In this document: positions 1 through 64,000 of the stretch, one piece after another
Position numbering within the stretch: position 1 is the stretch's first letter
Layout of the letters: each line of letters begins with the position of its first letter
Virus record (IMG/VR): IMGVR_UViG_3300042887_005898
Origin: an uncultured virus (IMG/VR IMGVR_UViG_3300042887_005898)
Lineage: Duplodnaviria > Heunggongvirae > Uroviricota > Caudoviricetes
Length of the DNA: 64,000 bases
Direction: 5' to 3' (one strand)
Notes under the pieces: model-generated
What the model saw: only the letters and a program-made list of their open reading frames with translations
Told to the model about the DNA's origin: nothing
The model's database searches: none
Position numbers and translations under genes: made by a program

Positions 1-462
1 ATGAAAACAATTTTAATTTCTCTGTTGGTTTTATTATCAACGACTACTTATTCACAATGGGTTGTAAAAAGTGTTAACAATGGATTAGATGAACCTTACA
101 CAATTTCTTATTGTCCTTCTATCGAAAAGAGTCAAGCAATCGCTAAATTAGAAAGAGTCGGTGAACAAGTAGCTTTCTATGTTATTGGTTCTTATTTCTG
201 TGAAGAATCGCCTATTGTTGATATTGCTTTAATTGTTAATGGTGAGTCTGTAAAGTATCAAATAATTGGAACCAAATCTTCTGACAACACAACAGTTTTC
301 TTAATTGATGATCTGACTATCGAAGACTCAAAGGATTTTTTAGATAACTTCAAAAAAGCATCTAAGTTGATAATTAGAGTAAATGAAGATTATTGTCAAG
401 ATGATATCTATACTTTTAACATGTCTGGTTCAACTAAGGCATATGATACAATGTCAAAATGA
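1..462 (+). CDS. Secreted hypothetical protein
   Basis: N-terminal signal peptide MKTILISLLVLLSTTTYSQ; starts at the window edge. Confidence 0.7.
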   Translation: MKTILISLLVLLSTTTYSQWVVKSVNNGLDEPYTISYCPSIEKSQAIAKLERVGEQVAFYVIGSYFCEESPIVDIALIVNGESVKYQIIGTKSSDNTTVFLIDDLTIEDSKDFLDNFKKASKLIIRVNEDYCQDDIYTFNMSGSTKAYDTMSK

Positions 463-809
463 TTGATTACAATAAAATTTTGATTTCAACTATCATGTTA
501 TTGTTTGCTCAAATAGTAACCTGGTTTCAACTTTTTGGTCAATTCAAATGGGATTATCTGAAAGATAATTATCTTGTGATAGCTTTATCTGGAATACCGA
601 TTAGTCTAATTTACTATTATTCAACAAGACTTTCTGTTGAGGGATTTGGCAATGCTTGGTCACCAAGAATCATTCAATTTATAATGGGTATTGTTGTTTT
701 TACTTACTTCAATAAAATTTTTCTTAGTGAAAATTTAAATCTAAAAAACTCGATTTGTTTAGCTCTTTGTTTGGTTATTGTTTTAATACAAGCTTTCTGG
801 AAGTCTTAA
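459..809 (+). CDS. Small multi-TM membrane protein (DMT/SMR-like)
   Basis: 116 aa, about four hydrophobic helices. Confidence 0.55.
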   Translation: MIDYNKILISTIMLLFAQIVTWFQLFGQFKWDYLKDNYLVIALSGIPISLIYYYSTRLSVEGFGNAWSPRIIQFIMGIVVFTYFNKIFLSENLNLKNSICLALCLVIVLIQAFWKS

Positions 810-898
810 AAGAACAAATTAATTTTATTAATCTATAATAGTTTGAGAAATATATTGTTAAATATATATCTTTTAGATTAAAAAAATAATAAAAAAAA

Positions 899-2206
899 AT
901 GAACACTGAAGTCATGAATTACAAAGTTAAAGATATTTCTTTAGCATCTTGGGGTAGAAAAGAAATTAAACTTGCAGAAGACGAAATGCCAGGATTAATG
1001 TCTTTGAGACAAGAATATAAAAATCAAAAGCCTCTTAAAGGAGCAAGAATCGCTGGATGTTTACACATGACTATTCAGACAGCTGTTCTTATCGAAACTT
1101 TGATTGATCTTGGAGCAGAAGTTTCTTGGTCTTCATGTAATATTTTCTCAACACAAGATCATGCAGCTGCCGCGATTGCTGAGGCTGGAATTCCAGTTTA
1201 TGCTTGGAAAGGAATGAACGAAGAAGAATTCGATTGGTGTATTGAACAAACACTTTTTGCATTCACCGATAATCAACCTCTAAATATGATTTTAGACGAT
1301 GGTGGTGATTTAACTAATATGGTGTTTGATAGATATCCAGAGTTAATAAAGAATATCAAAGGTTTATCAGAAGAAACCACTACTGGTGTTCTAAGACTTT
1401 ATGAAAGAATGAAAAATGGAACACTTCATATTCCAGCTATTAATGTAAATGATTCTGTAACAAAATCTAAATTCGATAACAAATATGGTTGTCGTGAGTC
1501 ACTAGTTGATGCTATTCGTAGAGCTACTGATATTATGATGGCTGGTAAAGTTGCAGTCGTTGCTGGTTATGGTGATGTTGGAAAAGGTTCAGCTGAGTCT
1601 TTATCTTCACAAGGAGTAAGGGTAATAGTTACAGAGATTGATCCAATTTGTGCACTACAAGCTGTAATGGATGGTTATCAAGTTCTTAAAATGGAAACTG
1701 CTATTCCGATGGCCGATATTATTGTTACAGCAACTGGTAACAAATCAATTGTAAGAAAAGAACATTTCAAGGAAATGAAACACAACGCAATTGTTTGTAA
1801 CATTGGTCACTTTGATAATGAGATTGATATGGCTTGGCTTAATGATAATTATGGAACAACCAAAGATACAATTAAACCACAAGTAGACAAATACACAATT
1901 GATAATAAAGACATCATTGTTTTAGCAGAAGGTCGATTGGTAAATTTAGGTTGTGCAACTGGACATCCATCATTTGTTATGAGTAATTCATTTACAAATC
2001 AAACACTTGCACAAATTGAACTTTGGAATCACTCGAAAAACTATGAGAATAAAGTTTATACTCTACCTAAACATTTAGATGAAAAAGTTGCTAGATTACA
2101 CTTATCAAAAGTAGGTGCTGAGTTAGAAACTTTGTCAACTGATCAAGCAGAGTATATTGGTGTTCAAGTAGAAGGACCATATAAAGGTGAAACATACAGA
2201 TATTAA
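899..2206 (+). CDS. ahcY: S-adenosyl-L-homocysteine hydrolase
   Basis: [72 protein letters not shown] motifs. Confidence 0.98.
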
Positions 2207-2212
2207 TTTTTT

Positions 2213-2563
2213 ATGAATATTATTTGTATTGATTTAAGAATGTTCAATCATGTTAAATTACAAGAGTTATGTGATTTACATTCTTTAAGGTACGAAGCAA
2301 TATGGGAAAATAAAAAACAAGGTTTTGCTAAACTTTGGATTGATACTGACAAGATGCAAATAATTGCATTCAACACAAAGAAAAATCACAATATTCAATT
2401 CACAGATGAATATTGTGATTTTCTTTTAAGTTATGTACCCGTTGATTTAATAAAATCAGAAAATAAATTGCTTAACTTAGATGATATTTTAGATAAGATT
2501 TCTAAATATGGAATTTCTTCCTTAACTTTGGATGAAAGAGATTTTCTCGGTAAAGTAAAATAA
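2213..2563 (+). CDS. Hypothetical protein with C-terminal DUF6576-like module
   Basis: C-terminus LDDILDKISKYGISSLTLDERDFL resembles the module on Bacteroidota rhomboid tails (from recall). Confidence 0.6.
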   Translation: MNIICIDLRMFNHVKLQELCDLHSLRYEAIWENKKQGFAKLWIDTDKMQIIAFNTKKNHNIQFTDEYCDFLLSYVPVDLIKSENKLLNLDDILDKISKYGISSLTLDERDFLGKVK

Positions 2564-2568
2564 AATAT

Positions 2569-2928
2569 ATGAGCAAATTTTTCTTGGAAACTGTTAATGG
2601 ATGTAGATTCTTTTCTGATCATTACTTGAAAGTAAGAAGGTCTAGAGAGTCTAAAGGTCTTACAACAATGAAAGACTTCATGTTTCCAGATAATGGAAGA
2701 ATTATAGATCACCCACTCATTGATAAAGAATTTGAAAAAAAAGGGAAAAGATACATAGTCGAGTCTGTACACAAACATTGGTATATGGGTTGGTATGAGC
2801 TAGCAGTTGCAAGACAAGCTGGTACAAAATCACATGGGACTTTTATGATTAAGTCATATAACTGTAGTTACGATGTAGTTTTAGAAGCAGTTGAGGAGAA
2901 TGACAAAGAGATTAAGTGGCTTACTTAG
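2569..2928 (+). CDS. Hypothetical protein
   Basis: ORF co-oriented in operon, ATG start. Confidence 0.7.
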   Translation: MSKFFLETVNGCRFFSDHYLKVRRSRESKGLTTMKDFMFPDNGRIIDHPLIDKEFEKKGKRYIVESVHKHWYMGWYELAVARQAGTKSHGTFMIKSYNCSYDVVLEAVEENDKEIKWLT

Positions 2929-3040
2929 TTTCTTTTTTAATCATTTTCAAAACTTCAATGTTCATTTGAATTTGTTTCATTCTCTTAACAAAGTTTCTTC
3001 TGTTTCTAGTTGGTTTACCTTCTTTTTTTGCTTTTGCCAT
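2921..3040 (-). CDS. Small basic protein (MAKAKKEGKPTRNRRNF...), not in ORF track
   Basis: 39-aa ORF read manually, A-rich upstream region, follows 3089..3547 on the same strand. Confidence 0.6.
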   Translation of the reverse strand: MAKAKKEGKPTRNRRNFVKRMKQIQMNIEVLKMIKKETK

Positions 3041-3088
3041 TTTACGATAATTATTTTTTTTATATTCCTGGATCAATACTGACTGCTA

Positions 3089-3547
3089 TTAATCCCCTTT
3101 CATCCTGTTCCAGCCACAAATATGATAGTCCTCTAAAAATTTCATTAATCCATCAATCTGATCACACTTAAAATATATTGAGTAACCAACTGATGTTATA
3201 GCAGTCAGAAACCAATCATCAGTCAATTGTGAAATTCTAATATTTATAGGAAAAGGTACTTCTGAATGTTGGTGTTTTTTTTCCTTGTAAAAATCAAATC
3301 CAACAATCTGTATACCTATTTTATTTAACCCTATCCAATTATCATTAGTCATTTTAACTGAAATTTTCGGACAATTATCTAAAATCCAATCAGTTAAATG
3401 ATCTTTCACTAGAGAGAAAACACGAGAATCAATATCAACAAAATCCGATTTCGGTATTTTTTCCATTTCCGATCTACTAATTTCATAATAATACTCATCA
3501 GAATTGACTGACTCATTGAATTTATTATACTCTTTTAAGTATTTCAT
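3089..3547 (-). CDS. Putative internal head protein, DDW...CDQ paralog family
   Basis: N-terminus MKYLKEYNKFNES; DDWFL...FKCDQIDGL motif shared with 9008 and 26006. Confidence 0.65.
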   Translation of the reverse strand: MKYLKEYNKFNESVNSDEYYYEISRSEMEKIPKSDFVDIDSRVFSLVKDHLTDWILDNCPKISVKMTNDNWIGLNKIGIQIVGFDFYKEKKHQHSEVPFPINIRISQLTDDWFLTAITSVGYSIYFKCDQIDGLMKFLEDYHICGWNRMKGD

Positions 3548-3610
3548 TAACAGATTGAACTTTTTCTTGTATCATATTATAAATTATAATATATTTGTAT
3601 ATATAAAATT

Positions 3611-4003
3611 ATGAGTAGAATAAATAAATTGAACTTCGCAGTTATTGCACACGATGCTAAAAAAGCAGATATGGTTGCATTCATTATGAAGAGATTAGAC
3701 TTTTTCAAAAATGTAAACATCTTCGCCACAGGAACAACTGGAACTCACATAGAATTTGCAGGGTGTCAAGTAAACAAATTCAAATCAGGTCCACTTGGTG
3801 GTGATGCTCAAATTGCTGCAATGATCGTTGATAAGAAAATAGATTGTGTTATATTTTTTATAGATCCACTTAGTTCACATCCACATGAAGTAGATGTTCA
3901 AATGTTACTTCGTATTTGTAATGTAACAGACACTCCAATCGCAACCAACTATTCGACATCATCTAAACTTGTAAACTATTTCGAAAATGAAGAATCTAAT
4001 TGA
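3611..4003 (+). CDS. mgsA: Methylglyoxal synthase
   Basis: IAHDAKK, ATGTTG, SGPLGGDAQI, DPLSSHPHEVDV motifs. Confidence 0.96.
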   Translation: MSRINKLNFAVIAHDAKKADMVAFIMKRLDFFKNVNIFATGTTGTHIEFAGCQVNKFKSGPLGGDAQIAAMIVDKKIDCVIFFIDPLSSHPHEVDVQMLLRICNVTDTPIATNYSTSSKLVNYFENEESN

Positions 4004-4721
4004 AATATACAAAGATACTTTTAGACTCAGTTCAGAAATGACTGATTCAGTGACAACTGAACATGATTTTAATGATATAATCGAAGCATCGGAAAAATCT
4101 AATTCCGAAAGTAATATTTATGTTCTAAATTATGATACTGTATCAGCTGGTCTTCAATTATCGAAAATTGGTAAGACTTGTTTGTTAAATATGGCTTCTA
4201 ATAAAAGACCGGGTGGTGGTGTTGAAAACGGAGCTTTAGCACAAGAAGAGTGTTTATTTAGATGTTCTAATTTGTGTCAAACTATAAAGGAAGATTTTTA
4301 TCCTCTTTTATTTGATAGATGTCTTTATACTAAAGATGCTGTGTTTTTCAAAGATCATAAGTATGACTATATAACACCAACAAAATTTGATGTAGTCACA
4401 ATACCAGCTTTGAATCTTTCTTCTAATTCTATAACTTCGGAAAATGATAGTTATAAACTGATCACTAAAGATAAAATTAGATTAATGCTTTCGCTAGCAA
4501 TAAAGAATGATGTTAAGAACATTATATTAGGTGCTTGGGGTTGTGGTGTTTTTAAGAATAATCCAGATACTATTTCAACTTTCTTTCATGAAATACTTAT
4601 CGATGAAAACTATCAAAATCATTTTGATAATATAGTATTTGCTATTATAAATGATTCAAATTCAACAAGTAATAATTTATCCATATTCGAAAAGAAATTT
4701 CAAAAATCAGAAGTATGTTAA
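3987..4721 (+). CDS. TIGR02452/bacterial PARG-like macrodomain (ADP-ribose hydrolase)
   Basis: LNMAS..PGGG...GALAQEECLFRCS and ILGAWGCGVFKN motifs. Confidence 0.9.
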   Translation: MKNLIEIYKDTFRLSSEMTDSVTTEHDFNDIIEASEKSNSESNIYVLNYDTVSAGLQLSKIGKTCLLNMASNKRPGGGVENGALAQEECLFRCSNLCQTIKEDFYPLLFDRCLYTKDAVFFKDHKYDYITPTKFDVVTIPALNLSSNSITSENDSYKLITKDKIRLMLSLAIKNDVKNIILGAWGCGVFKNNPDTISTFFHEILIDENYQNHFDNIVFAIINDSNSTSNNLSIFEKKFQKSEVC

Positions 4722-4949
4722 TTGATGTAGAACTAACTATTGAACAAAGAATATCAATCATTCAAAAAATAGACAAAAATTTTGATATTTTAGATTTTGG
4801 TATTGGCCCCGTAAATTTACACAACTGGATTGATCAAAATTATCCAACTGTTCCAAGAAAAGCAATCGCATATATTATATAAAATTAACGACTACATATT
4901 ATGTGGTTTTTTTTGAAAAGTAATTTCGAAAAATAATATATAATTATGT

Positions 4950-6284
4950 ATGCTAAAGTATGATGAATTTATTACAGAAAGTCAAATAATCTCACTTATA
5001 TTAGAGTCTGATTTAAATTGTAGTTCTGAGTTTCTTAACAGATTAGAAGCTATAAAAGGTAAGAGTGTAGTTGCTAACGCACTACATGTATTATTCGCTA
5101 ACGATACTTATATCTATAAACCGTTATCACAAAACTTCATTGATATATCTGATTCTGAGGATACTTTATCTTTTATTTCAGATAAGAAAGCAGATAAAGC
5201 TTTTGACGATGATAAAAATCCTTATCAAGTAAGTGGCAGAGGTGAGATAAAAGTAGGTAGATTTGCAAAGTCTATTTTAAGTGATAAAGAAATATTAACT
5301 GGTGTCAATTCTTCTCGTGTTTTAAAAATGAATAAAATAGATTTAACAACTCTCAAAGATAAAGACTATGAGGAATTTGTTAATTTATATAAAGCATCAA
5401 AAGTAAAAAAAGATCATAAGTTTCAATTAGTTACTGGTAAAGACATATTAACGTATTATGATGTTGAGAATTATGCTTTCTCTGAAAAAGGAACCTTAGG
5501 TAATTCTTGTATGAAACATGAAGAGTGTCGAAGTTATTTAGAGATATATCAGAAGAATCCAAAGTCTTGTAGTCTATTGGTATATTTAAACGCTACTGGT
5601 GAGGTTTTAGGTAGAGCTTTAATTTGGAATCTAAGTAAAAGTCCTTGCAAAGCTAAATATTTCATGGACAGAATTTATACTACATTTGACAGTGATGTTA
5701 TTAAGTTCACTAATTATGCTGATGAAAATGGCTTTATGTATAAAATAAGACAAGGATGTGATGATACTGAGTCTCTTATATTCAAGTACAAAGGATCTTC
5801 TGTTTTAGGTGAAGCTCGTGTTGAATTAGATAAAGTAAAATTCGACGATTATCCGTTTTTAGATACCTTGTCTTATTTGAATACAAAGGAAAAATATTTA
5901 AGTAATGTAAACTTCAAAGGAGCTTATTCATTAAACGACACTGAGGGAGGATCATCACAGTGTTATTTTTGTGATGGATCTGGTACTTCAGAAAGTAATT
6001 GTGAGGATTGCAACGGTGGTGGAGATATAGACTGTCCAAAATGTGAAGGGGGCAAATATACACCTAAATATGGATGTAAAAAATGTGAAGATGATGGTGT
6101 CGTGAAGTGTAAGTCTTGTGACGGAACGGGTGTTGGAGATTGTGATGAATGTGTAAATGAATATTTAGAAATCCTAATGAATTTATTGAATGATTTTAGT
6201 AGATACGGATTAACAAAAGATCAAGTTGAACTTGAAATTCAAAAGATTAAATCCGAGAAACTAAAGTCTAAGAAGAAAAAGTAA
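4950..6284 (+). CDS. Putative virion protein with NSCM/GRALIW/DRIY core and C-terminal CxxCxGxG Zn-finger repeats
   Basis: N-terminus MLKYDEFITES; paralog of 16931..18463. Confidence 0.75.
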   Translation: MLKYDEFITESQIISLILESDLNCSSEFLNRLEAIKGKSVVANALHVLFANDTYIYKPLSQNFIDISDSEDTLSFISDKKADKAFDDDKNPYQVSGRGEIKVGRFAKSILSDKEILTGVNSSRVLKMNKIDLTTLKDKDYEEFVNLYKASKVKKDHKFQLVTGKDILTYYDVENYAFSEKGTLGNSCMKHEECRSYLEIYQKNPKSCSLLVYLNATGEVLGRALIWNLSKSPCKAKYFMDRIYTTFDSDVIKFTNYADENGFMYKIRQGCDDTESLIFKYKGSSVLGEARVELDKVKFDDYPFLDTLSYLNTKEKYLSNVNFKGAYSLNDTEGGSSQCYFCDGSGTSESNCEDCNGGGDIDCPKCEGGKYTPKYGCKKCEDDGVVKCKSCDGTGVGDCDECVNEYLEILMNLLNDFSRYGLTKDQVELEIQKIKSEKLKSKKKK

Positions 6285-6469
6285 TTAAAGATTTTCGTCA
6301 AATACATTTTCAATCTTTGATTCTAAAACTATTCTTTGTCTAAATTACCAAAGTTAAATTTACTTCCTTGTGAAATATCTGCTTCTTCAAATTTTTCGAA
6401 TAATTTGATTTATGAAAGTATGTATTAGTTTAATTAAACATTATTTACTGTTACAAATATAATAAAAAT

Positions 6470-7516
6470 ATGAATAATATAGATAAAAAATATCAAGAAC
6501 TCTTACAAGACATTATTGATAATGGTGTTACTAAGCAGGATCGTACCGGAACTGGAACAATATCAGTCTTTGTAAGACAAATCAGACATAAGATGTCTGA
6601 GGGATTTCCACTTCTTACAACAAAGAAGATGGCTTGGAAGACAATGGTAACAGAACTACTATGGTTTTTAAGAGGTGATACCAACATCAAATACCTTGTT
6701 GATAATAATTGTCATATTTGGGATGGTGATGCGTATAAGAATTATGTAAATAAACAAACAACCGAAGATGTTGGTTCAATGAATTGGTTTATACATGAGA
6801 TTAAGACTAATGATGAGTTTGCTAAAAAATGGGGTGAGTTGGGACCTGTGTATGGTAAGCAATGGAGAAGATGGAGAGGACAGGATGGAATGATTGGTGA
6901 GAAAGATGAGAATGGCACAAGAGTAATTACTTGGAACCAAAAAGACCAAATCCAAAACCTAATCAACGACCTTAAAACAAATCCTGACTCAAGACGACTA
7001 ATGGTTTCAGCTTGGAATGTAGGTGAATTAGACCAAATGGTTCTTCCACCTTGTCATTACGGATTTCAAGTTTATACAAGAGAGTTGAGTTCAGTAGAAC
7101 GAATGGAATACTACGGTAAACATTTTATGAAAGAAACTGAAAGTAAAACCTTTGATGAATTATCTCAGATTGATTATGATAAATTAAATATACCAACTAG
7201 AGCAATCTCTTTAATGTGGAATCAACGTTCAGTGGATACATTCTTAGGTTTACCATTCAACATTGCTAGTTACGGATTACTATTAACAATGATTGCTGAT
7301 GAAGTGAATATGGTTCCTGATGAATTGATTGGTAACTTGGGCGACACCCATCTTTATCTAAACCATATTGAACAAGCAAAGGAACAGATTGGTAGAGAAC
7401 CTTATCCACTCCCAAAAGTTTCAGTTAGAGACGGTATACATTGCTCATCGGTTAATGATATTATATTGGAGAACTACCAATCACACCCAACAATCAAGGC
7501 ACCTTTATCAAATTAA
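6470..7516 (+). CDS. thyA: Thymidylate synthase
   Basis: DRTGTGT, ELLWFLRG, LGPVYGKQWR, LPPCH, QRSVDTFLGLPFNIASY. Confidence 0.98.
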   Translation: MNNIDKKYQELLQDIIDNGVTKQDRTGTGTISVFVRQIRHKMSEGFPLLTTKKMAWKTMVTELLWFLRGDTNIKYLVDNNCHIWDGDAYKNYVNKQTTEDVGSMNWFIHEIKTNDEFAKKWGELGPVYGKQWRRWRGQDGMIGEKDENGTRVITWNQKDQIQNLINDLKTNPDSRRLMVSAWNVGELDQMVLPPCHYGFQVYTRELSSVERMEYYGKHFMKETESKTFDELSQIDYDKLNIPTRAISLMWNQRSVDTFLGLPFNIASYGLLLTMIADEVNMVPDELIGNLGDTHLYLNHIEQAKEQIGREPYPLPKVSVRDGIHCSSVNDIILENYQSHPTIKAPLSN

Positions 7517-7518
7517 AT

Positions 7519-7980
7519 ATGAATTTTGATATAGTTCGTTTTTTTTGGCAAAAAACATTCTACAAAACAAGAAAAGGTAAGATTAAATTCAAATGGAGAC
7601 CATTCAGACTTCTAATAATTACAATTCTTTTAGAAGTCAAATATTTAGTACTTACTGGCAAAACAATTGATGACATAATGAGTAAACAAGTATCACTAAA
7701 TCGAAATAATTATCTAATTAATAATAAACTATATTTGAAGAATAGTATTGAGATCTCTTGTTATGAATACTTTGAACACGATAGTAATTGGTCATCCAAT
7801 ATTGAAAAAGTAATTTTAACAGGTTGTATTGATATTTGTTTTTTTGGATTAAATCACTTAGTCTTCAATAAAGAAAGAGATTTTATTTATTGGACTGATG
7901 TTGATTCTTTTATTTTTGAGAATTGTTTAGAAGTTAGTGATATAAGAGATGAGAAAATTGATAGAGTGCTATCTAACTAA
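7519..7980 (+). CDS. Hypothetical protein with C-terminal RDxKI tag
   Basis: Ends IRDEKIDRVLSN. Confidence 0.65.
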   Translation: MNFDIVRFFWQKTFYKTRKGKIKFKWRPFRLLIITILLEVKYLVLTGKTIDDIMSKQVSLNRNNYLINNKLYLKNSIEISCYEYFEHDSNWSSNIEKVILTGCIDICFFGLNHLVFNKERDFIYWTDVDSFIFENCLEVSDIRDEKIDRVLSN

Positions 7981-8012
7981 TTTCTTCATATATTTGTAAA
8001 AATATATACACT

Positions 8013-8753
8013 ATGTATAGTAAAATTTATGATTTCTGTAAAGTCAGAAATCTTGGTAATGTTTATCAAAACGATTTAGATAAACCAACACCAAGAGTAA
8101 AATTTATATTAGAATTATTAGAGTCCGAGAATATCGAATACGAGATTGATAGATTTCCAATTCGTAAAACATCTGGTTATAATATTATATTAAAAGGTAG
8201 TTCTAACAAAATGGTTGTTGCTCATCATGATGTTAATAATCATAATATTGATAATGCAAATGATAATTCTGCTTCTGTCATTAATGCAATTGCCATAAAA
8301 AAATTAATGCCTAGTATCAATGTAGTTCTTTTAGATGGTGAAGAGTTTGGTGGTATAGGTTCACAAAGATGTTCAGAATTAATAAATGATGGTCATTTTA
8401 ACTCAATAGATTGGGTTCTTAATTTAGAATTGACTGGAAAAGGAGGTAAATATTTTTTCATAGGTAATTATCCAGGTAAACTATCAGAACATATAAAATC
8501 TTTATTTGATTGTCCAATAGTAAATACTCCTTTTAATGATTCTGTCGTTTTCAGAAGAAATGGAATTGACTCTTGTGTGATTAATCCACTTCCACCTATT
8601 GATAAAGAAACATCTGTAAAATGGGATGATAACACTTATTTAGATTTCGAACTTCTTTATAATTGTCATTCTAAAAGAGATACTATAGATACCATTAGTC
8701 CTTCTGATATGAAAGAATTTGTTGAAGAAGTGGTTTTGAAGATTTTATCATGA
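8013..8753 (+). CDS. M28-family metallopeptidase
   Basis: VVAHHD, ANDNSAS, DGEEFGGIGS, LNLE and C-terminal H motifs. Confidence 0.85.
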   Translation: MYSKIYDFCKVRNLGNVYQNDLDKPTPRVKFILELLESENIEYEIDRFPIRKTSGYNIILKGSSNKMVVAHHDVNNHNIDNANDNSASVINAIAIKKLMPSINVVLLDGEEFGGIGSQRCSELINDGHFNSIDWVLNLELTGKGGKYFFIGNYPGKLSEHIKSLFDCPIVNTPFNDSVVFRRNGIDSCVINPLPPIDKETSVKWDDNTYLDFELLYNCHSKRDTIDTISPSDMKEFVEEVVLKILS

Positions 8754-8989
8754 AAAGTTTTATAAGAATATTTCAAGATGTGAATACACCTTGTGGGGTT
8801 GGCAAAATTATAAATGTTGATACACCTTTTAACGGTTTATATTTTTCTTATGATCAAGCTATGTGTACGATATGGTTTGGCCCAAATGGTGATAGCAAAT
8901 GGATTTCTATACAATATTCATTAAAACAAATCGAAGATTGGAATCAGAATTTAGAAAGAGACAATATTATTGATGATATTTTAGAATAA
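8750..8989 (+). CDS. Hypothetical protein with C-terminal RDxxI tag
   Basis: Ends ERDNIIDDILE. Confidence 0.6.
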   Translation: MKSFIRIFQDVNTPCGVGKIINVDTPFNGLYFSYDQAMCTIWFGPNGDSKWISIQYSLKQIEDWNQNLERDNIIDDILE

Positions 8990-9007
8990 ACTATTAATAT
9001 ATAAATT

Positions 9008-9382
9008 ATGAATCATTTAACAAAATTTGAATCTTTCAGACATAGAATACCTATGAATGTCAGTGATCAAGAGTATGAAAATAAATTGAATACTCATGGT
9101 AAAGAACCATACAATGAAATTGAAATGAACTTCTTTCGAAAATTAAAGTTAGATAATCAAATGGCGATTTATGATATGGATTTAGGAACACCCGGTAAAA
9201 GTGATACTATTTTCTTACAATTATATCCAACTGGTGAAGGTGATGAATTAATTGAAGTCGATATTATTAAATTAAAGGATGATTGGTATTTAATTTATGA
9301 GCCAGGAAATGAGAAATTCATTTGTGATGAGTGGGATGAAGTTCTTGGATATTTAGGTCACCAAACTACTTTGAAGTTCTAA
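9008..9382 (+). CDS. Putative internal head protein, DDW...CDE paralog family
   Basis: MNHLTKFESF N-terminus; DDWYL...FICDEWDEV; TAATATATAA just upstream. Confidence 0.65.
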   Translation: MNHLTKFESFRHRIPMNVSDQEYENKLNTHGKEPYNEIEMNFFRKLKLDNQMAIYDMDLGTPGKSDTIFLQLYPTGEGDELIEVDIIKLKDDWYLIYEPGNEKFICDEWDEVLGYLGHQTTLKF

Positions 9383-9385
9383 AAT

Positions 9386-9820
9386 TTAGAGCTTATTTTC
9401 TTTTTTCCAACTTTCCCAGTATTCTGGTCCGTATGAACAAAATATTTCTTCTCCAGCTTTTATCTTTTTAGTCGAAACTAACCAAATCTTACCATCTTCA
9501 TACTCTTGTATTTCAGAGTTATTTTTTCCACCGCCAAATTCAGCATCATTTGCATATTTTGCAACACTATCGGAATTATAAACATCAACGATTCTTCCAT
9601 TTGACATTTCAATCAAATAATTAGATCTTACTCCAGTTAGTTTTTTTATTTCTTCTTTAGTTAATTCTTCGCCGGTAAATTCAACGATTTGTGTATCTTT
9701 TGGTATATCAACTAATGTGAATAAACCGTTTCCGGAATTTGGTATTGAAGATTCTTTAACTTGTAAATCTTTAATACTAACTCCATCTTGAAATTCTTCG
9801 TATAATTTTAAATGTCTCAT
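9386..9820 (-). CDS. SET-domain lysine methyltransferase
   Basis: SSIPNSGNGLFT, AKYAND, KKIKAGEEIFCSYGPEYW; N-terminus MRHLKLYEEF. Confidence 0.9.
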   Translation of the reverse strand: MRHLKLYEEFQDGVSIKDLQVKESSIPNSGNGLFTLVDIPKDTQIVEFTGEELTKEEIKKLTGVRSNYLIEMSNGRIVDVYNSDSVAKYANDAEFGGGKNNSEIQEYEDGKIWLVSTKKIKAGEEIFCSYGPEYWESWKKENKL

Positions 9821-9928
9821 ACGTTATATATAATTTTTTTCAATAAAAATTTGACAAGTTTAAAACTTTATTATATATTTGTATAAAATAAAAAAAAAAG
9901 AGAAAAAAACTTTTTAATATATAAAGAA

Positions 9929-10027
9929 ATGAGAGCAATTCGTAAACATAGTCATTTTAGTAAATCGTTTTCTTGGTTTAATCACCAAGGTTCGGTACTA
10001 AGAGAGTATTGCTCAAATTTGATGTAA
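9929..10027 (+). CDS. Leader peptide of tRNA array 1 (MRAIRKHSHFSKSFSWFNHQGSVLREYCSNLM)
   Basis: 32-aa ORF between promoter motifs and terminator; codons 5-17 all R/K/H/S/F/W. Confidence 0.8.
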   Translation: MRAIRKHSHFSKSFSWFNHQGSVLREYCSNLM

Positions 10028-10093
10028 CATAGAAATACATATAAAGAAATACTACAAGTCCGAACCGAGAAATCAGTTCGGACTTTTTGTTTT
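9989..10093 (+). promoter_or_regulatory. Attenuator 1: antiterminator/terminator switch
   Basis: Terminator AAGTCCGAAC(10056-65)/GTTCGGACTT(10076-85) plus U tract; GGTTCGGtACT(9989-99) can pair with AGTCCGAACC(10057-66). Confidence 0.85.
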
Positions 10094-10097
10094 ATAT

Positions 10098-10170
10098 GGA
10101 CTCGTAGCTTAATTGGGAAAGCACTCCGCTTTTAACGGAGGGAGAGTGGGATCGTAACCCGCCGGGTCCA
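10098..10170 (+). tRNA. tRNA-Lys(UUU)
   Basis: Anticodon arm CTCCG-CT-TTT-AA-CGGAG; cloverleaf. Confidence 0.92.
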
Positions 10171-10179
10171 CTAAGAAAT

Positions 10180-10253
10180 GGTGGCATTGTTGTTAGCGGC
10201 AAGCATTCAACTCTGTGAAAGTTGAGGGATGGGTTCAAATCCCATATGTCACC
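10180..10253 (+). tRNA. tRNA-His(GUG)
   Basis: CAACT-CT-GTG-AA-AGTTG; G-1 and C73 present. Confidence 0.92.
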
Positions 10254-10277
10254 CAAAATTCTGTTAATGACAGAAAT

Positions 10278-10352
10278 GACTTCGTAGCTCAGTTGGTTTA
10301 GAGCACCGCACTTTTAATGCGGGAGTCGTGGGTTCAAGTCCCACCGGGGTCA
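10278..10352 (+). tRNA. tRNA-Lys(UUU), second isodecoder
   Basis: CCGCA-CT-TTT-AA-TGCGG. Confidence 0.95.
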
Positions 10353-10363
10353 CTACTCTCTAT

Positions 10364-10435
10364 GGTCTCGTAACATAGAGGTTTATGTGCTGGTCTGAAA
10401 AACCAGAAATGCCAGATCGTTACTGGCCGAGACCA
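10364..10435 (+). tRNA. tRNA-Phe(GAA)
   Basis: CTGGT-CT-GAA-AA-ACCAG; acceptor GGTCTCG/CGAGACC. Confidence 0.9.
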
Positions 10436-10442
10436 CAAACAC

Positions 10443-10515
10443 GCGTCATTGGTGTAATGGCTTAGCATCTTCGGTTCCAACCCGAAGGGTCAGGGTTCGA
10501 GTCCTTGGTGACGTG
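10443..10515 (+). tRNA. tRNA-Trp(CCA)
   Basis: TTCGG-TT-CCA-AC-CCGAA; G73. Confidence 0.9.
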
Positions 10516-10527
10516 CAAAGAAAAAAT

Positions 10528-10659
10528 GGGGATGTAGCTCAGCGGTAGAGATTAATCTCTCTTTTAAAATTTTACCTCTATAAAAAGAGTGTTGATTAAA
10601 AGAGTTACTTCGTATATTTTGAACATATAAGGTCGTGGGTTCGAATCCCACCATCCCCA
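10528..10659 (+). ncRNA. tRNA-like RNA with ~55-nt structured insertion in the D region (anticodon possibly UGA)
   Basis: Perfect acceptor GGGGATG/CATCCCC, T arm GTGGG-TTCGAAT-CCCAC, arm TATAT-TT-TGA-AC-ATATA. Confidence 0.7.
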
Positions 10660-10666
10660 CTAATTT

Positions 10667-10749
10667 TCCTCTCATATCGGCCGTGTCTTCGAAACATGAG
10701 TACCGTAACGGATAATGAAAAATGGGGGTTCGAATCCCTCTGAGAGGAC
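10667..10749 (+). ncRNA. Atypical tRNA-Arg(UCG)-like RNA, D-arm reduced, long variable region
   Basis: Acceptor TCCTCTCA/TGAGAGGA; CGTGT-CT-TCG-AA-ACATG; T arm GGGGG-TTCGAAT-CCCTC. Confidence 0.65.
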
Positions 10750-10758
10750 TAAATATTT

Positions 10759-10845
10759 GGAGAGTGTCCGGTTGGTCGAGGATGGCGTCTTGAAAACGTT
10801 CTGGGTGTAAAAGCTTCTGGGGTTCGAATCCCTAATTCTCCGCCA
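10759..10845 (+). tRNA. tRNA-Ser(UGA)
   Basis: GGCGT-CT-TGA-AA-ACGTT, long variable arm, G73-CCA. Confidence 0.9.
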
Positions 10846-10851
10846 AAAAAT

Positions 10852-10936
10852 GGAAGATTGTCAGAGTGGTCTATTGTATCTCTTTGCTAAAGAGATGGAC
10901 GTAAAAGTTCCACAGGTTCGAATCCTGTATCTTCCG
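10852..10936 (+). tRNA. tRNA-Ser(GCU)
   Basis: TCTCT-TT-GCT-AA-AGAGA, long variable arm, G73. Confidence 0.93.
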
Positions 10937-10943
10937 CTAATAA

Positions 10944-11663
10944 TTAAGGTTTAATATTCAATTTAATTGACTCTGTGTCTCCTATTTTTGAATAAACCGC
11001 ACTTACAAATTCAGAACCTTTATTCATTAGGTCAATACACATTTTAGCACTACTACTATCACCTTTATCTAAATCCTCTTTTGCAGTACTTATAATCTTA
11101 TTTGCAGTAACTATTGCTGAATCTGCTATATTCACAGCATTCTGACCTAAGTTCTCGATCTCAATATTACCATCCTTCAAATCAACAAGATGAGCGATTG
11201 CTTTATTGATCTCCATTAAATCTAAATCAGTTTTACCTTTAATCATATTAAGCCAACCAATAGCAACATTAATTTGTTCATCTGGTATAGGTTGTCCTTT
11301 TGATTGTGCATAAGCAGATGATGTAGAAACCATAAGTAAAATTACGATAATAAGAGTAATGATTATCACCTTAAAAAGAACTGGATGTTTTTCTTTCCAT
11401 TTTGAAACAGTTGAGATTACCCACTCAAATACTTTTTTAAATTTATTGATTATTGCAAATCCAATTTTAGAAGCCTGAACTATAAATGAATAAAGCACAC
11501 TTACAATTTTATCTTTTATATAATTTGTAAAATCAATAATAGATTCATTGAAAACCTCTAAATTTAAATAATCAATGTATTCTGATTCAGTTATTTTTCC
11601 TTCTATGAACTGAATGGTCTTCAAATCAGTACTAGTAAAATCGTTAAATTTAAGTATTTTCAT
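10944..11663 (-). CDS. Hypothetical protein with central TM helix, possible virion protein
   Basis: MKILKFNDF N-terminus; hydrophobic VIIITLIIVILLMV. Confidence 0.7.
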   Translation of the reverse strand: MKILKFNDFTSTDLKTIQFIEGKITESEYIDYLNLEVFNESIIDFTNYIKDKIVSVLYSFIVQASKIGFAIINKFKKVFEWVISTVSKWKEKHPVLFKVIIITLIIVILLMVSTSSAYAQSKGQPIPDEQINVAIGWLNMIKGKTDLDLMEINKAIAHLVDLKDGNIEIENLGQNAVNIADSAIVTANKIISTAKEDLDKGDSSSAKMCIDLMNKGSEFVSAVYSKIGDTESIKLNIKP

Positions 11664-11748
11664 ATTTTTTGTTTATATTTCCTTAATTTATATATTAAAT
11701 TTGTTCAATTAAAATTTTATTCTTATATTTGATTAAAATCAACAAAAT

Positions 11749-12072
11749 ATGAAAAATCTACTACTCTTATTCTTCGTCTTGAGTTCACTCGTATCTTTTA
11801 CACAATCTAATCTTGACTCATCTAAGATTTCCGATTTACAGGTCATTGGTGATTCAGAGACATTTATCTATCAAAACTTTAACTCTGATACTCTCAAAGT
11901 TTTTGTTAGTGAAGATTCACAAATTATTATTTATGACAATTCTGGTAAGACAGTTGCTAAACAATCTATTGAAAAAGGTCTATCAAAAATTCCACTATCC
12001 GTAAGATCTTCTGTCTATATTGTAGAAATCTATGATAGTAAGTCAATCAACACCTTTAAAATCAAGAACTAA
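11749..12072 (+). CDS. Secreted protein resembling a T9SS type-A C-terminal sorting domain
   Basis: Signal peptide; IIIYDNSGKTV...VYIVEI...TFKIKN pattern. Confidence 0.55.
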   Translation: MKNLLLLFFVLSSLVSFTQSNLDSSKISDLQVIGDSETFIYQNFNSDTLKVFVSEDSQIIIYDNSGKTVAKQSIEKGLSKIPLSVRSSVYIVEIYDSKSINTFKIKN

Positions 12073-12091
12073 AAAATTAATATATCATATC

Positions 12092-12457
12092 ATGAAGACA
12101 CAACATAAAGCCATTTTAGGAGTAATTGTAATACTTATAATATTATCCTTATTATTCATTCTTTCAAAATCTACTTCTGAATCTAAACCCATAATTCAAA
12201 ATGAAGAATACAAAATTGACTCCATTATTTCTGATCCTTTACGGGTAGATACCGCAATTACACTTGGTCAAACAGATTCGCTACCTGTAAGAATAGTATC
12301 AGTAGAAAAAAACGCTAATAAGATTGTTAATGTTAAATATCAAGTTTTAACAGAAAACGGTTTGTTATACTATACAAACGAGAAATCAAAAGTAGGTGAT
12401 ACTGCTTTTTATATGGGTTCAAACGGCTTATTAATTGGTAAATTTTACTTTGAATAA
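12092..12457 (+). CDS. Membrane-anchored hypothetical protein
   Basis: Likely start MKTQHK; N-terminal TM helix. Confidence 0.65.
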   Translation: MKTQHKAILGVIVILIILSLLFILSKSTSESKPIIQNEEYKIDSIISDPLRVDTAITLGQTDSLPVRIVSVEKNANKIVNVKYQVLTENGLLYYTNEKSKVGDTAFYMGSNGLLIGKFYFE

Positions 12458-12837
12458 TGAAAAAAATCATACTCTGCCTTTTACTGTTCTTTAGTTTATC
12501 TGCTTTTTCTCAAAATCCTATTTATACTAGAGCTTATGAAATGTATATAGGAACATCTGATAGTGATAAGAAATCTTGGAAAGATAATCCTATAAAAGTC
12601 AATTTACTTATTCAAGTAGATCAAAATAAAATTACAATTCACAGTGATGTTGTACAAGTTTATCATACAATAAAGTTACTCTATGAAAATGAACAAGGTA
12701 CTACAAAGTGGTCTTGTTCTGACTTAAATGGTAAATCTTGTTATTTGACTATTGGATCACTAAATAGTAAAGGCTCAACATTTTTTCAAGTTGAGTATAA
12801 TGATTATACTTGGGTTTACTTTTGTAAAAGTGAATAA
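12457..12837 (+). CDS. Secreted hypothetical protein
   Basis: Signal peptide MKKIILCLLLFFSLSAFSQ. Confidence 0.7.
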   Translation: MKKIILCLLLFFSLSAFSQNPIYTRAYEMYIGTSDSDKKSWKDNPIKVNLLIQVDQNKITIHSDVVQVYHTIKLLYENEQGTTKWSCSDLNGKSCYLTIGSLNSKGSTFFQVEYNDYTWVYFCKSE

Positions 12838-12869
12838 TTTGTTTTATTAAAATATTTTTATTATATTTG
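12838..12869 (+). promoter_or_regulatory. Bacteroidota sigma-A type promoter (example of many)
   Basis: TTTG-N20-TATATTTG, 4 nt upstream of the ATG at 12874. Confidence 0.75.
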
Positions 12870-12873
12870 TTAT

Positions 12874-13446
12874 ATGAAAGTTATATTTCTCGATCACGAT
12901 GGTGTTATCTGTTTATCAGACAACTGGGGAACTCGTTTTAACAAACAAAAAAAAGTTAGAACTAAAATGAGTCAGTCGGTTATGTCTATGCCAGTTGATG
13001 CTCGTTTCGACAATTTTGATAAAAAAGCAATAAAAGTCTTAAATGAAATATTAGAGACAACTGATGTAGAAATCGTTGTTTCTTCTGATTGGAAAACTTG
13101 GGCTTCAGTTGAAGAAATGGGAGATTACTATGAAAGTCAAGGAATTAAAAAACGACCAATTGACTTCACAGGAAATGTAATTGATAGAAAAAAAATCAAA
13201 TGGCACAGAAATTGGGACTTAGAAGGAACAAGGAGTTTAGAGATTCAAGCTTGGCTTGAACAACATCCTGAAGTAACACATTGGGTTGCTGTTGACGATT
13301 TAAGATTGGGAAAGACTGGTTTAGATTATGCCGTTGAGTTTTATCACGAGTGGGGATTGGTTAATTTTGTTTATACTCCATTAAGCAATCAAGGAATTAA
13401 ACAATCTGGTGTTAAAGATAAAATAATAAATTTTTTAACTGACTAA
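12874..13446 (+). CDS. HAD-family phosphatase (HAD_SAK_2-like, RNA-repair associated)
   Basis: IFLDHDGV, IVVSSDWK, RSLEIQAWL, WVAVDD. Confidence 0.85.
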   Translation: MKVIFLDHDGVICLSDNWGTRFNKQKKVRTKMSQSVMSMPVDARFDNFDKKAIKVLNEILETTDVEIVVSSDWKTWASVEEMGDYYESQGIKKRPIDFTGNVIDRKKIKWHRNWDLEGTRSLEIQAWLEQHPEVTHWVAVDDLRLGKTGLDYAVEFYHEWGLVNFVYTPLSNQGIKQSGVKDKIINFLTD

Positions 13447-13640
13447 ACTTTTAAGAGAAAAAAGTATAAAAAAATCTCTAACAAAAATTTGGTGAAATGA
13501 AAAACACACCTTATATTTGTAAAATCAATGAGAGAAAAAATATTAAAAATTTCTCTCAACTTTTAAGAGAAAAAAGTATAAAAAAATCTCTAACAAAAAT
13601 TTGGTGAAATGAAAAAAACACCTTATATTTGTAAAATCAA

Positions 13641-13641
<1 letters not shown>
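13446..13641 (+). repeat. 84-bp direct repeat (13446-13529, 13558-13641), each copy containing a host-type promoter
   Basis: Near-identical copies with TTTGGTG...TTATATTTG. Confidence 0.93.
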
Positions 13642-14565
<924 letters not shown>

Positions 14566-14572
14566 CTAATTT

Positions 14573-14680
14573 GGCCCGGTCGTCTAGCGGTGTTTGTTTG
14601 AAAAAACAGATGTTGGATTTTCCATCAGGACTATCGACTTTTAAGTCTGATAAACAGAGGTTCGAATCCTCTCCGGGCTA
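14573..14680 (+). ncRNA. tRNA-like RNA (Glu-type body) with D-loop insertion and distorted anticodon arm
   Basis: GGCCCGG/CCGGGCT acceptor; TCGTCTAGCGG-[insert]-AGGAC; T arm AGAGG-TTCGAAT-CCTCT. Confidence 0.7.
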
Positions 14681-14691
14681 CAAAAAAAAAT

Positions 14692-14805
14692 GGCGTGTTC
14701 GTCTAGCGGACAATCTCTTTAAGAGAGAACTCGAAACCGAAAGGTCGAAGGTTTAGGACCACCACTTCACTGTTGGTGACATTGGTTCGAATCCAATACA
14801 CGCTA
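14692..14805 (+). ncRNA. tRNA-like RNA (Glu-type body) with D-loop insertion and 9-nt anticodon loop
   Basis: GGCGTGT/ACACGCT acceptor; TCGTCTAGCGG-[two hairpins]-AGGAC; CACCA-CTTCACTGT-TGGTG. Confidence 0.7.
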
Positions 14806-14811
14806 CAACAT

Positions 14812-14883
14812 TGCGGGATAGAGCAGAGGTAGCTCGCAAGGCTCATAACCTTGAGGTCACAGGTTCGAATCCTGTTCCCGCTA
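14812..14883 (+). tRNA. tRNA-Met(CAU), initiator-like
   Basis: CAAGG-CT-CAT-AA-CCTTG; 1:72 mismatch and A11:U24. Confidence 0.9.
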
Positions 14884-14899
14884 CTAAATCTAAAATTTA

Positions 14900-15397
14900 A
14901 TGGCAAACGTTTGTACTACTGACATTACCTTTAATTCTAATGAAGAAGGTATTAATTGGCTTGAAAATCAAATCGAAATTCTAAGAGAAACAAAATACGA
15001 AGATCGAGTCGAAAAGTTTTTCGAATTATTCAAATCACCTGGTGTTGAAGACTATGTAGAAGCCATGGGTTCAAAGTGGGTTGATTTTGGATCAAACTGG
15101 GAAAGAGACGGTGACGAATGTTACATTCTTCAAACTGAATCTGCTTGGAATTACCCAGATCAAATGATTAAGAATATTGTTGCTAAATTGTTGGAGTTTG
15201 ATGATACTTCAAATGCAACTGGAAGATATTGGGATGAAACTTATTCACCAATAGGTATTTTTGAATGTAATAGCACAGGTTTACACTCGGCCGAAACTAA
15301 TATTACAGAGGATCAAGAAGAATGGGAAGAAGAGAATCCTGATGGTTACTTCTTCGAAGAAGTTGTTGAAAGAGCTTTCTATGATTTAGAATTGTAA
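14900..15397 (+). CDS. Acidic hypothetical protein (DUF1281/YubB ferredoxin-like)
   Basis: MANVCTTDI, GSKW, ESAWNYP pattern. Confidence 0.55.
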   Translation: MANVCTTDITFNSNEEGINWLENQIEILRETKYEDRVEKFFELFKSPGVEDYVEAMGSKWVDFGSNWERDGDECYILQTESAWNYPDQMIKNIVAKLLEFDDTSNATGRYWDETYSPIGIFECNSTGLHSAETNITEDQEEWEEENPDGYFFEEVVERAFYDLEL

Positions 15398-15417
15398 TTC
15401 ATTTCAAACTATATAAT

Positions 15418-15445
15418 AAGTCCAGTAATTTTACTGGACTTTTTT
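15418..15445 (+). terminator. Intrinsic terminator
   Basis: AAGTCCAGTAA-TT-TTACTGGACTT plus T run. Confidence 0.85.
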
Positions 15446-15511
15446 ATGTGTTCAACTCTAAAAATTGAAATGTGTAACTAACTATTCCAATTTTAGTTCA
15501 TATAATAATAT

Positions 15512-16228
15512 ATGATACAAAATCTAATACTTGGTGACTGTTTAACCGAAATGTCTAAAATAGAATCGGATTCTATTGATTTAATTGTGACTTCACCTCC
15601 ATATAATAAGAAAGGTCTTTCAGGTGGTAAAGTAAACCCAGGAAATCAAATCTGGAAAAAATTCAACATTGATTATTCTGAATATGATGATAATCTTCCA
15701 GAGGAAGAATATCAAAATTGGATGATTGAAATTTTGAACGAAATGAAAAGAATTATAAAACCAAACGGTTCAATATTTTTCAATCATAAACCAAGAAGAC
15801 ACAAAAATAAGGTCTATTTACCAACTGATTTTATATCAAAGTCTGGTTTAGATCTTTATCAGTTAATTATTTGGAATAGAGCCTCTAGTCCTAATGTAAG
15901 AAAAGATGTTTTACTTCCTTGTACTGAGCATATCTATTGGTTAACTAAATCAAAGCCTAAAACATTCAAAGAAAATTTAGACTCATCTTATCATACGGAA
16001 ATTTGGAATATATCAGCCGAAAGAGGCAGTAGACATCCTGCTCCTTTCCCATCTAAACTTGTAGAGAATTGTATTAAGTTAACAACAGAAGAAAATGATA
16101 TAGTTTTAGATCCATTTTTAGGTTCTGGTACAACTGCTGTTGTTGCTAAAAAACTAAAAAGACAATATATTGGAATCGAGTTAGATCAAAACTATATTGA
16201 TTTAACTAATACAAGACTTAATGAGTAA
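15512..16228 (+). CDS. DNA amino-methyltransferase (N4-C/N6-A, beta class)
   Basis: DLIVTSPPY, HPAPFP, VLDPFLGSGTT. Confidence 0.95.
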   Translation: MIQNLILGDCLTEMSKIESDSIDLIVTSPPYNKKGLSGGKVNPGNQIWKKFNIDYSEYDDNLPEEEYQNWMIEILNEMKRIIKPNGSIFFNHKPRRHKNKVYLPTDFISKSGLDLYQLIIWNRASSPNVRKDVLLPCTEHIYWLTKSKPKTFKENLDSSYHTEIWNISAERGSRHPAPFPSKLVENCIKLTTEENDIVLDPFLGSGTTAVVAKKLKRQYIGIELDQNYIDLTNTRLNE

Positions 16229-16880
16229 ATAAATGTTTATGTACATGCCAAAGTACATTATATCTATTACTTGGGTTTCTTTTACCTTCTCTTTGTAAGT
16301 GAAAATAAGTAGCACCGTCACTATTTTTTAAGTGAATACCACCTTTCATAAATACCCAATGACAATCTTTAATTTTTTCTAAAATTTCATCATAAGTAAT
16401 CAAGTACTCAACATTGTTTTTGATATCATTGTAAACTACGATATTGATACCAAATCCGTTTCTGACGATTAAATCAACAATTTTTTCTTTGTTTTTTTCT
16501 AAAAAATTACGAAAAGAGTTGACATATTCTTCGTCTATTTCTTGAATAGTGAATCTATCCTTATTTTTATTTTTAATGTCTTTACTACCACAGAATAGTT
16601 TGATGAACTCTGTCGATTTATCATCAAGATCAAAACCTTTGATAAAGTGATTTTGTGTAGTTAAATGTATTTGTGTACTAATGCCACTTGCATTTTTGAT
16701 ACTGAAGTTATTAACACCGTCAGTGCCATCGACTTTAGTTCGAGTACCACCAACTTGTGTTAAGTTGTGTTTGTCACAGATCATTTTTTCTTTGATACCT
16801 GAGTATTCTTCTCTAATTAAAAAACCTCTTTCTTTGTTTAGTGGCATAAAGTATTTATTAATATTGTAAATATATGACAA
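16218..16880 (-). CDS. Probable type II restriction endonuclease (PD-(D/E)xK)
   Basis: Convergent and overlapping with the MTase; KVDG...SIK candidate catalytic motif. Confidence 0.6.
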   Translation of the reverse strand: MSYIYNINKYFMPLNKERGFLIREEYSGIKEKMICDKHNLTQVGGTRTKVDGTDGVNNFSIKNASGISTQIHLTTQNHFIKGFDLDDKSTEFIKLFCGSKDIKNKNKDRFTIQEIDEEYVNSFRNFLEKNKEKIVDLIVRNGFGINIVVYNDIKNNVEYLITYDEILEKIKDCHWVFMKGGIHLKNSDGATYFHLQREGKRNPSNRYNVLWHVHKHLFTH

Positions 16881-16930
16881 AATATTAAGTAAGTCAAGAA
16901 AATAGTAGAAAAATTTTTATATATAATATT

Positions 16931-18463
16931 ATGTTAAAAAAGTACAATGATTTTCTATTTGAGTCTCTAATATTAGAGTCTGTAGTTGTTTACTCTGACA
17001 AGTTCAGAGAGCTTCTTAAAAAAATTGATTCTCCTGTATCACAGGCCTTATTAGACTTTGATTCGATGGATCTTAAAGTTTCTAATAATTATCTAGATGT
17101 AAATGATAAAGAAACTATTAGTTTCATTACAGATAGAAAAGCTCAAGAGATTTTAAATCAAAAAGATAAATTTGCAATCTATGTTGGTGGTTCTGGTTTT
17201 TTGAAGCACTCAGAAGCAAATAGTGAAATATTTGAATTACTAGAGTATGAACCAATCGGTGATTCAACTTATCATCCACAAAATGGTGAAAAAGGTGAAA
17301 TACTTAAAAAGGCTCAGTCACCTAATTCAGGTAATGTTTATGTTAAAATAAAGTTTCCTGGTGGATTAACTGTTATTAATGAAACAAATTTAAGAGCTGT
17401 AAATGTTGAACTTTTACCCTTCGAGCAAAATAGACAAACTATTAGAATCGGAAGAGGAATAAAAGGAATATTAAATGCTACTGATCAAAAGTTTACTGAC
17501 TCTGATATTGAGCAATTTGTAAATAAGTATAAGTCAGCTTGGGATGAGATGAATGATATTTTTAGAAAGTTTGAATTAGTTAGTGGAGAAAAAATTGCTT
17601 TCTGGTATAATTACCAAAACTATGCTGAAAACAGAGGTACTATGGGTAGTTCTTGTATGAGACATGTTAGACCAGATTTTTTTGATATTTATGTAAAGAA
17701 CCCTGATAAGGTTTCATTATTGATTCTTAAATCAGATGATGATCAAAAGATTAAAGCAAGAGCTCTTGTTTGGAATTTAGATAATCCAAAAGTTACTTTT
17801 GTTGATAGAATTTACACAAACGATGATTCTGATGTTAATTTATTCAAACAATATGCTGACAGCAAAGGGTGGTATTATAAGAGAAATCAAAATAGCTCAA
17901 ATGACCGAATTTTAATTGGTAAGGATGGTGTTACTTTAGATGAGGGACCACTTTTAGTAACTTTACTAAATGAGAATAACGGTGGTTACAGAAACTATCC
18001 ATATTTAGATACATTGAAATATTTTAATACTTCTTCTGGTGAGTTAACAACACAAGATAAAAGAGGACATTCATATGTTATAACACTTGAGGATACTGGC
18101 GGAAGATGGATCGAAGACGGATGTGATACTTGTGGTGGTGATGGAAGAGTAGATTGTCCAGAGTGTGGAGGAAGTTGTGAAATTAACTGTAGTGATTGTT
18201 ATTCAAGATCAGCTAGAAGAAGTACCGGTAAAGTTGAGTGTGAAGAGTGTAGTGGTGCTGGTGAAATGGATTGTGATGATTGTGAGGGTCAAGGTGAAAT
18301 AGATGGTGAATCATGTGGTCTTTGTGAAGGTTCTGGTAAAAAACAGTGTGATGATTGTGATGGTGATGGCGAAGTAGATTGTGATGAGTGTGGTGGAAGA
18401 GGCGAGTACGAATGTGGTAATTGTGATGGTGATGGACGAGTAGATTGTCCAGATTGTCAGTAA
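16931..18463 (+). CDS. Putative virion protein with SSCM/ARALVW/DRIY core and long CxxCxGxG repeat tail
   Basis: MLKKYNDFLFES N-terminus; paralog of 4950..6284. Confidence 0.75.
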   Translation: MLKKYNDFLFESLILESVVVYSDKFRELLKKIDSPVSQALLDFDSMDLKVSNNYLDVNDKETISFITDRKAQEILNQKDKFAIYVGGSGFLKHSEANSEIFELLEYEPIGDSTYHPQNGEKGEILKKAQSPNSGNVYVKIKFPGGLTVINETNLRAVNVELLPFEQNRQTIRIGRGIKGILNATDQKFTDSDIEQFVNKYKSAWDEMNDIFRKFELVSGEKIAFWYNYQNYAENRGTMGSSCMRHVRPDFFDIYVKNPDKVSLLILKSDDDQKIKARALVWNLDNPKVTFVDRIYTNDDSDVNLFKQYADSKGWYYKRNQNSSNDRILIGKDGVTLDEGPLLVTLLNENNGGYRNYPYLDTLKYFNTSSGELTTQDKRGHSYVITLEDTGGRWIEDGCDTCGGDGRVDCPECGGSCEINCSDCYSRSARRSTGKVECEECSGAGEMDCDDCEGQGEIDGESCGLCEGSGKKQCDDCDGDGEVDCDECGGRGEYECGNCDGDGRVDCPDCQ

Positions 18464-18517
18464 TATATTTGTTTACTTGAAAATTTTTTCTTATATTTGT
18501 TCATATAAATAGAAATT

Positions 18518-19123
18518 ATGAACATTTGGTTTACATCTGATACTCATTTTGGACACACAAATATAGCCGGTTCTAAAGTTTCTTCTTGGAAATCTGGATT
18601 CAGAAACTTCAACTCAGTTCACGAAATGAACTGCTCTATTGTTGATAATATTAATAAATATGTTAAAGAAGACGATATATTATATCATTTAGGTGATTGG
18701 AGTTTTGGTGGTGTTCACAATATACTACAATTCAGAAATTTAATTGTGTGTAAAAATATACATCTAATATTGGGAAATCACGACCAACATATTGTTGATA
18801 AAGAAATCAAGTATCACGATTCTTCATTTAATCCAATTAAATTATTTTCTTCTGTACAAGATGTTTTAAATCTAGAAATTGGCAAGCAAAAATTATTTCT
18901 TTCACATTATTCACATCGTGTTTGGAATGGAAGCCATAAAGGCGTTATACATCTATATGGGCACTCACACGGTTCTATACCAGACTATGGTAAATCTATG
19001 GATGTTGGAGTCGATGTAGCTTATAAGATATTTAATGAATATAGACCATTCAACATTGGTGATATTATTCATATAATGTCTAAGAAAGAAATAAGCGAAA
19101 TTGACCATCATGCAACAAGATAA
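18518..19123 (+). CDS. Calcineurin-like metallophosphoesterase
   Basis: SDTHFGH, LGDW, GNHD, HLYGHSH. Confidence 0.92.
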   Translation: MNIWFTSDTHFGHTNIAGSKVSSWKSGFRNFNSVHEMNCSIVDNINKYVKEDDILYHLGDWSFGGVHNILQFRNLIVCKNIHLILGNHDQHIVDKEIKYHDSSFNPIKLFSSVQDVLNLEIGKQKLFLSHYSHRVWNGSHKGVIHLYGHSHGSIPDYGKSMDVGVDVAYKIFNEYRPFNIGDIIHIMSKKEISEIDHHATR

Positions 19124-19523
19124 GTTTGATAAAATAGTTAATTTATGGAAAAAAGAAATTGAATCTATTAATATAGATGGTTTTTCAAGAACTGTGGAGT
19201 CTGTGAATTTCTTCCCAATGCAGAGTAGATACCATCCTCATAGTTTAGCTTGGAAGGCTAACTTTAATTTCAAAGATGGAATAAGTGATGGTGTAAATAC
19301 GATAGTTGTCCCATCAATGTGGGAAATTGAACTAAATAAATTATTTATTTCAAAATTTGGCGACAAGTGGAAAGAAGGTCCTAATTATGGTGAGTTTCAG
19401 TTTCATAACAATCTATGTGACTATATGACTTATCAAAAACATAGATTTATTATACAGTTTTATCCTGATCAGTTTTTGTCTTTATTGAGAAATGAATCTA
19501 TAGAAAAAATACTTGAAAAATGA
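19101..19523 (+). CDS. Hypothetical protein with C-terminal tag
   Basis: Ends LRNESIEKILEK. Confidence 0.6.
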   Translation: MTIMQQDKFDKIVNLWKKEIESINIDGFSRTVESVNFFPMQSRYHPHSLAWKANFNFKDGISDGVNTIVVPSMWEIELNKLFISKFGDKWKEGPNYGEFQFHNNLCDYMTYQKHRFIIQFYPDQFLSLLRNESIEKILEK

Positions 19524-20005
19524 CAATTAATGAATACTTCAATCAAGATAGAACACCAGAGTTCTGGTCATTAGAACATCCTTATCCAGGAGGGCCAAAT
19601 GATGATAATGTTAAAACTTTTTTGAAATACCGAGTCGAAGGTACTACTTTGTTACTTGGTCTAACTAAAAAATTAATAAAATATTCTGACTTTCAGATGG
19701 ATATAGATCCTTTTCAAATCACTGATAGTGTTATTAAAGGTGATTGGGTTAGTAATACAGAATTTTATGATAACATACTTGGAGATGGAGTTCTTAATTT
19801 CAACAAAGATTTAGAAGTTGACTTATTAAAGATGGCATCTAAGTGTTGTAATAGATTGATAATTCGGTCTTTTAATTACAAATATGATTGGATGAAAATT
19901 GCTTCTAATTTCCCAACCGAAAATGATTTATATCTTCGACCTACTTGGTTTGAAAAGTATGATGAAAATTGTACCTTTTTTATATGGAACTTTCAAAACA
20001 AATAA
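19520..20005 (+). CDS. Hypothetical protein, possibly degenerate Rossmann/methyltransferase fold
   Basis: LLLGLT...MDID...KGDW...YDNILGDGVLNF pattern. Confidence 0.45.
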   Translation: MTINEYFNQDRTPEFWSLEHPYPGGPNDDNVKTFLKYRVEGTTLLLGLTKKLIKYSDFQMDIDPFQITDSVIKGDWVSNTEFYDNILGDGVLNFNKDLEVDLLKMASKCCNRLIIRSFNYKYDWMKIASNFPTENDLYLRPTWFEKYDENCTFFIWNFQNK

Positions 20006-21018
20006 CACAATCTGTTTCTGATTTATTAAAGTGGTTTGAATCTTCTCAATGGAATCATCATCCTAAATTTAATCAATTACACGGTTTGCCAATACTCTAT
20101 AGAGAAGATTTTAGAAATCTCAAAATGGAAAATCTTTATTATCAAACAGTCACTACTGGATCAACTGGTCAACCAGTTGTAACACAAAAGACGGTTGAAG
20201 ATCAAATTTGGTATTTGGCAACTAATATTAGAGAAATTAGATGGAGAAAATGGGACATAACAAAAAATATTTTTTTCATAAACGCTAAAAACTCTCGTAA
20301 GATACAAAATAATTGGGGTGTACCGATTGAAATCGAACCAATACAAGGAAAAGCTTATTTTATTGGTTTCGAGCCAATCAAAGATATACAAGCTTATTTA
20401 GAAGAAGTTAATCCACACTATATACAAGCACCTTATTCTATAATTAAAAGGCTAGACCTCACTAAGATATCAAATTTTATAGACTATAAAGGATCCGGTG
20501 AAATAGGTGGTAGCTTATATTCGAGTGAAGAATGTGGTACAATAGCTATTCAGTGTCCAGATAATAAGAATAATTATCATGTAATGGAAAATCAATTGGT
20601 TGAGCAAGATACAGATAAAGGAATTATTATTAGTACACTGACTAATCCTTATATTAGAAGATATAAACACGGTGACTTAATTGAAATTGGTCAATGTAAT
20701 TGTGGTAGAAGTCTTCAAACAATAACAAAAATATACGGTAGAGTTAGAAATCTTTTTAAGTTAAAAAATGGTGATGTTAAATACCCCTTAGTTGGTTCTT
20801 TATCATATCATAAATTTGGAATAAAACAATTTAAATGTATTCAAATTGATTTAGACAATATAGAGTTGAATATTATTTGTGAACCTCTTGGTGAAAGAGA
20901 AATAGACTTAATTAATTTAGTTAAAGAATGGCTAAGTGAGGATGTTAATATAAAAATTGTTTATGTTGATTCTTTCAATGAATATAAACATGAAGAATTT
21001 GTTTCATTAGTTACTTAA
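19969..21018 (+). CDS. Phenylacetate-CoA ligase/F390 synthetase-like adenylate-forming enzyme
   Basis: TTGSTGQP, YSSEECGTIAIQCP, RYKHGDL, CNCGRSL, IYGRV. Confidence 0.85.
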   Translation: MYLFYMELSKQITQSVSDLLKWFESSQWNHHPKFNQLHGLPILYREDFRNLKMENLYYQTVTTGSTGQPVVTQKTVEDQIWYLATNIREIRWRKWDITKNIFFINAKNSRKIQNNWGVPIEIEPIQGKAYFIGFEPIKDIQAYLEEVNPHYIQAPYSIIKRLDLTKISNFIDYKGSGEIGGSLYSSEECGTIAIQCPDNKNNYHVMENQLVEQDTDKGIIISTLTNPYIRRYKHGDLIEIGQCNCGRSLQTITKIYGRVRNLFKLKNGDVKYPLVGSLSYHKFGIKQFKCIQIDLDNIELNIICEPLGEREIDLINLVKEWLSEDVNIKIVYVDSFNEYKHEEFVSLVT

Positions 21019-21049
21019 ACTTGTCAGAGAAAATAAACTATCATTACTA

Positions 21050-21433
21050 ATGTGGGTTATAACTGCTTCAAAAGGAATAGAACATCAAAGAGATAATAAA
21101 ATTCTAGATATTTTAGAAGAGAAACCTAATTTTCAATTTCTATCTAAACGAGTTCGTGGAAACTCTAAATACTCGACAACTCCAATTGTAGAGTACGCAA
21201 TTATTTTCAAAACAGAATCCGGAGCTCTTAGATTAATTAAAAATTTTAATAGTGACACAAATAAGTCTTATTTCACAAGCAAATTCAGTTGGATAAAAGA
21301 TTATGTACTAAGTGTTAGAAAGCTAACAAAAGAAGAATGGGAAAGATTTATTAACTTCGAAATATCAAGATTAGACAATAAATATCAAAAACAAAGGTAT
21401 AAATTACTTGATAAGAAAAATCAGTATAAGTAA
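21050..21433 (+). CDS. Hypothetical protein with N-terminal RDNKI tag
   Basis: QRDNKILDILEE near the N-terminus. Confidence 0.6.
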   Translation: MWVITASKGIEHQRDNKILDILEEKPNFQFLSKRVRGNSKYSTTPIVEYAIIFKTESGALRLIKNFNSDTNKSYFTSKFSWIKDYVLSVRKLTKEEWERFINFEISRLDNKYQKQRYKLLDKKNQYK

Positions 21434-21435
21434 AA

Positions 21436-21906
21436 CTAAGGTCTTGTTGGATAAATTCCTTCAAGACAAATTATATAAGTCAACCTTAATGATGGTTGAT
21501 GTGTGTCTAAACTTTGACTTGTCGCAACAGAAATAATATCTTCTTGTTCAGTAGATTTACTTAAATTATTTTCTATATTTACGATTTTTAAGTCCACCTT
21601 ATCCGAGCCTTCAACTTGTCCTAGATTATATCTATCTGAACCAATAACTACTCTGTTATTCAAGTTTGGAAGGTTAAAGTAGGTCTGATTATTACCACCA
21701 TAAGTACAACCAATTATTGAGAATAATGGTTGATAGAAGGCTATTGACAAAGCTTGACCATCACAAAATGCCCAACCTTTTGGTGCAAAATTTCCTGAAA
21801 ATATTCTTATCTCACCTACAAATGCTTCTACATTATATTGAGCCACACTATCAAATGACTTTATAAATAGAAAAAAAGTTAGAAGAAATGTAAATATGTT
21901 TTTCAT
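21436..21906 (-). CDS. Tail collar domain protein with signal peptide
   Basis: FVGEIRIFSGNFAPKGWAFCDGQ...YGGN..TYFNLPNL; HQPSLRLTYIICLEGIYP. Confidence 0.88.
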   Translation of the reverse strand: MKNIFTFLLTFFLFIKSFDSVAQYNVEAFVGEIRIFSGNFAPKGWAFCDGQALSIAFYQPLFSIIGCTYGGNNQTYFNLPNLNNRVVIGSDRYNLGQVEGSDKVDLKIVNIENNLSKSTEQEDIISVATSQSLDTHQPSLRLTYIICLEGIYPTRP

Positions 21907-21950
21907 AAAGTGTATATTTTTGTAATATATATTAAAAATATTTTCAGTCT

Positions 21951-22322
21951 ATGTTGGATCTAAACTGGTTTTATCAATCTCCTATTGACTTTGAACATAA
22001 AAATTATCTACTATTACATTATCTGAGTACAGTAGATTCAAGTTATTCTCAACGCATCTTGAGCCCTTATTTGCTTTGGACTGAAAAACTAGTAAGAGAA
22101 TTACAAGATTTTAGAATAAAATCTCATCAAATAGAATCATCAATTATAACTGAAATTAAATCATTAGATTTGATTCAAATGAAAGTAATAAGAAAAGAAG
22201 TAGATAAGAACAATGAAATTAAATTGATATTTGAGATTGTTGAATATTCTACTCCACTTTTAGAAAGTAAACTAAAATTAGGTTACAAGTTACTAGATAA
22301 ATATCCACAGATTTTATATTAA
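21951..22322 (+). CDS. Hypothetical protein
   Basis: WF..PIDFEHKNYLLLHYL N-terminus. Confidence 0.7.
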   Translation: MLDLNWFYQSPIDFEHKNYLLLHYLSTVDSSYSQRILSPYLLWTEKLVRELQDFRIKSHQIESSIITEIKSLDLIQMKVIRKEVDKNNEIKLIFEIVEYSTPLLESKLKLGYKLLDKYPQILY

Positions 22323-22371
22323 AAAAAAGACCACCAATTGGTGGTCTTTTTCATTTGAAGATGAAGAATTA

Positions 22372-24015
<1,644 letters not shown>

Positions 24016-24023
24016 TTAATTAA

Positions 24024-24299
24024 TTAGATGATTGCAAAGATATCAGATTCTTTCATGATAAGAAGATCTTTTTCTTCATACTTTAATTCAGTTCCACTGT
24101 ATTTTCCGTAGAGAACAGTGTCACCAACTTTAACGGTAAGTGGCTCATCTTTTTTGCCATTACCAATAGCGATAACTCGACCACGCTGTGGTTTCTCTTG
24201 AGCAGTATCTGGAATAATGATACCACTCGATGTCTTTACTTCTGTTGGGGCGGGTTCCACCAGAACCCTGTCACCCAAGGGTTTAATTGAATTTACCAT
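24024..24299 (-). CDS. groS: Co-chaperonin GroES
   Basis: [22 protein letters not shown]. Confidence 0.99.
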
Positions 24300-24362
24300 A
24301 AATTTTTATAGATTGTTGTTTAACGATTAGTTATATTTTTCGGATTAAAAATGTTTTAAATT

Positions 24363-24953
24363 TTATTTGAAAATTTTTTCAAGTTTTGAATTTCTTTTTT
24401 GTTGAACGGTATTAAACTCAATGAAAAGTTTAGGGTTTTTAACAAACTCTTCAATCTCATTACGAAATCTAAAAAGTGGACTTTTTGATTTATTGAGTAG
24501 TCGACCATCTAAGATATAGTGATAATATTCACTTTCAAACTCACAAATAATATCTTGATTCAAACAGTCTATCCAATTATCTTCTATTTCCCAATTTGTA
24601 TCAGTATCATCAATGAAAGAAAATACTATAAGTATGATTAGAATAATTATAAAGGCAACCCAAGATAAAATTAATAGAGCGTTATCAGTACTTACCAAAA
24701 TCATTCCATTTTCAATTGGTATTTCTTCATGATATGATAAAACATCAAAGTCTTTTTCTTTAACTACATAAAGATGTTCAACACCGTATTCAAATTTAGA
24801 AACAACAGGTATTTGTTTTTTCTTGTCATAATCTAAATTGGTTATTGGTATTAACAATAATAGATCAACGATTATTAATAATATCTTTATTTTATTATTC
24901 TTGATAAGTCTTGAGATAAATCTAAATATTCTTTTTATTTTCATATTATTCAA
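24363..24953 (-). CDS. Two-TM membrane protein with C-terminal tag
   Basis: Ends KRNSKLEKIFK. Confidence 0.65.
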   Translation of the reverse strand: MNNMKIKRIFRFISRLIKNNKIKILLIIVDLLLLIPITNLDYDKKKQIPVVSKFEYGVEHLYVVKEKDFDVLSYHEEIPIENGMILVSTDNALLILSWVAFIIILIILIVFSFIDDTDTNWEIEDNWIDCLNQDIICEFESEYYHYILDGRLLNKSKSPLFRFRNEIEEFVKNPKLFIEFNTVQQKRNSKLEKIFK

Positions 24954-25145
24954 AGTCTTTATTTTTTCGATAGTTACCTAAACCAATAGTGTCAAATTCA
25001 TCTTTTGAAATTGTTCTTTTAACACCCATTTCTCTTAACACATCATTAATTGGTCTGGATAAATAATCTTGTGATTTTCCAAATTTTCATACTACAAATA
25101 TAATAAATAATTTTTAAAATAAAATAATATAAGTATATTTGTGAA

Positions 25146-25505
25146 ATGTTAAAAGAAGAATTTATTGATTTCTTACTAAAAATCGGATTTACTAGAAATT
25201 GGCAAACAATGGATAGTTATTCAATTAATACTGATACAGATCATAATGTTCACTCGGAATCTATGGACTCGATTGTGGTAACCATAGAAGAGAATAAATT
25301 AAATTTGTCTACTTGTAACATTTCACTAAATGGCATGAAGGGTAAGCATTTAGCTCAATATGATTTAGAAAAATTTAATGATAAATCAAAAATGAAATTC
25401 TTAATTAAGATAGCGAGATCATTTGAAGAAATACCAGAATCATTAAAACCTTATCTAAGAGACATTAAACTAAAAAAAATATTAGACGATTATGAAGGAA
25501 TATAA
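25146..25505 (+). CDS. Hypothetical protein with C-terminal tag
   Basis: LRDIKLKKILDD near the end. Confidence 0.65.
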   Translation: MLKEEFIDFLLKIGFTRNWQTMDSYSINTDTDHNVHSESMDSIVVTIEENKLNLSTCNISLNGMKGKHLAQYDLEKFNDKSKMKFLIKIARSFEEIPESLKPYLRDIKLKKILDDYEGI

Positions 25506-25722
25506 CGAATCAACATACCAAAACATATTGTCATATTCAACTGAATATATGCAAGAAATTCTAAATCAATTTCGATGTAGAATTTGTGATGAATTACATT
25601 TAGAATCTGATAATTTTGGTCACCTTGACTACTATACAAATTCTAATTTTATATGCGATAGTTGTGAAAAAAATAAAAAAAGAAATTCAAAAATTGAAAA
25701 TATATTAAATGACACTAAATAA
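25492..25722 (+). CDS. Small Zn-ribbon protein with C-terminal tag
   Basis: CRIC...CDSC; KRNSKIENILND. Confidence 0.65.
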   Translation: MKEYNESTYQNILSYSTEYMQEILNQFRCRICDELHLESDNFGHLDYYTNSNFICDSCEKNKKRNSKIENILNDTK

Positions 25723-26038
25723 AATTTGGGAGTATGTGAACTCTAATAAAGAAGAATTAAGAAAACTAGGAATTAAATTTAACAAACACGAAAAAAACCA
25801 CGGAGATGAATATCTAAATGAAAGTGGAGTATCATACTTTTTCAAAATATTTGGTGATCAGTATGAAGTAGGGTATCTGTATATAACAGAAGATAATGAT
25901 GATTGGGCTCAAGCTGAATGTTATGAGTATAAGATCTGTAGAAAAAATGATAAACACTTTGATCCTAATGAACTCTACAAGTTACTTAGTAACTACAAAT
26001 CTAATTTAAGAGATTATACTATCAATCAAATAGTTTAA
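25709..26038 (+). CDS. Hypothetical protein with C-terminal tag
   Basis: Ends LRDYTINQIV. Confidence 0.6.
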   Translation: MTLNKIWEYVNSNKEELRKLGIKFNKHEKNHGDEYLNESGVSYFFKIFGDQYEVGYLYITEDNDDWAQAECYEYKICRKNDKHFDPNELYKLLSNYKSNLRDYTINQIV

Positions 26039-26719
26039 CAAATCTAATAGACCATCTAATTGGTCAGCCTTATAAAAGTCTTCGTCTTCTCCTTCAATTT
26101 GTTTTCTAACACTGTTGAAAAATACCCAGAACCACTCATCTTCTGACTTCACAATAGAAATACTCCATAAAACTTTATGTGGACCTTCAGTCGTTACTCT
26201 TTCTAATCTCACTGAAGTACCAAACGACCAGTTTATTAATCTTAATTTATGTTTGTCAGCCAACTCTTGAATTTTTTCATATTCATATTTAGTGAACATA
26301 TCACTTTTTTCAGTGCTTCTCCAATAGTCAGTCGATGTAACTTCTCTCCAAGACTCAGCTGACTCATTCATTCTTTTAGTTTTTTCTTTTGAAGCTTCAC
26401 ACTTAGATTTTATATACTCATAAGCTCTTTCGAGTCTTTTCTTAGTATCAGGATCTTTTGCTCTTCTAAGAGAAACTCTAAGTCTTTGTTCAATTAGATT
26501 TAATATTTGTGATTGTCTTTTATGTGATTTCGATTTAAATGATTTGCTATTAACAGTTTGAACTATATCTTCTTTTGTTCTAAACTTTACCGGGACTGTA
26601 TCTTTTGGATTTTCATCAGTATAAAGTCTTCTACTTGAATTCTTTGGTTTCTTGCCTGTTCCTACTTTAGGGTCAGCTTCTTCTGTTAAGAAATCTAAAA
26701 AGTCTGTAAGATGTTTCAT
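26006..26719 (-). CDS. Putative internal head protein: basic N-domain plus DEW...ADQ family domain
   Basis: Likely start MKHLTDFLDFLTEE; RRLYTDENPKDTV; DEWFW...YKADQLDGL. Confidence 0.7.
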   Translation of the reverse strand: MKHLTDFLDFLTEEADPKVGTGKKPKNSSRRLYTDENPKDTVPVKFRTKEDIVQTVNSKSFKSKSHKRQSQILNLIEQRLRVSLRRAKDPDTKKRLERAYEYIKSKCEASKEKTKRMNESAESWREVTSTDYWRSTEKSDMFTKYEYEKIQELADKHKLRLINWSFGTSVRLERVTTEGPHKVLWSISIVKSEDEWFWVFFNSVRKQIEGEDEDFYKADQLDGLLDLLNYLIDSIIS

Positions 26720-26787
26720 TTTAGTATATATTAAAAACAAAAAAGACCACTTATAGTGGTCTAATTTTTTAAGAAGATTGAATATCG

Positions 26788-27498
26788 TTATTGAGCTGGT
26801 GGTTGTGGTGTTTCAGACTTTACATTCATTTCAACACGAGTTGCTCCTGCTTTATTTGTAATAACTTGTTTACCAACTTCTTGAAGATTTTTACTTTCAT
26901 AAATCTTCATTGCTGTAGCAACATCGATTGCTTGTTCTGTTTGTTCAGATGGTGTAGGAACAAAACTCAAGTAATTAATTCGAACACCTCTTTGTGAAAG
27001 GGCAGTATTAACTTTGTTTTGTAGAGTATCTTCAAATTCTGATTGATCGAATTCTACAATATCAATATTCAAAAGTAAATCACGAGCAATATCTTTAATT
27101 CTTTTATCTATAATCGAATTCTCAGCTGATTCAAATCGAGAGTTATTAGAACTTACCTCATCATTATCTGAATTGGTTTTGGCAAGATAAGGAGCTTCTG
27201 TTATAAATTTAACTGGATCAATAATTTCATATTCATAATCCATATCAATGTTTGTCTTAACTTTGTTAGCAAAGTTTGTTTTGAAATGAGATTCTCCAGT
27301 CATAGGTGCTCCTGGAATTGTAGTTTTCAATTCACACGGTGTTATTCGTTTGGGTATTGTTTGACCAGCAGGAATGAGTTCCCAGGTGAGTCCACAGTCA
27401 TTAGAGATAAGTGTTCTGACATTTGCTTGTGATCGTTCACAAGATTGTAGAGTAAGCATAGTTAATACTACTCCAAATAAAAGCATGATTTTTTTCAT
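26788..27498 (-). CDS. SPFH/Band-7-like lipoprotein
   Basis: Lipobox LQSC; YEIIDPVKF...RGVRINYLSFV pattern. Confidence 0.65.
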   Translation of the reverse strand: MKKIMLLFGVVLTMLTLQSCERSQANVRTLISNDCGLTWELIPAGQTIPKRITPCELKTTIPGAPMTGESHFKTNFANKVKTNIDMDYEYEIIDPVKFITEAPYLAKTNSDNDEVSSNNSRFESAENSIIDKRIKDIARDLLLNIDIVEFDQSEFEDTLQNKVNTALSQRGVRINYLSFVPTPSEQTEQAIDVATAMKIYESKNLQEVGKQVITNKAGATRVEMNVKSETPQPPAQ

Positions 27499-27510
27499 TT
27501 TATTTGATTT

Positions 27511-27714
27511 TTAAGATTGAACAATGTAACGAATTGCAACAATTGCAATATAAATAGTGACTAGTGGGAAAAAAAATCCAGCAAAGATTGTTGGAAAGAT
27601 AGGAGCGTTTTCCCAGTAACGACCTAGTAAAAACATAGAATACCATTTCTCTGATATTCCGAGTACGACTGCTAAAACAAAAGCAACCAGTAAGATTTTT
27701 CTAAATATTTTCAT
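27511..27714 (-). CDS. Small two-TM membrane protein
   Basis: Hydrophobic; upstream of the SPFH gene; host-type promoter upstream. Confidence 0.65.
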   Translation of the reverse strand: MKIFRKILLVAFVLAVVLGISEKWYSMFLLGRYWENAPIFPTIFAGFFFPLVTIYIAIVAIRYIVQS

Positions 27715-27759
27715 TTAACAAATATAAAGCTAATTTATTTAATTTCCAAAATGATTGTG

Positions 27760-28305
27760 TTATTTTAACAAATCATCTAATTTTTTGTCTCTAATCCAAG
27801 AAGTTTTTAAATCTACAATATTACAAGTCCAATTATTTTTCAGATCTGTTATATAATATTCTGCTTCTATTGAATGACCAAATGAATAAGGATTATTTCC
27901 ATTTTTATTAATTATACTGGTTTTAGTCTTTTTAGTGAAATGATAGCCATAGTCAAATGAATTTAACCTTTCAGGTTCTCGAATTACAATATCACTATTA
28001 GTTAAATAAATTGTGGGTATTTTAATATCAGAGTCGATTAAATCAAATATGCTATCGTAATAAATATTCGGTGACATAATTATAATATCTAATCTAAATA
28101 AATTAGAAATTATTTGATTCTTTACTGAATCCCAACTTGTAAGTGTTGATGATTTTATACTTACACATTTTTGTTTAGGATCATTATCACCGTGTATGTA
28201 CAAAACATTTTTACCAATCAACTCATAGAAATCAATAAGATAAGATATCATATAAGTTGAACCGGGACCGATAACTACTTTGGTTTTGTTTCCGATTTCT
28301 ATCAT
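27760..28305 (-). CDS. Hypothetical protein with C-terminal tag
   Basis: Ends IRDKKLDDLLK. Confidence 0.65.
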   Translation of the reverse strand: MIEIGNKTKVVIGPGSTYMISYLIDFYELIGKNVLYIHGDNDPKQKCVSIKSSTLTSWDSVKNQIISNLFRLDIIIMSPNIYYDSIFDLIDSDIKIPTIYLTNSDIVIREPERLNSFDYGYHFTKKTKTSIINKNGNNPYSFGHSIEAEYYITDLKNNWTCNIVDLKTSWIRDKKLDDLLK

Positions 28306-28664
28306 ACTAAATTATCTAAACCTTTTCTTCTTCTATATGTCCTTTTAGATTTTTCTATACTCTCTTCGGTCTTATAATAATCCATATAGTTGCCAAAAAA
28401 AAGAGCAGTACCATCTTCTAATTTATCGTTTATACAATTATCACAAATTGCAATTATAACTTGATTACCATCGTGTGATGAACCATAACCAGCTTCAATG
28501 ATGTGAATGATTCCATTACTAACCATATCATTGTTTATAGTTTTGAATTTACCATCATCGTTTTTCTCGCTTTTCCAGAGAATATCTTCTTCGGATATAT
28601 TTTTCTCTTTTCTGGAATACTCGTATGGTATTACATTATTTTTATTACAACAAATACAATACAT
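28302..28664 (-). CDS. Zn-binding hypothetical protein
   Basis: CICC...AGYGSSHDG...ICDNC. Confidence 0.7.
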   Translation of the reverse strand: MYCICCNKNNVIPYEYSRKEKNISEEDILWKSEKNDDGKFKTINNDMVSNGIIHIIEAGYGSSHDGNQVIIAICDNCINDKLEDGTALFFGNYMDYYKTEESIEKSKRTYRRRKGLDNLV

Positions 28665-28918
28665 TAATCTAAGTTTAAACTGTCCTTTATCAAATCATTA
28701 TAGTGTTGATACATGTGTTCCAATAAAGCGATCAGGTCAAAATCTTTATTTTGTTTTTTATGTTGTTCTAATATCTTCTTAGCCATTTCTGCTCTATAAC
28801 TAAGAAGAAGTCTTACTCTGTCGACCATTGAGTTTAATTGGTCTTCGCTCGGTTCACTAAGTCCTATAGCCTTAGTATATTTTTCTTCATTAAATTCTAA
28901 CATAGATTTATATATCAT
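28664..28918 (-). CDS. Hypothetical protein
   Basis: Translationally coupled ORF. Confidence 0.6.
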   Translation of the reverse strand: MIYKSMLEFNEEKYTKAIGLSEPSEDQLNSMVDRVRLLLSYRAEMAKKILEQHKKQNKDFDLIALLEHMYQHYNDLIKDSLNLD

Positions 28919-28922
28919 AAAT

Positions 28923-29534
28923 TTATTTTTCTGCGACTTTTCTAAATTCTGTTAATATTTTGTTTCTTAATTCTCTAAATTCTTGATCTAGTTCTTCCCA
29001 ATTCCAGTGCTTACTCTTTATTTTATTCCAAATAAAATTAGCACAAGAGTAATCATTTATGCAACCATTCATAGCAATTTGAGTCGCAAACATAGGAATT
29101 CTCAAAGAGTGAAAAATAGACTTCAAACCAATATTATATTCATTTGTTAATTCCAATTTCTTTTTTGATTTTATCCAGCTATTAGAACTTATATGAGAAG
29201 TTGCATGCCTAAGTTTATTTAAATTGACTTTAAAGTCATCAAATTTGATATCTTCTTTAATTTTAGCCCAATTAGGTGCGTAAATACATTCTAAATTATT
29301 TATACGATGCCATTCTAAATCACCTTTAAACTTATCTGGGGTATAGATATGAATATTAAACAATCCTTTTTGAATTTCAATTGACTCAACAGAATTGTTT
29401 GCTATCATAATGATATCCCAATCTGAATTTGAATTAGCGGTACCATAGACCTGACTCCCGAAAATATAAACATTAAAAACTCTTGATGTATGTATACCAG
29501 AAGCTTTAATTATTGTTTCTAGTGTTGGTATCAT
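28923..29534 (-). CDS. Pol-beta superfamily nucleotidyltransferase
   Basis: YIFGSQVYGTANSNSDWDII. Confidence 0.88.
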   Translation of the reverse strand: MIPTLETIIKASGIHTSRVFNVYIFGSQVYGTANSNSDWDIIMIANNSVESIEIQKGLFNIHIYTPDKFKGDLEWHRINNLECIYAPNWAKIKEDIKFDDFKVNLNKLRHATSHISSNSWIKSKKKLELTNEYNIGLKSIFHSLRIPMFATQIAMNGCINDYSCANFIWNKIKSKHWNWEELDQEFRELRNKILTEFRKVAEK

Positions 29535-29545
29535 TATAATATCTT

Positions 29546-29926
29546 TTACTTTCTGATTAATTTAGGATCAAATCCTAAGGTGTGATTAGATTCTTTTGGT
29601 TTTAGTTTTTCTAAAAATTCATTTTTTCTACTTGGAAATATTCTCATGGCAACTTCTAGAGGTGTCATTACATTTTCTTTTCTAGGAAAAGAACTATAGG
29701 TTAAATCTGATATTTCTAATCCAGGATCAATTAACTTTTCTGATGTTAAAACACACTTTGCACATCTTAAATCAAGTGGCATTTGTCTTTTAACATATAC
29801 TATTGCTTTTAAATCGTCATAGATATTTGATTGTTCATTTAGTTCTAGTCTGAAATCTTTTCTAGCATAATAACTAAGCCAATTTATTTCATGTTCTACA
29901 TATTCCCAAAAGGTTTTTTCATTCAT
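29546..29926 (-). CDS. Hypothetical protein
   Basis: ORF in operon. Confidence 0.65.
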   Translation of the reverse strand: MNEKTFWEYVEHEINWLSYYARKDFRLELNEQSNIYDDLKAIVYVKRQMPLDLRCAKCVLTSEKLIDPGLEISDLTYSSFPRKENVMTPLEVAMRIFPSRKNEFLEKLKPKESNHTLGFDPKLIRK

Positions 29927-30290
29927 TTTTTAATATTTTTGAAATTTTATATTCTCTTGTCCAATTCTTATTATCTAAGATAATTCCACAATACATACCA
30001 CTGATTTTATATTCTTCTTTTGATTCTATACCAGATTTTTTTTGAAAAATAATATTGCCTTTTTTAATTTTAAGCTTCTGTGATAGAATTTGAATAAATC
30101 TATCTTTAAATGGAATTAAATGGTATATTGAACTTTTGGATTTGGCTAATTTGAAGTACTTAACCTTAATTTTAATACAATCTATTATTTGTAAAGAATT
30201 TTGAGCAGCAATAAAAATTGGAACTTTATATTCCAATTGTATTTTATTGTCTGATAAAATTTTTAATTTAGATTGTTCAAGAATAGACAC
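29919..30290 (-). CDS. Basic hypothetical protein with C-terminal tag
   Basis: Ends TREYKISKILKNE. Confidence 0.55.
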   Translation of the reverse strand: MSILEQSKLKILSDNKIQLEYKVPIFIAAQNSLQIIDCIKIKVKYFKLAKSKSSIYHLIPFKDRFIQILSQKLKIKKGNIIFQKKSGIESKEEYKISGMYCGIILDNKNWTREYKISKILKNE

Positions 30291-30344
30291 TTTTATATTA
30301 GTTTAATATTGCTAATATAATAAAGAAAAATGAAAAATCAAATA

Positions 30345-30578
30345 TTATTCACCTTCTGGTTCTTCTGAAGTTTCCGTTTCTTCAATATTCTCTTGAACCC
30401 ACTTATTGACTTCAACATTGTTAATTGAGATAACCTCTTTATTATTGTCTAATTTGAAATTACTTATTTTATGCCCCATTTTTCTAAGACCTTCTATAGT
30501 CAAATTATGTCCTTTTAATTTGTTATCATCTTCACCTTCTTCTTTATCAAAGGATTCAAAAAATTTTAGATATTTCAT
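30345..30578 (-). CDS. Putative internal head protein
   Basis: MKYLKFFESF N-terminus. Confidence 0.6.
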   Translation of the reverse strand: MKYLKFFESFDKEEGEDDNKLKGHNLTIEGLRKMGHKISNFKLDNNKEVISINNVEVNKWVQENIEETETSEEPEGE

Positions 30579-30594
30579 TTTTCAAATTGTTTTA

Positions 30595-31083
30595 TTATGC
30601 TAATTTACCTTTAGCTTTATTCTCATAACTGTTCCATTGGAATAGAACTTCACCATCATTCTCCATATAAGTTGACTTACCATCCCCTGGTGTACTGAAT
30701 ATTTGTAGAGTACACCAACTGTTTGGTTCTTCTCTATATGATATATTCATATGAAAGTCTGTTACAGGTTTTCTCAAGACTTCAATACCTTTGGCTGGAC
30801 AAAGTATTGAAATTGATTGGCAAATATCGCCTGACCATTTCATCATACCATATGCTGTTTCACCACCTTCTTTAACTTTATCCAAAGCTTCTTTCCACAT
30901 CTTGTTATATGAGTTGTCATCTCTAACATTTTCAGTAATCATTTTGAGTCCTTTTTTCTTTAGACCTTCTTCATATCCCTTTGCCATCGACATCATTTTT
31001 TCTTTGCTGTCTCTCATCATGTTGTCTTTTTTTGCATCAGTATCTAACTCTTCAAATAAACTAAAGTTTTTCAAGTGTCTCAT
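30595..31083 (-). CDS. Putative internal head protein
   Basis: MRHLKNFSLFEE N-terminus; ATATATAA-type motif upstream. Confidence 0.65.
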   Translation of the reverse strand: MRHLKNFSLFEELDTDAKKDNMMRDSKEKMMSMAKGYEEGLKKKGLKMITENVRDDNSYNKMWKEALDKVKEGGETAYGMMKWSGDICQSISILCPAKGIEVLRKPVTDFHMNISYREEPNSWCTLQIFSTPGDGKSTYMENDGEVLFQWNSYENKAKGKLA

Positions 31084-31181
31084 ATTATTAATTGATATAT
31101 TTTTTTATTATATATAAAAATGTTAAATTCAAAAACTTTTTTATCAATAACTTTATAAAATACATAAAAATTTAAATAGAT

Positions 31182-31517
31182 ATGTATCAAATTAGAAAAG
31201 TAGAATCTTACACAATTTTAAGACACACTGAAACTGCTTACTTAGATCCGGAAAAATTCAGACAGTTTGGATATAACGGCGACTCAGAAGAAGAATTTCT
31301 TGCCTTCATCTCAGAATTAGATATTGATGACATATACGAAGATTTAGATAAAGAAACTCTTGATGAATTAGTCTCTATTAAAGAAGATTACAATTATACT
31401 GAATACTATAATTCTGCTTGGGATGGTGAGAACTCTTGGTTTGAAATCGGTGAGGAAAATAAAGAATATTCTAAGTACGGTGGGTTTGACGCAAGACACA
31501 CAACTCAAAAATTTTAA
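31182..31517 (+). CDS. Acidic hypothetical protein
   Basis: D/E-rich ORF. Confidence 0.7.
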   Translation: MYQIRKVESYTILRHTETAYLDPEKFRQFGYNGDSEEEFLAFISELDIDDIYEDLDKETLDELVSIKEDYNYTEYYNSAWDGENSWFEIGEENKEYSKYGGFDARHTTQKF

Positions 31518-31521
31518 AAAT

Positions 31522-31863
31522 ATGAAAAAAATAATTATTTTAATTCTTTGTTTGATCAGTATTGATTCTTTTTCACAATCTAGAAAGCAAAGAAACGCAA
31601 CTTTCGACAAAATGAACTCTGGCATCAGAAGAAACTATGTTAGTGCAGAAAATACTATGAAAGTAAGTGGACTGATTGCAACTGTAAGTGGTCTTGCAAT
31701 AATTGGATTTCATTTCTACGAAGGAAACGAAGCTTGGAAATATGCGACTCAAAGTTCCGGTTTTAAATATAAACCTTATTTCCAACAAGGAACTAGACCA
31801 TTTATGATACCTATTGGGTTAACTTTGTCTATTGGTGGAATAGTAACTATGATTAGAAATTGA
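31522..31863 (+). CDS. Exported/membrane hypothetical protein
   Basis: Likely start MKKIIILILCLISIDSFSQ; two C-terminal hydrophobic segments. Confidence 0.65.
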   Translation: MKKIIILILCLISIDSFSQSRKQRNATFDKMNSGIRRNYVSAENTMKVSGLIATVSGLAIIGFHFYEGNEAWKYATQSSGFKYKPYFQQGTRPFMIPIGLTLSIGGIVTMIRN

Positions 31864-31873
31864 TTTTTCTAAA

Positions 31874-32338
31874 TCATTTTTCGTAAATTACAAAGTCATA
31901 ATTAAATTGATTTTTATCATCTAAATTGTTCTTTTCCGATTTGAGTATTTTCCAATTAGTTCCTATCTCAGGAAACCAAGTATCAGCTTCAATTTCACAA
32001 TCTATTTCTGTAGCATAAATTCTATCTGCTACATCAAGAAACAGCTTATAAATCTCACCTCCACCAATGATGAAAATATCATCTTTAATTTCTTTAATAT
32101 CGGAAATAGAAGTCACTACTTCAACACCATCAATCTCAACTCTCTGACGAGTTAATACAATATTTTTTCTATTTGGTAGGGGTTTACCAATTGACTCAAA
32201 TGTTTTTCTGCCCATAACAACTGTTTTATCAGTAGTTAGTTCTTTGAATCTTTTGAGGTCATTTGATTGTCTCCAACATAGTTTGTTGTCTTTGCCAATT
32301 GCTCTATTTTTATCGTAGGCTACAATTATACTTATCAT
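31874..32338 (-). CDS. folA: Dihydrofolate reductase
   Basis: IVAYDKNRAIG, DLKRFKELT, VMGRKTFESIGKPLPNR, IIGGGEIY. Confidence 0.97.
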   Translation of the reverse strand: MISIIVAYDKNRAIGKDNKLCWRQSNDLKRFKELTTDKTVVMGRKTFESIGKPLPNRKNIVLTRQRVEIDGVEVVTSISDIKEIKDDIFIIGGGEIYKLFLDVADRIYATEIDCEIEADTWFPEIGTNWKILKSEKNNLDDKNQFNYDFVIYEK

Positions 32339-32823
32339 ATTCCTAATTTTTCTAATTTAACATGTCTATTGTGTGATTCATCCATAATTAATTGGGCCTC
32401 TTTTTTTGAGATCCACTTATTTTGCATGAAGTTATATATTGACTTTTGGTTATTTGGATCTCTTGAAAATGAGTCATTAGAAACAAAACTAATAGCTTTA
32501 ACTTTTATTTCAGTTTCTGAGATATCAACAACTTCTACTTCATAGTCAACAGTGAAATTTGTTTTTTTTCCAGTAGACGAATCGGTGTGTGTTAACGAAT
32601 AATCGTTAAGTAATGCTTTTGAACCTACATAAAACTTCAAAAATGATTCTTCTTTTTCTTTTTGATTATTTAGATTTTTATTTAGATCGTTTAATTTTTT
32701 TCTTAAATTTCTAATTTTAAGAAATAAAATACCAATAACACCAATTAAAATAGTTGGTGTTATTGATAAAGTCATAATTAATGTTTGATTATCCATTTTC
32801 TTTTTCTTTTTGCCTTTCAGCAT
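32335..32823 (-). CDS. Membrane-anchored hypothetical protein with C-terminal tag
   Basis: TM helix; ends NRHVKLEKLGI; true start probably MDNQ. Confidence 0.65.
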   Translation of the reverse strand: MLKGKKKKKMDNQTLIMTLSITPTILIGVIGILFLKIRNLRKKLNDLNKNLNNQKEKEESFLKFYVGSKALLNDYSLTHTDSSTGKKTNFTVDYEVEVVDISETEIKVKAISFVSNDSFSRDPNNQKSIYNFMQNKWISKKEAQLIMDESHNRHVKLEKLGI

Positions 32824-32983
32824 TCTTGGAATCTATATAGTTATCAAAAGCATCTCCATAGAATACTATGAAAGCACAGTAGATAATTAGTGATAGAGGT
32901 GACCAATAAAAATAAAACAAACAAATAGTTGCGATTACTAATAATGCAACATAGACGGGTAGAGAGTAAATGTATTTTTTCAT
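32789..32983 (-). CDS. Small membrane protein
   Basis: Two hydrophobic segments; host-type promoter upstream. Confidence 0.6.
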   Translation of the reverse strand: MKKYIYSLPVYVALLVIATICLFYFYWSPLSLIIYCAFIVFYGDAFDNYIDSKNAERQKEKENG

Positions 32984-33056
32984 ATTACAAATATAATGAG
33001 GAATACAAAAGTTGTCAAATATAGTTATTCAAAGTTATTAACAGGTTATCCACAAT

Positions 33057-33572
33057 TTAAATATCAAGTTTGGCTAAAGATTCTTTTCTTGAAATAAAAA
33101 CTTCGAATCTTTTCATGAATTCTTGATCAGAAATAAAGAAGTAGTAAAATCCATCTAGTTCAATACGATACTTTGTATTTGGATAAAAGGTGTCTTTTAA
33201 TTCATAGTTTTTTGTTATACTATTCCAGATATATTTATTATGTTGGATAATTTTTATTACTACGGATTTTTTATTATGTTTTAGGATTTCAATTTTATCT
33301 CCAATCCTAAAAATTGGTAATTGAATTTCTGGAGGTAGTTCATTCTTAGAATTTCTTTCTTTTGAAATTTGAACACCATTAAAATTTGCTAATTTTTGAA
33401 ATTCGATAACTGAACCAACTGGAAAATATTCCAGTAATAAACTTTTATATTTTTCTTCTAAAGTAATCTTCAGATTATCGATTTCACTATTAATTTTTTT
33501 CTGTTGAGAAAATATTTCTTTCAACAAGGATTTTTTTTCTAATAGTTCTGATCTTATTTCTTTTACTGTCAT
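33057..33572 (-). CDS. Hypothetical protein with C-terminal tag
   Basis: Ends SRKESLAKLDI. Confidence 0.65.
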   Translation of the reverse strand: MTVKEIRSELLEKKSLLKEIFSQQKKINSEIDNLKITLEEKYKSLLLEYFPVGSVIEFQKLANFNGVQISKERNSKNELPPEIQLPIFRIGDKIEILKHNKKSVVIKIIQHNKYIWNSITKNYELKDTFYPNTKYRIELDGFYYFFISDQEFMKRFEVFISRKESLAKLDI

Positions 33573-33609
33573 AATACAAATATAATAAAAAAAAGTATTA
33601 TGTCAATTA

Positions 33610-34485
33610 CTATTTTGTTTTTATTGAAATTCTAACATCATCATCTCTTCTTTGAATATCGAAGATAAAATTATCTGACATTTTTTTTGTCACCTTAATA
33701 AGCACATTATAGAATTGTTCTTCATCAAAATTTATTTCATCAGCAACATAATAATCCACAAGTGAATTTTGAATAAATTCACAAAATTCATCTAAATGAA
33801 TATAGAATGTATTGTCCATCAATAAAAAAAATTCACTAAAAGATTTTTCGAATTCTGGTTCTCTTCTTCTTCTTATATTTAGATATCCACTCGGTGAAGA
33901 AGATGATGTCAAGTCATCACGGAAAAGATAATCATAAACAAATACTGGGAACTGTTTTATTACATCAATCATAAAATTATCTATTGTTCCAAGATTTTGT
34001 TCAATACATAGTTTTCCATATTTTGTAGTATGCCAACCGTACCCAAATTTAATCAATATTTCATTATTTTCGATATCATAATCTATTTTATCTTCGAAGA
34101 ATCCCCAGTCAAATCCTTGTAATGGAAAAAATTCATTAGTTATCTTATACAAGTAGTAGTCAATCGGAGCACAAGAACTTGGATTTATGTTTAATATGTT
34201 AGTATTAAATTTTTCTTCTCCATATTCCTTTGATAAGGATTCAACTACATCCAATGAAAATCCACATTTTGTCATATATTCATTGACTAAATCAAAATCT
34301 TCTTCTGGATCTAGTGAATCAATTTGAGCAGATGAACTATAAGAATGTGAGAATTGTCCTTTTTCTCTTTTAAAATAATCTTGACAATTTTCTAAACATT
34401 CGATGAATTGATTGAAAGCCTCATCCGGTGTTAGTTCTCTTGTAATTTTTATTTCTTCTAAGAATTTTTTGTAGTCTTTAATCAT
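33610..34485 (-). CDS. Putative internal head protein
   Basis: MIKDYKKFLEE N-terminus; acidic. Confidence 0.65.
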   Translation of the reverse strand: MIKDYKKFLEEIKITRELTPDEAFNQFIECLENCQDYFKREKGQFSHSYSSSAQIDSLDPEEDFDLVNEYMTKCGFSLDVVESLSKEYGEEKFNTNILNINPSSCAPIDYYLYKITNEFFPLQGFDWGFFEDKIDYDIENNEILIKFGYGWHTTKYGKLCIEQNLGTIDNFMIDVIKQFPVFVYDYLFRDDLTSSSSPSGYLNIRRRREPEFEKSFSEFFLLMDNTFYIHLDEFCEFIQNSLVDYYVADEINFDEEQFYNVLIKVTKKMSDNFIFDIQRRDDDVRISIKTK

Positions 34486-34501
34486 ATATTCTATATATAA
34501 A

Positions 34502-35464
34502 TTAAAATTTTCTACTTTGTAAATAAGCTATAATATCAAATGAACTGTCATCTATATTCAGTTGGTCCTTACTTATTTTGATTTCTTCAATATCAGCCAA
34601 ATCAAGTTTTTTTTCAAATAATATTTCTGAAGCGTCTTTGCCTGATTTACATTTATAAGTGTAATTTTTAATTCCAACAATGTTGAAAAACTTATTAAGT
34701 ATTGCACCAGTTTTAAGTCCAACTTGATCATTATCACATAAAATTTTTATACACTTTGGCTTCTTTTCTAATAATTTATATAATTGAATACCTGACCACA
34801 TAGCACTTGAAACAGATACGCAATTTACAAACTGTGATAATGCCATGTAATCAAATAATCCTTCACAAATCCAAACCTCTTGGTTTTCTTGTAAACTATC
34901 TAATCCCCAAACATCAATGTCTGGACAAGTAAGTGTATATTTTAGTTTACCAACATTTGAGATTTTTCTTACTGCACAGTTTACTAATTTATCTTCTCGA
35001 AAAAGTGGTATTAAAATACCACCTTCTTCTAAACCATCTTTTAAAATTCTATTTAACACTGGATGACAAGTAGCATTTAACACATTAAGATCTTCAATTT
35101 CTTGAAAATAAGAAAGTGATCCTAGCCTATATTTTGTGATAACTGATTCTGATAATCCTCTGTTTGATAAGAACTCAAATTCTGATTTAATAAAGTTATT
35201 TTGTGATTGATAAAACTTAGATGTCAAACTTTCAACATCCATTGGATTAACGATTATATCTTCTACATCGAGGTTTAAATCAGATGATTTTATTTCAATA
35301 AACTTTTGTTTAGAATTAAAAAAAGATTTAGACCATTCTAATTTATGTTCTATTAGGTTTAATTTATTTATATCTAAACCTTTTGGTATAAAATTCGAAA
35401 CCACACCTTCAACAGAACGATTATTATAAGCTATAAAAGCTAGCTGTTTATCTGAGTACTTCAT
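34502..35464 (-). CDS. DNA primase-like TOPRIM protein
   Basis: FLSNRGLS, ILIP, WICEGLFDYM, LCDNDQVG, KDASE. Confidence 0.85.
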   Translation of the reverse strand: MKYSDKQLAFIAYNNRSVEGVVSNFIPKGLDINKLNLIEHKLEWSKSFFNSKQKFIEIKSSDLNLDVEDIIVNPMDVESLTSKFYQSQNNFIKSEFEFLSNRGLSESVITKYRLGSLSYFQEIEDLNVLNATCHPVLNRILKDGLEEGGILIPLFREDKLVNCAVRKISNVGKLKYTLTCPDIDVWGLDSLQENQEVWICEGLFDYMALSQFVNCVSVSSAMWSGIQLYKLLEKKPKCIKILCDNDQVGLKTGAILNKFFNIVGIKNYTYKCKSGKDASEILFEKKLDLADIEEIKISKDQLNIDDSSFDIIAYLQSRKF

Positions 35465-35551
35465 TAAGAATTATATTATTAACTTAATTATAGTTCAACT
35501 AAATTCAATCGATATAGATATTTTGAATAATATTTTTAATATATAATAATT

Positions 35552-36118
35552 ATGAAACATATTAAACACATAAATGAGTTGTTAAAATCAACTTACAAGA
35601 GTGCTTCTGATAAGTTAAAAAAACAACATCCAACAAGAGCAGAGAAACTCATTAAACATGCTGATGAAAAGGGAAGTTCAGAATTTTCTAGATTTGATTT
35701 AGATAGAGATTTTCCACATCCTTTTGAGTTTAATAATTCTGATTTGTTAGATGTTAAAGAGCATTTATTAGGAAAATTTTACATTGTAAGTGCTAAAGAA
35801 AAGACTAATATGAGATCCGGGTACTGGGGTGTAGATGTAAGAATGTTAAATGATTGGGGTCAGTCTGTATCAATAATATTCACCTGGGGTCCAGAAGAAT
35901 GGTTCAAGCTAAAAATTACATTTGGTCCTTACTCTGATGGTAAATCTGGACCTTTCTCTGATGGTAAATTATCATATGAAAGAGTTTTTCTATTTAATAA
36001 TAGAAAAGATGCTCTTGCGTTTAAAAAATATCTTTCTGAGAAGTACGAAGAAGATGAGTTATTATTTAATATAGACCCATCATCTTTCAGTACAAATAAA
36101 TTTTACTCATCCAATTGA
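35552..36118 (+). CDS. Putative internal head protein
   Basis: MKHIKHINELLKSTYKSA N-terminus; TAATATATAA upstream. Confidence 0.65.
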   Translation: MKHIKHINELLKSTYKSASDKLKKQHPTRAEKLIKHADEKGSSEFSRFDLDRDFPHPFEFNNSDLLDVKEHLLGKFYIVSAKEKTNMRSGYWGVDVRMLNDWGQSVSIIFTWGPEEWFKLKITFGPYSDGKSGPFSDGKLSYERVFLFNNRKDALAFKKYLSEKYEEDELLFNIDPSSFSTNKFYSSN

Positions 36119-36137
36119 AAATAAAAAAAAATATAAT

Positions 36138-36500
36138 ATGAAAATTAAAAATTTCTCACTATTTGAAAGTGAAGCAACCACTAAATCTAAGTCATTTACG
36201 GCTGACCAATTTGACAATTTCTGTGAAGAAGTTTCTAAGTGGTCAAAAGAAAACGATCAAAAGGTTATTTGGTGTATATATGGTGATCCTAAACCATCCA
36301 CTGTTGGATACAACTCAGTTTGGAAAAAAGAAAGCGCTAAACAATTCTGGAGTAAGTTTGTAACTGGTAATAAACAATTCACATTAGTTGAAATGCCTGA
36401 TTCTTTAGTTGGTGTTTTACACACTGATGATAATATCGAAATGGCTTATGATAATTTAGATAGACCAGTTGACAAATCTAAATTGAAAGACTTAATTTAA
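36138..36500 (+). CDS. Putative internal head protein
   Basis: MKIKNFSLFESE N-terminus. Confidence 0.65.
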   Translation: MKIKNFSLFESEATTKSKSFTADQFDNFCEEVSKWSKENDQKVIWCIYGDPKPSTVGYNSVWKKESAKQFWSKFVTGNKQFTLVEMPDSLVGVLHTDDNIEMAYDNLDRPVDKSKLKDLI

Positions 36501-36537
36501 TTAAACTGAAAATCCACTTTAGAGTGGATTTTTTATT

Positions 36538-36987
36538 TTATCTGAATAGTTTTTTTAAGATATTGTTATCTGTTTCATCCAACAATTTAGATATTTTTGA
36601 ATCTCTTGCTGTTTGTGTGGTAACAATTTGATCAAGAATAGAATCTAAAATAGGCTCATCTCCGAATTGTTGAACTATTATTGGTTTAATATATTTTTCA
36701 TATATCAAAGTGTCTAACTCTTTAGTCAAAGAATTGCTTGGTACTTGTTTTCTACCATCAACTAGATTTTTATTTTTAATCCACAAACAATTATTATATC
36801 CTATCTCTGTCAAACTTTCATTCAAAGAAATTTCAACTTCAAAAGAAGTTTGATTATCTAGAGAAAAACAATGATAGTGATGTGTTCTGGTACTATTGAA
36901 ACAAGTGTCTCTCAATTTCCACTCAATCGCATTTGACTTGGTTGAATTTATGAGTTCAGTTAGAATTTTTTCTATTTTTTCTTTCAT
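36538..36987 (-). CDS. Hypothetical protein with C-terminal tag
   Basis: ARDSKISKLLDE near the end. Confidence 0.65.
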   Translation of the reverse strand: MKEKIEKILTELINSTKSNAIEWKLRDTCFNSTRTHHYHCFSLDNQTSFEVEISLNESLTEIGYNNCLWIKNKNLVDGRKQVPSNSLTKELDTLIYEKYIKPIIVQQFGDEPILDSILDQIVTTQTARDSKISKLLDETDNNILKKLFR

Positions 36988-37442
36988 TACAAAAAATTAT
37001 TTAATTTTAGCTCTCTGTTTATTAGAGTCAGATATGTGCTTAAATCTTGTCTTTTTATATGAAAATCAACACTTTGTTGATTAAATAAATGTTGATTGTG
37101 ATTACTAAATTGTAATACTAAATGTTTATGATTAGTTCGACAAAATTCAAATAGATTATTTATTGACTCTATGTCTGTTTTTTCATCAATAATATCTGAA
37201 TGAAAAAAAATTAAGCAATCTTGTAAGACTTTAGAAAAGTCTAAAGATGATAGGTTTTTAATTTTTCTTTTATTTTGAAAAGAATTTTTAATGTCTTTAG
37301 TTAGATTCTTTTGATAAATCAAAATAGTAGATACTGAGTTATTAGAGAAAACTTCATTTATCTCTAATAACTCTGTATTAAAAGAAGTATTTAAGTTGTT
37401 AAAGCTTCTAATAGCTTTATCATACTCAATTAGAATTATCAT
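36987..37442 (-). CDS. Hypothetical protein with C-terminal tag
   Basis: Ends NRELKLNNFL. Confidence 0.6.
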   Translation of the reverse strand: MIILIEYDKAIRSFNNLNTSFNTELLEINEVFSNNSVSTILIYQKNLTKDIKNSFQNKRKIKNLSSLDFSKVLQDCLIFFHSDIIDEKTDIESINNLFEFCRTNHKHLVLQFSNHNQHLFNQQSVDFHIKRQDLSTYLTLINRELKLNNFL

Positions 37443-37643
37443 TTATAAGCAAATAGAACAATCAAGTATTTCTATTGTTTTGTTTGGCATTGAGAATTCG
37501 ATACAATGTTTAACAAAATCTGCCTTTTGACTTGAATCACAAACACAAATTAACTCTTTAGTTTCTTTGTCTCTTAACTGAAATTTTTTCATAATGGTTT
37601 TATTTAATACAAATATAATGATAATTTTTAATATTCAAAAAAA

Positions 37644-37868
37644 TCAGACTAATTTTTCTAATTTAGAATCTCTCCAATTCTCAACTGTTTTGAAATATCC
37701 AAAGTAATACTCTTGTCTGATTCCTCTGTCGTTTACGATTGTGTAGTAGAAACCAGTTGATGAACCATAGAATTCTTTTTCATCATACCAAGCGTCATAG
37801 ATCTTATCGATTGTAAGTTCATCTTTATGATGGTCTCTTTTATTTACACAAACTATTTTACAATTCAT
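37644..37868 (-). CDS. Small SH3-like hypothetical protein with C-terminal tag
   Basis: Likely start MNCKIVC; LTIDKIYD...NDRG; ends WRDSKLEKLV. Confidence 0.65.
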   Translation of the reverse strand: MNCKIVCVNKRDHHKDELTIDKIYDAWYDEKEFYGSSTGFYYTIVNDRGIRQEYYFGYFKTVENWRDSKLEKLV

Positions 37869-37907
37869 TTTACAAAGATATGAAATATTTACCAATATAT
37901 AAAAAAT

Positions 37908-38579
37908 ATGGAAGTTAAAGATAAAATTGAATTGATCAAGTGGTTTTTAGGTTCTTTTGTTTTAGTATTGATTACTACAATAATCTCATATAAAATACAA
38001 GATAGACAACAAGGAATTAGTGAGATTAATCAATATGATACTTATGTAACAGAACTAATTGTTTTAAATAAAGATTTGGGTAAAAGAAGATTATTGGCTC
38101 AATATTTCGCACATGTTACACCAAGTGAAAAACTTAGAAAGCCTTGGATGAACTATTATCTACTATTAGATAAAGAATATAAAGATCTTCAAAAACAAGA
38201 TTCCTTAATACTCAGTCAAATCAAAAATTGTAAGAATGATTCAGTAAGTTCAGAACTATTAGAAAAACATGAAGAAATTAAATTAAAATTAAATGACAAT
38301 TTAGAGAGTCCAAACTTTGAATATAAATACGAAGAAGCTCAAAAATTAGAGAGATCAGCATTTGAATCTATTTTCAATAATGAAATAGATAAAGCAATTC
38401 AATTGTTTGAACAGTGTGAAAAAATCTATCCTGGTTATCACTCTTCTTATGAAATAGTTAATTATCTTAAATCAAATAAAGATAAAGATAAGAAGACAAT
38501 TTGTAAATCACTTTTAAATTTTACTTGGAAAGTACCTCAGGATATAGTTGAAAAGTTACGATTAATATCAGAGAAGTAA
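37908..38579 (+). CDS. Membrane-anchored coiled-coil/TPR-like protein
   Basis: N-terminal TM; AIQLFEQCEKIYPGY. Confidence 0.65.
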   Translation: MEVKDKIELIKWFLGSFVLVLITTIISYKIQDRQQGISEINQYDTYVTELIVLNKDLGKRRLLAQYFAHVTPSEKLRKPWMNYYLLLDKEYKDLQKQDSLILSQIKNCKNDSVSSELLEKHEEIKLKLNDNLESPNFEYKYEEAQKLERSAFESIFNNEIDKAIQLFEQCEKIYPGYHSSYEIVNYLKSNKDKDKKTICKSLLNFTWKVPQDIVEKLRLISEK

Positions 38580-38924
38580 TTATATTCCGATTTCAACTAA
38601 TTTACAATTTCTTAAAAAAGGAGTTATTATTTTATATGTTAATTCAATCATTGAGTTTTCTGACGTATATACTTGGTCACCTACTTCAACGTGAATATTG
38701 TAATATGTTACATCAATTTCTTTATTATCAGACCACATATTAACTAAACTCAAATGCTTTTCAATTCTGATTTGAGTAGTAATTTCACTTTGTTTATAAT
38801 ACAGTAAGTAATAATTATCTTTGGAGATAATCATCAAATCATCGATAAGTAGTTTACTACTAAAATTAAGACCCTCATAGATAAGTCTAATATCATTCCA
38901 AAGTTGTTCTATTGACATCACCAT
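38580..38924 (-). CDS. Hypothetical protein with C-terminal tag
   Basis: Ends LRNCKLVEIGI. Confidence 0.6.
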   Translation of the reverse strand: MVMSIEQLWNDIRLIYEGLNFSSKLLIDDLMIISKDNYYLLYYKQSEITTQIRIEKHLSLVNMWSDNKEIDVTYYNIHVEVGDQVYTSENSMIELTYKIITPFLRNCKLVEIGI

Positions 38925-39292
38925 TTTCCTTCTTTTAATAATTGTTCTCTCGGTTCTAATTCTTCACCATATTTAACCCAATAGTTCCAATTTATTTTTA
39001 GTTTATTAGAATTATAATTTAAAGCAGAACCACCATTTCTTGTTACATGAGACATTATAGATTCTGACCATATAGAGAAGTGATTATATTCATTTTCACC
39101 ACAACCACATCCTGTTGATCGACCGTTGTTAAATTCCCATACCAAAGGTTTAAGCCCACAATTTGGACAATCAATCCATTCTTCAGGACTATCAGGAATT
39201 TTATAAGCTGATATACATTTATACTTACCAGCAATTATATCTAATTTAATATCTCTCAATTTTTGATCCATCCTTTTATTTGTAAAATACAA
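38918..39292 (-). CDS. Zn-finger hypothetical protein with N-terminal tag
   Basis: LRDIKLDII; CPNC...CGC; start probably MDQKLRD. Confidence 0.65.
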   Translation of the reverse strand: MYFTNKRMDQKLRDIKLDIIAGKYKCISAYKIPDSPEEWIDCPNCGLKPLVWEFNNGRSTGCGCGENEYNHFSIWSESIMSHVTRNGGSALNYNSNKLKINWNYWVKYGEELEPREQLLKEGKW

Positions 39293-39323
39293 ATATATTA
39301 AAAAACATTTAATATATAATAAG

Positions 39324-39782
39324 TTGAAACATTTATTAACATATAATTTATTTGAGGCTCATCAACCTGAAGCACTAAACAGAGATGTGAAGAATACTTC
39401 ACTATTTACAGAAGATGAAATTATGGACATTGAAAATATGTTCTTAGAATATGCTGATAAATATGGCATGCAAGAAGTTGCTTATGAACATGATAATGTC
39501 GAGAATGTTGATTATCCAATCTATGATATAAATGGTGCTGATTTTCAATATCATATTGGTAGATACAGAAATGCAGCAATTGATATTTGCTATACCGAGA
39601 ATGTTATTAATAAGGCTGGTGAAATTAAAAAAGATTTAGAAGAAAACTTTCTACCAAGATTAAAAAATTTTGGATATGATATTATTTATTTCGGTGAAGA
39701 CTGGGGTGATTGGAAAGACAATTCTGATGATAATATCGGTAATAAATGGGAAATAACTATAGTAATAACAAAAAACCATTAG
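39324..39782 (+). CDS. Putative internal head protein
   Basis: MKHLLTYNLFEA (TTG start); TAATATATAA upstream; similar to the C-half of 55096..55695. Confidence 0.65.
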   Translation: MKHLLTYNLFEAHQPEALNRDVKNTSLFTEDEIMDIENMFLEYADKYGMQEVAYEHDNVENVDYPIYDINGADFQYHIGRYRNAAIDICYTENVINKAGEIKKDLEENFLPRLKNFGYDIIYFGEDWGDWKDNSDDNIGNKWEITIVITKNH

Positions 39783-39784
39783 TA

Positions 39785-40912
39785 ATGAGAATTAGAAAAG
39801 TTTTTGAAAGTATGACCGATCCTGATGATATGTTTGAGATATTCAAAGATATTGTCGATGATGTTTTGTTAACAGAATTCGACAAAGAATTAGACTATGA
39901 GTTCAAGAAAGGTCAGATTGAAATTATGTATGATGGTGAGATATATTTGAATCCTGGTGATGATGACATCTATGAGATTTGTCAAGAAGATAATTGGGGA
40001 TTTCAATTTACAATGCCAGATAGAAGAGAGGATAAAAAAAGAATACTTCAAAGGATTGTAGATATTTTCGAAAAACAAACTAATACAAAACTTGGCTTCT
40101 GTGAGTTAGGAATCTCTGGTAAAGATTATGTTGGTTATAGAAATCCAATAGTTAAAATTCTTTTTTCAAAACCAGAGTGGATTAATTGGTCAGTGAATCT
40201 AAAAGATTTTGAAGAATTTGCACTAGATGAAATTGATTCATTTATTTCTACTAAATATAATGACATAAAAATTTCAAAAGAACTTTATGGTCTTTCTCTT
40301 ATACTGGAAGTCTCAACTGGTATGGCACTAATACTAACACTTAAAAGAAAAACTGAATATCCACTTAATCCACCAACCTTGTTAAATAAACTTGAAATCA
40401 AAGATGGTGAAATGAGTTACGATGTTTCCTATCGACCATCTTATGAGTTCAAAAAAAATAAACTGATTAGGGCATCAGAGGAATTAAATTCAAATCATAA
40501 TTCATTCAAAATTAATCTAAATGAGGATCAGTTTGAAAATGCTGAACAACTTGCTAATTTTTTAGAAGAGGTTGTGTTTCCTAAGATTCAAAGTACTACA
40601 TCAGAATTAATAAATCAAATTGAGGAACAAATAAAAAAATTAGAAAAAGAAGATAATATTATTATAGATAGTCAAATTATAACTAAGTATAAAAAAAATG
40701 AAGCTGAATTTATTGTTTGGCTTTGTGAAACAGAGTACAAAAAACAACAATTCATTTTCAAAATCACATTAGATGTTTCAAAGAGTGAAGTTATTATACA
40801 CTCAAATAGTGATAAAAATAACGATGGTTCTGCTTTATTAACTTGTCCGGTGAATGAGCTTTCTGAGAGTATATTTTTGTGTTTAGTAGATAATAAACTT
40901 CAATCTAAATAG
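39785..40912 (+). CDS. Putative internal head protein
   Basis: Likely start MRIRKVFES. Confidence 0.65.
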   Translation: MRIRKVFESMTDPDDMFEIFKDIVDDVLLTEFDKELDYEFKKGQIEIMYDGEIYLNPGDDDIYEICQEDNWGFQFTMPDRREDKKRILQRIVDIFEKQTNTKLGFCELGISGKDYVGYRNPIVKILFSKPEWINWSVNLKDFEEFALDEIDSFISTKYNDIKISKELYGLSLILEVSTGMALILTLKRKTEYPLNPPTLLNKLEIKDGEMSYDVSYRPSYEFKKNKLIRASEELNSNHNSFKINLNEDQFENAEQLANFLEEVVFPKIQSTTSELINQIEEQIKKLEKEDNIIIDSQIITKYKKNEAEFIVWLCETEYKKQQFIFKITLDVSKSEVIIHSNSDKNNDGSALLTCPVNELSESIFLCLVDNKLQSK

Positions 40913-40960
40913 TCTATTTTTTTTAAGATTTAAATTTATATATAATCTAAAAAATAGAGT

Positions 40961-41092
40961 ATGGCAAAGGCAAAAACAACTGGGAATTCTGTTAAAATCA
41001 CTTTCGGCAAAAAAAGTGGTAAAGGAAAATACAAAAAGAAATATGGACCAAAAGAACAAAAGCCAAAAGCTTATAAAGGTCAAGGTAGATAA
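40961..41092 (+). CDS. Small Lys-rich protein ending KAYKGQGR, not in ORF track
   Basis: 43-aa ORF with ATATATAA motif upstream and a terminator at ~41096-41120. Confidence 0.75.
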   Translation: MAKAKTTGNSVKITFGKKSGKGKYKKKYGPKEQKPKAYKGQGR

Positions 41093-41120
41093 AAATAAAC
41101 CCATCAAATGATGGGTTTAT

Positions 41121-41393
41121 TTATTTTACAATAAAGTTACAAACAATTATCGAGAGACCAATAACTAATGACCACTGGCCGAATTTATTTAATTTATACA
41201 ACATATTAGATTGATCAATTGTGAAGTTATATGATTGCCCAACAATCTTTGAATAGATCCAAGTAAGAGGCACAATCAATATTGATAATACAGCTAATCC
41301 AATAAGTACTTTGAATGCAAAAACTAATAAAACTAACAGAAATAAAACTAAATAAGAGATTGCTTTGTTCATATTTTTTAATTTATACTTCAA
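41121..41393 (-). CDS. Small membrane protein
   Basis: Hydrophobic segments. Confidence 0.6.
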   Translation of the reverse strand: MKYKLKNMNKAISYLVLFLLVLLVFAFKVLIGLAVLSILIVPLTWIYSKIVGQSYNFTIDQSNMLYKLNKFGQWSLVIGLSIIVCNFIVK

Positions 41394-41426
41394 ATATAAG
41401 GTGAAAATATTGAATAAACAAATATT

Positions 41427-41774
41427 TTATACGATTTCACAGTATGCAGTATAAGTGTTGTGGCTCATAGCATCTCGACCCGGAACATCATTATAGTGTG
41501 GGTAAATTAAAAAGGTATCTTCTTTTTTATTGAAGTCCATCGGCAAGTTAAATTCAGCACCACCTAAAAATTTATTAGAATCAGAGTCTAAAACTAAAAA
41601 ACGATGATATTGTTTCGTTCTGTCTAATCCCCAACCAAACTCTATTAGTTTGGCTTTTACATTATGTACACCATCTTGATCTTCGAATCTTAAATCAATA
41701 ACTTGATTGACTTGTAAATCTAACTGTTTACTTTCTAACATATTGAAACTCTTAAAATTTAATAGGCTTTTCAT
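41427..41774 (-). CDS. Putative internal head protein
   Basis: MKSLLNFKSFNMLES N-terminus. Confidence 0.6.
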   Translation of the reverse strand: MKSLLNFKSFNMLESKQLDLQVNQVIDLRFEDQDGVHNVKAKLIEFGWGLDRTKQYHRFLVLDSDSNKFLGGAEFNLPMDFNKKEDTFLIYPHYNDVPGRDAMSHNTYTAYCEIV

Positions 41775-41808
41775 AAAATTATATATTATGAAACAAATAT
41801 AGTAAAAT

Positions 41809-42282
41809 TTATTGAGGTTTAGAAGGAAAAATAACTTTATATGGATCTGTGTAGTTGAGAGTTACATCTCTTAGCATCTTTCTATAGTTTTTCCAATTAG
41901 TCGGAACTTCTGTTCCATTCTCTAAAGATTTAACAACTATCCAATCAGACTCAGATAAGAGTATATTTCTCTGGGTAATAATTTCTTGCCACTTCTTTTG
42001 TAATTCTAATTCTAAGAATCTTTTTTCTTCAGCTTTAGATGAGAATTTATTTTCTTTTTTCCACTTCGTAAACCAAATTCCATTTTTATTCTCAACACCA
42101 TCAAATACTATTATTTCTTTATTTGTTATTGTTGGTTGTTGACCATCATATAAAAAAACGATGTTGTTTGGCAAACACTTTTCAGTGATAATTGATGGAA
42201 AGGCTTTGTTCATATAAGCTTTTCTGAATTGTTCTTCATTTTCAAAAATTTGAAGTGTTTCTGTATTTAAAAATTTTGACAT
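41809..42282 (-). CDS. Tail fibre assembly chaperone
   Basis: RNILLSESDW...W.NYRKMLRDV...FPSKP C-terminal domain. Confidence 0.85.
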   Translation of the reverse strand: MSKFLNTETLQIFENEEQFRKAYMNKAFPSIITEKCLPNNIVFLYDGQQPTITNKEIIVFDGVENKNGIWFTKWKKENKFSSKAEEKRFLELELQKKWQEIITQRNILLSESDWIVVKSLENGTEVPTNWKNYRKMLRDVTLNYTDPYKVIFPSKPQ

Positions 42283-42288
42283 ATTCTA

Positions 42289-44544
42289 TTAACTTAAATT
42301 TGTTAGTGCCATGTTTCCGTGCCAAGTTTGACCATAATCATGAGTTAGAAATACTAAAAAGTCTATTCCACCAGTCGTTAATGTTGGTGGTGTTCCGTTA
42401 TTCCATAATATTGTACCACCGGTAAATCCAACTGAATAACTATTATTTGATATCTTTAATACCACTCCATAGGCACTCGAATTAGTTAAACCACCATTAG
42501 TGGTTACTGCCGTTAGTCCTAGCTCTGTATTCGCTTGTATGTCTAATACAAAGAAGTTAGAATTACTTAGTGTTAACCAATAAGGGTCAGTTGTAACTGA
42601 TGCTGTAATACAGGATATATTATAAGTTTCTATTCTTTGTTTCAAAGAAGATAAAGATTGGTATTCAATTGATTTTGATGTTAAAACTTGATTTTGAAGT
42701 GTTGTACGCTGTAAATGATTGTATCGTATGTTGGAATTAGTCAAATTTAATGCGCGAATTTTAGAATCATTTTCTAATTTTGTAAATTGTAGATTTGAGT
42801 TACTCGATAGATTTATATTGAAAATCTCTGAATTACTGAGTTCGTTTTGGTAGTAACCTGAAGAACTGAAAGTAAAATTTCTGAGATTTGATTTATTGAA
42901 ACTACAATAAAAAATATCTGAAGATTGAAGATATCCATTATAAATTAAAGAATTATTGTCCAATTTCAAATCAACAAAATTAGAACTAGTCAAAGACGTA
43001 CTGTATATATATGATTCATTAAATAGTTGAATATTAGTCTCTGTTGAACCATTTTCTAGTTTTAAGTTAAATTGGCCTGAGTTGTTTTTTAATTCCATTG
43101 CTTCTTGATCAGCACTTTTCAAGATTATATTATCCTGATATGAATAGTTATCAAATGTAATTCTTCTCTGATTTGAATTTCTCATAGATATAGAAGATTG
43201 ATAAGAATATTTGTTAATCTCGATATATTCTTGTCTTGATGCAGTCAAAGAAATATATTCTTGATAAGATTGACCTTTAATCTGCAGATTAAACTGTCTT
43301 GATTGAAAACTGGAAGAACCAGTCATGTAAATATACTGTTGATATGAGTCAATTAATATTATATTGTTCTGTCCAATATTTGGAGATCCATCTCCATTGA
43401 TATCTAAATATCTTTGATAGCTTGAATATAGTTCAACTTCAGTTTGTTCAGCACTGTTGATAGTCGAGTCTCTTTGATTTGAATTTACTAACTTTACGAT
43501 TGACTGAACACTACCTGATAAGGTAATCATATCTTGATAAGAAGAATTAATTAGAGAAATCTTTTCTTGAGAAGAATTATATAACGAAACATCTAGTTGA
43601 TAAGAATTATTTTCAAGATTCATATCTAATTGATGTGAGGCATCAAGCACTAAATTTTCTTGATATGATGATTTTTTTAATAAAACATTTCTTTGATAAG
43701 ATTCACCTGATGATGAGATTGGCTCTTGATAAGAACGGTCATAAAGTTTTAGTCCACTAATTGTGGTTAATCTATCATTTATATTTAGTAGTAAAGAATT
43801 TTCAACATAACAGTCATTTACTCCAATAGATCCAGCTACAAAGGATCCATTCTCACTTACTTCAGTACCCCATTTAAAGTAACGAATAGGATTCTTGTCA
43901 TACTGAGCTGCTACTGTGACGGTTGGATCCCAATCTAATACCCCTGATACAAAGTTATTGTTCTTGTCTCTTCTAGATAAAAACTTATCAACTAGAATGT
44001 CATACTCAATTTGATCATAAACTACGTTATAATCATTTGAGTTGTAGGGTACTTGAGTCCAGTCTGCACTATTTAATGTTAGAATGTCATCACTTGTACC
44101 AACATTACTAGTTGTGTTATTCCAATAATAACCACCCCAAATGGCAGTTGCTCCAATGCCGTATGAGCTGTTCGGATTCCATATTCCACCGTCAATATCT
44201 ATAGTTAAATCAGTATAAATTGGATTATAGAACTTACCAAATCCCTTTGTTGACAAAGCACTTGAGCTAACCGCCGGTATGTAGACTTCTACTCCTTCTG
44301 AATAACATTCTGTACCTGATGTAAAATTATAAATCGAACCAGGAGAAAGTTGAGAACTAGAAATCAAGTTTAGAATTGAAGCCATATTAGAAGCAATAAC
44401 AAATTCAGCTCCTATTTGTGTAATAGCACCAGTACTATCAATTTTTTTAAGATTACCATCTAAATCTATTCCAATAAATGTACTAGAACTTGTAGGTACT
44501 CCTGCATTTGGTAAATTTGTTTTCTGTAAAGATATTATTGCCAT
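42289..44544 (-). CDS. Tail fibre/receptor-binding protein with beta-helical S/Q/N-rich repeats
   Basis: Likely start MAIISLQ; ~11-aa repeats (L..SYQ..I.L); C-terminal W..GTPPTLT..GIDFLVF; chaperone gene downstream. Confidence 0.7.
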   Translation of the reverse strand: MAIISLQKTNLPNAGVPTSSSTFIGIDLDGNLKKIDSTGAITQIGAEFVIASNMASILNLISSSQLSPGSIYNFTSGTECYSEGVEVYIPAVSSSALSTKGFGKFYNPIYTDLTIDIDGGIWNPNSSYGIGATAIWGGYYWNNTTSNVGTSDDILTLNSADWTQVPYNSNDYNVVYDQIEYDILVDKFLSRRDKNNNFVSGVLDWDPTVTVAAQYDKNPIRYFKWGTEVSENGSFVAGSIGVNDCYVENSLLLNINDRLTTISGLKLYDRSYQEPISSSGESYQRNVLLKKSSYQENLVLDASHQLDMNLENNSYQLDVSLYNSSQEKISLINSSYQDMITLSGSVQSIVKLVNSNQRDSTINSAEQTEVELYSSYQRYLDINGDGSPNIGQNNIILIDSYQQYIYMTGSSSFQSRQFNLQIKGQSYQEYISLTASRQEYIEINKYSYQSSISMRNSNQRRITFDNYSYQDNIILKSADQEAMELKNNSGQFNLKLENGSTETNIQLFNESYIYSTSLTSSNFVDLKLDNNSLIYNGYLQSSDIFYCSFNKSNLRNFTFSSSGYYQNELSNSEIFNINLSSNSNLQFTKLENDSKIRALNLTNSNIRYNHLQRTTLQNQVLTSKSIEYQSLSSLKQRIETYNISCITASVTTDPYWLTLSNSNFFVLDIQANTELGLTAVTTNGGLTNSSAYGVVLKISNNSYSVGFTGGTILWNNGTPPTLTTGGIDFLVFLTHDYGQTWHGNMALTNLS

Positions 44545-44596
44545 ATAATATATATTAATATTGAATTTTCTAAATAAAATGTGAATATATACATTA

Positions 44597-45013
44597 ATGA
44601 AAATAATTAAGACATATGAAGATTTTTGGCCTTTTAGCAAATCTTTTTCAGAAAAAGAAATCAATCAAAAAAAAATTTTAGACTTACCAAAAAAGATTAA
44701 ATTATCTGGTTTAAGTAAGAAAATTTTAGATTTGAATGTTTCTAACATCAATATTGGATATTCAAAGAAAGATATTCATAGATTAGTTATTGAATTCAAA
44801 GAAGGTGATAAAAGATCAGTAAGAGTGAACTTTATTATAAATGATGATTATTTTATTACAAAGAAAGATAGTTGTTTTCTAATAGTTGATGACAATATTG
44901 TCATTCATAATTTAAGAGTTGGTCAAAACAAAAATGAAATAAGACAATTGGATAAAATACAAGAAGACATTTTTGAATTAGCTAAAAAAGAAGGCCTTGT
45001 GAAATTTGACTAA
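44597..45013 (+). CDS. Putative internal head protein
   Basis: MKIIKTYEDF N-terminus. Confidence 0.6.
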   Translation: MKIIKTYEDFWPFSKSFSEKEINQKKILDLPKKIKLSGLSKKILDLNVSNINIGYSKKDIHRLVIEFKEGDKRSVRVNFIINDDYFITKKDSCFLIVDDNIVIHNLRVGQNKNEIRQLDKIQEDIFELAKKEGLVKFD

Positions 45014-45260
45014 ATCTCTTCAACATGAACTAAATACCAATTCCTACCATTCAAGTAAAACCATTCAGTTGTTGGATTTACATCATATTCCCAAGTTTCA
45101 ATAAATCCTTTTTCACCAGTGTGAGGTCTTGTGATAATTCTTTCGCTCTCAATTGTAATGATACCTTTGGTTTTTGACATATAATAAAATTAATTTTAGA
45201 TATATATCAAAAAAATAAATTAAAATTTGTCAAAGTAAAAAATTGAATTATATTTGTTTT

Positions 45261-45491
45261 ATGAAATACATTTTAACACTTTTAGTTTTTTCTACCTTAT
45301 TGTCTTGTGATACAAAAAAATTCAAGTATAAAATTGTTCACAAAAATCATCACAAAGACCGTGACGCTCTTTTCTACACCGATACTTTAGAAGTAAGTGG
45401 AGATAGTGTTGGATATCACAACTCCAATGGTAGTTATGTTTTGATTTCAACTGACTTTGAAAATGATTGTGAGTTATATCAATTAAAATGA
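45261..45491 (+). CDS. Small lipoprotein
   Basis: MKYILTLLVFSTLLSC lipobox; host-type promoter upstream. Confidence 0.65.
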   Translation: MKYILTLLVFSTLLSCDTKKFKYKIVHKNHHKDRDALFYTDTLEVSGDSVGYHNSNGSYVLISTDFENDCELYQLK

Positions 45492-45934
45492 AAAGAGAAA
45501 TAATTACACATGATGAACATAATATAAAAGGCTTTTTTGACAATTATAGATTTTTGTCTAACTTTGAGTCTTGTGATGTTTTATTCGATGGTATTATTTA
45601 TCCATCAAGTGAAAATGCTTATCAAGCTGCTAAGTCTTTAGATATTGAAGTAAGAAAAAAATTTGTTGATATAAGTTCGACCGATTCAAAAAAACTAGGT
45701 AAAATAGTTGAAAGTAGACCAGATTGGAACAATATTAAATTAGACATTATGTATAGCATAGTGTTTGATAAATTTACTCGAAATTCTAAACTTGGTGATC
45801 AGCTAATTGAAACCGGTGATAAATATTTAGAAGAAACCAATTATTGGAAAGATACATACTGGGGAGTTTGTAATGGTGTTGGTAAAAATTGGCTTGGTAG
45901 AATTCTAATGGATGTTAGAGAACAAATTAGGTGA
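45488..45934 (+). CDS. NADAR family protein (YbiA/RibX-like)
   Basis: FLSNF, SSENAYQAAK, KFTRN, LIETG, DTYWG, GKNWLGRILMDVR. Confidence 0.93.
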   Translation: MKREIITHDEHNIKGFFDNYRFLSNFESCDVLFDGIIYPSSENAYQAAKSLDIEVRKKFVDISSTDSKKLGKIVESRPDWNNIKLDIMYSIVFDKFTRNSKLGDQLIETGDKYLEETNYWKDTYWGVCNGVGKNWLGRILMDVREQIR

Positions 45935-46174
45935 TTTTATAGACACAAATAAAATAGTAAATTTAGATTTTATTAATCTTTATCCAAACATTATTAAAAA
46001 ATTTAATATAATTGCTATTACTCGTGAAATTAAAATTTCTAAAATAATTAAAAGATTGAATGAAAAAAATCAAATACAAAATAATCAGAATTCTTGATCT
46101 TTATTTCTATCCATTACTAATAAATGGAAATAAAGAGCAAGCTTATTTTGAGAGAATGAAAAGAAAGTATAAAA

Positions 46175-46387
46175 ATGAATGCTGATTTAATAATTAAATT
46201 AAATGAGTTGATCGATACTCTTAATCCTAAACAACAAGATATAGCAAGAGATCTTATCGTAGACGAAAAGTATCTTATTATGGACACCACATATAATAGA
46301 CATAGAGATATCTATATTAAAAACTTAAAAACTAATGAAGTACATAGTTTTCTTATGTATATAAGATCAAAGTGTAATTGCGAGTAA
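46175..46387 (+). CDS. Hypothetical protein
   Basis: Short ORF in operon. Confidence 0.55.
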   Translation: MNADLIIKLNELIDTLNPKQQDIARDLIVDEKYLIMDTTYNRHRDIYIKNLKTNEVHSFLMYIRSKCNCE

Positions 46388-46417
46388 TCAAAATTTTTCA
46401 AACTACTAATAAATTTA

Positions 46418-46969
46418 ATGAATCCAAGAAAATTTCAAAGAGGTCAAAGACCACCACAAAAAGAACGAAAACATAAAATCAATGGTGAGGTTCGTTTTCC
46501 ACAAGTAAGATTAATAGGTGAAGAAGGAGAGCCTAAAATTATGTCTTCTTATGAAGCCTTCAAAATAGCAGAAGAAAAAGGATTAGACTTAATTTTAATA
46601 AATGAAAATCAATCTATTCCAATTGTTAAGATTGCTGATTATAATAAATTTATCTATGATTTAGAAAAGTCTGAAAAAGAAAGAAAAAAGAATTCACATA
46701 AAAGTGAAATGAAAGAAGTTCAACTTTCCTGTGAAATCCAAGACAATGATTTACAAACCAAAGCAAGAAAAGCAAAAGAGTTTCTTACTGATGGAGACAA
46801 GGTGAGAGTTGTTATTCAATTGAAAGGAAGACAAAAAGCTATGCCAGAAAGAGGAGAAATTGTAATTTTTAGATTTGTAGAAATTTTATCTGAACAAGGA
46901 ACACCAGAAAATCTTCCGAAACTTGAAGGTGGTAAATGGTCTGTTACAATTAAACCCAAAAAGAAATAA
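46418..46969 (+). CDS. infC: Translation initiation factor IF-3
   Basis: INGEVRFPQVRLI, GLDLI, DYNKFIY, DLQTK...FL..GDKV; ATG start. Confidence 0.95.
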   Translation: MNPRKFQRGQRPPQKERKHKINGEVRFPQVRLIGEEGEPKIMSSYEAFKIAEEKGLDLILINENQSIPIVKIADYNKFIYDLEKSEKERKKNSHKSEMKEVQLSCEIQDNDLQTKARKAKEFLTDGDKVRVVIQLKGRQKAMPERGEIVIFRFVEILSEQGTPENLPKLEGGKWSVTIKPKKK

Positions 46970-46999
46970 AAAAATCCAGTCAATAGACTGGATTTTTGT

Positions 47000-47212
47000 T
47001 TATACTTGTAAACTTTCTACTTTTCGTTTTATCCTTATTTTAGACTGACAATCAATCAAGTGTTCCAATTTTGTTAACTGATAGTTAATCCAAACATTTT
47101 TCTTGGGGATGAATACCTTCCCCATAACAAGACCTAAATCGGAGATATAGATCTTACTAAGGACACCAGCACCGTCAGGTGTGTCCACTTCTGAGTAGTA
47201 AGTAGTTTTCAA
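47000..47212 (-). CDS. Hypothetical protein
   Basis: Short ORF, TTG start. Confidence 0.55.
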   Translation of the reverse strand: MKTTYYSEVDTPDGAGVLSKIYISDLGLVMGKVFIPKKNVWINYQLTKLEHLIDCQSKIRIKRKVESLQV

Positions 47213-47356
47213 TTCTTAAATATTTATTTTTTGCTTTCATAAAAAGTAAATTATATATTCAGTTTAAAATCTCTTTTTTTTGATTTTTTCGAGAAAAATA
47301 CACATTAAACTTTTAATACTAATTCGTTTATAATAATTAAAACAAAATAGAAATAT

Positions 47357-47845
47357 ATGAGAATTCTAATCAAACCCGAAGATATAGTAAAAAGATGTTT
47401 GTGGGATAGTTTTGCCTACTATATCGTTGGATCTGAAAAAGAAGCAGAAAAATTACTGAAAGAAAACGCAGAATTTGAACTGACTGAAAGAGACGCTATA
47501 GTTATCGGATTATTAAAAGTAATGGAGACCGACAATCTAATACATAGATTTAATGATTACCTTACACACTTCTTAACAGTAAGATCAATTAAAGATAAAG
47601 AACTATTCTTAATTAGAAAGAAATCAGTTGAGGTTAGTATTGAAAAGTTTTTGGATAAATTTCCAGATTACTGGACACCAACTACTGTTTACTCAAATTC
47701 TCTTAAAGATTTAGTTGATTATATCGATAATCTAAAAGACGAAATCGAAAAACTAGAAATTATAAAAATGACAGTTCAAAATGTTAGTTATGATTTCTAT
47801 AACTCTAATAATATAAAGAAATTACTAAACTTCAATAACTATTAA
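47357..47845 (+). CDS. Hypothetical protein
   Basis: 162-aa ORF. Confidence 0.7.
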   Translation: MRILIKPEDIVKRCLWDSFAYYIVGSEKEAEKLLKENAEFELTERDAIVIGLLKVMETDNLIHRFNDYLTHFLTVRSIKDKELFLIRKKSVEVSIEKFLDKFPDYWTPTTVYSNSLKDLVDYIDNLKDEIEKLEIIKMTVQNVSYDFYNSNNIKKLLNFNNY

Positions 47846-48020
47846 TTATGAATCAAAATGAATTTTTTCTGAAAGTCAAAGAATTAGAACAAAAGTATCC
47901 AAATAATTTTGAGTTTGGAACTCAAGTGCGTAACCTAATTAACAAAGAAATAAAAAACTTTGATATTGAAATAAAAGATAACGAAAAGGATATCATTCTA
48001 TAAAAATTAAATAATCTATT

Positions 48021-48533
48021 ATGAAAAAGAAAGAAAAGAAAACAAGTGAGATTTCTGAAGTAGAGAACTTAGTTTTAGAAGTAGAAACTCAAGAAGAGGA
48101 GAAAATCTTTACTAAAGAAGAAGTAGATACTTTATTAAAAGAACAAAAAGAGTCCGAAACAGATAAATATCTAAGACTACTAGCTGAGTTTGATAATTAC
48201 AAGAAAAGAACTCAAAAAGAAAAAGAAGAAATCAAAAATAGTACAAAAGTCAATATGATTTCCTCTATACTCGATTTAGATTCAGACTTAGCAATTGCTT
48301 TAAAAAACAGTAAAATCGAAAATGAAGGACTTAATATTTTAGTATCTAAACTTAATACATTTCTAAAAAATCAAGGAATAGAACCAATTCAAACAGATAC
48401 CTATGATTCGGATCTTCATGAGGTTATTAGTGTGTTAGAAATTGGTGAACAAAAAGTAATTGATGTTGTAAGTAAGGGATATACTCTAAATGGTCAACCT
48501 TTTAGATTTCCCAAAATCATTTTAGGTAAGTAA
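48021..48533 (+). CDS. grpE: Nucleotide exchange factor GrpE
   Basis: YLRLLAEFDNYKKRT, YDSDLHEV, KGYTLNG. Confidence 0.93.
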   Translation: MKKKEKKTSEISEVENLVLEVETQEEEKIFTKEEVDTLLKEQKESETDKYLRLLAEFDNYKKRTQKEKEEIKNSTKVNMISSILDLDSDLAIALKNSKIENEGLNILVSKLNTFLKNQGIEPIQTDTYDSDLHEVISVLEIGEQKVIDVVSKGYTLNGQPFRFPKIILGK

Positions 48534-49013
48534 TGTTCTTCAAAGACTATATTGATAAACTTATAAATTCTAGCGAAGTTGAGAGAGAAGACTGGCTTGA
48601 AATTTCTGGTTTTTTTGGTGGCATCAGCAAATCACAAAAAGAAAAAATGATTGAACTTTTTAATCAATTATTAAATAATTGGTCAAGGTACGAAAAATTT
48701 ATTTCAATAAGTGAATATATGTTACCAATGATAAGACAAGCAGCTTCTTATTTAGATATTGACGGTAACATGCCATACACTGTAAAGTCAAATAATAAGA
48801 AAGTATTTATCTACAATTATAATTTTGATTTAGATAAATATTTAGAGCATTTCCATGAGTTATTCAATGTAAGTAGTGATCAATTTTTCAAGATATTTAT
48901 AAACATCGATGTTGAAGCAGAACTCTGTCACTTGTGTATTAGAGATTATTTTTATTCTCTTGCAAAATCATCGAAAGTTGAGTTGTATGATTCAATAGTA
49001 AGAGAAATTAATA

Positions 49014-49030
<17 letters not shown>
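48533..49030 (+). CDS. Hypothetical protein with C-terminal tag
   Basis: Ends VREINIDKII. Confidence 0.65.
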
Positions 49031-50538
<1,508 letters not shown>

Positions 50539-50572
50539 AACAAAAAACCTCTCAATTGAGAGGTTTTATTAT

Positions 50573-51409
50573 TTAAGACAATAAAGAATAATATTCTTTG
50601 AAGTGTTTAATTCTATCTGGTAAACCAATCGTTCCCCCGTTAACTCTTTTTGTTACGGCTGTTATGGTTGCCTCATCTGCACCTTTGTCACAAATAGACC
50701 AAAGTTTATTTGAATCAAAGAAGAAAGCTGCCGAAGCTAATGGGTATTTAGTGGCAACTAAATCAGGATTACTTAAAATATCTTCATCAACCATTTTATC
50801 AAAAGACGAATAATTTGACTTTCCAGTTAATTGAATGTAACCTCTACCACGAAACTTGAATCCTTCTCCTGAAGCTTCATCACCATTACCCATTCTACTT
50901 GCATAGACTCTGTTCGCGATCTTCTCTGGTTGTCTTGCATAGGATTCATTTAAGTTATTTGGGAAATACTTAGGAAATATCTTTTTAAGACCGTCTGCTG
51001 AGTAATTCAGGTTTTCTTGAACTGCTTTGAAACCACCAGATTCGTGTCCACATTGTGAAAGAAAGTGTGCTAATCTCAAAACATTAGTGATATTGAATTT
51101 TGCTGCTGTATCAGGAATCTGTGCAATCACCGAATCTGGAATGTGACCTTTCAAATTTTCTAATTTGAAGTTAGAAGGTGGAATTGAAACTGGTTGAGTA
51201 GATGGTACTGGATTACTTTTAGCTGAAGAGCCAAATAATTTTGACCAAGTTCCATCACCAACTAATCCATCCGCAACTAATCCGTTTGCTGCTTGCCATT
51301 CTTTTACTGCTTTTTCTGTACCAGGACCAAAACTACCATCTGCAGTAAGTCCTAATTTTTCTTGCAATTTTTTTACATCATCGCCTTTTGAACCAACTTT
51401 TAATAACAT
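50573..51409 (-). CDS. Endolysin: PG-binding domain plus GH19 domain
   Basis: GDDVKKLQEKLG..ADGSFG; AHFLSQCGHESGGF, FRGRGYIQLTGKSNY, TKRVNGG. Confidence 0.93.
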   Translation of the reverse strand: MLLKVGSKGDDVKKLQEKLGLTADGSFGPGTEKAVKEWQAANGLVADGLVGDGTWSKLFGSSAKSNPVPSTQPVSIPPSNFKLENLKGHIPDSVIAQIPDTAAKFNITNVLRLAHFLSQCGHESGGFKAVQENLNYSADGLKKIFPKYFPNNLNESYARQPEKIANRVYASRMGNGDEASGEGFKFRGRGYIQLTGKSNYSSFDKMVDEDILSNPDLVATKYPLASAAFFFDSNKLWSICDKGADEATITAVTKRVNGGTIGLPDRIKHFKEYYSLLS

Positions 51410-51634
51410 AATAAATTTCTTTTTTAGTATATATAAAAACAGAAAATTATTAATTTTTTTCGGTTTTTAATAAATATTCCAATTTTGAATTGTAATGATA
51501 TCTCTTCTTTTAGACTTTGTGTTAAGAGATTTTTTTAATTTTTGACTAATATATTCTATTTTTTTATACAGATTCTCTTTTGATTTAACAGACGAGTCTA
51601 TGTAAAAGTCTTCAAATAATTTAATATTCATTAG

Positions 51635-51988
51635 TTATATATTTACTCTGGTAATTATTATTTTCCTAAACTCACCAAACTTTTGTCTGATAGTCCTATC
51701 TAAAGTAGACCAACAATCTTGTAAGTTTCTATTAAGTGATTCGGTTCTACCAACTATCCACATATTCAAATCCAGTCTATCTGGTTCAGTTACTACTTTA
51801 TCATATTTCAAAAAATGAATCTTTCCTGTACTTTTTTCTATTTTAACATCTAGAATTTCAAGTAGCAAATTATCATCAACTCCGAGTTTATGTCCTTTGT
51901 AGATAGTAGTGCCTTCTACTTCAACCTCATCACTAGTGTATATTCTATATTCTATTCTATTTGAGGATTTGGTAACAAAATAATTCAT
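51635..51988 (-). CDS. Hypothetical protein
   Basis: 117-aa ORF. Confidence 0.6.
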   Translation of the reverse strand: MNYFVTKSSNRIEYRIYTSDEVEVEGTTIYKGHKLGVDDNLLLEILDVKIEKSTGKIHFLKYDKVVTEPDRLDLNMWIVGRTESLNRNLQDCWSTLDRTIRQKFGEFRKIIITRVNI

Positions 51989-52053
51989 AAATTAAGATTT
52001 CAACAAAAATAAGTTTTTTTAATATATTTATATATCAAAATCTATATTGCATT

Positions 52054-53109
52054 ATGAGTTACTATGATATTTTAGGAATTAACAAAGACGCTTCTCAAGA
52101 AGAAATTAAAAAAGCTTACAGAAAGAAAGCTATTGAACATCATCCAGATAAAGGTGGAGATGAATCAAAATTCAGAGAAGCTGCCGAAGCATATGAAATA
52201 CTCTCAGATGAAAATAAAAAGAGAGAATATGATACATATGGCTCAGTTGGCGGAGGTGGTAATCCATTTGGTGGATTCGGAGGATTCGGTGGTCGACATC
52301 AAGGACACGGTTTTAGTATGGATGATATATTCAGTCAGTTTGGTGATATCTTTGGTGGAAGATATGGTCAACCAAGACCTAAACAAAGAAGAGGTGGTGA
52401 TTTAAGAGTTCAATTATCACTGACTCTTGAAGAAGTGATGTTGGGATCTAATAAAAAAGTGAAATATAAAAGACAAACACCTTGTAGTCCGTGTAACGGA
52501 AAAGGAGGATCAGATACAAAAAGTTGTTTAGCTTGTAATGGCACTGGCCAAAGAACTGTAACACAACAAACTCCTTTTGGTATAATAACTCAAACCATGG
52601 CTTGTAATAATTGTGGAAGTTCTGGTAGAGTTGTACACAACCCTTGTAAGTCTTGTAATGGTGAAGGAACAAAAATAACCGAAGAAGTAGTTGAAATTAA
52701 TATTCCAAAAGGTGCAGTTTCTGGTATGAACTTCACTATGAGTGGAAATGGAAATCATGTTCGTGATGGTATACCAGGGGATTTACACATATTAATTGAT
52801 GAAATTAAACATGCTAAGTTCCGAAGAGAATCAAACGATCTACACTGTGAACAATGGATTTCAATTCCAGATGCTGTACTAGGAACAAGTTTGAATATTG
52901 ATACTGTTTTAGGAATGAAAAGAATTGAAATAACTCCAGGTTGTGAAAGTGGTAAAGTAATTACACTACCAGGACAAGGTATACCAGTTCTGGGTAATGA
53001 TGGGAATAATTATGGATCAGGAAGTCTTTATATAAAAGTGAATGTGGAGATTCCAAAAAATATCACAGAAGAAGAAAGAGAAATTTTTAATAGATTAAGA
53101 AATTTATAA
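52054..53109 (+). CDS. dnaJ: Chaperone DnaJ
   Basis: J domain with HPD, G/F region, four CxxCxGxG. Confidence 0.97.
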   Translation: MSYYDILGINKDASQEEIKKAYRKKAIEHHPDKGGDESKFREAAEAYEILSDENKKREYDTYGSVGGGGNPFGGFGGFGGRHQGHGFSMDDIFSQFGDIFGGRYGQPRPKQRRGGDLRVQLSLTLEEVMLGSNKKVKYKRQTPCSPCNGKGGSDTKSCLACNGTGQRTVTQQTPFGIITQTMACNNCGSSGRVVHNPCKSCNGEGTKITEEVVEINIPKGAVSGMNFTMSGNGNHVRDGIPGDLHILIDEIKHAKFRRESNDLHCEQWISIPDAVLGTSLNIDTVLGMKRIEITPGCESGKVITLPGQGIPVLGNDGNNYGSGSLYIKVNVEIPKNITEEEREIFNRLRNL

Positions 53110-53153
53110 ACTTTTATTGTTTCAATTAATATCACTGATGTAAAAATTAAAAT

Positions 53154-53459
53154 ATGAAATACGAACTAAAAATTGAATTCAAAGACAACGATCAACTAGA
53201 AACTGTTATTCAAAAGTCTTATTTTGAAGATGGCACTAAAGGTAAACTTGTAGGTAAAAAAAGTTTTGTTACTATACCCTCAGAAGATCCAATCTCAATT
53301 ATCTTTAGAGGTCTTAACAATATGACTGTTAAACTCTTGAACGAAGAAATGATTGAAGGTTCTATGAGATGTGTTGTTGATGAACATCAAGACAAAATCA
53401 ATCTTTATCCAATCAATAACTATTGTATTGTAGAAGATACTAAATATTCTTTCTATTAA
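53154..53459 (+). CDS. Hypothetical protein
   Basis: 101-aa ORF. Confidence 0.65.
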   Translation: MKYELKIEFKDNDQLETVIQKSYFEDGTKGKLVGKKSFVTIPSEDPISIIFRGLNNMTVKLLNEEMIEGSMRCVVDEHQDKINLYPINNYCIVEDTKYSFY

Positions 53460-53462
53460 TTT

Positions 53463-54401
53463 ATGAAATTCGATTTCGAACAAATCAACTTAGTACCGAA
53501 AAAGTGTACAGTTGATTCTAGATCTGAGTGTGATACGACTGTTCAGCTTGGAAACCACACTTTTAAACTTCCGGTAATTCCAGCTAATATGGAATGTGTT
53601 ATTGATGAAAATTTGGCAATTAAGTTAGCACAAAAAGGATACTTTTATGTAATGCACAGATTCGAGACTAATCCTGTCATGTTTACACTTCAAATGAAGT
53701 CTAAAGGATTAGTATCATCTATTTCACTTGGTGTTAATGATGACTCTTATAAATGGGTTGATGAACTTAAATCAACTAATATGATACCAGATTTCATAAC
53801 AATTGATATAGCTCACGGACATTCTATCAAAATGAAGAAAATGATTAAGTATATAAAAAATCATTTACCATCATCTTTTGTTATAGCTGGAAATCTTTCA
53901 ACTCAAGAAGGAGTAGAAGATTTAGAAAAGTGGGGAGCTGATGCCACCAAGATAGGAATTGGTCCTGGACTTGCTTGCACTACTTGGCCAACTACTGGAT
54001 TTGGATCTAGAAATTGTCAAGCATCTACAGTTTATAATTGCTCTTTAGTTGCCAAGAAACCAATTATTGCAGATGGTGGTATTAGAGTACCCGGTGATAT
54101 TGCAAAAAGTGTTGTTTTAGGAGCTACTATGGTAATGATTGGTGGCATGATGTCAGGATTTAAAGATTCACCTGGTAATCTTGTTGAAATTGATGGAAAG
54201 AAAAAGAAAGAATTCTGGGGATCGGCTTCACAGTTTCAATCTAAAAAATCGAATAGAATTGAAGGAACTAAATTACTTATTGATTACAAAGATCGTTCTA
54301 TTTTGGATGAACTCGAATATTTAGAAGAATGTTTACAAAGTTCTATCTCTTATGGTGGTGGTAATAATCTACAGTCTCTTAACAAAGTAAAATGGATATA
54401 A
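53463..54401 (+). CDS. guaC: GMP reductase (GuaC type 2)
   Basis: SRSECDT, PANM, ITIDIAHGHS, KIGIGPG.AC.T...TGFG, IIADGGIR. Confidence 0.93.
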   Translation: MKFDFEQINLVPKKCTVDSRSECDTTVQLGNHTFKLPVIPANMECVIDENLAIKLAQKGYFYVMHRFETNPVMFTLQMKSKGLVSSISLGVNDDSYKWVDELKSTNMIPDFITIDIAHGHSIKMKKMIKYIKNHLPSSFVIAGNLSTQEGVEDLEKWGADATKIGIGPGLACTTWPTTGFGSRNCQASTVYNCSLVAKKPIIADGGIRVPGDIAKSVVLGATMVMIGGMMSGFKDSPGNLVEIDGKKKKEFWGSASQFQSKKSNRIEGTKLLIDYKDRSILDELEYLEECLQSSISYGGGNNLQSLNKVKWI

Positions 54402-54402
54402 T

Positions 54403-54741
54403 ATGAATATGTTTTTGAAAAAACTAAAAGAAGAATTATCTAAAGAAGATAAATCAACAATTGATTTTAATAGATGTCTTGAACTATTAAAAGACATTGA
54501 TCACGAAATAGATATGATTGAATCAGAATCAGATGATTATCAAGAAATGAATATAGACTTGGAGAATGAAGTAGACGAGTTAAAGTATAAGGTTGATGAA
54601 TTAGAATCAGAAATCGAATACTTTAAAAAAACAAATGCTGAAACTATTGATGATGTCTACAAACAAGAGATATTTGATAATCTATCTAAAAAGTATACTT
54701 CCTATCAATTAGAAGAGCTTCTGAAAAAGAGTAATATTTAG
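54403..54741 (+). CDS. Acidic coiled-coil protein
   Basis: LENEVDELKYKVDELESEI heptads. Confidence 0.65.
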   Translation: MNMFLKKLKEELSKEDKSTIDFNRCLELLKDIDHEIDMIESESDDYQEMNIDLENEVDELKYKVDELESEIEYFKKTNAETIDDVYKQEIFDNLSKKYTSYQLEELLKKSNI

Positions 54742-55103
54742 TGAAAAAATTACCAATTGATAAAGAAGAAAGAATCAAAGTCTTATCAGATAGAATTGCT
54801 AGTTATTCTGATATAGAACTATTAGCAAATGAAAGAAGAGTTTACTTTATAGTTGATCAACCAATTTTTGTACATAAATACTTTGAAGATGGTCAAATAA
54901 AGTCTAAGCGTATTTCTGTTCAAACTTTTTTTTTTAATAGGGACTACCATAATGGTTTTTCTAAGACTATTCAAAGAGAATATCAAAATGGTAGATTATT
55001 TGTTTTTTATTCCTTGAGAGAAAATATGCTAAGAGGAGCTTTTATTCATAGTGATTCCATCACAGAGGATAGAGGTAAAAGAATTGATGAGATACTTAGT
55101 TAA
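54741..55103 (+). CDS. Hypothetical protein with C-terminal tag
   Basis: Ends DRGKRIDEILS. Confidence 0.6.
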   Translation: MKKLPIDKEERIKVLSDRIASYSDIELLANERRVYFIVDQPIFVHKYFEDGQIKSKRISVQTFFFNRDYHNGFSKTIQREYQNGRLFVFYSLRENMLRGAFIHSDSITEDRGKRIDEILS

Positions 55104-55695
55104 TTCCAACCAAAGCCTTAACTGTCTTTAAAATCCGATAATGTTCTTTTCTTGGAAGAAAAGATTCATTCGTATAACCTAAAATTTCCTCTGATTTTTC
55201 ATCTGTGTGTGATACTTGAAAAGTATAGCTTAACCTATTAGACCACTCTGATCCAAAAGCTCCTTGTAGAACATTAAATCCAAATTTTTCGATTCTATTA
55301 AGAATTTTATTTAAGTCAGATTCGAATAGTTCTTTTTCTTCTTTTGTTTCAAACGGTGCAATTTGAAAACTTAAATGAATGAAAAATTTATCAAATCTTT
55401 GTATCTGATAGTAACCAGTTTGGGAGAATTGCTTACTACTAATTTTATAAGTTTCTACAAAATCTAAAATTAAATCTTCAATTATTTCTGTATCATCTTT
55501 TGATAAAGTTCCCATAGCTTCATTGAACTGATTAAAATTAAGAATATGGGATTCTTTTGCAAGATGACCCCACTCATCCTTAAAAACCCATTTCCATTTT
55601 TTAGGTGCATTCTTTCTAGTGCCATATTTTCTTCTTATGGCCCAAATAAATCTTCTTTGTTTTTCAGTTTTTGCAGGCATATTATCTTTTAACAA
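55096..55695 (-). CDS. Putative internal head protein with basic MPAK N-module
   Basis: Likely start MPAKTEKQRRF; internal HILNFNQFNEA motif. Confidence 0.65.
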   Translation of the reverse strand: MLKDNMPAKTEKQRRFIWAIRRKYGTRKNAPKKWKWVFKDEWGHLAKESHILNFNQFNEAMGTLSKDDTEIIEDLILDFVETYKISSKQFSQTGYYQIQRFDKFFIHLSFQIAPFETKEEKELFESDLNKILNRIEKFGFNVLQGAFGSEWSNRLSYTFQVSHTDEKSEEILGYTNESFLPRKEHYRILKTVKALVGIN

Positions 55696-56440
55696 GTAAG
55701 AACCAAGAAGATGTACTCATATTCTTGATTTCGTCTTCTACTTCTTTCATTTCTTCTTTACCATTTGAAATCATATCCGCACTATTGTAGACAACACCAC
55801 CCGGTAAAGTAAAGTTGAAAGTACCTAACATTCTTCCTTGTTGTTGTTTTGCCCAAGCAGTTACATATTTCAAAAAGTAATGATCAACCATTAAGCTTTC
55901 TAATGGAATATTAATGTAAGCCTCTAATATCAAATGATGTTCAACATTAGTTAATATATTCAATCTATGTGTTAATTGATTGAAGTGAAACTTAGTTGTA
56001 TATAAATTCATCTGATTTAACATATCAGCCATAGAATCTATCTGTGTTTTATAAACACCTAATTCACCAATTGTTGTTACATAAGATGATAAATAAGGTT
56101 GGTTTGTAACCCCTAAGTTAACAGATAAGTTTGGAACATTTATACCTAATTGTAATAAGTTTTGATTACTCATTTTATAAATCCAAGAAATAGATTGAAT
56201 TTCACATGGTAATTCAATATATTTGAAGTTTGTATATTCAGCTGTACTAAATGCTGCTTTGTCAATAAAATAATACATTTTACTAACTGCATATTGATAA
56301 TTCTGATAAAACCATCTGTTAGCTCTTGTCTCAATAAACTGTCTAATAGCATGGTCTGGTAAGTTTTTCGGTAAAGCACCTCCAACAGTAACATCGGTCT
56401 GGACTAAATCAATAAACTCCTCAATTGAAATTACACTCAT
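55682..56440 (-). CDS. T4 gp13-like neck/head-completion protein
   Basis: YVTAWAKQQQG...F...LPGGVVYN...G.EE resembles the gp13 C-terminal signature. Confidence 0.7.
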   Translation of the reverse strand: MSVISIEEFIDLVQTDVTVGGALPKNLPDHAIRQFIETRANRWFYQNYQYAVSKMYYFIDKAAFSTAEYTNFKYIELPCEIQSISWIYKMSNQNLLQLGINVPNLSVNLGVTNQPYLSSYVTTIGELGVYKTQIDSMADMLNQMNLYTTKFHFNQLTHRLNILTNVEHHLILEAYINIPLESLMVDHYFLKYVTAWAKQQQGRMLGTFNFTLPGGVVYNSADMISNGKEEMKEVEDEIKNMSTSSWFLLVKR

Positions 56441-56511
56441 ATTAATTTCTATTTTTTATTATATATTAATTAATTTATTAGACAAATAAATATCAGTAAG
56501 ATATAATTAGT

Positions 56512-56841
56512 ATGAATAATTATAATACAATTTTAAAATACTTCAATCTTTTCTCAAATAAAGATTTAAGTGGACTATCTGAACTATTTGATGATAATGT
56601 AACTCTTACTGATTGGGAAATAAGTGCTATTGGTAAAGAAAAGGTACTTGAGTGTAATTCAAATATATTTAAGTCAGCTCAATCCCTAAAAGTTGATGTT
56701 TTAGAAATCCTTCAAAAAGATCTTACTTTTGCTTGTCAACTAATAATTACAGTAAACTCTAAGGAAAAATTAGAAGTAATTGATTTTATTAAATTTAACC
56801 AAAGTGGAAAAATAATATCTGTTAAAGCTTATAAAGGATAA
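56512..56841 (+). CDS. SnoaL/NTF2-like protein
   Basis: YFNLFSNKDL..LSELF.D.V.L.DW; F...GKI.SV.AY. Confidence 0.8.
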   Translation: MNNYNTILKYFNLFSNKDLSGLSELFDDNVTLTDWEISAIGKEKVLECNSNIFKSAQSLKVDVLEILQKDLTFACQLIITVNSKEKLEVIDFIKFNQSGKIISVKAYKG

Positions 56842-56873
56842 ATTTCAAAGTTTGTTAAGTTAATATATATTAT

Positions 56874-57089
56874 ATGAAACACTTAACAAACTTTGAAAAC
56901 TTTGAAGATCTTAAAGAAACTACAGACAACTGGTCTGAGTTTAATGAGTCTTATAATAAACCAAGAGCAGGTGGAAAAAGAAGATGGTCTGTTAAATACA
57001 AGAAATCAATTAATTGTTCTAATCCAAAGGGATTTAGTCAAATCCAGTATTGTAAGAGAAAAAGAAGAGGCGGTAAGTATAAATCCTAA
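56874..57089 (+). CDS. Small basic putative head protein
   Basis: MKHLTNFENFE; WSVKYKKSINCSNPKGFSQIQYC. Confidence 0.7.
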   Translation: MKHLTNFENFEDLKETTDNWSEFNESYNKPRAGGKRRWSVKYKKSINCSNPKGFSQIQYCKRKRRGGKYKS

Positions 57090-57090
57090 T

Positions 57091-57468
57091 TTATCTCGGA
57101 AAATCTAATCCTCTTTCAACAACATTCATTTTATAAGTTTCTGGATTGAATAGATCAAGAGTGTATTTAATTGCTTTATCAACATCAAAATCTTTACAAG
57201 AAAAAATATCTATGAATGTATAGTTTTTTTCTTGAAATGAATGAACAGATAAATGACTTTCAGCAATGATGACTATGCCTGTAATACCTTTGTCCTCTGG
57301 GACTAATCCAGAATAAGGGAAAACATAAGGTTGAGTTATTGGTGTCATACCGATCATTTCTGGTAAAACTTTTAGATAATTAAAGTGTAATTCATAATTT
57401 TCTAAAACTTCTTTCGGACATCCTTTAAGGTCTAATGTCAAGTGTGGACCAAAACTCTTTTGACTCAT
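57091..57468 (-). CDS. speD: S-adenosylmethionine decarboxylase proenzyme
   Basis: GPHLTLD, GITGIVIIAESHLSVH, DIFSC. Confidence 0.92.
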   Translation of the reverse strand: MSQKSFGPHLTLDLKGCPKEVLENYELHFNYLKVLPEMIGMTPITQPYVFPYSGLVPEDKGITGIVIIAESHLSVHSFQEKNYTFIDIFSCKDFDVDKAIKYTLDLFNPETYKMNVVERGLDFPR

Positions 57469-57586
57469 TTTTTATTATATTTTTTATTATATATCAGAAA
57501 TCCTTGTTTAATTAGAATTTTATTTTTTTTGAATAAATAAACAATTATTTATTTTATAAATACAATTAAAACAAATAAAAAAGTTT

Positions 57587-58549
57587 ATGAAACAAGAACC
57601 AATACTAACACCAAATCCTAATCGTTATGTTATCTTTCCTATCAAACATCAGGATATCTGGGAACAATACAAAACATCAGAACATTTGTTCTGGACAGCT
57701 GAAGAAATCGATTTAGCTCAAGACTTGACCGACTGGAACGAAAAACTAAATGAAGACGAAAAACACTATATCAAAATGATTTTAGCTTTTTTCGCAGCAT
57801 CAGATGGTATTGTAAATCAAAACTTGGCTCAAAACTTTGTTAACGAAGTTCAATATCCAGAAGCAATGTTTTACTATGGATTTCAAATCATGATGGAAAA
57901 CATTCACTCTGAAACCTATTCTCTTTTAATTGATACTTATATCAAAGATGAAGCAGAAAGAATTAAGTTGTTCAACGCAATCGAACACATTCCATCAATC
58001 ATGAAAAAAGCTCAGTGGGCTATTAAATGGATCGATTCACCAAATTTCACAGAAAGATTAGTAGCTTTCGCAGCAGTAGAAGGAATTTTCTTTTCTGGAG
58101 CTTTTTGTTCAATCTTCTGGCTTAAGAAAAGAGGATTGATGCCGGGTCTTTCATTCTCAAATGAACTTATTTCTCGTGATGAAGGAATGCATTGTAAGTT
58201 TGCTACTTTACTTTATAATAAACATATTATAAACAAACTATCTGAGGCAAGAATAAAAGAAATTATCTGTGAAGCAGTAGAAATCGAGAAAGAATTTATT
58301 ACAGAATCTCTCCCAGTTTCATTGATTGGTATGAATGGTAACTTGATGAAACAATATATTGAGTTTGTTGCTGACTTCTGGTTAGTGGAACTCGGATGTT
58401 CAAAAGTTTTCAACACTGCTAATCCTTTTGATTTTATGGATATGTTAAGTTTACAAGGAAAGACAAATTTCTTTGAGAAAAGAGTAGGTGAATATAAGAA
58501 GGCAACTGACAGAGAGTTTAACTGGAATGAATTAGACAGTGATTTTTAA
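57587..58549 (+). CDS. nrdB: Class Ia ribonucleotide reductase beta subunit
   Basis: [34 protein letters not shown]. Confidence 0.98.
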
Positions 58550-58604
58550 TCAAAAAAAGGAAAAACCAAACTAAAGACTTAATATATAAATTAAGTCTTT
58601 TTTT

Positions 58605-60266
58605 ATGCTTAAAAATATAATTGAAAAATATATAAATTCGGATAGTCGAAAGAAAATTTCTTACTTAGAAAAAGAAATTACTAATCACTCTATACTATAT
58701 AGTGAGTTCAAAAGAATCTCAAATCCCAATCTAAGCATTAGAAATAACATTTATAACATTTATTATGATATAGATTCTATTATCTGTCCTGTTTGTCAGA
58801 ATCAAAAAGTTGCTTGGAATGAAAAGGATTTTTGTTATAGAAAAACTTGTAGTTATAAGTGTTCGGGTAAACTATTGAAAACTGGTAAAAAAGAATATAA
58901 GTTTCCAGAAATTGAATCAAAAGAACAATTTATTTCATTAGTTAGGCAAAACAAAGTTAAACTCACTTCGATTACTAAAACTTCTTACTATGAAGAAGTC
59001 AAAAACTATAGAGGTGAAACATTACAAGAGAAAACATTTAGATGGATTAATGAACTAAATGATCAAATTTTATGTGACAAAAAAGATTGTCAAAATGAAG
59101 TAAGTTTTGTTAATTTCAGTAAAGGTTTTAGACAATTCTGCTCAGTTAAGTGTTCGTCATCATCTGATATAAAGATTTCAAAAGTTAAAGAAACTTGTCT
59201 AGAAAAATACAAAGTAGACAATGTTTCTAAAAGACAGCTACACATTGAAAGATATAAAAGTATTCTGAGTAACTTTGATATCATTTCATATGATAGCTCA
59301 TCTTTTGTTTTGTTTCATCATGATTGTAAAAATCAAATAGAGATAACAAGAAGAATGATCTACGATAGAAACAACATGAATACTGAAATTTGTACACACT
59401 GTAATAAAATACAGAGTATGCAGTCAGGTTATGAGCTACAACTTAAACAGTGGTTGATTAACTTAGGTATTAACATCGATGAAAATAATAGGAAAATAAT
59501 TTATCCAAAGGAGTTAGATTTGTTTCTACCCGACCACAATTTAGCGATTGAATTCAATGGATTATTCTGGCACTCAGAGAATTATGTTGGTAAGAATTAC
59601 CATATAGACAAAACAAAACTTTGTGAAGAAAAGAATATCAAACTTATTCATATTTGGGAAGACGATTGGATTTACAAAAATGATATAGTAAAGTCAATTA
59701 TAAGTAATAAATTAAAAATTAATCAGAGTAGAGTTTATGCTAGAAATTGTGAAGTAAGAGAAGTGACTGATGTAAAACTAGTAAAAGACTTTTTAAACAA
59801 AAATCATATACAAGGATATTGTAAATCACAGCACAAAATTGGATTATTTTATAACAACGAACTTATTTCTTTGATGACTTTTGGGTTCAGAAAAACCAAT
59901 TCTAAAAAAGAGTTTGAACTAATAAGGTTTTCAAACAAGAAATACTACACAGTTATTGGCTCTGCGTCAAAACTATTTAGTTTCTTTGTTAATAAGTATC
60001 AACCAGAATTTATTTTATCCTATGCTGACATAAGTTTATTTGATGGGTCCTTATATAATAGTCTTGGTTTCAAATTTATTCATAGAACAGAACCAAATTA
60101 TTATTGGGTTGTTGATGGAATAAGGTATCACAGATGGGTGTTTAATAAAAAGAAATTATTAGAGTCTGGTGGTAGTTCTAAGAAAACAGAAAAAGAAATT
60201 ATGACAGATCGAGGTCATTTTAGAGTTTTTTCTTGTGGTCAAGATAGGTATGAGTTTACAAAATAA
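58605..60266 (+). CDS. Free-standing homing endonuclease-like protein (Zn-finger repeats plus Vsr/Hef-type nuclease domain)
   Basis: CPVC/CSYKC repeats; ELDLFLPDHNLAIEFNGLFWH; LIHIWEDDW; next to nrdB. Confidence 0.75.
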   Translation: MLKNIIEKYINSDSRKKISYLEKEITNHSILYSEFKRISNPNLSIRNNIYNIYYDIDSIICPVCQNQKVAWNEKDFCYRKTCSYKCSGKLLKTGKKEYKFPEIESKEQFISLVRQNKVKLTSITKTSYYEEVKNYRGETLQEKTFRWINELNDQILCDKKDCQNEVSFVNFSKGFRQFCSVKCSSSSDIKISKVKETCLEKYKVDNVSKRQLHIERYKSILSNFDIISYDSSSFVLFHHDCKNQIEITRRMIYDRNNMNTEICTHCNKIQSMQSGYELQLKQWLINLGINIDENNRKIIYPKELDLFLPDHNLAIEFNGLFWHSENYVGKNYHIDKTKLCEEKNIKLIHIWEDDWIYKNDIVKSIISNKLKINQSRVYARNCEVREVTDVKLVKDFLNKNHIQGYCKSQHKIGLFYNNELISLMTFGFRKTNSKKEFELIRFSNKKYYTVIGSASKLFSFFVNKYQPEFILSYADISLFDGSLYNSLGFKFIHRTEPNYYWVVDGIRYHRWVFNKKKLLESGGSSKKTEKEIMTDRGHFRVFSCGQDRYEFTK

Positions 60267-60328
60267 AAAAATCATTAGGAAAGGAAACTTTTATAATATA
60301 TATTTGTATAACTTAAAATAGAAAAAAA

Positions 60329-60403
60329 ATGAAAGTTGTTAATAACATATCAATCATAGGGAACGGCACTATAGCGGGTGGCCTTCTTTTGCTGATTGGT
60401 TAA
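60329..60403 (+). CDS. Leader peptide of tRNA array 2 (MKVVNNISIIGNGTIAGGLLLLIG)
   Basis: 24-aa ORF; ATA x3, GGG, GGC x2, GGT, GCG before the antiterminator strand. Confidence 0.8.
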   Translation: MKVVNNISIIGNGTIAGGLLLLIG

Positions 60404-60462
60404 GTATTGACTCTTTCATTCAAGATACTTTAAACCCAATCAGTGATGATTGGGTTTTTTTT
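60391..60462 (+). promoter_or_regulatory. Attenuator 2: antiterminator/terminator switch
   Basis: Terminator AAACCCAATCA(60432-42)-GTGA-TGATTGGGTTT plus U tract; CTGATTGG(60392-99) pairs with CCAATCAG(60436-43). Confidence 0.85.
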
Positions 60463-60471
60463 ATTTTATAT

Positions 60472-60545
60472 TGGTGAGTAGCTTAAACGGTAGAAGCACC
60501 TGTCTTATACACAGGAGAAAGTGGGATCGTTACCCACCTCACCAA
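60472..60545 (+). tRNA. tRNA-Ile(UAU)
   Basis: CCTGT-CT-TAT-AC-ACAGG; acceptor TGGTGAG/CTCACCA. Confidence 0.9.
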
Positions 60546-60552
60546 CTAAACT

Positions 60553-60625
60553 GCAGAAGTGGTGTTAATGGTTAGCATGTGAGACTTCCACTCTCAAGGT
60601 GCCAGTTCGAATCTGGTCTTCTGCT
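60553..60625 (+). tRNA. tRNA-Gly(UCC)
   Basis: TGAGA-CT-TCC-AC-TCTCA; U73. Confidence 0.93.
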
Positions 60626-60629
60626 CAAT

Positions 60630-60702
60630 GCGAGAGTAGCTCAATAGGTAGAGTACCACCTTGCCAAGGTGGATGTTGCCGGATCGTACCCGGTCTCTCG
60701 CT
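60630..60702 (+). tRNA. tRNA-Gly(GCC)
   Basis: CCACC-TT-GCC-AA-GGTGG; U73. Confidence 0.93.
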
Positions 60703-60715
60703 CTTTATAAATAAT

Positions 60716-60789
60716 GGGTCATTGGTGAAGCTGGCTATCACACAAGATTTGCAATCTTGAGTCACGAGTTCGAAGCTCGTATGTATCCA
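60716..60789 (+). tRNA. tRNA-Ala(UGC)
   Basis: CAAGA-TT-TGC-AA-TCTTG; G3:U70; one-base bulge in acceptor stem. Confidence 0.85.
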
Positions 60790-60794
60790 CAGAT

Positions 60795-61610
60795 TTAGAA
60801 ATCAGATTTGAAGTATCTAAGCTCACTTTGAGCAAGTTGAGTATCACCTCCAGAGTATTCTACTAGTGAATTAAACCAAGATGTTCTTATGTCATTTCCT
60901 CTTTTTCGATGTCTATCATAAGCGTCTCTTAGAAGAAAAGCACCTGCTTTAATATTTGTGATTTGATTATGTTCTTTGAACCCTAGCTTTTTAGCAACAA
61001 GATTAAAAGTTGCTGGCATTACTTGACAATAACCAAAAGCACCTGATCCAGCAGAGTTAGCGATAAATTGAAATCCTGATTCGTGGTCAACAACTCTAAA
61101 GAATATTGTATATGGGATTTTATACTTTTCGATTTCGTCAATCATTGTAAAGAAGATATCATCAGGTAGTTTAACTAAATTTTGATAATGTGTCAAATTA
61201 CAATCTCTTTTAATAATAAATTGAAGATACTCACGAGAACCCATAGTTTCTCTTAGCTGAGTTATAGTAGAATCTTTTCTGTCTAATAGAACATTCGAAT
61301 TGTAAAGAATATTATTGATCTCTTCTAATTTAGATTCTAATGAGTAGATTTTTTCTGCTTTATCAGTGAATGATAACCATCTTCCAATTGAAAATAAACC
61401 AGTTGTCCAGAAAATAAAGGAGATAACTACAATAACGATTATTTTGTTATTTTTTAACAGTTGTCTCCAATTTATTTTTCTAAATTCTGGATAGATAAAC
61501 CATTCTAATATATCGATTAATTGGTATCTAACATACTTTTCAAAAAGTTGATTATTGACATGATTCATCAATAACCAACTGTGTAGTTTAATTAAATTTT
61601 TCTTAATCAT
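60795..61610 (-). CDS. Membrane-anchored lytic transglycosylase (SLT)
   Basis: TM, coiled coil, VVDHESGF...S.SGAFGYCQVMPAT, NIKAGA. Confidence 0.88.
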   Translation of the reverse strand: MIKKNLIKLHSWLLMNHVNNQLFEKYVRYQLIDILEWFIYPEFRKINWRQLLKNNKIIVIVVISFIFWTTGLFSIGRWLSFTDKAEKIYSLESKLEEINNILYNSNVLLDRKDSTITQLRETMGSREYLQFIIKRDCNLTHYQNLVKLPDDIFFTMIDEIEKYKIPYTIFFRVVDHESGFQFIANSAGSGAFGYCQVMPATFNLVAKKLGFKEHNQITNIKAGAFLLRDAYDRHRKRGNDIRTSWFNSLVEYSGGDTQLAQSELRYFKSDF

Positions 61611-62407
61611 CTTAGTTCGTAGAGTTCGTTAATATTTAGTAGTCTATGCTCACAATCAACAATTTGTTCTATATTACTTCTATGAAAATGTCCATAAAAA
61701 TGTTTTTGTATCTTATTGTTTTCATTCAAGATATTCCACATTTTTGTCATTACGGTTCTTTCTTCGATAAGTTCTTCTTTTAGATTTTCATCGTCAGCAC
61801 AAAATGTTTCTACTAGATTACCAAATCCCAATTTATTAGTTGGTAAACAAAAGTCAGGAGCAGTATGTGTAACAAGTATATCGATGCCTCTAAATTCTTT
61901 AATCAAATCTTCATTATAGGTAACTTTTTCGTCATACCAATAAGTTCTTCTCCTACTCCCGTATCTTGCATATTTCATATTTTCAAGTATTCTTGGTTTT
62001 CTGTCAATACTAACAGCACCACCAACAAACAAGAAGTTTTTATTTTCTAAATTAAGAACTGTATAATCTGGTAATAATTCCAAATTACTATATTTATGTT
62101 GTCCTTTGAAAAAGTCTGGATTATCGTGATTTCCTCTTATTGCGTATAAGGTAATATTCTTCTTACTTAAAAAGTCGTTGAAACCTAGTAAAAATCTTGT
62201 ATCGTTATCTTCATTGGTAAATCCAATACCAAAATCACCTACTTGAATAATGATACAGTTATCGATTTTAGTTTTTTCGATATGTTTCATCAAGTAGTTA
62301 AAATTCCCATGTATGTCACCAAGTAATAAAATCATAATACAAAGATAAGGAAATTTTTTGGATATTTCAAATATCCTCTTTATGTGTGTGTGAAATGACA
62401 TTCTCAT
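61607..62407 (-). CDS. Metallophosphoesterase
   Basis: LGDIHG, VGDFG, RGNHD, VTHTAP, YGHFH; true start probably MILLLGD. Confidence 0.9.
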   Translation of the reverse strand: MRMSFHTHIKRIFEISKKFPYLCIMILLLGDIHGNFNYLMKHIEKTKIDNCIIIQVGDFGIGFTNEDNDTRFLLGFNDFLSKKNITLYAIRGNHDNPDFFKGQHKYSNLELLPDYTVLNLENKNFLFVGGAVSIDRKPRILENMKYARYGSRRRTYWYDEKVTYNEDLIKEFRGIDILVTHTAPDFCLPTNKLGFGNLVETFCADDENLKEELIEERTVMTKMWNILNENNKIQKHFYGHFHRSNIEQIVDCEHRLLNINELYELR

Positions 62408-62523
62408 TCCACCACTTTGTAAACTTTGAATTTGGAAAAATTTCTCTTAACTTTTCACCGACGATAAGACAAGTAAGTAGTAAAAGACCAGAAACTAAAA
62501 TTATTGTTAGAATATCCATAATA

Positions 62524-62829
62524 CTAATTATTAATTAATGTTAATATACCAGAAACTGAAAGAATTATTCCAGTTGATATCATTATATCTGATGTAGATT
62601 TAGAAATTTTATTAGTTTGATTTAATAAAATAGTAGTTCCTGTTAAAGCTAATCCAGTTGATAGAAAAATCACACTACTTTTTTTTGACACATCATTACT
62701 CTTTTTAAATTGTTCTTGTGCCGATTTAATAGATTGTGGATTACTATTATAGTAATAGTTACTATTAGTCTTCTGTGAAATAACAGAAGTACTTAAAAAA
62801 AGTAGTAATATTGTAAATATTTTACTCAT
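62524..62829 (-). CDS. Exported/membrane hypothetical protein
   Basis: Signal peptide plus two hydrophobic segments. Confidence 0.6.
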   Translation of the reverse strand: MSKIFTILLLFLSTSVISQKTNSNYYYNSNPQSIKSAQEQFKKSNDVSKKSSVIFLSTGLALTGTTILLNQTNKISKSTSDIMISTGIILSVSGILTLINN

Positions 62830-63030
62830 TTAACAGTTTCAACTTTATCATAAGCTGCACATTTAGGATGTTTTGAAACACAAGAAAATAGAGCTATTGA
62901 TAAGATTAGAAATATAATTACATTTTTCATATTGTTATATATTAAAAATAACTAAAAAAGTTTTGCTCAAAAAATGAATTAAACTTAATTTACTTTATCA
63001 ATAGAATAATTAAATAAAAAAAATTGTGAT

Positions 63031-63723
63031 ATGAAAATTGGATGGTTTGTTGGTACAAAAACTTTCACTACTTCAGGAGAGTTAAAGAGTAAGCCTCAGC
63101 TTGATCTCTTAATTATGGAACCCGAAAAAGTTGGAGTCACTGATGAACACGGTAGTTATAAATATTGTCCAGCTTTTGCTATTTACACTAATCAAACTTT
63201 TTTACTAAGATCACCTTTTGATTTAGAATTAAATTTCTATAATAATGAAGTAAATGTTTTATACTCTTCGATATCACCTAATGTTATCAAAGACCATCTT
63301 ACAATTGATATGGAGAAAAATCCAATTGTTCAATTAGAACTTCATATTGGTTTTGTTGCTGATGAAACTTGTTTTATTGAACTGACAAGTGATCACTTTA
63401 GTACAAATCGTCCAAATAATCATGTAAGAGTTGTTCCTGGTACTTATGATATCTCAAGTTGGCAGAGACTTCTTAACTACTCGATTGAATGGACAGATAC
63501 TTCAAAACCAATTTCAATTAAAAGAGGAGATCCACTTTTATATGTGAGGTTCAGAACCAAAAATCCGAGTGAGAAGTTTGAACTAAAAAGAATTGAAATG
63601 ACAGATGATTTATTAAAATCAGTTGCTAGATCACAACTTTCTAAATTTTATGTTTCAGGTAAAACTTGGACACTAATGAAACTTAATAAATTAATGAGAC
63701 GAAAAATAAAATTTGTGAAATAA
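63031..63723 (+). CDS. Conserved-looking phage hypothetical protein
   Basis: KYCPAF...LRSPFD...PGTYDISSWQR...IKRGDPL.YV.F. Confidence 0.7.
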   Translation: MKIGWFVGTKTFTTSGELKSKPQLDLLIMEPEKVGVTDEHGSYKYCPAFAIYTNQTFLLRSPFDLELNFYNNEVNVLYSSISPNVIKDHLTIDMEKNPIVQLELHIGFVADETCFIELTSDHFSTNRPNNHVRVVPGTYDISSWQRLLNYSIEWTDTSKPISIKRGDPLLYVRFRTKNPSEKFELKRIEMTDDLLKSVARSQLSKFYVSGKTWTLMKLNKLMRRKIKFVK

Positions 63724-63812
63724 AAATTAACATTTAAGAAAATATAACTTATATTTGTAAAATAAATCGAAAAATACAAAACAAGGTAAGAATTTTTAAT
63801 ATATAATAAACA

Positions 63813-63920
63813 ATGAAAACAATGAATCTAAATATGACAAATTTGAATCTCACGGTGGTGAATACATTATGTATTAGAACCATGAGGTCGGGTATTGCCA
63901 AATTTAGAATTGTCTCATAA
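63813..63920 (+). CDS. Leader peptide 3 (MKTMNLNMTNLNLTVVNTLCIRTMRSGIAKFRIVS)
   Basis: 35-aa ORF after TAATATATAA, rich in T/N/M/L/V, same layout as leaders 1 and 2. Confidence 0.75.
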   Translation: MKTMNLNMTNLNLTVVNTLCIRTMRSGIAKFRIVS

Positions 63921-63985
63921 CATAGAGAATTAAGTCTAAAGATACACAAACCCGACCTTGAAAAAGAGTCGGGTTTTTTATTTTT
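63884..63985 (+). promoter_or_regulatory. Attenuator 3: antiterminator/terminator switch
   Basis: Terminator AAACCCGAC(63948-56)/GTCGGGTTT(63968-76) plus U tract; AGGTCGGGT(63885-93) pairs with ACCCGACCT(63950-58). Confidence 0.85.
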
Positions 63986-64000
63986 GGATAAAAAGATGGT

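Follow-up and report, generated by a model that had tools for sequence, protein, structure and literature searches.

Leader attenuators control amino-acid operons in E. coli and Salmonella, among them trpL, hisL, leuL, pheL, thrL and the multivalent leader of ilvGMEDA. In E. coli, the pheST attenuator (pheM leader) controls phenylalanyl-tRNA synthetase. The general mechanism of leader-peptide transcription attenuation is described in PMC1183508. This mechanism is textbook material for amino-acid operons, and tRNA genes would be a new regulatory target with a new feedback layout. Large phages with dozens of tRNAs are the subject of Al-Shayeb et al. 2020 (PMC7162821), where the largest, which match the two best-matching records here in size, are predicted to infect Bacteroidetes. 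The strings "attenuat" and "leader" are absent from the main text of that paper, and regulation of the arrays is not described. Our literature search found no published account of leader-peptide attenuators gating phage tRNA arrays.

Here, we describe such a candidate attenuator (unit 1) in a window of 64,000 nucleotides, the whole stretch of DNA analysed, from an uncultured virus (IMG/VR IMGVR_UViG_3300042887_005898). Like the attenuators of amino-acid operons, unit 1 has a short leader ORF, a run of regulatory codons, an intrinsic terminator and an antiterminator that uses the 5' arm of this terminator, and we propose that the choice between the helices is likewise set by the position of the ribosome. 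As in the thr and ilv leaders, several amino acids would be sensed through one leader. Unlike the amino-acid operon attenuators, the phage units would regulate tRNAs and not enzymes, with a product that feeds back on the sensor. They are also phage-borne and form a set, with one leader per tRNA sub-array and a common promoter and start module.

The pheST attenuator is similar in that a leader peptide governs a decoding component for the codons that it senses. However, its target is a synthetase, it senses a single amino acid, it is chromosomal and its output restores charging, whereas the phage units would act on tRNA supply. T-box riboswitches also tie the state of a specific tRNA to terminator read-through via a competing antiterminator, but they bind uncharged tRNA directly and have no ORF, whereas the proposed sensor of the phage units is the ribosome. 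A cmscan of positions 9700-11100 (E <= 1) found neither a T-box or specifier structure nor any of the Rfam leader families (Trp, His, Leu, Thr and others).

Organisation of unit 1

The following elements were located in unit 1:

9850..9881, + strand: promoter, TTTG / TTGACA (9850-9856) and TATATTTG (9874-9881), by motif match and conservation
9910..9928, + strand: conserved AU-rich 5' UTR block CTTTTTAATATATAAAGAA, directly before the start codon
9929-10027, + strand: leader ORF of 32 codons, MRAIRKHSHFSKSFSWFNHQGSVLREYCSNLM
9941..9979, + strand: regulatory run of 13 consecutive codons, R K H S H F S K S F S W F
9972..9989, + strand: small hairpin CTTGGT/ACCAAG over the Trp-Phe codons, adjoining the antiterminator strand (minimum-energy fold)
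9989..9999, + strand: antiterminator 5' strand GGTTCGGtACT, pairing with 10057-10066
10005..10010, + strand: inner antiterminator helix, 5' strand AGTATT (sequence and minimum-energy fold)
10048..10053, + strand: inner antiterminator helix, 3' strand AATACT (sequence and minimum-energy fold)
10056..10093, + strand: intrinsic terminator, hairpin 10056-10085 (-16.1 kcal/mol) and T run 10086-10093
10098..10516, + strand: tRNA-Lys(UUU), His(GUG), Lys(UUU), Phe(GAA) and Trp(CCA) (ARAGORN, Rfam)
10528..10660, + strand: tRNA-like gene of 133 nt; an inserted hairpin follows the D arm, and the anticodon-like loop reads TTTGAAC
10668..10750, + strand: tRNA-like gene with loop CTTCGAA (UCG, Arg-like; anticodon read by eye) and a long extra arm
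10759..10937, + strand: tRNA-Ser(UGA) and tRNA-Ser(GCU) (ARAGORN)

The leader ORF and its codons 5-17 (CGT AAA CAT AGT CAT TTT AGT AAA TCG TTT TCT TGG TTT) are present as given in the initial annotation of this sequence. No other run of R/K/H/S/F/W codons in the six frames of the window is as long as these 13 codons; the runner-up has 11. The expected number of runs as long as this is about 0.04, and 13 was reached in 0/100 shuffles of the window. The annotation had these codons stand for exactly the amino acids of the array. Under standard wobble rules, the array anticodons read 11 of the 13 codons and leave CGT and TCT unmatched; the assignment of CGT to the UCG anticodon fails, as this anticodon does not read it under those rules. 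No tRNA of the array serves the N-terminal M-(K/R/T)-T-I-N motif of the leader or several of its Asn and Thr codons.

Upstream of the leader, where promoter motifs had been annotated, a sigma-70-like site (TTGACA-17-TATATT at 9851-9879) matched at 11/12 positions. Since such sites are not enriched in the region (6 versus 6.4 in shuffles in the promoter scan), the promoter call rests on conservation: the motif block is also found upstream of homologous leaders. In LR745206 and LR756502, it recurs about 150 times per genome. We take the motif to resemble the Bacteroidota -33/-7 consensus. The block at 9910..9928 may be a translation start region or a second promoter.

The annotated terminator is a hairpin with a T run, as had been proposed, and the complementarity of GGTTCGGtACT to its 5' arm proved stronger than expected by chance: the duplex of 9989-9999 with 10057-10066 has -15.2 kcal/mol, against -7.0 +/- 2.0 in 500 dinucleotide shuffles (p = 0.004, z = -4.2). 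The nested AGTATT/AATACT pairing was recovered both in the sequence and in the minimum-energy fold. In relatives, this inner helix occurs in a shifted register, where GTATTG pairs with CAATAT (read by eye). Of the small hairpin at 9972..9989, only TGG/CCA is conserved in alignment A1; it may be a pause or anti-antiterminator element.

In ribosome-masked folding of unit 1, the probability that the 5' arm is sequestered was 0.71 for a ribosome placed on cognate codons and 0.06 for one at codon 20. As the antiterminator also forms in ribosome-free RNA (P = 0.69), the untranslated default would be read-through. Unlike in the amino-acid operon attenuators, 26 nt separate the antiterminator strand from the stop codon downstream of it, and a ribosome modelled at the stop codon leaves it uncovered, with the antiterminator still forming in equilibrium folding (P = 0.79). 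In the model, the earlier proposal that a ribosome reading through masks the antiterminator thus holds for an A site on codons 17-22 and not at the stop codon. What matters for the switch must therefore be the position of the ribosome as the 5' arm emerges, which is a kinetic matter beyond the reach of equilibrium folding.

Conservation among homologous leaders

We collected 62 loci with a search pattern for the unit 1 leader and reduced them to 47 distinct ORF-plus-terminator sequences. Four loci without a complete leader ORF (two at contig ends, two without an in-frame ATG), eight duplicates and three loci without a terminator were dropped. Among these last three, L084 lies at a contig end, the pattern in L092 falls in a long ORF and the 3' part of L074 is replaced by a methylase-like ORF.

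All 47 distinct homologues have the ATG and an open frame, and indels are absent from their leader codons 1-19. The first 19 residues are well conserved as a peptide, partly by construction in codons 9-18, where the search pattern fixes 21 bases. Further downstream, indels of 2, 3, 4 and 6 nt directly precede the conserved GTTCGGTACT. As these include frame-shifting indels, the segment is conserved as RNA and not as peptide, and the C-terminal halves of the leaders differ in frame between subfamilies with the RNA sequence unchanged. A tRNA was found within 250 nt downstream in 44 of the 45 homologues with enough flank. The typed tRNAs downstream of the homologues were exclusively Lys (94), Phe (63), His (53), Trp (22), Ser (15) and Arg (13), with two more untyped.

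Both helices covary, which had been suggested as a check on the initial annotation. In the family antiterminator, 91.8% of cells are paired and 5/10 pairs have double-sided changes, a level reached in 0/500 shuffles. In the terminator, 97.9% of cells are paired and double-sided changes occur in 7/10 pairs. A compensatory example is L060, with GAACTTGG/CCAAGTTC in place of GTTCGG/CCGAAC. The antiterminator is part of the ribosome-free minimum-energy fold of only 24/47 family members, and we therefore dropped a simple two-state equilibrium reading.

Leaders match their arrays across units and genomes

The window contains a second unit with the same layout:

60299..60306, + strand: unit 2 promoter box TATATTTG, identical to the unit 1 motif
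60329..60403, + strand: unit 2 leader ORF MKVVNNISIIGNGTIAGGLLLLIG, rich in Ile, Gly and Ala
60392-60400, + strand: unit 2 antiterminator strand CTGATTGGT, overlapping the end of the ORF
60433..60467, + strand: unit 2 terminator, hairpin 60433-60456 and T run (-13.7 kcal/mol)
60472..60788, + strand: unit 2 tRNA-Ile(UAU), Gly(UCC), Gly(GCC) and Ala(UGC) (ARAGORN)

The design is thus not special to the unit 1 array; tRNA arrays of this phage group are generally laid out in this way, unit 2 included. Scanning IMG/VR with the Ile/Gly/Ala leader pattern gave four matches, one real unit and three inside long ORFs.

We compared 31 units from the window, the huge-phage genomes LR745206, LR756502 and LR756500, and seven IMG/VR contigs. 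The codon set differs with each array, while the architecture recurs. In LR745206 and LR756502, leaders are rich in P/D/Q, Q, E/Y, S/R, N/L/V/I/T and I/G/A, and the arrays downstream contain exactly those isotypes. In LR756500, leader STYPLGQAQTLGTPPITG precedes an Ala/Leu/Pro/Tyr/Gln/Gly/Thr array and leader HIIHIWEHLLEEV a His/Glu/Val/Trp/Leu array. The true assignment of leaders to arrays was the single best of 5040 permutations in LR745206 and likewise of 5040 in LR756502, at both the amino-acid and the anticodon level. In pooled shuffles it was unreached in 100,000 tries, for 19 units and for 31 units; as the LR745206 and LR756502 units are homologous, these pooled p-values overstate independence, which does not affect the within-genome permutations. 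The match is also specific to frame: in 31/31 units, the ORF frame had the highest share of array-readable codons (0.46 versus 0.12 and 0.11).

These results bear on whether the small ORFs are functional micropeptides or untranslated, with a codon-array match that has no regulatory meaning. Such a reading would accommodate the conserved first 19 residues of the unit 1 family and the N-terminal M-K/T-T-I-N motif common to the leaders of different arrays. However, these leaders have no common peptide past residue five, the C-terminal halves shift frame over a constant RNA, and the match is tied to one frame in every unit and, in each of two genomes, equalled by no other of the 5040 permutations. 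We consider this reading most improbable.

Synonymous codons follow the anticodons of the arrays. ATA accounted for 10/16 Ile codons before arrays with only Ile-UAU and for 0/8 before arrays with only Ile-GAU (p = 0.006). The corresponding values for CGN among Arg codons were 11/14 and 0/4 (p = 0.011), CGN going with anticodon ACG. Together with the permutations and the frame control, this supports the earlier expectation that array-cognate codons are enriched in the leaders of related phages. It also bears on the input of the switch. The same switch might report amino-acid starvation, that is, the charging level, instead of tRNA abundance, with an output tuned to host nutrition. A stalled ribosome cannot distinguish a missing from an uncharged tRNA, as is established for the trp and his attenuators (PMC1183508), and our analyses do not separate the two inputs. 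Yet extra tRNA would give no relief of an amino-acid shortage, which would leave the product feedback without purpose, and the anticodon-level match (ATA with UAU, CGN with ACG) fits sensing of tRNA species better than sensing of amino acids. A starvation sensor therefore seems unlikely.

The complementarity between leader and terminator 5' arm exceeded dinucleotide shuffles in 19/19 units (mean z = -2.0), individually at p < 0.05 in 7/19, and every unit has a hairpin and T run that form a canonical intrinsic terminator. In masked folding, 16/19 units sequestered the 5' arm with the ribosome on the cognate codons (P >= 0.5) and freed it with the ribosome further along (P <= 0.3), which is the polarity predicted in the initial annotation for a leader folded with and without the ribosome-covered segment. 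With the ribosome at the stop codon, only 6/19 units had P <= 0.3, and 13/19 antiterminators were unmasked. In L027 and L035, the leaders of the Gln units lie about 45 nt downstream of a tRNA and lack a separate promoter, and are therefore read from a tRNA precursor transcript. Both the unmasked antiterminators and these Gln leaders would suit another account, in which leader translation does not control termination but affects how the tRNA precursor is processed or how long it lasts, for instance through protection from RNases, and the hairpin is a leaky constitutive terminator or a processing signal. Under processing alone, however, the complementarity found in all 19 units and its compensatory changes would be purposeless, and a canonical terminator in every unit also speaks against it. 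We regard this explanation as very unlikely.

When each leader was paired with all 19 terminators, its own terminator ranked first in only 4/19 cases (mean rank about 4.6). This is because many terminators are homologous, with a common AACCC...GGGTT, and the shuffle test was used instead. Fusion of a K/H/F/W with an S/R unit, as in the window, was not cleanly seen to bring extra Ser codons into the leader, because the leaders of split arrays also have 1-3 Ser codons.

Proposed mechanism

The codon match and the covariation of the helices support the reading of unit 1 as attenuation of the trp/his type; masked folding agrees with it in polarity, but not for a ribosome at the stop codon. The interpretation of unit 1 as a ribosome-mediated (leader-peptide) transcription attenuator with tRNAs as the regulated genes is strongly supported in silico, and we put its probability at roughly 0.8. 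RNA synthesis would begin near the promoter at 9850-9881, and the 32-codon leader would be translated as RNA polymerase proceeds to the terminator. If Lys, His, Phe, Trp or Ser aminoacyl-tRNAs were scarce, codons 5-17 would be decoded slowly and the ribosome would be held upstream. The strand at 9989-9999 could then pair with the 5' arm at 10057-10066, assisted by the inner helix, and this antiterminator would block the terminator, such that the array is transcribed. With fast decoding, the ribosome would reach codons 17-22 and beyond and cover or displace the antiterminator strand; the hairpin at 10056-10085 would form and transcription would end at the T run. The unit would be multivalent, as the lack of any single tRNA of the set could open it.

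The phage thus probably makes a tRNA set only when its codons are decoded slowly. As the output is the very tRNA set that is measured, this would be a negative-feedback control of supply. The anatomy of the units, the frame- and anticodon-specific match of leader to array and the conservation and covariation of both helices are observed. We infer that the leader is translated, that this is coupled to transcription, and which way the switch responds in vivo, as well as the physiological trigger and the individual mechanistic steps. The trigger may be anticodon nucleases or starvation. On a wider scale, it is conceivable, though somewhat less than an even bet, that tRNA supply is under modular control, with each sub-array gated by a codon-matched test ORF, through which the phage would follow in real time how fast each codon set is decoded, and only those tRNAs transcribed that run short.

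Attenuation of this kind would account for the control of the many tRNA genes of large phages, usually treated as constitutively expressed, and would tie phage tRNA arrays mechanistically to tRNA depletion in infection. Under modular control, a phage could outrun host tRNA turnover and tRNA-cleaving defences, and the leaders would be natural, reprogrammable sensors of individual tRNA species. The dozens of natural variants, with differing codon sets on one chassis, lend themselves to studying how attenuators read out decoding speed, and could provide parts for switches responsive to particular tRNAs. A defined transcription-translation system would allow the attenuator hypothesis to be tested directly.

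tRNA and tRNA-like genes of unit 1

Nine tRNA or tRNA-like genes had been annotated in unit 1. Seven were called by ARAGORN (Lys, His, Lys, Phe, Trp, Ser-UGA and Ser-GCU), and six of these were above the Rfam tRNA cut-off, Ser-UGA having only a sub-threshold match to tRNA-Sec. The other two were confirmed in part. The element at 10528-10660 has tRNA acceptor and T arms, falls under the Rfam tmRNA cut-off, scores 30.1 bits as a tRNA in its 3' half, and is kept in related contigs at 80-97% identity. The element at 10668-10750 was called by neither ARAGORN nor Rfam; over 63 nt it is 87% identical to an LR745206 element whose tRNA score is 35.6 bits. Besides the tRNA clan, the cmscan of 9700-11100 gave weak matches, each below its cut-off, to SdsR (25.7 bits), MicC, sar and two plastid UTR families; they fall over the terminator and the tRNA genes.

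Organisation of the leader region

Unit 1 (~9849–10937) consists of a promoter, a short leader ORF, an intrinsic terminator and a tRNA sub-array. The layout described in the initial annotation was found as follows:

9851–9879, + strand: promoter-like TTGACA-17-TATATT (11/12 positions matching)
between this site and the leader ORF, + strand: AU-rich block
9929–10027, + strand: leader ORF of 32 codons
10056–10085, + strand: terminator hairpin (−16.1 kcal/mol), with a T run to 10093
downstream of the terminator, + strand: tRNAs Lys, His, Lys, Phe, Trp, Ser-UGA and Ser-GCU
10528–10660, + strand: 133-nt tRNA-like gene between Trp and Ser, with normal tRNA acceptor and T arms
10668–10750, + strand: tRNA-like gene between Trp and Ser, resembling an element of phage LR745206 (87% identity across 63 nt)

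We take the promoter block to be similar to the Bacteroidota −33/−7 consensus. Leader codons 5–17 encode R K H S H F S K S F S W F, which is the longest R/K/H/S/F/W run in the six frames of the window (13 codons; runner-up 11). About 0.04 runs as long as this are expected in the window, and none was seen in 100 shuffles. The array had been described as nine genes, of which the seven tRNAs stand and the two tRNA-like genes do so in part. The gene at 10528–10660 has an anticodon-like loop TTTGAAC and, inserted behind its D arm, a hairpin of ~48 nt. It recurs at the equivalent position in 12 or more related contigs (80–97% identity); against the Rfam tmRNA model it scored 30 bits, under the cut-off of 47. 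The gene at 10668–10750 was called by none of the programs run on the window, but the related LR745206 element scored 35.6 bits as a tRNA.

The predicted antiterminator strand GGTTCGGtACT (9989–9999) pairs with 10057–10066, in the 5′ arm of the terminator, at −15.2 kcal/mol, compared with −7.0 ± 2.0 for 500 dinucleotide shuffles. An AGTATT/AATACT pairing (10005–10010/10048–10053) is nested within this helix. This confirms the complementarity that the initial annotation had pointed out.

Conservation of the leader family

A search pattern made from codons 9–18 of the unit 1 leader found 5 IMG/VR and 54 metagenome loci; the whole set comprised 62 loci. As the pattern fixes 21 bases in these codons, conservation there is partly by construction. 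We removed four loci with an incomplete leader ORF (two at a contig end, two without an in-frame ATG), eight duplicates and three loci without a terminator (a contig end, a false match in a long ORF and a methylase-like ORF replacing the 3′ part). The family then consisted of 47 distinct sequences in which ORF and terminator are both present. Of the 45 members with sufficient flank, 44 have a tRNA that begins no more than 250 nt downstream, and the isotypes comprise Lys (94), Phe (63), His (53), Trp (22), Ser (15), Arg (13) and untyped (2), with no others.

In the alignment of these 47 sequences, both helices covaried. In the antiterminator helix, 91.8% of cells were paired and 5/10 pairs had double-sided changes; none of 500 shuffles attained these measures, and pairing was lost when the partner columns were slid. 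GTTCGG/CCGAAC, for example, is replaced by GAACTTGG/CCAAGTTC in one locus (L060) and by ATTCGA/TCGAAT in phage LR756502. The terminator helix was paired in 97.9% of cells, with double changes in 7/10 pairs. The ATG and codons 1–19 contain no indels, and indels of 2, 3, 4 and 6 nt lie directly before the conserved GTTCGGTACT. Because of these, the frame of the distal half of the ORF differs between subfamilies while its nucleotides are kept. Judging from the alignment, the distal segment is selected as RNA rather than as peptide.

In two metagenome loci (L074 and L087), a K/H/F/W leader has its distal part and terminator replaced by an ORF that starts like a DNA methyltransferase (SPPY motif); these look like rearranged, probably disabled units.

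The same design in other arrays

By blastn, the unit 1 leader also occurs in LR745206 (634 kb), LR756502 (642 kb) and LR756500 (462 kb), all three of them uncultured huge phages, where it stands in front of homologous arrays. The window's other array (unit 2, 60299–60788) has the same build with a different codon set:

60329–60403, + strand: unit 2 leader ORF MKVVNNISIIGNGTIAGGLLLLIG, preceded by a promoter box; the antiterminator strand overlaps the stop codon
60433–60467, + strand: unit 2 terminator, followed by tRNA-Ile(UAU), Gly, Gly and Ala

We collected the tRNA regions of the three phages and located every terminator preceding tRNAs, which gave 19 units; 12 further units from seven IMG/VR contigs brought the total to 31. 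Among the 19 units, each leader names the amino acids for which its own array provides tRNAs.

Leader segments and the arrays that they precede
PVNPQPQDQDP: Pro, Asp
QQIQQQQ: Gln (three)
YESYYEE: Glu, Tyr
SKSSSRSSS: Arg-ACG, Ser
NLNMTMNLTLNVVNITL: Asn, Leu, Val, Ile, Thr, Met, Arg
STYPLGQAQTLGTPPITG: Ala, Leu, Pro, Tyr, Gln, Gly, Thr
HIIHIWEHLLEEV: His, Glu, Val, Trp, Leu

The true leader-to-array pairing ranked alone at the top of 5040 permutations in both LR745206 and LR756502 (seven units each), by amino acid and equally by anticodon under standard wobble rules. In pooled shuffles, the observed match score was attained in 0 of 100,000, for the 19 units as well as for the 31. The ORF frame was the richest in array-readable codons in 31/31 units (share of codons 0.46, versus 0.12 and 0.11 in the other two frames). 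The match extends to synonymous codons: ATA makes up 10/16 Ile codons before arrays with only Ile-UAU versus 0/8 before those with only Ile-GAU (p = 0.006), and CGN makes up 11/14 Arg codons before Arg-ACG/UCG arrays versus 0/4 before Arg-UCU/CCU arrays (p = 0.011). Cognate codons are thus enriched in the leaders of related phages by permutation, frame and synonymous-codon tests.

Complementarity between the distal leader and its own terminator 5′ arm was above shuffles in 19/19 units with quite different terminators (mean z = −2.0; p < 0.05 in 7/19). The cross-pairing control was weak, with the own terminator ranked first in just 4/19 units, because many of the terminators are related.

Leaders of unrelated arrays begin alike, with the residues M-(K/R/T)-(T/N)-(I/M/L)-N, and have the AU-rich block TTTAATATATAAG ahead of their ATG, which points to a common start module onto which array-specific codon runs were grafted. 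The Gln leaders MTTTQQIQQQQINQTD and MTTSFQQQQQQQINRTD of LR745206 and LR756502 (L027:3638–3750 and L035:2937–3045) lack a promoter of their own and begin ~45 nt downstream of a tRNA. Their translation would take place on a tRNA precursor transcript and split a long array into separately gated sub-arrays. The tRNA-Met genes of related phages (L025:2870–2942; L033, ~2838–2910) have the common promoter block, and leader ORF and terminator are absent from these and from the tRNA-Met of the window.

Ribosome position and folding

We folded each leader at equilibrium, as far as the terminator loop, while a 28-nt ribosome mask was moved stepwise through the ORF, and recorded the modelled probability P that the terminator 5′ arm is paired with the upstream antiterminator strand. 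With the A site on cognate codons, the arm was sequestered upstream (P ≥ 0.5), and further along it was free (P ≤ 0.3), in 16/19 units; in unit 1, P fell from 0.71 to 0.06 at codon 20. The modelled polarity is that of trp-type attenuation, in which stalling leads to read-through. The model is weakest with the ribosome at the stop codon, where P stayed at or below 0.3 in only 6/19 units. In unit 1, P at the stop codon rose again to 0.79, owing to the 26 nt between this codon and the antiterminator strand upstream. The antiterminator also formed in ribosome-free unit 1 RNA (P = 0.69), and was present in the ribosome-free minimum-energy folds of only 24/47 family members. Given the stop-codon and ribosome-free folds, the model implies that the decision must rest on where the ribosome is as the 5′ arm leaves the polymerase. 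Steric exclusion by the ribosome inside the 57-nt loop possibly contributes.

Mode of action and known systems

The arrangement of unit 1 is a real feature, and a chance origin is very unlikely. Given its anatomy, codon match and covariation, it is most likely a leader-peptide attenuator of the multivalent kind, which measures a set of tRNAs and has this set as its product. If codons for Lys, His, Phe, Trp or Ser were decoded slowly, the ribosome would be held upstream, the antiterminator would form and the array would be transcribed; with fast decoding, the ribosome would cover the antiterminator strand and the terminator would fire. That the leader is translated, that this is coupled to transcription, and what the in vivo polarity and the trigger would be, is what we infer here. 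The attenuator interpretation of the initial annotation is supported in silico, with its kinetic uncertainty defined. Such a switch is blind to the difference between absent and uncharged tRNA. We favour tRNA supply as the relevant variable, given what the unit produces and that the match reaches the anticodon level, and a putative role in countering tRNA-cleaving defences is plausible.

Unit 1 has four of the defining features of the trp, his, leu, thr and ilv attenuators (ORF, regulatory codons, terminator and exclusive antiterminator) and would work in their manner, and it matched no Rfam leader family or T-box. The closest functional precedent is presumably the synthetase-controlling attenuator of pheST (pheM). 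A full-text literature search, with many subscription journals outside its reach, found no description of leader-peptide attenuation of tRNA genes. In one study of huge phages, those of >634 kb are predicted to infect Bacteroidetes and have up to 67 tRNAs (Al-Shayeb et al. 2020, PMC7162821); the main text of that article contains neither 'attenuat' nor 'leader'.

Genomic neighbourhood

The auxiliary genes of the window (AdoHcy hydrolase, thymidylate synthase, GroEL, DnaJ, ribonucleotide reductase small chain and adenylosuccinate synthetase) are typical of very large phages. Other features lie around unit 1:

3987–4718, + strand: microbial-type poly(ADP-ribose) glycohydrolase, near the unit 1 leader
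9389–9820, − strand: SET-domain protein, directly upstream of the leader and divergently transcribed
12874–13443, + strand: ORF with Pfam HAD_SAK_2 (E = 1e-22), after the tRNA array and before the GOLLD RNA
14157–14562, + strand: GOLLD RNA (Rfam RF02032; 277 bits, cut-off 150)

HAD_SAK_2 is the HAD domain of 'Swiss Army Knife' RNA-repair proteins, and the 12874–13443 product may act in tRNA repair. Directly 3′ of the GOLLD RNA are two long insert-bearing tRNA-like genes and tRNA-Met (14812–14884), together spanning 14577–14884; neither a leader ORF nor a terminator accompanies this GOLLD/tRNA-Met group. The SET-domain protein and the poly(ADP-ribose) glycohydrolase are uncommon cargo for a phage.

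What the first reader, a model, noticed from the sequence alone, without database searches (positions are those of the whole stretch)
60293..60789. Second, sequence-unrelated attenuator with reciprocal specificity (Ile-AUA/Gly/Ala)
Seen in sequence: leader 60329-60403 codons 7-18 are ATA TCA ATC ATA GGG AAC GGC ACT ATA GCG GGT GGC, so 9 of 12 are Ile/Gly/Ala. The tRNAs downstream are Ile(UAU), Gly(UCC), Gly(GCC) and Ala(UGC). The match reaches isoacceptor level: ATA x3 for UAU, GGG for UCC, GGC/GGT for GCC, GCG for UGC, and these GC-rich codons look uncommon in this AT-rich genome. CTGATTGG (60392-99) pairs with the terminator 5' arm and AAGTAT/ATACTT extends the helix. This leader has no His/Phe/Trp codons, and the leader-1 sensor stretch has no Gly/Ala/Ile. 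It is an independent replicate of the architecture, which argues against coincidence.
Basis: partly seen in the sequence, partly recalled or inferred. Interest (0 to 1): 0.93.

Follow-up and report, generated by a model that had tools for sequence, protein, structure and literature searches.

The report
Codon-matched leader attenuator gating phage tRNAs
A tiny 24-codon gene written largely in the codons read by the four tRNA genes just downstream sits inside a switchable transcription stop signal, so this large phage probably makes those tRNAs only when ribosomes read their codons slowly.

Summary
The layout is: promoter-like element (60285-60311), 24-codon ORF (60329-60403), intrinsic terminator (60432-60467), then tRNA Ile(UAU), Gly(UCC), Gly(GCC) and Ala(UGC) from 60472.

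- **Codon match:** 9 of 23 leader codons are read by those four tRNAs (gene background 0.096, P=1.7e-4). Of 220 short ORFs in the window, only the leader itself reaches that fraction.
- **RNA switch:** segments 1:2, 2:3 and 3:4 can pair alternately. In a ribosome-masking model the antiterminator forms only when a ribosome sits at codons 1-18.
- **Relatives:** a tRNA-only search found 37 metagenome loci, and 33 carry a leader ORF plus terminator ahead of the array.
- **Leader tracks array:** neighbouring Glu/Tyr arrays have Glu/Tyr leaders, fused arrays have fused leaders, and a lone tRNA-Ile has a leader without the Gly/Ala block.
- **Pairing support:** the antiterminator is paired in 85.7% of cells, and two of its pairs show compensatory changes.

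Limits:
- There is no experiment.
- Isoacceptor-level matching fails for Ala in some relatives.
- The 1:2 hairpin is not conserved.

This scan has noted the same kind of element on other DNA (AI notes). Seven literature searches found no description of it for tRNA genes. I rate it a new variant of leader-peptide attenuation.

The parts
60285..60311 (+). Promoter-like element. It includes an exact 15-mer (60297-60311) that is also found before leader 1 at 9872-9886.
   Evidence: the exact 15-mer occurs only at these two places in the window. A related A/T-rich motif precedes the leaders of relatives. Promoter function is inferred.
60329..60403 (+). Leader ORF, 24 codons plus TAA. The 20 nt upstream are 70% A, with no Shine-Dalgarno-like core.
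   Evidence: The frame is open in 18 of 18 distinct family leaders, while the other two frames carry 56 and 27 stops. Only 1 of 50 long ORFs in the window has an SD-like core, so its absence here is normal.
60347..60382 (+). Sensor block, codons 7-18: ATA x3, ATC, GGG, GGC x2, GGT and GCG, plus TCA, AAC and ACT.
   Evidence: 8 of 12 codons are read by the four downstream tRNAs; codon 18 is the last A-site position at which the antiterminator still forms (P=0.79 with a +12 nt ribosome edge).
60349..60356 (+). Segment 1, which pairs with segment 2 as an anti-antiterminator. It lies within the codon run ATA TCA ATC ATA.
   Evidence: The minimum-free-energy folds show the 1:2 hairpin (60345-60403) at -17.1 kcal/mol. 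With no ribosome, P(2:3)=0.01.
60392..60408 (+). Segment 2, the 5' strand of the antiterminator. The octamer 60392-60399 and 60402-60408 overlap the last three sense codons and the stop codon.
   Evidence: it pairs with 60436-60443 and 60424-60430, and the 2:3 hairpin folds at -16.1 kcal/mol.
60432..60467 (+). Intrinsic terminator: segment 3 (5' arm, 60432/33-60442), loop 60443-60446, segment 4 (60447-60456/57), then a T-tract from 60455.
   Evidence: One search finds an 11-bp stem followed by a T-run. One search gives -13.5 kcal/mol. In relatives the stem is paired in 92.1% of 127 cells.
60472..60546 (+). tRNA-Ile(UAU), which reads ATA.
   Evidence: ARAGORN; Rfam tRNA, 58.2 bits.
60553..60626 (+). 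tRNA-Gly(UCC)
60630..60703 (+). tRNA-Gly(GCC)
60716..60788 (+). tRNA-Ala(UGC). It is the last gene of the unit; the next gene (60795-61610) lies on the other strand.

Best explanation
This is a ribosome-mediated (leader-peptide) transcription attenuator whose regulated genes are tRNA genes.

**Proposed mechanism**
1. Transcription starts at the promoter-like element near 60300.
2. A ribosome translates the 24-codon leader.
3. If it reads the ATA, GGN and GCG codons quickly, it reaches the end of the ORF. There it covers segment 2 (60392-60408), so the terminator hairpin (60432-60457) forms and transcription stops 5-10 nt before tRNA-Ile.
4. If decoding of those codons is slow, the ribosome lingers within codons 1-18. 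That happens when the tRNAs reading them are scarce, uncharged or damaged. Segment 1 is then covered and segment 2 is free.
5. Segment 2 pairs with the terminator's 5' arm, and RNA polymerase runs on into the Ile(UAU)-Gly(UCC)-Gly(GCC)-Ala(UGC) array.
6. The products relieve the stall, which gives negative feedback on tRNA supply.
7. With no translation at all, the 1:2 hairpin holds segment 2 and termination follows. This step applies to this window's clade.

**Shown here**
- The parts exist and their pairings are possible.
- The parts are conserved.
- Leader content covaries with array content.

**Inferred**
- The leader is translated.
- Transcription and translation are kinetically coupled.
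- Stalling causes read-through.
For: **Anatomy.** Promoter-like motif, ORF, terminator and tRNA array follow one another, and no sigma-70-type promoter is found after the terminator.

**Energetics.**
- 1:2 hairpin: -17.1 kcal/mol
- 2:3 hairpin: -16.1 kcal/mol
- 3:4 terminator: -13.5 kcal/mol
- The whole leader folds with z=-6.4 against 200 shuffles.

**Ribosome masking** on the nascent RNA ending at 60446.
- No ribosome: P(2:3)=0.01.
- A site at codons 1-17: about 0.93.
- Codon 18: 0.79. Codon 19: 0.16.
- Codon 20 to the stop codon: 0.
- In 20 of 20 aligned family leaders this boundary falls at codons 13-19, at the end of the Ile/Gly/Ala block.

**Codon statistics.**
- 9 of 23 leader codons fall in the strict set, P=1.7e-4, and 1 of 220 short ORFs reaches that fraction.
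- The reciprocal sets score 2 of 23 and 2 of 31.
- The match is frame-specific: 155 of 451 codons in frame, against 62 and 37 of 451 in the other frames.

**Codon choice across 18 distinct leaders.**

| Codon | Share within leaders | Share within window genes |
|---|---|---|
| ATA | 46 of 71 Ile codons | 0.32 |
| GGC | 30 of 65 Gly codons | 0.06 |
| GCG | 31 of 45 Ala codons | 0.04 |

**Unbiased relatives.** 37 loci were retrieved with a tRNA-Ile pattern only. 33 have a leader plus terminator ahead of the array: 23 directly upstream, 4 with an aaRS-like ORF between, and 6 fused arrays.

**Leader tracks array, codons 2-18.**
- 20 leaders of Ile-headed arrays: Glu+Tyr count is 0 in 17 and 1 in 3.
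- 10 leaders of Glu/Tyr arrays: Glu+Tyr count is 5-7.
- 3 leaders of fused arrays carry both blocks.
- The leader before a lone tRNA-Ile lacks the Gly/Ala block.

**Antiterminator covariation.**
- 85.7% of 154 cells are paired, against 21-39% when the partner is slid.
- Two pairs show double changes, in 7 cells; 0 of 500 shuffles reach that.
Against: - There are no transcript, ribosome or reporter data, and the host is unknown.
- At equilibrium the full-length RNA favours the terminator at most ribosome positions. The model therefore needs kinetic, co-transcriptional competition.
- The transcript 5' end (assumed at 60318) and the ribosome footprint (+10 to +14 nt) are assumptions.
- The 1:2 hairpin is not conserved. 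With no ribosome, the 5' arm is already paired upstream with P between 0.09 and 0.90 across relatives.
- Isoacceptor tuning is imperfect. L005, L010 and L034 hold tRNA-Ala(GGC) in the DNA seen, but their leaders use GCG/GCA. L005 uses GGC with no Gly(GCC) within 1200 nt.
- One relative (L028) keeps the terminator but has no ATG ORF.
- The family members are related, so per-sequence counts are not independent events. The covariation rests on two pairs.
- The conserved G+C-rich core of the block could also serve an RNA-level role.
Confidence: 0.75

Rival explanations
1. The element is a real translation-coupled terminator switch, but it reports general translation activity rather than the supply of particular tRNAs. 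Any slowing or loss of translation would give read-through. On this view the codon block is a secondary feature, for example slow rare codons of any kind.
For: In many relatives the antiterminator already forms with no ribosome (P up to 0.90). A stall at any of codons 1-18 gives the same modelled outcome. The Ala codons do not match tRNA-Ala(GGC) in some arrays.
Against: A general sensor would not need its block rewritten whenever array content changes. Yet Glu/Tyr arrays, fused arrays and the lone tRNA-Ile each have a matching leader. Leader 1 of this window uses Lys, His, Phe, Trp and Ser codons, which match its own array.
Confidence: 0.12
2. The ORF encodes a small hydrophobic peptide with its own function, and the hairpin is simply its leaky terminator. 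The tRNAs are made by constitutive read-through, and the codon match is incidental.
For: The peptide is hydrophobic and its N-terminal third is conserved. Intrinsic terminators are often leaky (general knowledge).
Against: - The C-terminal half is not conserved as protein. It does follow the sequence of the terminator arm.
- Length varies from 22 to 28 codons.
- Composition follows the tRNA set.
- The element travels with the array, not with upstream genes.
Confidence: 0.06
3. The element is an untranslated RNA, for example a tRNA-binding riboswitch of the T-box kind, or a processing or stability hairpin for the tRNA precursor.
For: It lies in a 5' leader and has alternative hairpins.
Against: - No T-box family or any other Rfam family reaches its threshold. 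The best match is 26.7 bits against a cut-off of 55, driven by the terminator hairpin.
- The frame is open in 18 of 18 distinct leaders, while the other two frames are closed.
- The codon match is frame-specific.
Confidence: 0.04

Closest known systems
Leader-peptide transcription attenuators of enterobacterial amino-acid operons (trp, his, leu, pheA)
   Same: It has a short ORF with regulatory codons and overlapping 1:2, 2:3 and 3:4 pairings that end in an intrinsic terminator. A ribosome at the stop codon masks segment 2. Codon choice in the leader is strongly biased; such bias is described for classical leaders in PMC1183508 (passages read).
   Different: - The regulated genes are tRNA genes, not biosynthetic enzymes, so the product acts directly on the sensed step.
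- It is in a phage.
- There is no Shine-Dalgarno sequence.
- No match to the Rfam leader families.
Multivalent leaders (thr and ilvGMEDA/ilvBN operons; recalled, not read here)
   Same: Several amino acids are interleaved in one sensor block.
   Different: Here the mix corresponds to the tRNA genes in the array. It is rewritten when arrays fuse or shrink.
T-box riboswitches
   Same: They sense tRNA status and act through a terminator/antiterminator choice on genes of the translation apparatus.
   Different: A T-box binds tRNA directly and is not translated. No T-box signature is found here, and a conserved ORF is present instead.
pheST (pheM leader) attenuation of an aminoacyl-tRNA synthetase operon in E. 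coli (recalled, not read here)
   Same: A leader peptide gates a gene of the decoding apparatus. In four relatives (L002, L015, L016, L038) the same leader gates a class II aaRS-core ORF and then the tRNAs.
   Different: In the window only tRNA genes are gated.
The same kind of element noted by this scan on other DNA (AI notes e1-2978539, e1-5886956, e1-5926040, e1-5943215, e1-5355203)
   Same: The layout is the same: promoter, codon-matched short ORF and terminator directly before phage tRNA arrays.
   Different: - These are other genomes, and no look-alike sequence is indexed.
- The notes are unchecked and are not independent evidence.

Membership tests
Leader-peptide (ribosome-mediated) transcription attenuator | Short translatable ORF in the 5' leader, with its frame conserved | tested here: met
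   there are 0 in-frame stops in 18 distinct leaders, against 56 and 27 stops in the other frames. Translation itself has not been shown.
Leader-peptide (ribosome-mediated) transcription attenuator | Regulatory codons enriched and cognate to what the operon supplies | tested here: met
   9 of 23 codons, P=1.7e-4; the leader block follows array identity in 33 informative leaders. Caveat: the Ala isoacceptor does not match in some relatives.
Leader-peptide (ribosome-mediated) transcription attenuator | Intrinsic terminator directly before the regulated genes | tested here: met
   an 11-bp stem and T-tract end 5-10 nt before the tRNA. The stem is 92.1% paired in relatives.
Leader-peptide (ribosome-mediated) transcription attenuator | Antiterminator that is mutually exclusive with the terminator, with its 5' strand covered by a ribosome at the end of the ORF | tested here: met
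   -16.1 kcal/mol, 85.7% paired, and two covarying pairs. Segment 2 overlaps the last codons and the stop codon.
Leader-peptide (ribosome-mediated) transcription attenuator | Anti-antiterminator (1:2) hairpin that enforces termination without translation | tested here: inconclusive
   It is present in the window and its clade (no-ribosome P about 0.09). It is weak or absent in many relatives (P up to 0.90).
Leader-peptide (ribosome-mediated) transcription attenuator | Regulated genes are amino-acid biosynthesis or transport genes | tested here: not met
   only four tRNA genes follow. This is the point of difference.
Leader-peptide (ribosome-mediated) transcription attenuator | Read-through increases when the regulatory codons are read slowly | not testable with these tools
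   This needs reporter, in vitro or transcriptome experiments.
T-box riboswitch | Stem I with specifier loop, and the conserved T-box antiterminator sequence (Rfam model) | tested here: not met
   no T-box match, even at E-values up to 10, in 60250-60480.
Rfam amino-acid operon leader families | Match to a curated leader covariance model | tested here: not met
   none is listed. The best hits are unrelated small RNAs, far below their cut-offs.

The most novel reading that the evidence does not exclude
Large freshwater phages may carry a modular, evolvable family of 'tRNA-stats'. Each block of phage tRNA genes, and in some relatives a synthetase-like gene, would sit behind a test ORF whose codon block is rewritten to mirror the block's tRNAs. 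The phage would then sense, codon by codon, when the host's decoding capacity fails, and switch on exactly the matching tRNAs. Such failure could come from codon-usage mismatch, from host shut-off, or from anticodon-nuclease defence.
Probability: 0.35. Interest if true: 0.92.

Novelty: new variant of a known kind. Interest (0 to 1): 0.85.

Why it matters
How phages control their tRNA genes is largely unknown, and this would be a concrete mechanism. It would extend the classical attenuation logic to a case where the regulated product is the sensed molecule itself, forming a direct feedback loop on decoding capacity.

It would give a readable signature (the leader's codons) of which codons a phage expects to be limiting in its host. 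It also offers a testable link between phage tRNA arrays and host tRNA depletion or cleavage.

The family found here is a natural series for experiments, because it contains separate, fused and single-tRNA versions.

Tried and rejected
- **Whole genome:** none is held for this window.
- **Close relatives in the viral contig collection:** none found. This covers the neighbouring SLT-domain protein (37 pattern hits, 0 confirmed) and two tRNA-Ile patterns (0 matches each).
- **GenBank phages:** only one record, LR745206.1, shares the leader. The other hits were tRNA-Gly or homing-endonuclease similarities.
- **Equilibrium folding of the full leader with a masked ribosome:** this did not give a clean switch, so I used the nascent-transcript model instead. 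My first version of that model used pair coordinates off by one and gave zeros. It was corrected.
- **Leader 1 statistics:** first run in the wrong frame, then corrected.
- **Covariation on one alignment of all 20 leaders:** not possible for 2:3, because the window's clade pairs in a register 3 nt away from the other clade. I therefore counted pairs on the 14 distinct sequences of the other clade. Within the window's clade (5 sequences), the 2:3 helix is conserved with one U-A to U-G change and no double change.
- **Rfam at gathering and at permissive thresholds:** no known family.
- **Promoter between terminator and tRNA:** none of sigma-70 type. Other promoter types are not covered by that scan.
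- **Earlier notes of this scan:** none found by place or by sequence.

Full report
**What is there**

The window is AT-rich DNA (29% G+C) of a large phage type.
- It carries thymidylate synthase, the ribonucleotide reductase small chain, a chaperonin, DnaJ, adenylosuccinate synthetase and other auxiliary genes.
- It also carries a GOLLD RNA.
- Its only GenBank look-alikes over this region are uncultured phages of about 635 kb.

At the finding's coordinates the layout, in order, is as follows.
- A promoter-like A/T element lies at 60285-60311.
- A 24-codon ORF lies at 60329-60403.
- An intrinsic terminator follows: 11-bp stem at 60432-60457, with a T-tract to 60467.
- tRNA-Ile(UAU) starts at 60472, followed by Gly(UCC), Gly(GCC) and Ala(UGC).
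- The next gene is on the other strand, so the four tRNAs are all that the element could gate.

No sigma-70-type promoter lies between the terminator and the tRNA. That scan does not cover other promoter types.

**Observation check**

Nine of the 23 codons after ATG are read by the four downstream anticodons under strict wobble rules: ATA x3, GGG, GGC x2, GGT x2 and GCG.
- The frequency of that codon set in the window's long ORFs is 0.096, which gives a binomial P of 1.7e-4. Of 220 ATG-ORFs of 18-35 codons in the six frames of the window, only the leader itself reaches that fraction.
- GGG, GGC, GCG and CTG each occur at under 4 per 1000 codons in the window's genes. Five such codons in 23 has P=1.9e-3.
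- The reciprocal claim holds. Leader 2 has 2 of 23 codons in the set of array 1. Leader 1 (9929-10027) has 14 of 31 codons in its own set (P=4e-3) and 2 of 31 in the set of array 2.
- The two leaders are unrelated in their ORFs and hairpins. They do share an exact 15-nt promoter-like element that occurs nowhere else in the window.

**RNA structure**

- The leader folds far better than shuffles (z=-6.4).
- Three overlapping hairpins are possible:
  - segment 1 (60349-60356) with segment 2 (60393-60400), at -17.1 kcal/mol;
  - segment 2 (60392-60408) with the terminator 5' arm and the spacer (60424-60443), at -16.1 kcal/mol;
  - the terminator itself, at -13.5 kcal/mol.
- An 8-nt or longer perfect complement of the arm in the upstream 103 nt is seen in 237 of 20000 shuffles.
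- At equilibrium the full-length RNA mostly keeps the terminator, so any switch must be kinetic.

I modelled the nascent RNA up to the terminator loop, with a ribosome covering everything up to 10-14 nt past the first base of the A-site codon.

| Ribosome A site | P(antiterminator) |
|---|---|
| no ribosome | 0.01 |
| codons 1-17 | about 0.93 |
| codon 18 | 0.79 |
| codon 19 | 0.16 |
| codon 20 to stop | 0 |

The last Gly codon of the block is codon 18, so the block fills the zone in which a stalled ribosome would give read-through.

**Relatives**

- Searches of the viral contig collection found nothing.
- A pattern taken only from tRNA-Ile(UAU), and so blind to the leader, retrieved 37 metagenome loci.
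- A leader ORF plus terminator lies ahead of the array holding this tRNA in 33 of the 37:
  - 23 have it directly upstream;
  - 4 have a 246-residue class II synthetase-core ORF between the terminator and the tRNA;
  - 6 are arrays fused to the neighbouring Glu/Tyr array.
- The other four are L007 (a different context), L028 (terminator but no ATG ORF), and L020 and L037 (the contig ends there).
- Together with the window and LR745206.1, this gives 20 sequences in alignment A1, 18 of them with distinct ORFs.
- The frame is open in all 18, while the other two frames hold 56 and 27 stops. The matched codon set makes up 155 of 451 codons in frame, against 62 and 37 of 451 out of frame.
- Codon choice is far from that of the window's genes.

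| Codon | Share within leaders | Share within window genes |
|---|---|---|
| ATA | 46 of 71 Ile codons | 0.32 |
| GGC | 30 of 65 Gly codons | 0.06 |
| GGG | 14 of 65 Gly codons | 0.03 |
| GCG | 31 of 45 Ala codons | 0.04 |
| GCT | 1 of 45 Ala codons | 0.51 |

Strong codon bias is a known trait of attenuator leaders (PMC1183508, passages read).

**Pairing in relatives**

- The window's clade and the other clade use different registers for 2:3, so I counted pairs on the 14 distinct sequences of the other clade.
- The antiterminator is paired in 85.7% of 154 cells, against 21-39% when the partner is slid by 1-3 columns. Two pairs change on both sides (G-C/C-G and U-A/A-U, 7 cells). No shuffle out of 500 reaches that cell count or the covariation score.
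- One of the changed arm positions is also compensated in the terminator's 3' arm. That is what alternate pairing predicts.
- The terminator stem is paired in 92.1% of 127 cells.
- In all 20 aligned leaders, the modelled read-through zone ends at codons 13-19, at the end of the block.

**The leader follows the array**

This is the strongest evidence. An automatic scan for short ORFs followed by a terminator and tRNAs gave 36 distinct candidates. Two of them are overlapping other-frame artefacts. Counts below are for codons 2-18.

| Array gated | Leaders | Glu+Tyr | Ile+Gly+Ala |
|---|---|---|---|
| Ile-headed, no Glu/Tyr tRNAs | 20 | 0 in 17, 1 in 3 | 5-12 |
| Glu/Tyr only | 10 | 5-7 | 4-5 |
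| Fused | 3 | 3-4 | 8-9 |

- The three distinct fused-array leaders stand for six loci.
- In L018/L025 the array is a lone tRNA-Ile(UAU). Rfam and ARAGORN find no other tRNA downstream. Its leader keeps its Ile codons but has lost the Gly/Ala block.
- Leader 1 of the window has 12 of 17 codons for Lys, His, Phe, Trp and Ser, which are the amino acids of its own array.
- The Glu/Tyr and Ile/Gly/Ala leaders share their first codons and their terminator type. They therefore look like paralogues whose sensor block was rewritten.

**Mechanism proposed**

Fast decoding carries the ribosome onto segment 2. The terminator then forms and the tRNAs are not made. Slow decoding of ATA, GGN or GCG holds the ribosome in codons 1-18, segment 2 pairs with the terminator arm, and the array is transcribed. 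The new tRNAs then speed decoding, which closes the loop.

Translation without a Shine-Dalgarno sequence is normal here. Only 1 of 50 long ORFs has such a core. The 20 nt upstream of starts are A-rich: 0.49 on average, 0.70 for this leader, against a window background of 0.36.

**Against, and limits**

- Nothing has been measured, and the host is unknown.
- The 5' end of the transcript and the ribosome footprint are assumed.
- The 1:2 hairpin is clade-specific. The no-ribosome value ranges from 0.09 to 0.90, so in many relatives the default without translation would be read-through.
- Isoacceptor-level matching holds in the window but not everywhere. L005, L010 and L034 show a genuine tRNA-Ala(GGC) and no Ala(UGC) in the DNA held, yet their leaders use GCG/GCA. 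Only 1200 nt downstream was fetched, so further tRNAs may have been missed.
- The sequences are related, so the counts overstate the number of independent events. I count about five independent configurations: Ile/Gly/Ala, Glu/Tyr, three fused variants, Ile alone, and leader 1.

**Comparison and novelty**

- The element meets the structural features of leader-peptide attenuators. It differs in what it controls.
- It matches no Rfam family, including T-box and the amino-acid leaders.
- Seven full-text searches found no description of leader-peptide attenuation of tRNA genes. I saw listings and abstract starts only, apart from the passages of PMC1183508. Subscription journals are largely outside that library.
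- This scan's own earlier AI notes describe the same kind of element on other genomes. None of them involves look-alike sequence. They are leads, not evidence.
- I class it as a new variant of a known kind.

Noticed in passing
window 9864-10097: Leader 1 is a 32-codon ORF (9929-10027) rich in Lys, His, Phe, Trp and Ser codons. It is followed by a terminator (about 10057-10090) that abuts the Lys-His-Lys-Phe-Trp...Ser-Ser array. It sits behind the same exact 15-nt promoter-like element (9872-9886). 14 of its 31 codons fall in its own set (P=4e-3).
   Followed up: partly
window 14157-14562: A GOLLD RNA (Rfam RF02032, 277 bits) is followed by two long tRNA-like genes and by tRNA-Met at 14812-14884.
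   Followed up: no
window 10520-10750 and 14572-14806: These are tRNA-like genes with long internal insertions; acceptor and T-arm-like ends are visible. ARAGORN does not call them, and Rfam gives only one weak tRNA hit (10588-10659, 30.1 bits). They may be intron-bearing or otherwise unusual tRNAs.
   Followed up: no
L015 1272-2012 (-), L002, L016, L038: In four relatives a 246-residue class II aminoacyl-tRNA-synthetase core ORF sits between the Ile/Gly/Ala leader-terminator and tRNA-Ile. It matches Pfam PF00587 (E about 1e-12), and its nearest solved chains are glycine-tRNA ligases (E 7e-7). The same leader would therefore gate a synthetase-like gene as well.
   Followed up: partly
L025 660-960; L001 820-933: tRNA-Met genes, and one tRNA-Glu, sit directly behind the promoter-like motif with no leader ORF and no terminator in between. 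Not every tRNA gene of these phages is gated.
   Followed up: no
L026 573-810: A Glu/Tyr leader and terminator are followed by a second promoter-like motif and a small hairpin with a T-run before tRNA-Glu. This array may have an additional, leader-independent start.
   Followed up: no
window 58605-60266: A 553-residue ORF lies upstream of the leader. It has no Pfam match, but its DNA resembles Hef-like homing endonuclease genes of Campylobacter phages (64-69% identity over about 350 nt).
   Followed up: no
L028 1-310: This relative keeps the terminator before Ile-Gly-Ala but has no ATG-initiated leader ORF. It may be a decayed or differently started version.
   Followed up: partly

What the first reader, a model, noticed from the sequence alone, without database searches (positions are those of the whole stretch)
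63750..64000. Third attenuator at the window edge gives a blind prediction
Seen in sequence: host-type TATATTTG and TAATATATAA motifs, then leader 63813-63920. Before the antiterminator strand it has Thr x5 (ACA, ACG, ACC), Asn x5 (AAT), Met x4, Leu x4 (CTA, TTG, CTC, TTA), Val x2 (GTG), plus single Lys, Cys, Ile and Arg. A perfect 9-bp antiterminator (63885-93 with 63950-58) competes with a terminator. Inference: the sequence beyond 64000 should be a tRNA array dominated by Thr, Asn, Met, several Leu isoacceptors and Val. The three leaders partition the amino acids largely without overlap.
Basis: partly seen in the sequence, partly recalled or inferred. Interest (0 to 1): 0.88.

Follow-up and report, generated by a model that had tools for sequence, protein, structure and literature searches.

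The report
Leader-peptide attenuator gating phage tRNAs
A tiny translated "test" gene and a switchable transcription stop sit in front of a block of phage tRNA genes and are spelled in the very codons those tRNAs read, so the phage probably makes these tRNAs only when ribosomes run short of them.

Summary
Window 63813-63920 is a 35-codon ORF. Its region 63885-93 is perfectly complementary to the 5' arm (63950-58) of a terminator hairpin followed by a T-run.

The window's own genome is not held. A 99.15% identical metagenome contig (L001) continues with eight tRNAs: Arg-tct, Asn, Cys, Val-tac, Ile-gat, Leu-taa, Thr-tgt and Met. The first starts at window 63998.

Of the 23 codons ahead of the antiterminator strand, 19 are read by these eight tRNAs, against 6.7 expected. 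All eight anticodons are represented.

The two other in-window leaders match their arrays too. Two 630-640 kb megaphages (LR745206.1, LR756502.1) each carry seven such leaders, including Glu/Tyr, Pro/Asp, Gln-only and Arg/Ser ones. In each genome the true leader-to-array assignment is the single best of 5040 permutations.

The same design precedes IleRS (Ile-rich leader) and a ValRS-like gene (Val-rich leader).

My reading is trp-type ribosome-mediated attenuation used as a tRNA-supply feedback. Seven literature searches found no account of it for tRNA genes. Earlier notes of this scan report the same idea on other phage DNA. There is no experimental evidence.

The parts
63727..63757 (+). Promoter-like block: TTAACA-17-TATATT overlapping TATATTTG (TAnnTTTG)
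   Evidence: scores it 10 of 12 as a sigma-70-like site. TAnnTTTG lies 30-63 nt upstream of all three window leader ATGs. TATATTTGTA is invariant in the three-way alignment A1. That TAnnTTTG is the Bacteroidota -7 box is recalled, not tested.
63793..63806 (+). Conserved TTTTTAATATATAA box ending 6 nt before the leader ATG
   Evidence: A T(T)AATATATA box lies 14-20 nt upstream of the ATG in 8 of 17 leaders and 31-35 nt upstream in 3 more, and its columns are invariant in A1. Its role is not settled: it could be a second promoter or a translation-initiation region.
63813..63920 (+). Leader ORF, 35 codons plus stop: MKTMNLNMTNLNLTVVNTLCIRTMRSGIAKFRIVS
   Evidence: Of codons 2-24, 19 of 23 are read by the downstream array (expected 6.7, binomial P 1.5e-7; 0 of 12315 same-length windows in phage genes reach this).
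63841..63852 (+). Region 1: regulatory codons that pair with region 2 when no ribosome is present
   Evidence: The MFE has helices 63841-46 with 63888-93 and 63848-52 with 63883-87.
63883..63898 (+). Region 2: 5' strand of the antiterminator (core AGGTCGGGT, 63885-93)
   Evidence: Duplex with region 3 is -19.3 to -19.9 kcal/mol; 0 of 300 shuffles reach it.
63948..63959 (+). Region 3: terminator 5' arm, shared with the antiterminator
63964..63976 (+). Region 4: terminator 3' arm
   Evidence: Hairpin of -15.8 kcal/mol. The 3:4 duplex is -16.7 kcal/mol.
63974..63985 (+). T-run TTTTTTATTTTT
63998..64000 (+). First three bases of tRNA-Arg(tct). The rest of the 8-tRNA array lies beyond the window, at window-equivalent 63998-64729.
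   Evidence: ARAGORN on L001 and on the window plus the L001 tail.
9929..10085 (+). Sister attenuator 1: leader MRAIRKHSHFSKSFSWFNHQGSVLREYCSNLM (9929-10027) and terminator 10056-10085, heading the Lys/His/Lys/Phe/Trp/Ser/Ser array at 10098-10937
   Evidence: Own-array codons are 12 of 19 against 4.2 expected.
60329..60457 (+). Sister attenuator 2: leader MKVVNNISIIGNGTIAGGLLLLIG (60329-60403) and terminator 60432-60457, heading Ile-tat/Gly-tcc/Gly-gcc/Ala-tgc at 60472-60788
   Evidence: Own-array codons are 8 of 20 against 1.9 expected.

Best explanation
This is a trp-type, ribosome-mediated transcription attenuator whose regulated genes are a phage tRNA array, and whose regulatory codons are the ones those tRNAs decode.

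Proposed sequence of events:
1. Transcription starts at the promoter-like block near 63750.
2. A ribosome translates the 35-codon leader while RNA polymerase moves on.
3. If the ribosome slows on Thr, Asn, Met, Leu, Val, Cys, Ile or Arg codons (codons 2-21), it covers region 1. Region 2 is then free to pair with region 3 before region 4 is made. The terminator cannot form, and the eight tRNAs are transcribed.
4. If these codons are read quickly, the ribosome runs through region 2. Regions 1:2 and 3:4 form, and transcription stops at the T-run, 13 to 24 nt before the first tRNA.

Because the products are the tRNAs being tested, this is a negative feedback on tRNA supply with OR logic over eight tRNA species. 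It is one member of a set covering nearly all tRNA arrays of this phage group. In LR745206.1 the same design also gates an IleRS and a ValRS-like gene.

Shown here: the anatomy, the codon-to-anticodon match, the alternative pairings, and conservation with concerted change of the helices. Inferred: translation of the leader, termination and readthrough, and the nature of the signal.
For: 1. Blind test. The array predicted from the leader is present in the 99.15% identical contig L001. 19 of 23 pre-antiterminator codons are decodable by it, against 6.7 expected, and 8 of 8 anticodons are represented.

2. Leaders 1 and 2 of the window match their own arrays: 12 of 19 and 8 of 20, against 4.2 and 1.9 expected. 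Off-diagonal counts are 0-5.

3. There is no room for a separate promoter. The terminator stem ends 13, 15 and 22 nt before the first tRNA.

4. The four-region layout is present. The MFE gives 1:2 plus 3:4. Energies for 2:3 against 3:4 are -15.2/-15.8, -13.9/-15.4 and -19.3/-16.7 kcal/mol. Masking a ribosome footprint at codons 2-21 lets 2:3 form before region 4 exists.

5. LR745206.1 and LR756502.1 each hold seven leader-terminator-array units: His/Phe/Trp/Lys, Arg/Ser, Glu/Tyr, Ile-ATA/Gly, the Asn/Arg/Leu/Val/Ile/Thr/Met type, Pro/Asp, and Gln-only (MTTTQQIQQQQINQTD, MTTSFQQQQQQQINRTD). The true assignment is 1 of 5040 permutations in each genome.

6. 2:3 complementarity: median -11.3 kcal/mol in the 17 leaders against -6.0 in 431 other terminator-like hairpins (Mann-Whitney P 2.6e-10).

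7. Concerted change. Five homologues read CTGAGGG / CCCTCAG / CTGAGGG. The window reads GGTCGGG / CCCGACC / GTCGGG. One T-A to C-G exchange lies outside the terminator stem, so it supports the antiterminator alone.

8. Codon-level matching. 140 of 161 amino-acid-matched degenerate codons are decodable by the own array, against 124.3 expected from synonymous usage (z 3.9). Ile codons are 13 own against 2 other-unit; Arg codons 5 against 0.

9. The same leader design precedes IleRS (MNFNTIIIIRYSIPWSIPIG; TIGR00392 at 674 bits, cut-off 621) and a ValRS-like gene (MKTINLNNLVVVNVSV).

10. In IMG/VR, 4 of 4 Gln-leader pattern hits have a terminator plus tRNA-Gln x2-3. 3 of 15 type-5 pattern hits are true homologues with arrays; the other 12 are chance hits.
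Against: - There is no expression, ribosome-profiling or 3'-end data of any kind.
- The DNA beyond 64000 is from a near-identical contig, not the window's own record.
- The simple terminator scan does not call this hairpin.
- Several leaders have weak 2:3 pairing that is not distinguishable from shuffles: 43, 49, 32, 46 and 32 of 300 shuffles reach it for five of the megaphage leaders.
- At equilibrium with region 4 present, the terminator wins in leaders 1 and 2 for every stall position, so the model needs kinetic trapping.
- In leaders 1 and 3 the stop codon lies 25-30 nt past region 2. A terminating ribosome therefore does not cover region 2 as it does in trp.
- Mismatches exist. CTA, CTC, ACC and AAA in this leader have no cognate tRNA in the array. 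The Arg/Ser leaders use AGT x3-4 while no Ser-gct was called in their units. 9 of 73 unit anticodons have no codon in their leader.
- All leaders share an N-terminal M-K/T-T-I/M-N stretch, which inflates matches to the large Asn/Thr/Ile array. The own unit is the best column in only 3 of 7 and 5 of 7 rows.
- Homologous leaders in the three genomes are not independent samples.
- Some tRNAs have no leader: 9 of 61 and 11 of 48 in the megaphages, and Met 14812 in the window.
Confidence: 0.75

Rival explanations
1. It is a leader-peptide attenuator, but it senses amino-acid starvation (uncharged tRNA), as classical attenuators do, not tRNA abundance. The tRNA arrays would simply belong to a starvation regulon.
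For: The anatomy is the same. A ribosome stalls equally for lack of charging. In LR745206.1 the same design gates IleRS and a ValRS-like gene with cognate leaders, which is the classical logic.
Against: Making more tRNA does not relieve amino-acid shortage. Matching goes down to the anticodon. The Ile-tat array's leader uses ATA x3 and the Ile-gat array's leader uses ATT. Arg-acg leaders use CGT and CGC while Arg-tct leaders use AGA. Pooled, 140 of 161 against 124.3 expected.
Confidence: 0.12
2. The hairpin is an ordinary, constitutive terminator or insulator, and the short ORF is fortuitous. The tRNAs would be made by basal readthrough or from an unrecognised promoter.
For: AT-rich DNA (29% G+C) is full of short ORFs. 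The promoter motifs are common: TATATTTGTA occurs 13 times in 73.7 kb. One search does not call a terminator. Some 2:3 pairings are weak.
Against: The codon match is 19 of 23, and 0 of 12315 gene windows reach it. The true assignment is the best of 5040 permutations, twice. ORF, frame and helices are conserved in six homologues with concerted helix change. Only 13-22 nt separate the terminator from the first tRNA.
Confidence: 0.06
3. The short ORFs encode functional small proteins, conserved for their peptide sequence, and each simply has its own terminator.
For: The peptides are recognisably homologous across phages, for example the invariant ...VVN..TLCIR... stretch.
Against: Seven paralogous peptides each differ in exactly the amino acids of their own array. 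The regulatory part varies by shuffling and indels (TNLNLT, TMNLTLN, NLNTLT) while composition is kept. The C-terminal halves track the RNA helix. No Pfam search was run on peptides this short.
Confidence: 0.04
4. The leader RNA senses tRNA directly, T-box-like, without translation.
For: The elements regulated are tRNA-related genes, with terminator and antiterminator alternatives.
Against: No T-box or any other Rfam family comes near threshold in 63700-64000 or 9850-10960. Up to eight different tRNAs would have to be read by about 170 nt of RNA. The matching is in one reading frame that has a start and a stop codon.
Confidence: 0.02

Closest known systems
Multivalent leader-peptide attenuators of enterobacterial amino-acid operons (thr: Thr/Ile; ilvGMEDA: Ile/Leu/Val; also trp, his, leu, pheA). 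Recalled textbook knowledge, not read here.
   Same: A short leader ORF enriched in regulatory codons. Four RNA regions with mutually exclusive 1:2, 2:3 and 3:4 pairings. An intrinsic terminator directly before the regulated genes. Several amino acids sensed by one leader.
   Different: The regulated genes are tRNAs, which are the sensed molecules themselves, not biosynthetic enzymes. Up to eight tRNA species are tested per leader. The element is phage-encoded. No Shine-Dalgarno sequence is visible. In two of the three window leaders the stop codon lies well past region 2. No Rfam leader family matches.
pheST attenuator of E. coli (pheM leader). Recalled, not read here.
   Same: A gene of the translation apparatus under leader-peptide attenuation by its cognate amino-acid codons. 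The parallel here is the IleRS and ValRS-like leaders of LR745206.1.
   Different: pheST controls a synthetase, not tRNA genes. I recalled that E. coli tRNA-Phe genes might have such a leader. The pheV upstream region of MG1655 shows only a promoter and no leader ORF or attenuator.
T-box riboswitches
   Same: They read out tRNA status and choose between a terminator and an antiterminator upstream of translation-related genes.
   Different: T-boxes bind uncharged tRNA directly through a specifier loop and a conserved T-box sequence, with no ORF. No such match exists here.
Earlier notes of this scan on other phage genomes (e1-5836933, e1-5870437, e1-5886956, e1-5926054, e1-6024449, e1-6040601; also e1-2978539)
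   Same: The same reading: codon-matched leader-peptide attenuators ahead of tRNA arrays.
   Different: They concern other DNA. A sequence look-up found no look-alike of this locus among them. I did not check them.

Membership tests
Leader-peptide (ribosome-mediated) transcription attenuator | Short ORF with start and stop codons in the 5' leader | tested here: met
   ATG 63813 to TAA 63920, 35 codons. The ORF is kept in six homologues.
Leader-peptide (ribosome-mediated) transcription attenuator | Regulatory codons enriched in the part of the ORF ahead of the antiterminator strand | tested here: met
   19 of 23 against 6.7 expected, and 4 of 11 in the rest of the ORF. The permutation test gives 1 of 5040 in each megaphage.
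Leader-peptide (ribosome-mediated) transcription attenuator | Intrinsic terminator between the leader and the regulated genes | tested here: met
   Hairpin of -15.8 kcal/mol plus TTTTTTATTTTT, 22 nt before tRNA-Arg. One search's stricter rule does not call it.
Leader-peptide (ribosome-mediated) transcription attenuator | Antiterminator (2:3) mutually exclusive with the terminator (3:4), of comparable stability | tested here: met
   -19.3 against -16.7 kcal/mol. 0 of 300 shuffles reach it. All three strands change in concert, and there is one antiterminator-only compensatory pair.
Leader-peptide (ribosome-mediated) transcription attenuator | 1:2 pairing that sequesters region 2 when the ribosome is not stalled | tested here: met
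   MFE helices 63841-52 with 63883-93. This is prediction only.
Leader-peptide (ribosome-mediated) transcription attenuator | Leader is translated, and readthrough rises on ribosome stalling | not testable with these tools
   No expression data are available.
Leader-peptide (ribosome-mediated) transcription attenuator | Regulated genes are amino-acid biosynthesis or synthetase genes (the classical targets) | tested here: not met
   The downstream genes are eight tRNAs. This is the point of novelty.
T-box riboswitch | Match to the T-box covariance model (specifier loop and T-box sequence) | tested here: not met
   No hit at gathering score in the window, nor at E up to 1 in 63700-64000 and 9850-10960.
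Rfam amino-acid leader families (His, Leu, Thr, Trp leaders) | Match to any of these covariance models | tested here: not met
   Searches give no such match.

The most novel reading that the evidence does not exclude
Megaphages of this group run nearly their whole imported translation kit as one regulon of ribosome-read attenuators. That kit covers most tRNA arrays, sorted by isotype, plus IleRS and a ValRS-like gene. Each attenuator is a feedback sensor of the supply of the tRNAs it controls, down to the isoacceptor. This would let the phage switch on replacement tRNAs on demand: when its AT-rich codon demand outruns the host pool, or when host tRNAs are degraded during infection or by tRNA-cutting defence nucleases. 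It would be the first known case of tRNA genes controlled by translation of their own codons.
Probability: 0.55. Interest if true: 0.88.

Novelty: new variant of a known kind. Interest (0 to 1): 0.8.

Why it matters
Why large phages carry dozens of tRNAs, and how they time their expression, is an open question. A codon-matched attenuator gives a direct and testable answer: the arrays are made when decoding of exactly those codons is slow.

It would extend leader-peptide attenuation from metabolic operons to the tRNA genes themselves, giving product feedback at isoacceptor resolution. It would supply compact natural sensors of tRNA availability. It would also allow tRNA content to be predicted from leader sequence, as was done blind here.

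Tried and rejected
- Own genome: none is held.
- Megablast of 62000-64000 against phages: no match.
- Exact 38-mer in viral contigs: no match.
- The 230-aa upstream protein in viral contigs: no relatives. By tblastn against phages: only about 28% identical cyanophage hypothetical proteins.
- The search of earlier findings by place and by sequence: nothing.
- L002, whose upstream protein is 79% identical, has no leader or tRNAs after it. It gave no comparison.
- My recalled precedent, that E. coli tRNA-Phe genes have a Phe leader, was not borne out. The region upstream of pheV holds a promoter only. pheU was not looked at.
- The marine megaphage OU342829.1, named in PMC9723777, is not in the collection, so it was not examined.
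- A fixed-spacing promoter pattern found nothing, because the spacing varies.
- Column-wise covariation counting on A1 and A2 was abandoned. MAFFT puts the window's helix out of register with the others. Helices were compared sequence by sequence instead. The automatic call for LR745206.1 was wrong, because an earlier T-run was picked; one search's values are used for it.
- The first join of the window with the L001 tail was wrong because the anchor was not found. It was redone.
- Literature searches were judged from listings and abstracts; none concerns leader-peptide control of tRNA genes. I read passages of PMC3082878, which were irrelevant. I read passages of PMC9723777, which place LR745206 and LR756502 as freshwater and subsurface megaphages and mention tRNA once, with nothing on regulation.
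- Subscription-only papers and supplements were not seen.

Full report
**What is there**

The last 250 bases of the window hold, in order:
- a promoter-like block: TTAACA-17-TATATT overlapping TATATTTG at 63750-57;
- a conserved TTTTTAATATATAA box (63793-63806);
- a 35-codon ORF (63813-63920, MKTMNLNMTNLNLTVVNTLCIRTMRSGIAKFRIVS);
- a hairpin, 63948-59 with 63964-76, at -15.8 kcal/mol;
- the run TTTTTTATTTTT.

AGGTCGGGT (63885-93), inside the ORF, is the exact complement of the hairpin's 5' arm ACCCGACCT (63950-58) and is unique in the window.

**The blind prediction**

No genome is held for this window. Phage and IMG/VR searches for the locus found nothing.

A metagenome scan with the upstream 230-aa protein returned L001. 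It is 99.15% identical to the window's last 5425 bases, with a single difference in the last 300 (63929).

In L001 the terminator is followed by eight tRNAs: Arg-tct, Asn-gtt, Cys-gca, Val-tac, Ile-gat, Leu-taa, Thr-tgt and Met-cat. The first begins at window 63998, so the window's last three bases are its start.

Of the 23 codons between the start codon and region 2, 19 are decodable by these eight tRNAs under standard wobble. That compares with 6.7 expected from the phage's codon usage (binomial P 1.5e-7), and 0 of 12315 equal-length windows in long ORFs reach it. All eight anticodons have a codon. Unserved codons are AAA, CTA, CTC and ACC.

**The sister elements in the window**

Leader 1 (9929-10027) precedes Lys, His, Lys, Phe, Trp, Ser-tga and Ser-gct. 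Leader 2 (60329-60403) precedes Ile-tat, Gly-tcc, Gly-gcc and Ala-tgc.

Own-array codons are 12 of 19 (4.2 expected) and 8 of 20 (1.9 expected). Cross-matches are 0-5. The terminators end 13 and 15 nt before the first tRNA.

**Structure**

For all three leaders the unconstrained MFE is a long hairpin pairing the regulatory codons (region 1) with region 2, plus the terminator 3:4.

| Leader | 2:3 duplex (kcal/mol) | 3:4 duplex (kcal/mol) |
|---|---|---|
| 1 | -15.2 | -15.8 |
| 2 | -13.9 | -15.4 |
| 3 | -19.3 | -16.7 |

With a 29-nt ribosome footprint masked and region 4 not yet made, 2:3 forms for A-site codons 2-17, 2-17 and 2-21 in leaders 1, 2 and 3. With region 4 present at equilibrium, only leader 3 keeps a sizeable antiterminator fraction (0.42-0.86 at codons 9-18). 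The switch must therefore be kinetic, as in classical attenuators.

In leaders 1 and 3 the stop codon lies 25-30 nt beyond region 2. This departs from trp. I infer that re-pairing of 1:2 behind the ribosome, together with the faster local 3:4 fold, gives termination.

**Relatives**

A blastn search found the leader-1 region itself conserved in two unannotated megaphages. It is 71.5% identical over 228 nt in LR745206.1 (634,780 bp) and 74.8% over 160 nt in LR756502.1 (642,428 bp). PMC9723777 (passages read) places them as a subsurface and a freshwater megaphage.

I fetched both records and ran ARAGORN, which called 61 and 48 tRNAs. Each genome has seven leader-terminator-array units.

| Unit type | Leader in LR745206.1 / LR756502.1 |
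|---|---|
| His/Phe/Trp/Lys | MTTNSTHKNFSKSHKWF... / MRTINKHKHFSKLNKWF... |
| Arg-acg/Ser-tga | ...SKSSSRSSS... / ...SSRSRSSKS... |
| Glu/Tyr | ...SYESYYEEG... / ...ETIGYTGYEGAYSE... |
| Ile-tat/Gly | homologues of window leader 2 |
| Asn/Arg/Leu/Val/Ile/Thr/Met | homologues of this finding |
| Pro/Asp | ...APVNPQPQDQDP... / ...VDQDQPD... |
| Gln-only | MTTTQQIQQQQINQTD / MTTSFQQQQQQQINRTD |

The units hold 52 of 61 and 37 of 48 called tRNAs. In the window plus the L001 tail they hold 20 of 21.

The true leader-to-unit assignment gives the highest summed match of all 5040 permutations in each megaphage. This holds both for the pre-region-2 codons and for the whole ORF. In the window it is 1 of 6.

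The own unit is the best single column in only 3 of 7 and 5 of 7 rows. The reason is that the large Asn/Thr/Ile/Leu array also reads the M-K/T-T-I/M-N start that all leaders share.

**Is the antiterminator selected?**

Genome-wide I found 224, 196 and 37 terminator-like hairpins. The best duplex between the terminator's 5' arm and the upstream 132 nt has a median of -11.3 kcal/mol in the 17 tRNA leaders, against -6.0 in 431 others (P 2.6e-10). 11 of 17 leaders reach -11 or lower, against 5% of the others.

Five megaphage leaders are weak, with 32-49 of 300 shuffles reaching the observed value.

Pattern scans of IMG/VR added three homologues of this leader (L086, L091, L094). The other 12 of the 15 hits were chance matches. 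The scans also added four Gln leaders (4 of 4 hits), each with a terminator and a matching array.

In five homologues the three strands read CTGAGGG / CCCTCAG / CTGAGGG. In the window they read GGTCGGG / CCCGACC / GTCGGG. All three strands therefore changed together.

LR756502.1 has GGGTTTTG pairing with CAAAACCC, where L086, L091 and L094 have GGGCTTCG pairing with CGAAACCC. This is a T-A to C-G exchange outside the terminator stem.

**What is sensed?**

Matching reaches the anticodon level. Pooled over the 17 leaders, 140 of 161 degenerate codons whose amino acid the own array serves are decodable by that array's anticodons, against 124.3 expected from synonymous usage (z 3.9; homologues are not independent).
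- Ile-tat arrays have ATA-rich leaders, and Ile-gat arrays have ATT (13 own-unit against 2 other-unit codons).
- Arg-acg leaders use CGT and CGC, and Arg-tct leaders use AGA (5 against 0).
- Against this: the Arg/Ser leaders use AGT x3-4 with no Ser-gct called in the unit.

This favours tRNA supply over amino-acid supply as the signal, but does not settle it.

In LR745206.1 the same design also precedes IleRS (leader MNFNTIIIIRYSIPWSIPIG; TIGR00392 at 674 bits, above its cut-off of 621) and a truncated ValRS-like gene (leader MKTINLNNLVVVNVSV; best model valS, below cut-off).

**Comparison and novelty**

In anatomy it is a leader-peptide attenuator. It is not a T-box or any Rfam leader family. 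The target, tRNA genes whose products are what the leader tests, is the new element.

Seven full-text searches returned nothing on such control, judged by title and abstract. My recalled E. coli tRNA-Phe precedent failed on inspection of pheV.

The scan's own earlier notes describe the same idea on other phage genomes. They are unchecked by me and are not evidence.

I rate it a new variant of a known kind. Confidence that it works as described is 0.75. All function is inferred from sequence.

Noticed in passing
window 14157-14562 (+), with tRNA-Met at 14812-14884: A full-length GOLLD RNA (RF02032, 277 bits against a gathering score of 150) lies 250 nt upstream of a lone tRNA-Met. That tRNA has no leader or terminator in front of it.
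   Followed up: no
Rfam gives only sub-threshold tmRNA and tRNA hits. A second stretch has a tRNA-like acceptor and T-arm that no tool called. The anticodons are uncertain.
   Followed up: partly
L034 1899-4254 (LR745206.1 381899-384254) and L016 14378-15852, minus strand: Ile-rich and Val-rich leader ORFs, each with a terminator, precede IleRS and a truncated ValRS-like gene. This is the same attenuator design applied to synthetases. tblastn found no copy of either gene in LR756502.1.
   Followed up: partly
L032 5085-6060 (LR745206.1 345085-346060); LR756502.1 377658 onward: A conserved short leader (MRALHTYKITIDLG / MKTLHTYKNVIDWM) with strong 2:3 pairing and a terminator precedes a 65-67-aa basic protein. 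In LR745206.1 a HisRS-like fragment follows. The leader's codons do not obviously name a target.
   Followed up: no
L002 700-1333: A relative whose upstream protein is 79% identical has neither leader nor tRNAs after it; a different gene follows. The promoter-leader-array block is therefore a variable module.
   Followed up: partly
LR745206.1 407638-407751; LR756502.1 422937-423045, 388948, 389656: Some leaders, including the two Gln leaders, lie inside arrays. The LR745206.1 Gln leader starts only 34 nt after a tRNA. The LR745206.1 Gln leader and two LR756502.1 leaders (388948, 389656) have no TAnnTTTG box within 120 nt upstream; the LR756502.1 Gln leader has one at -75. They would act as internal gates within a longer tRNA transcript.
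   Followed up: partly
window 63855-63860 and the same columns of alignment A2: GTGGTG is invariant in all six homologues of this leader, although GTG is only 6-8% of Val codons in these phages. Possibly a deliberately slow wobble-read codon, or an RNA constraint.
   Followed up: no
LR745206.1 364830-364870: The TTTTTAATATATA box that precedes leader ATGs also lies about 25 nt upstream of a tRNA-Met that has no leader. It occurs 9 times in the window plus the L001 tail. It may be a second promoter class rather than a translation signal.
   Followed up: no
window 899-58549: The window encodes many cell-like auxiliary genes: S-adenosylhomocysteine hydrolase, thymidylate synthase, GroEL-type chaperonin, DnaJ, adenylosuccinate synthetase, an IMPDH/GMP-reductase-family enzyme and the ribonucleotide reductase small chain. 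This fits a very large phage at 29% G+C.
   Followed up: no
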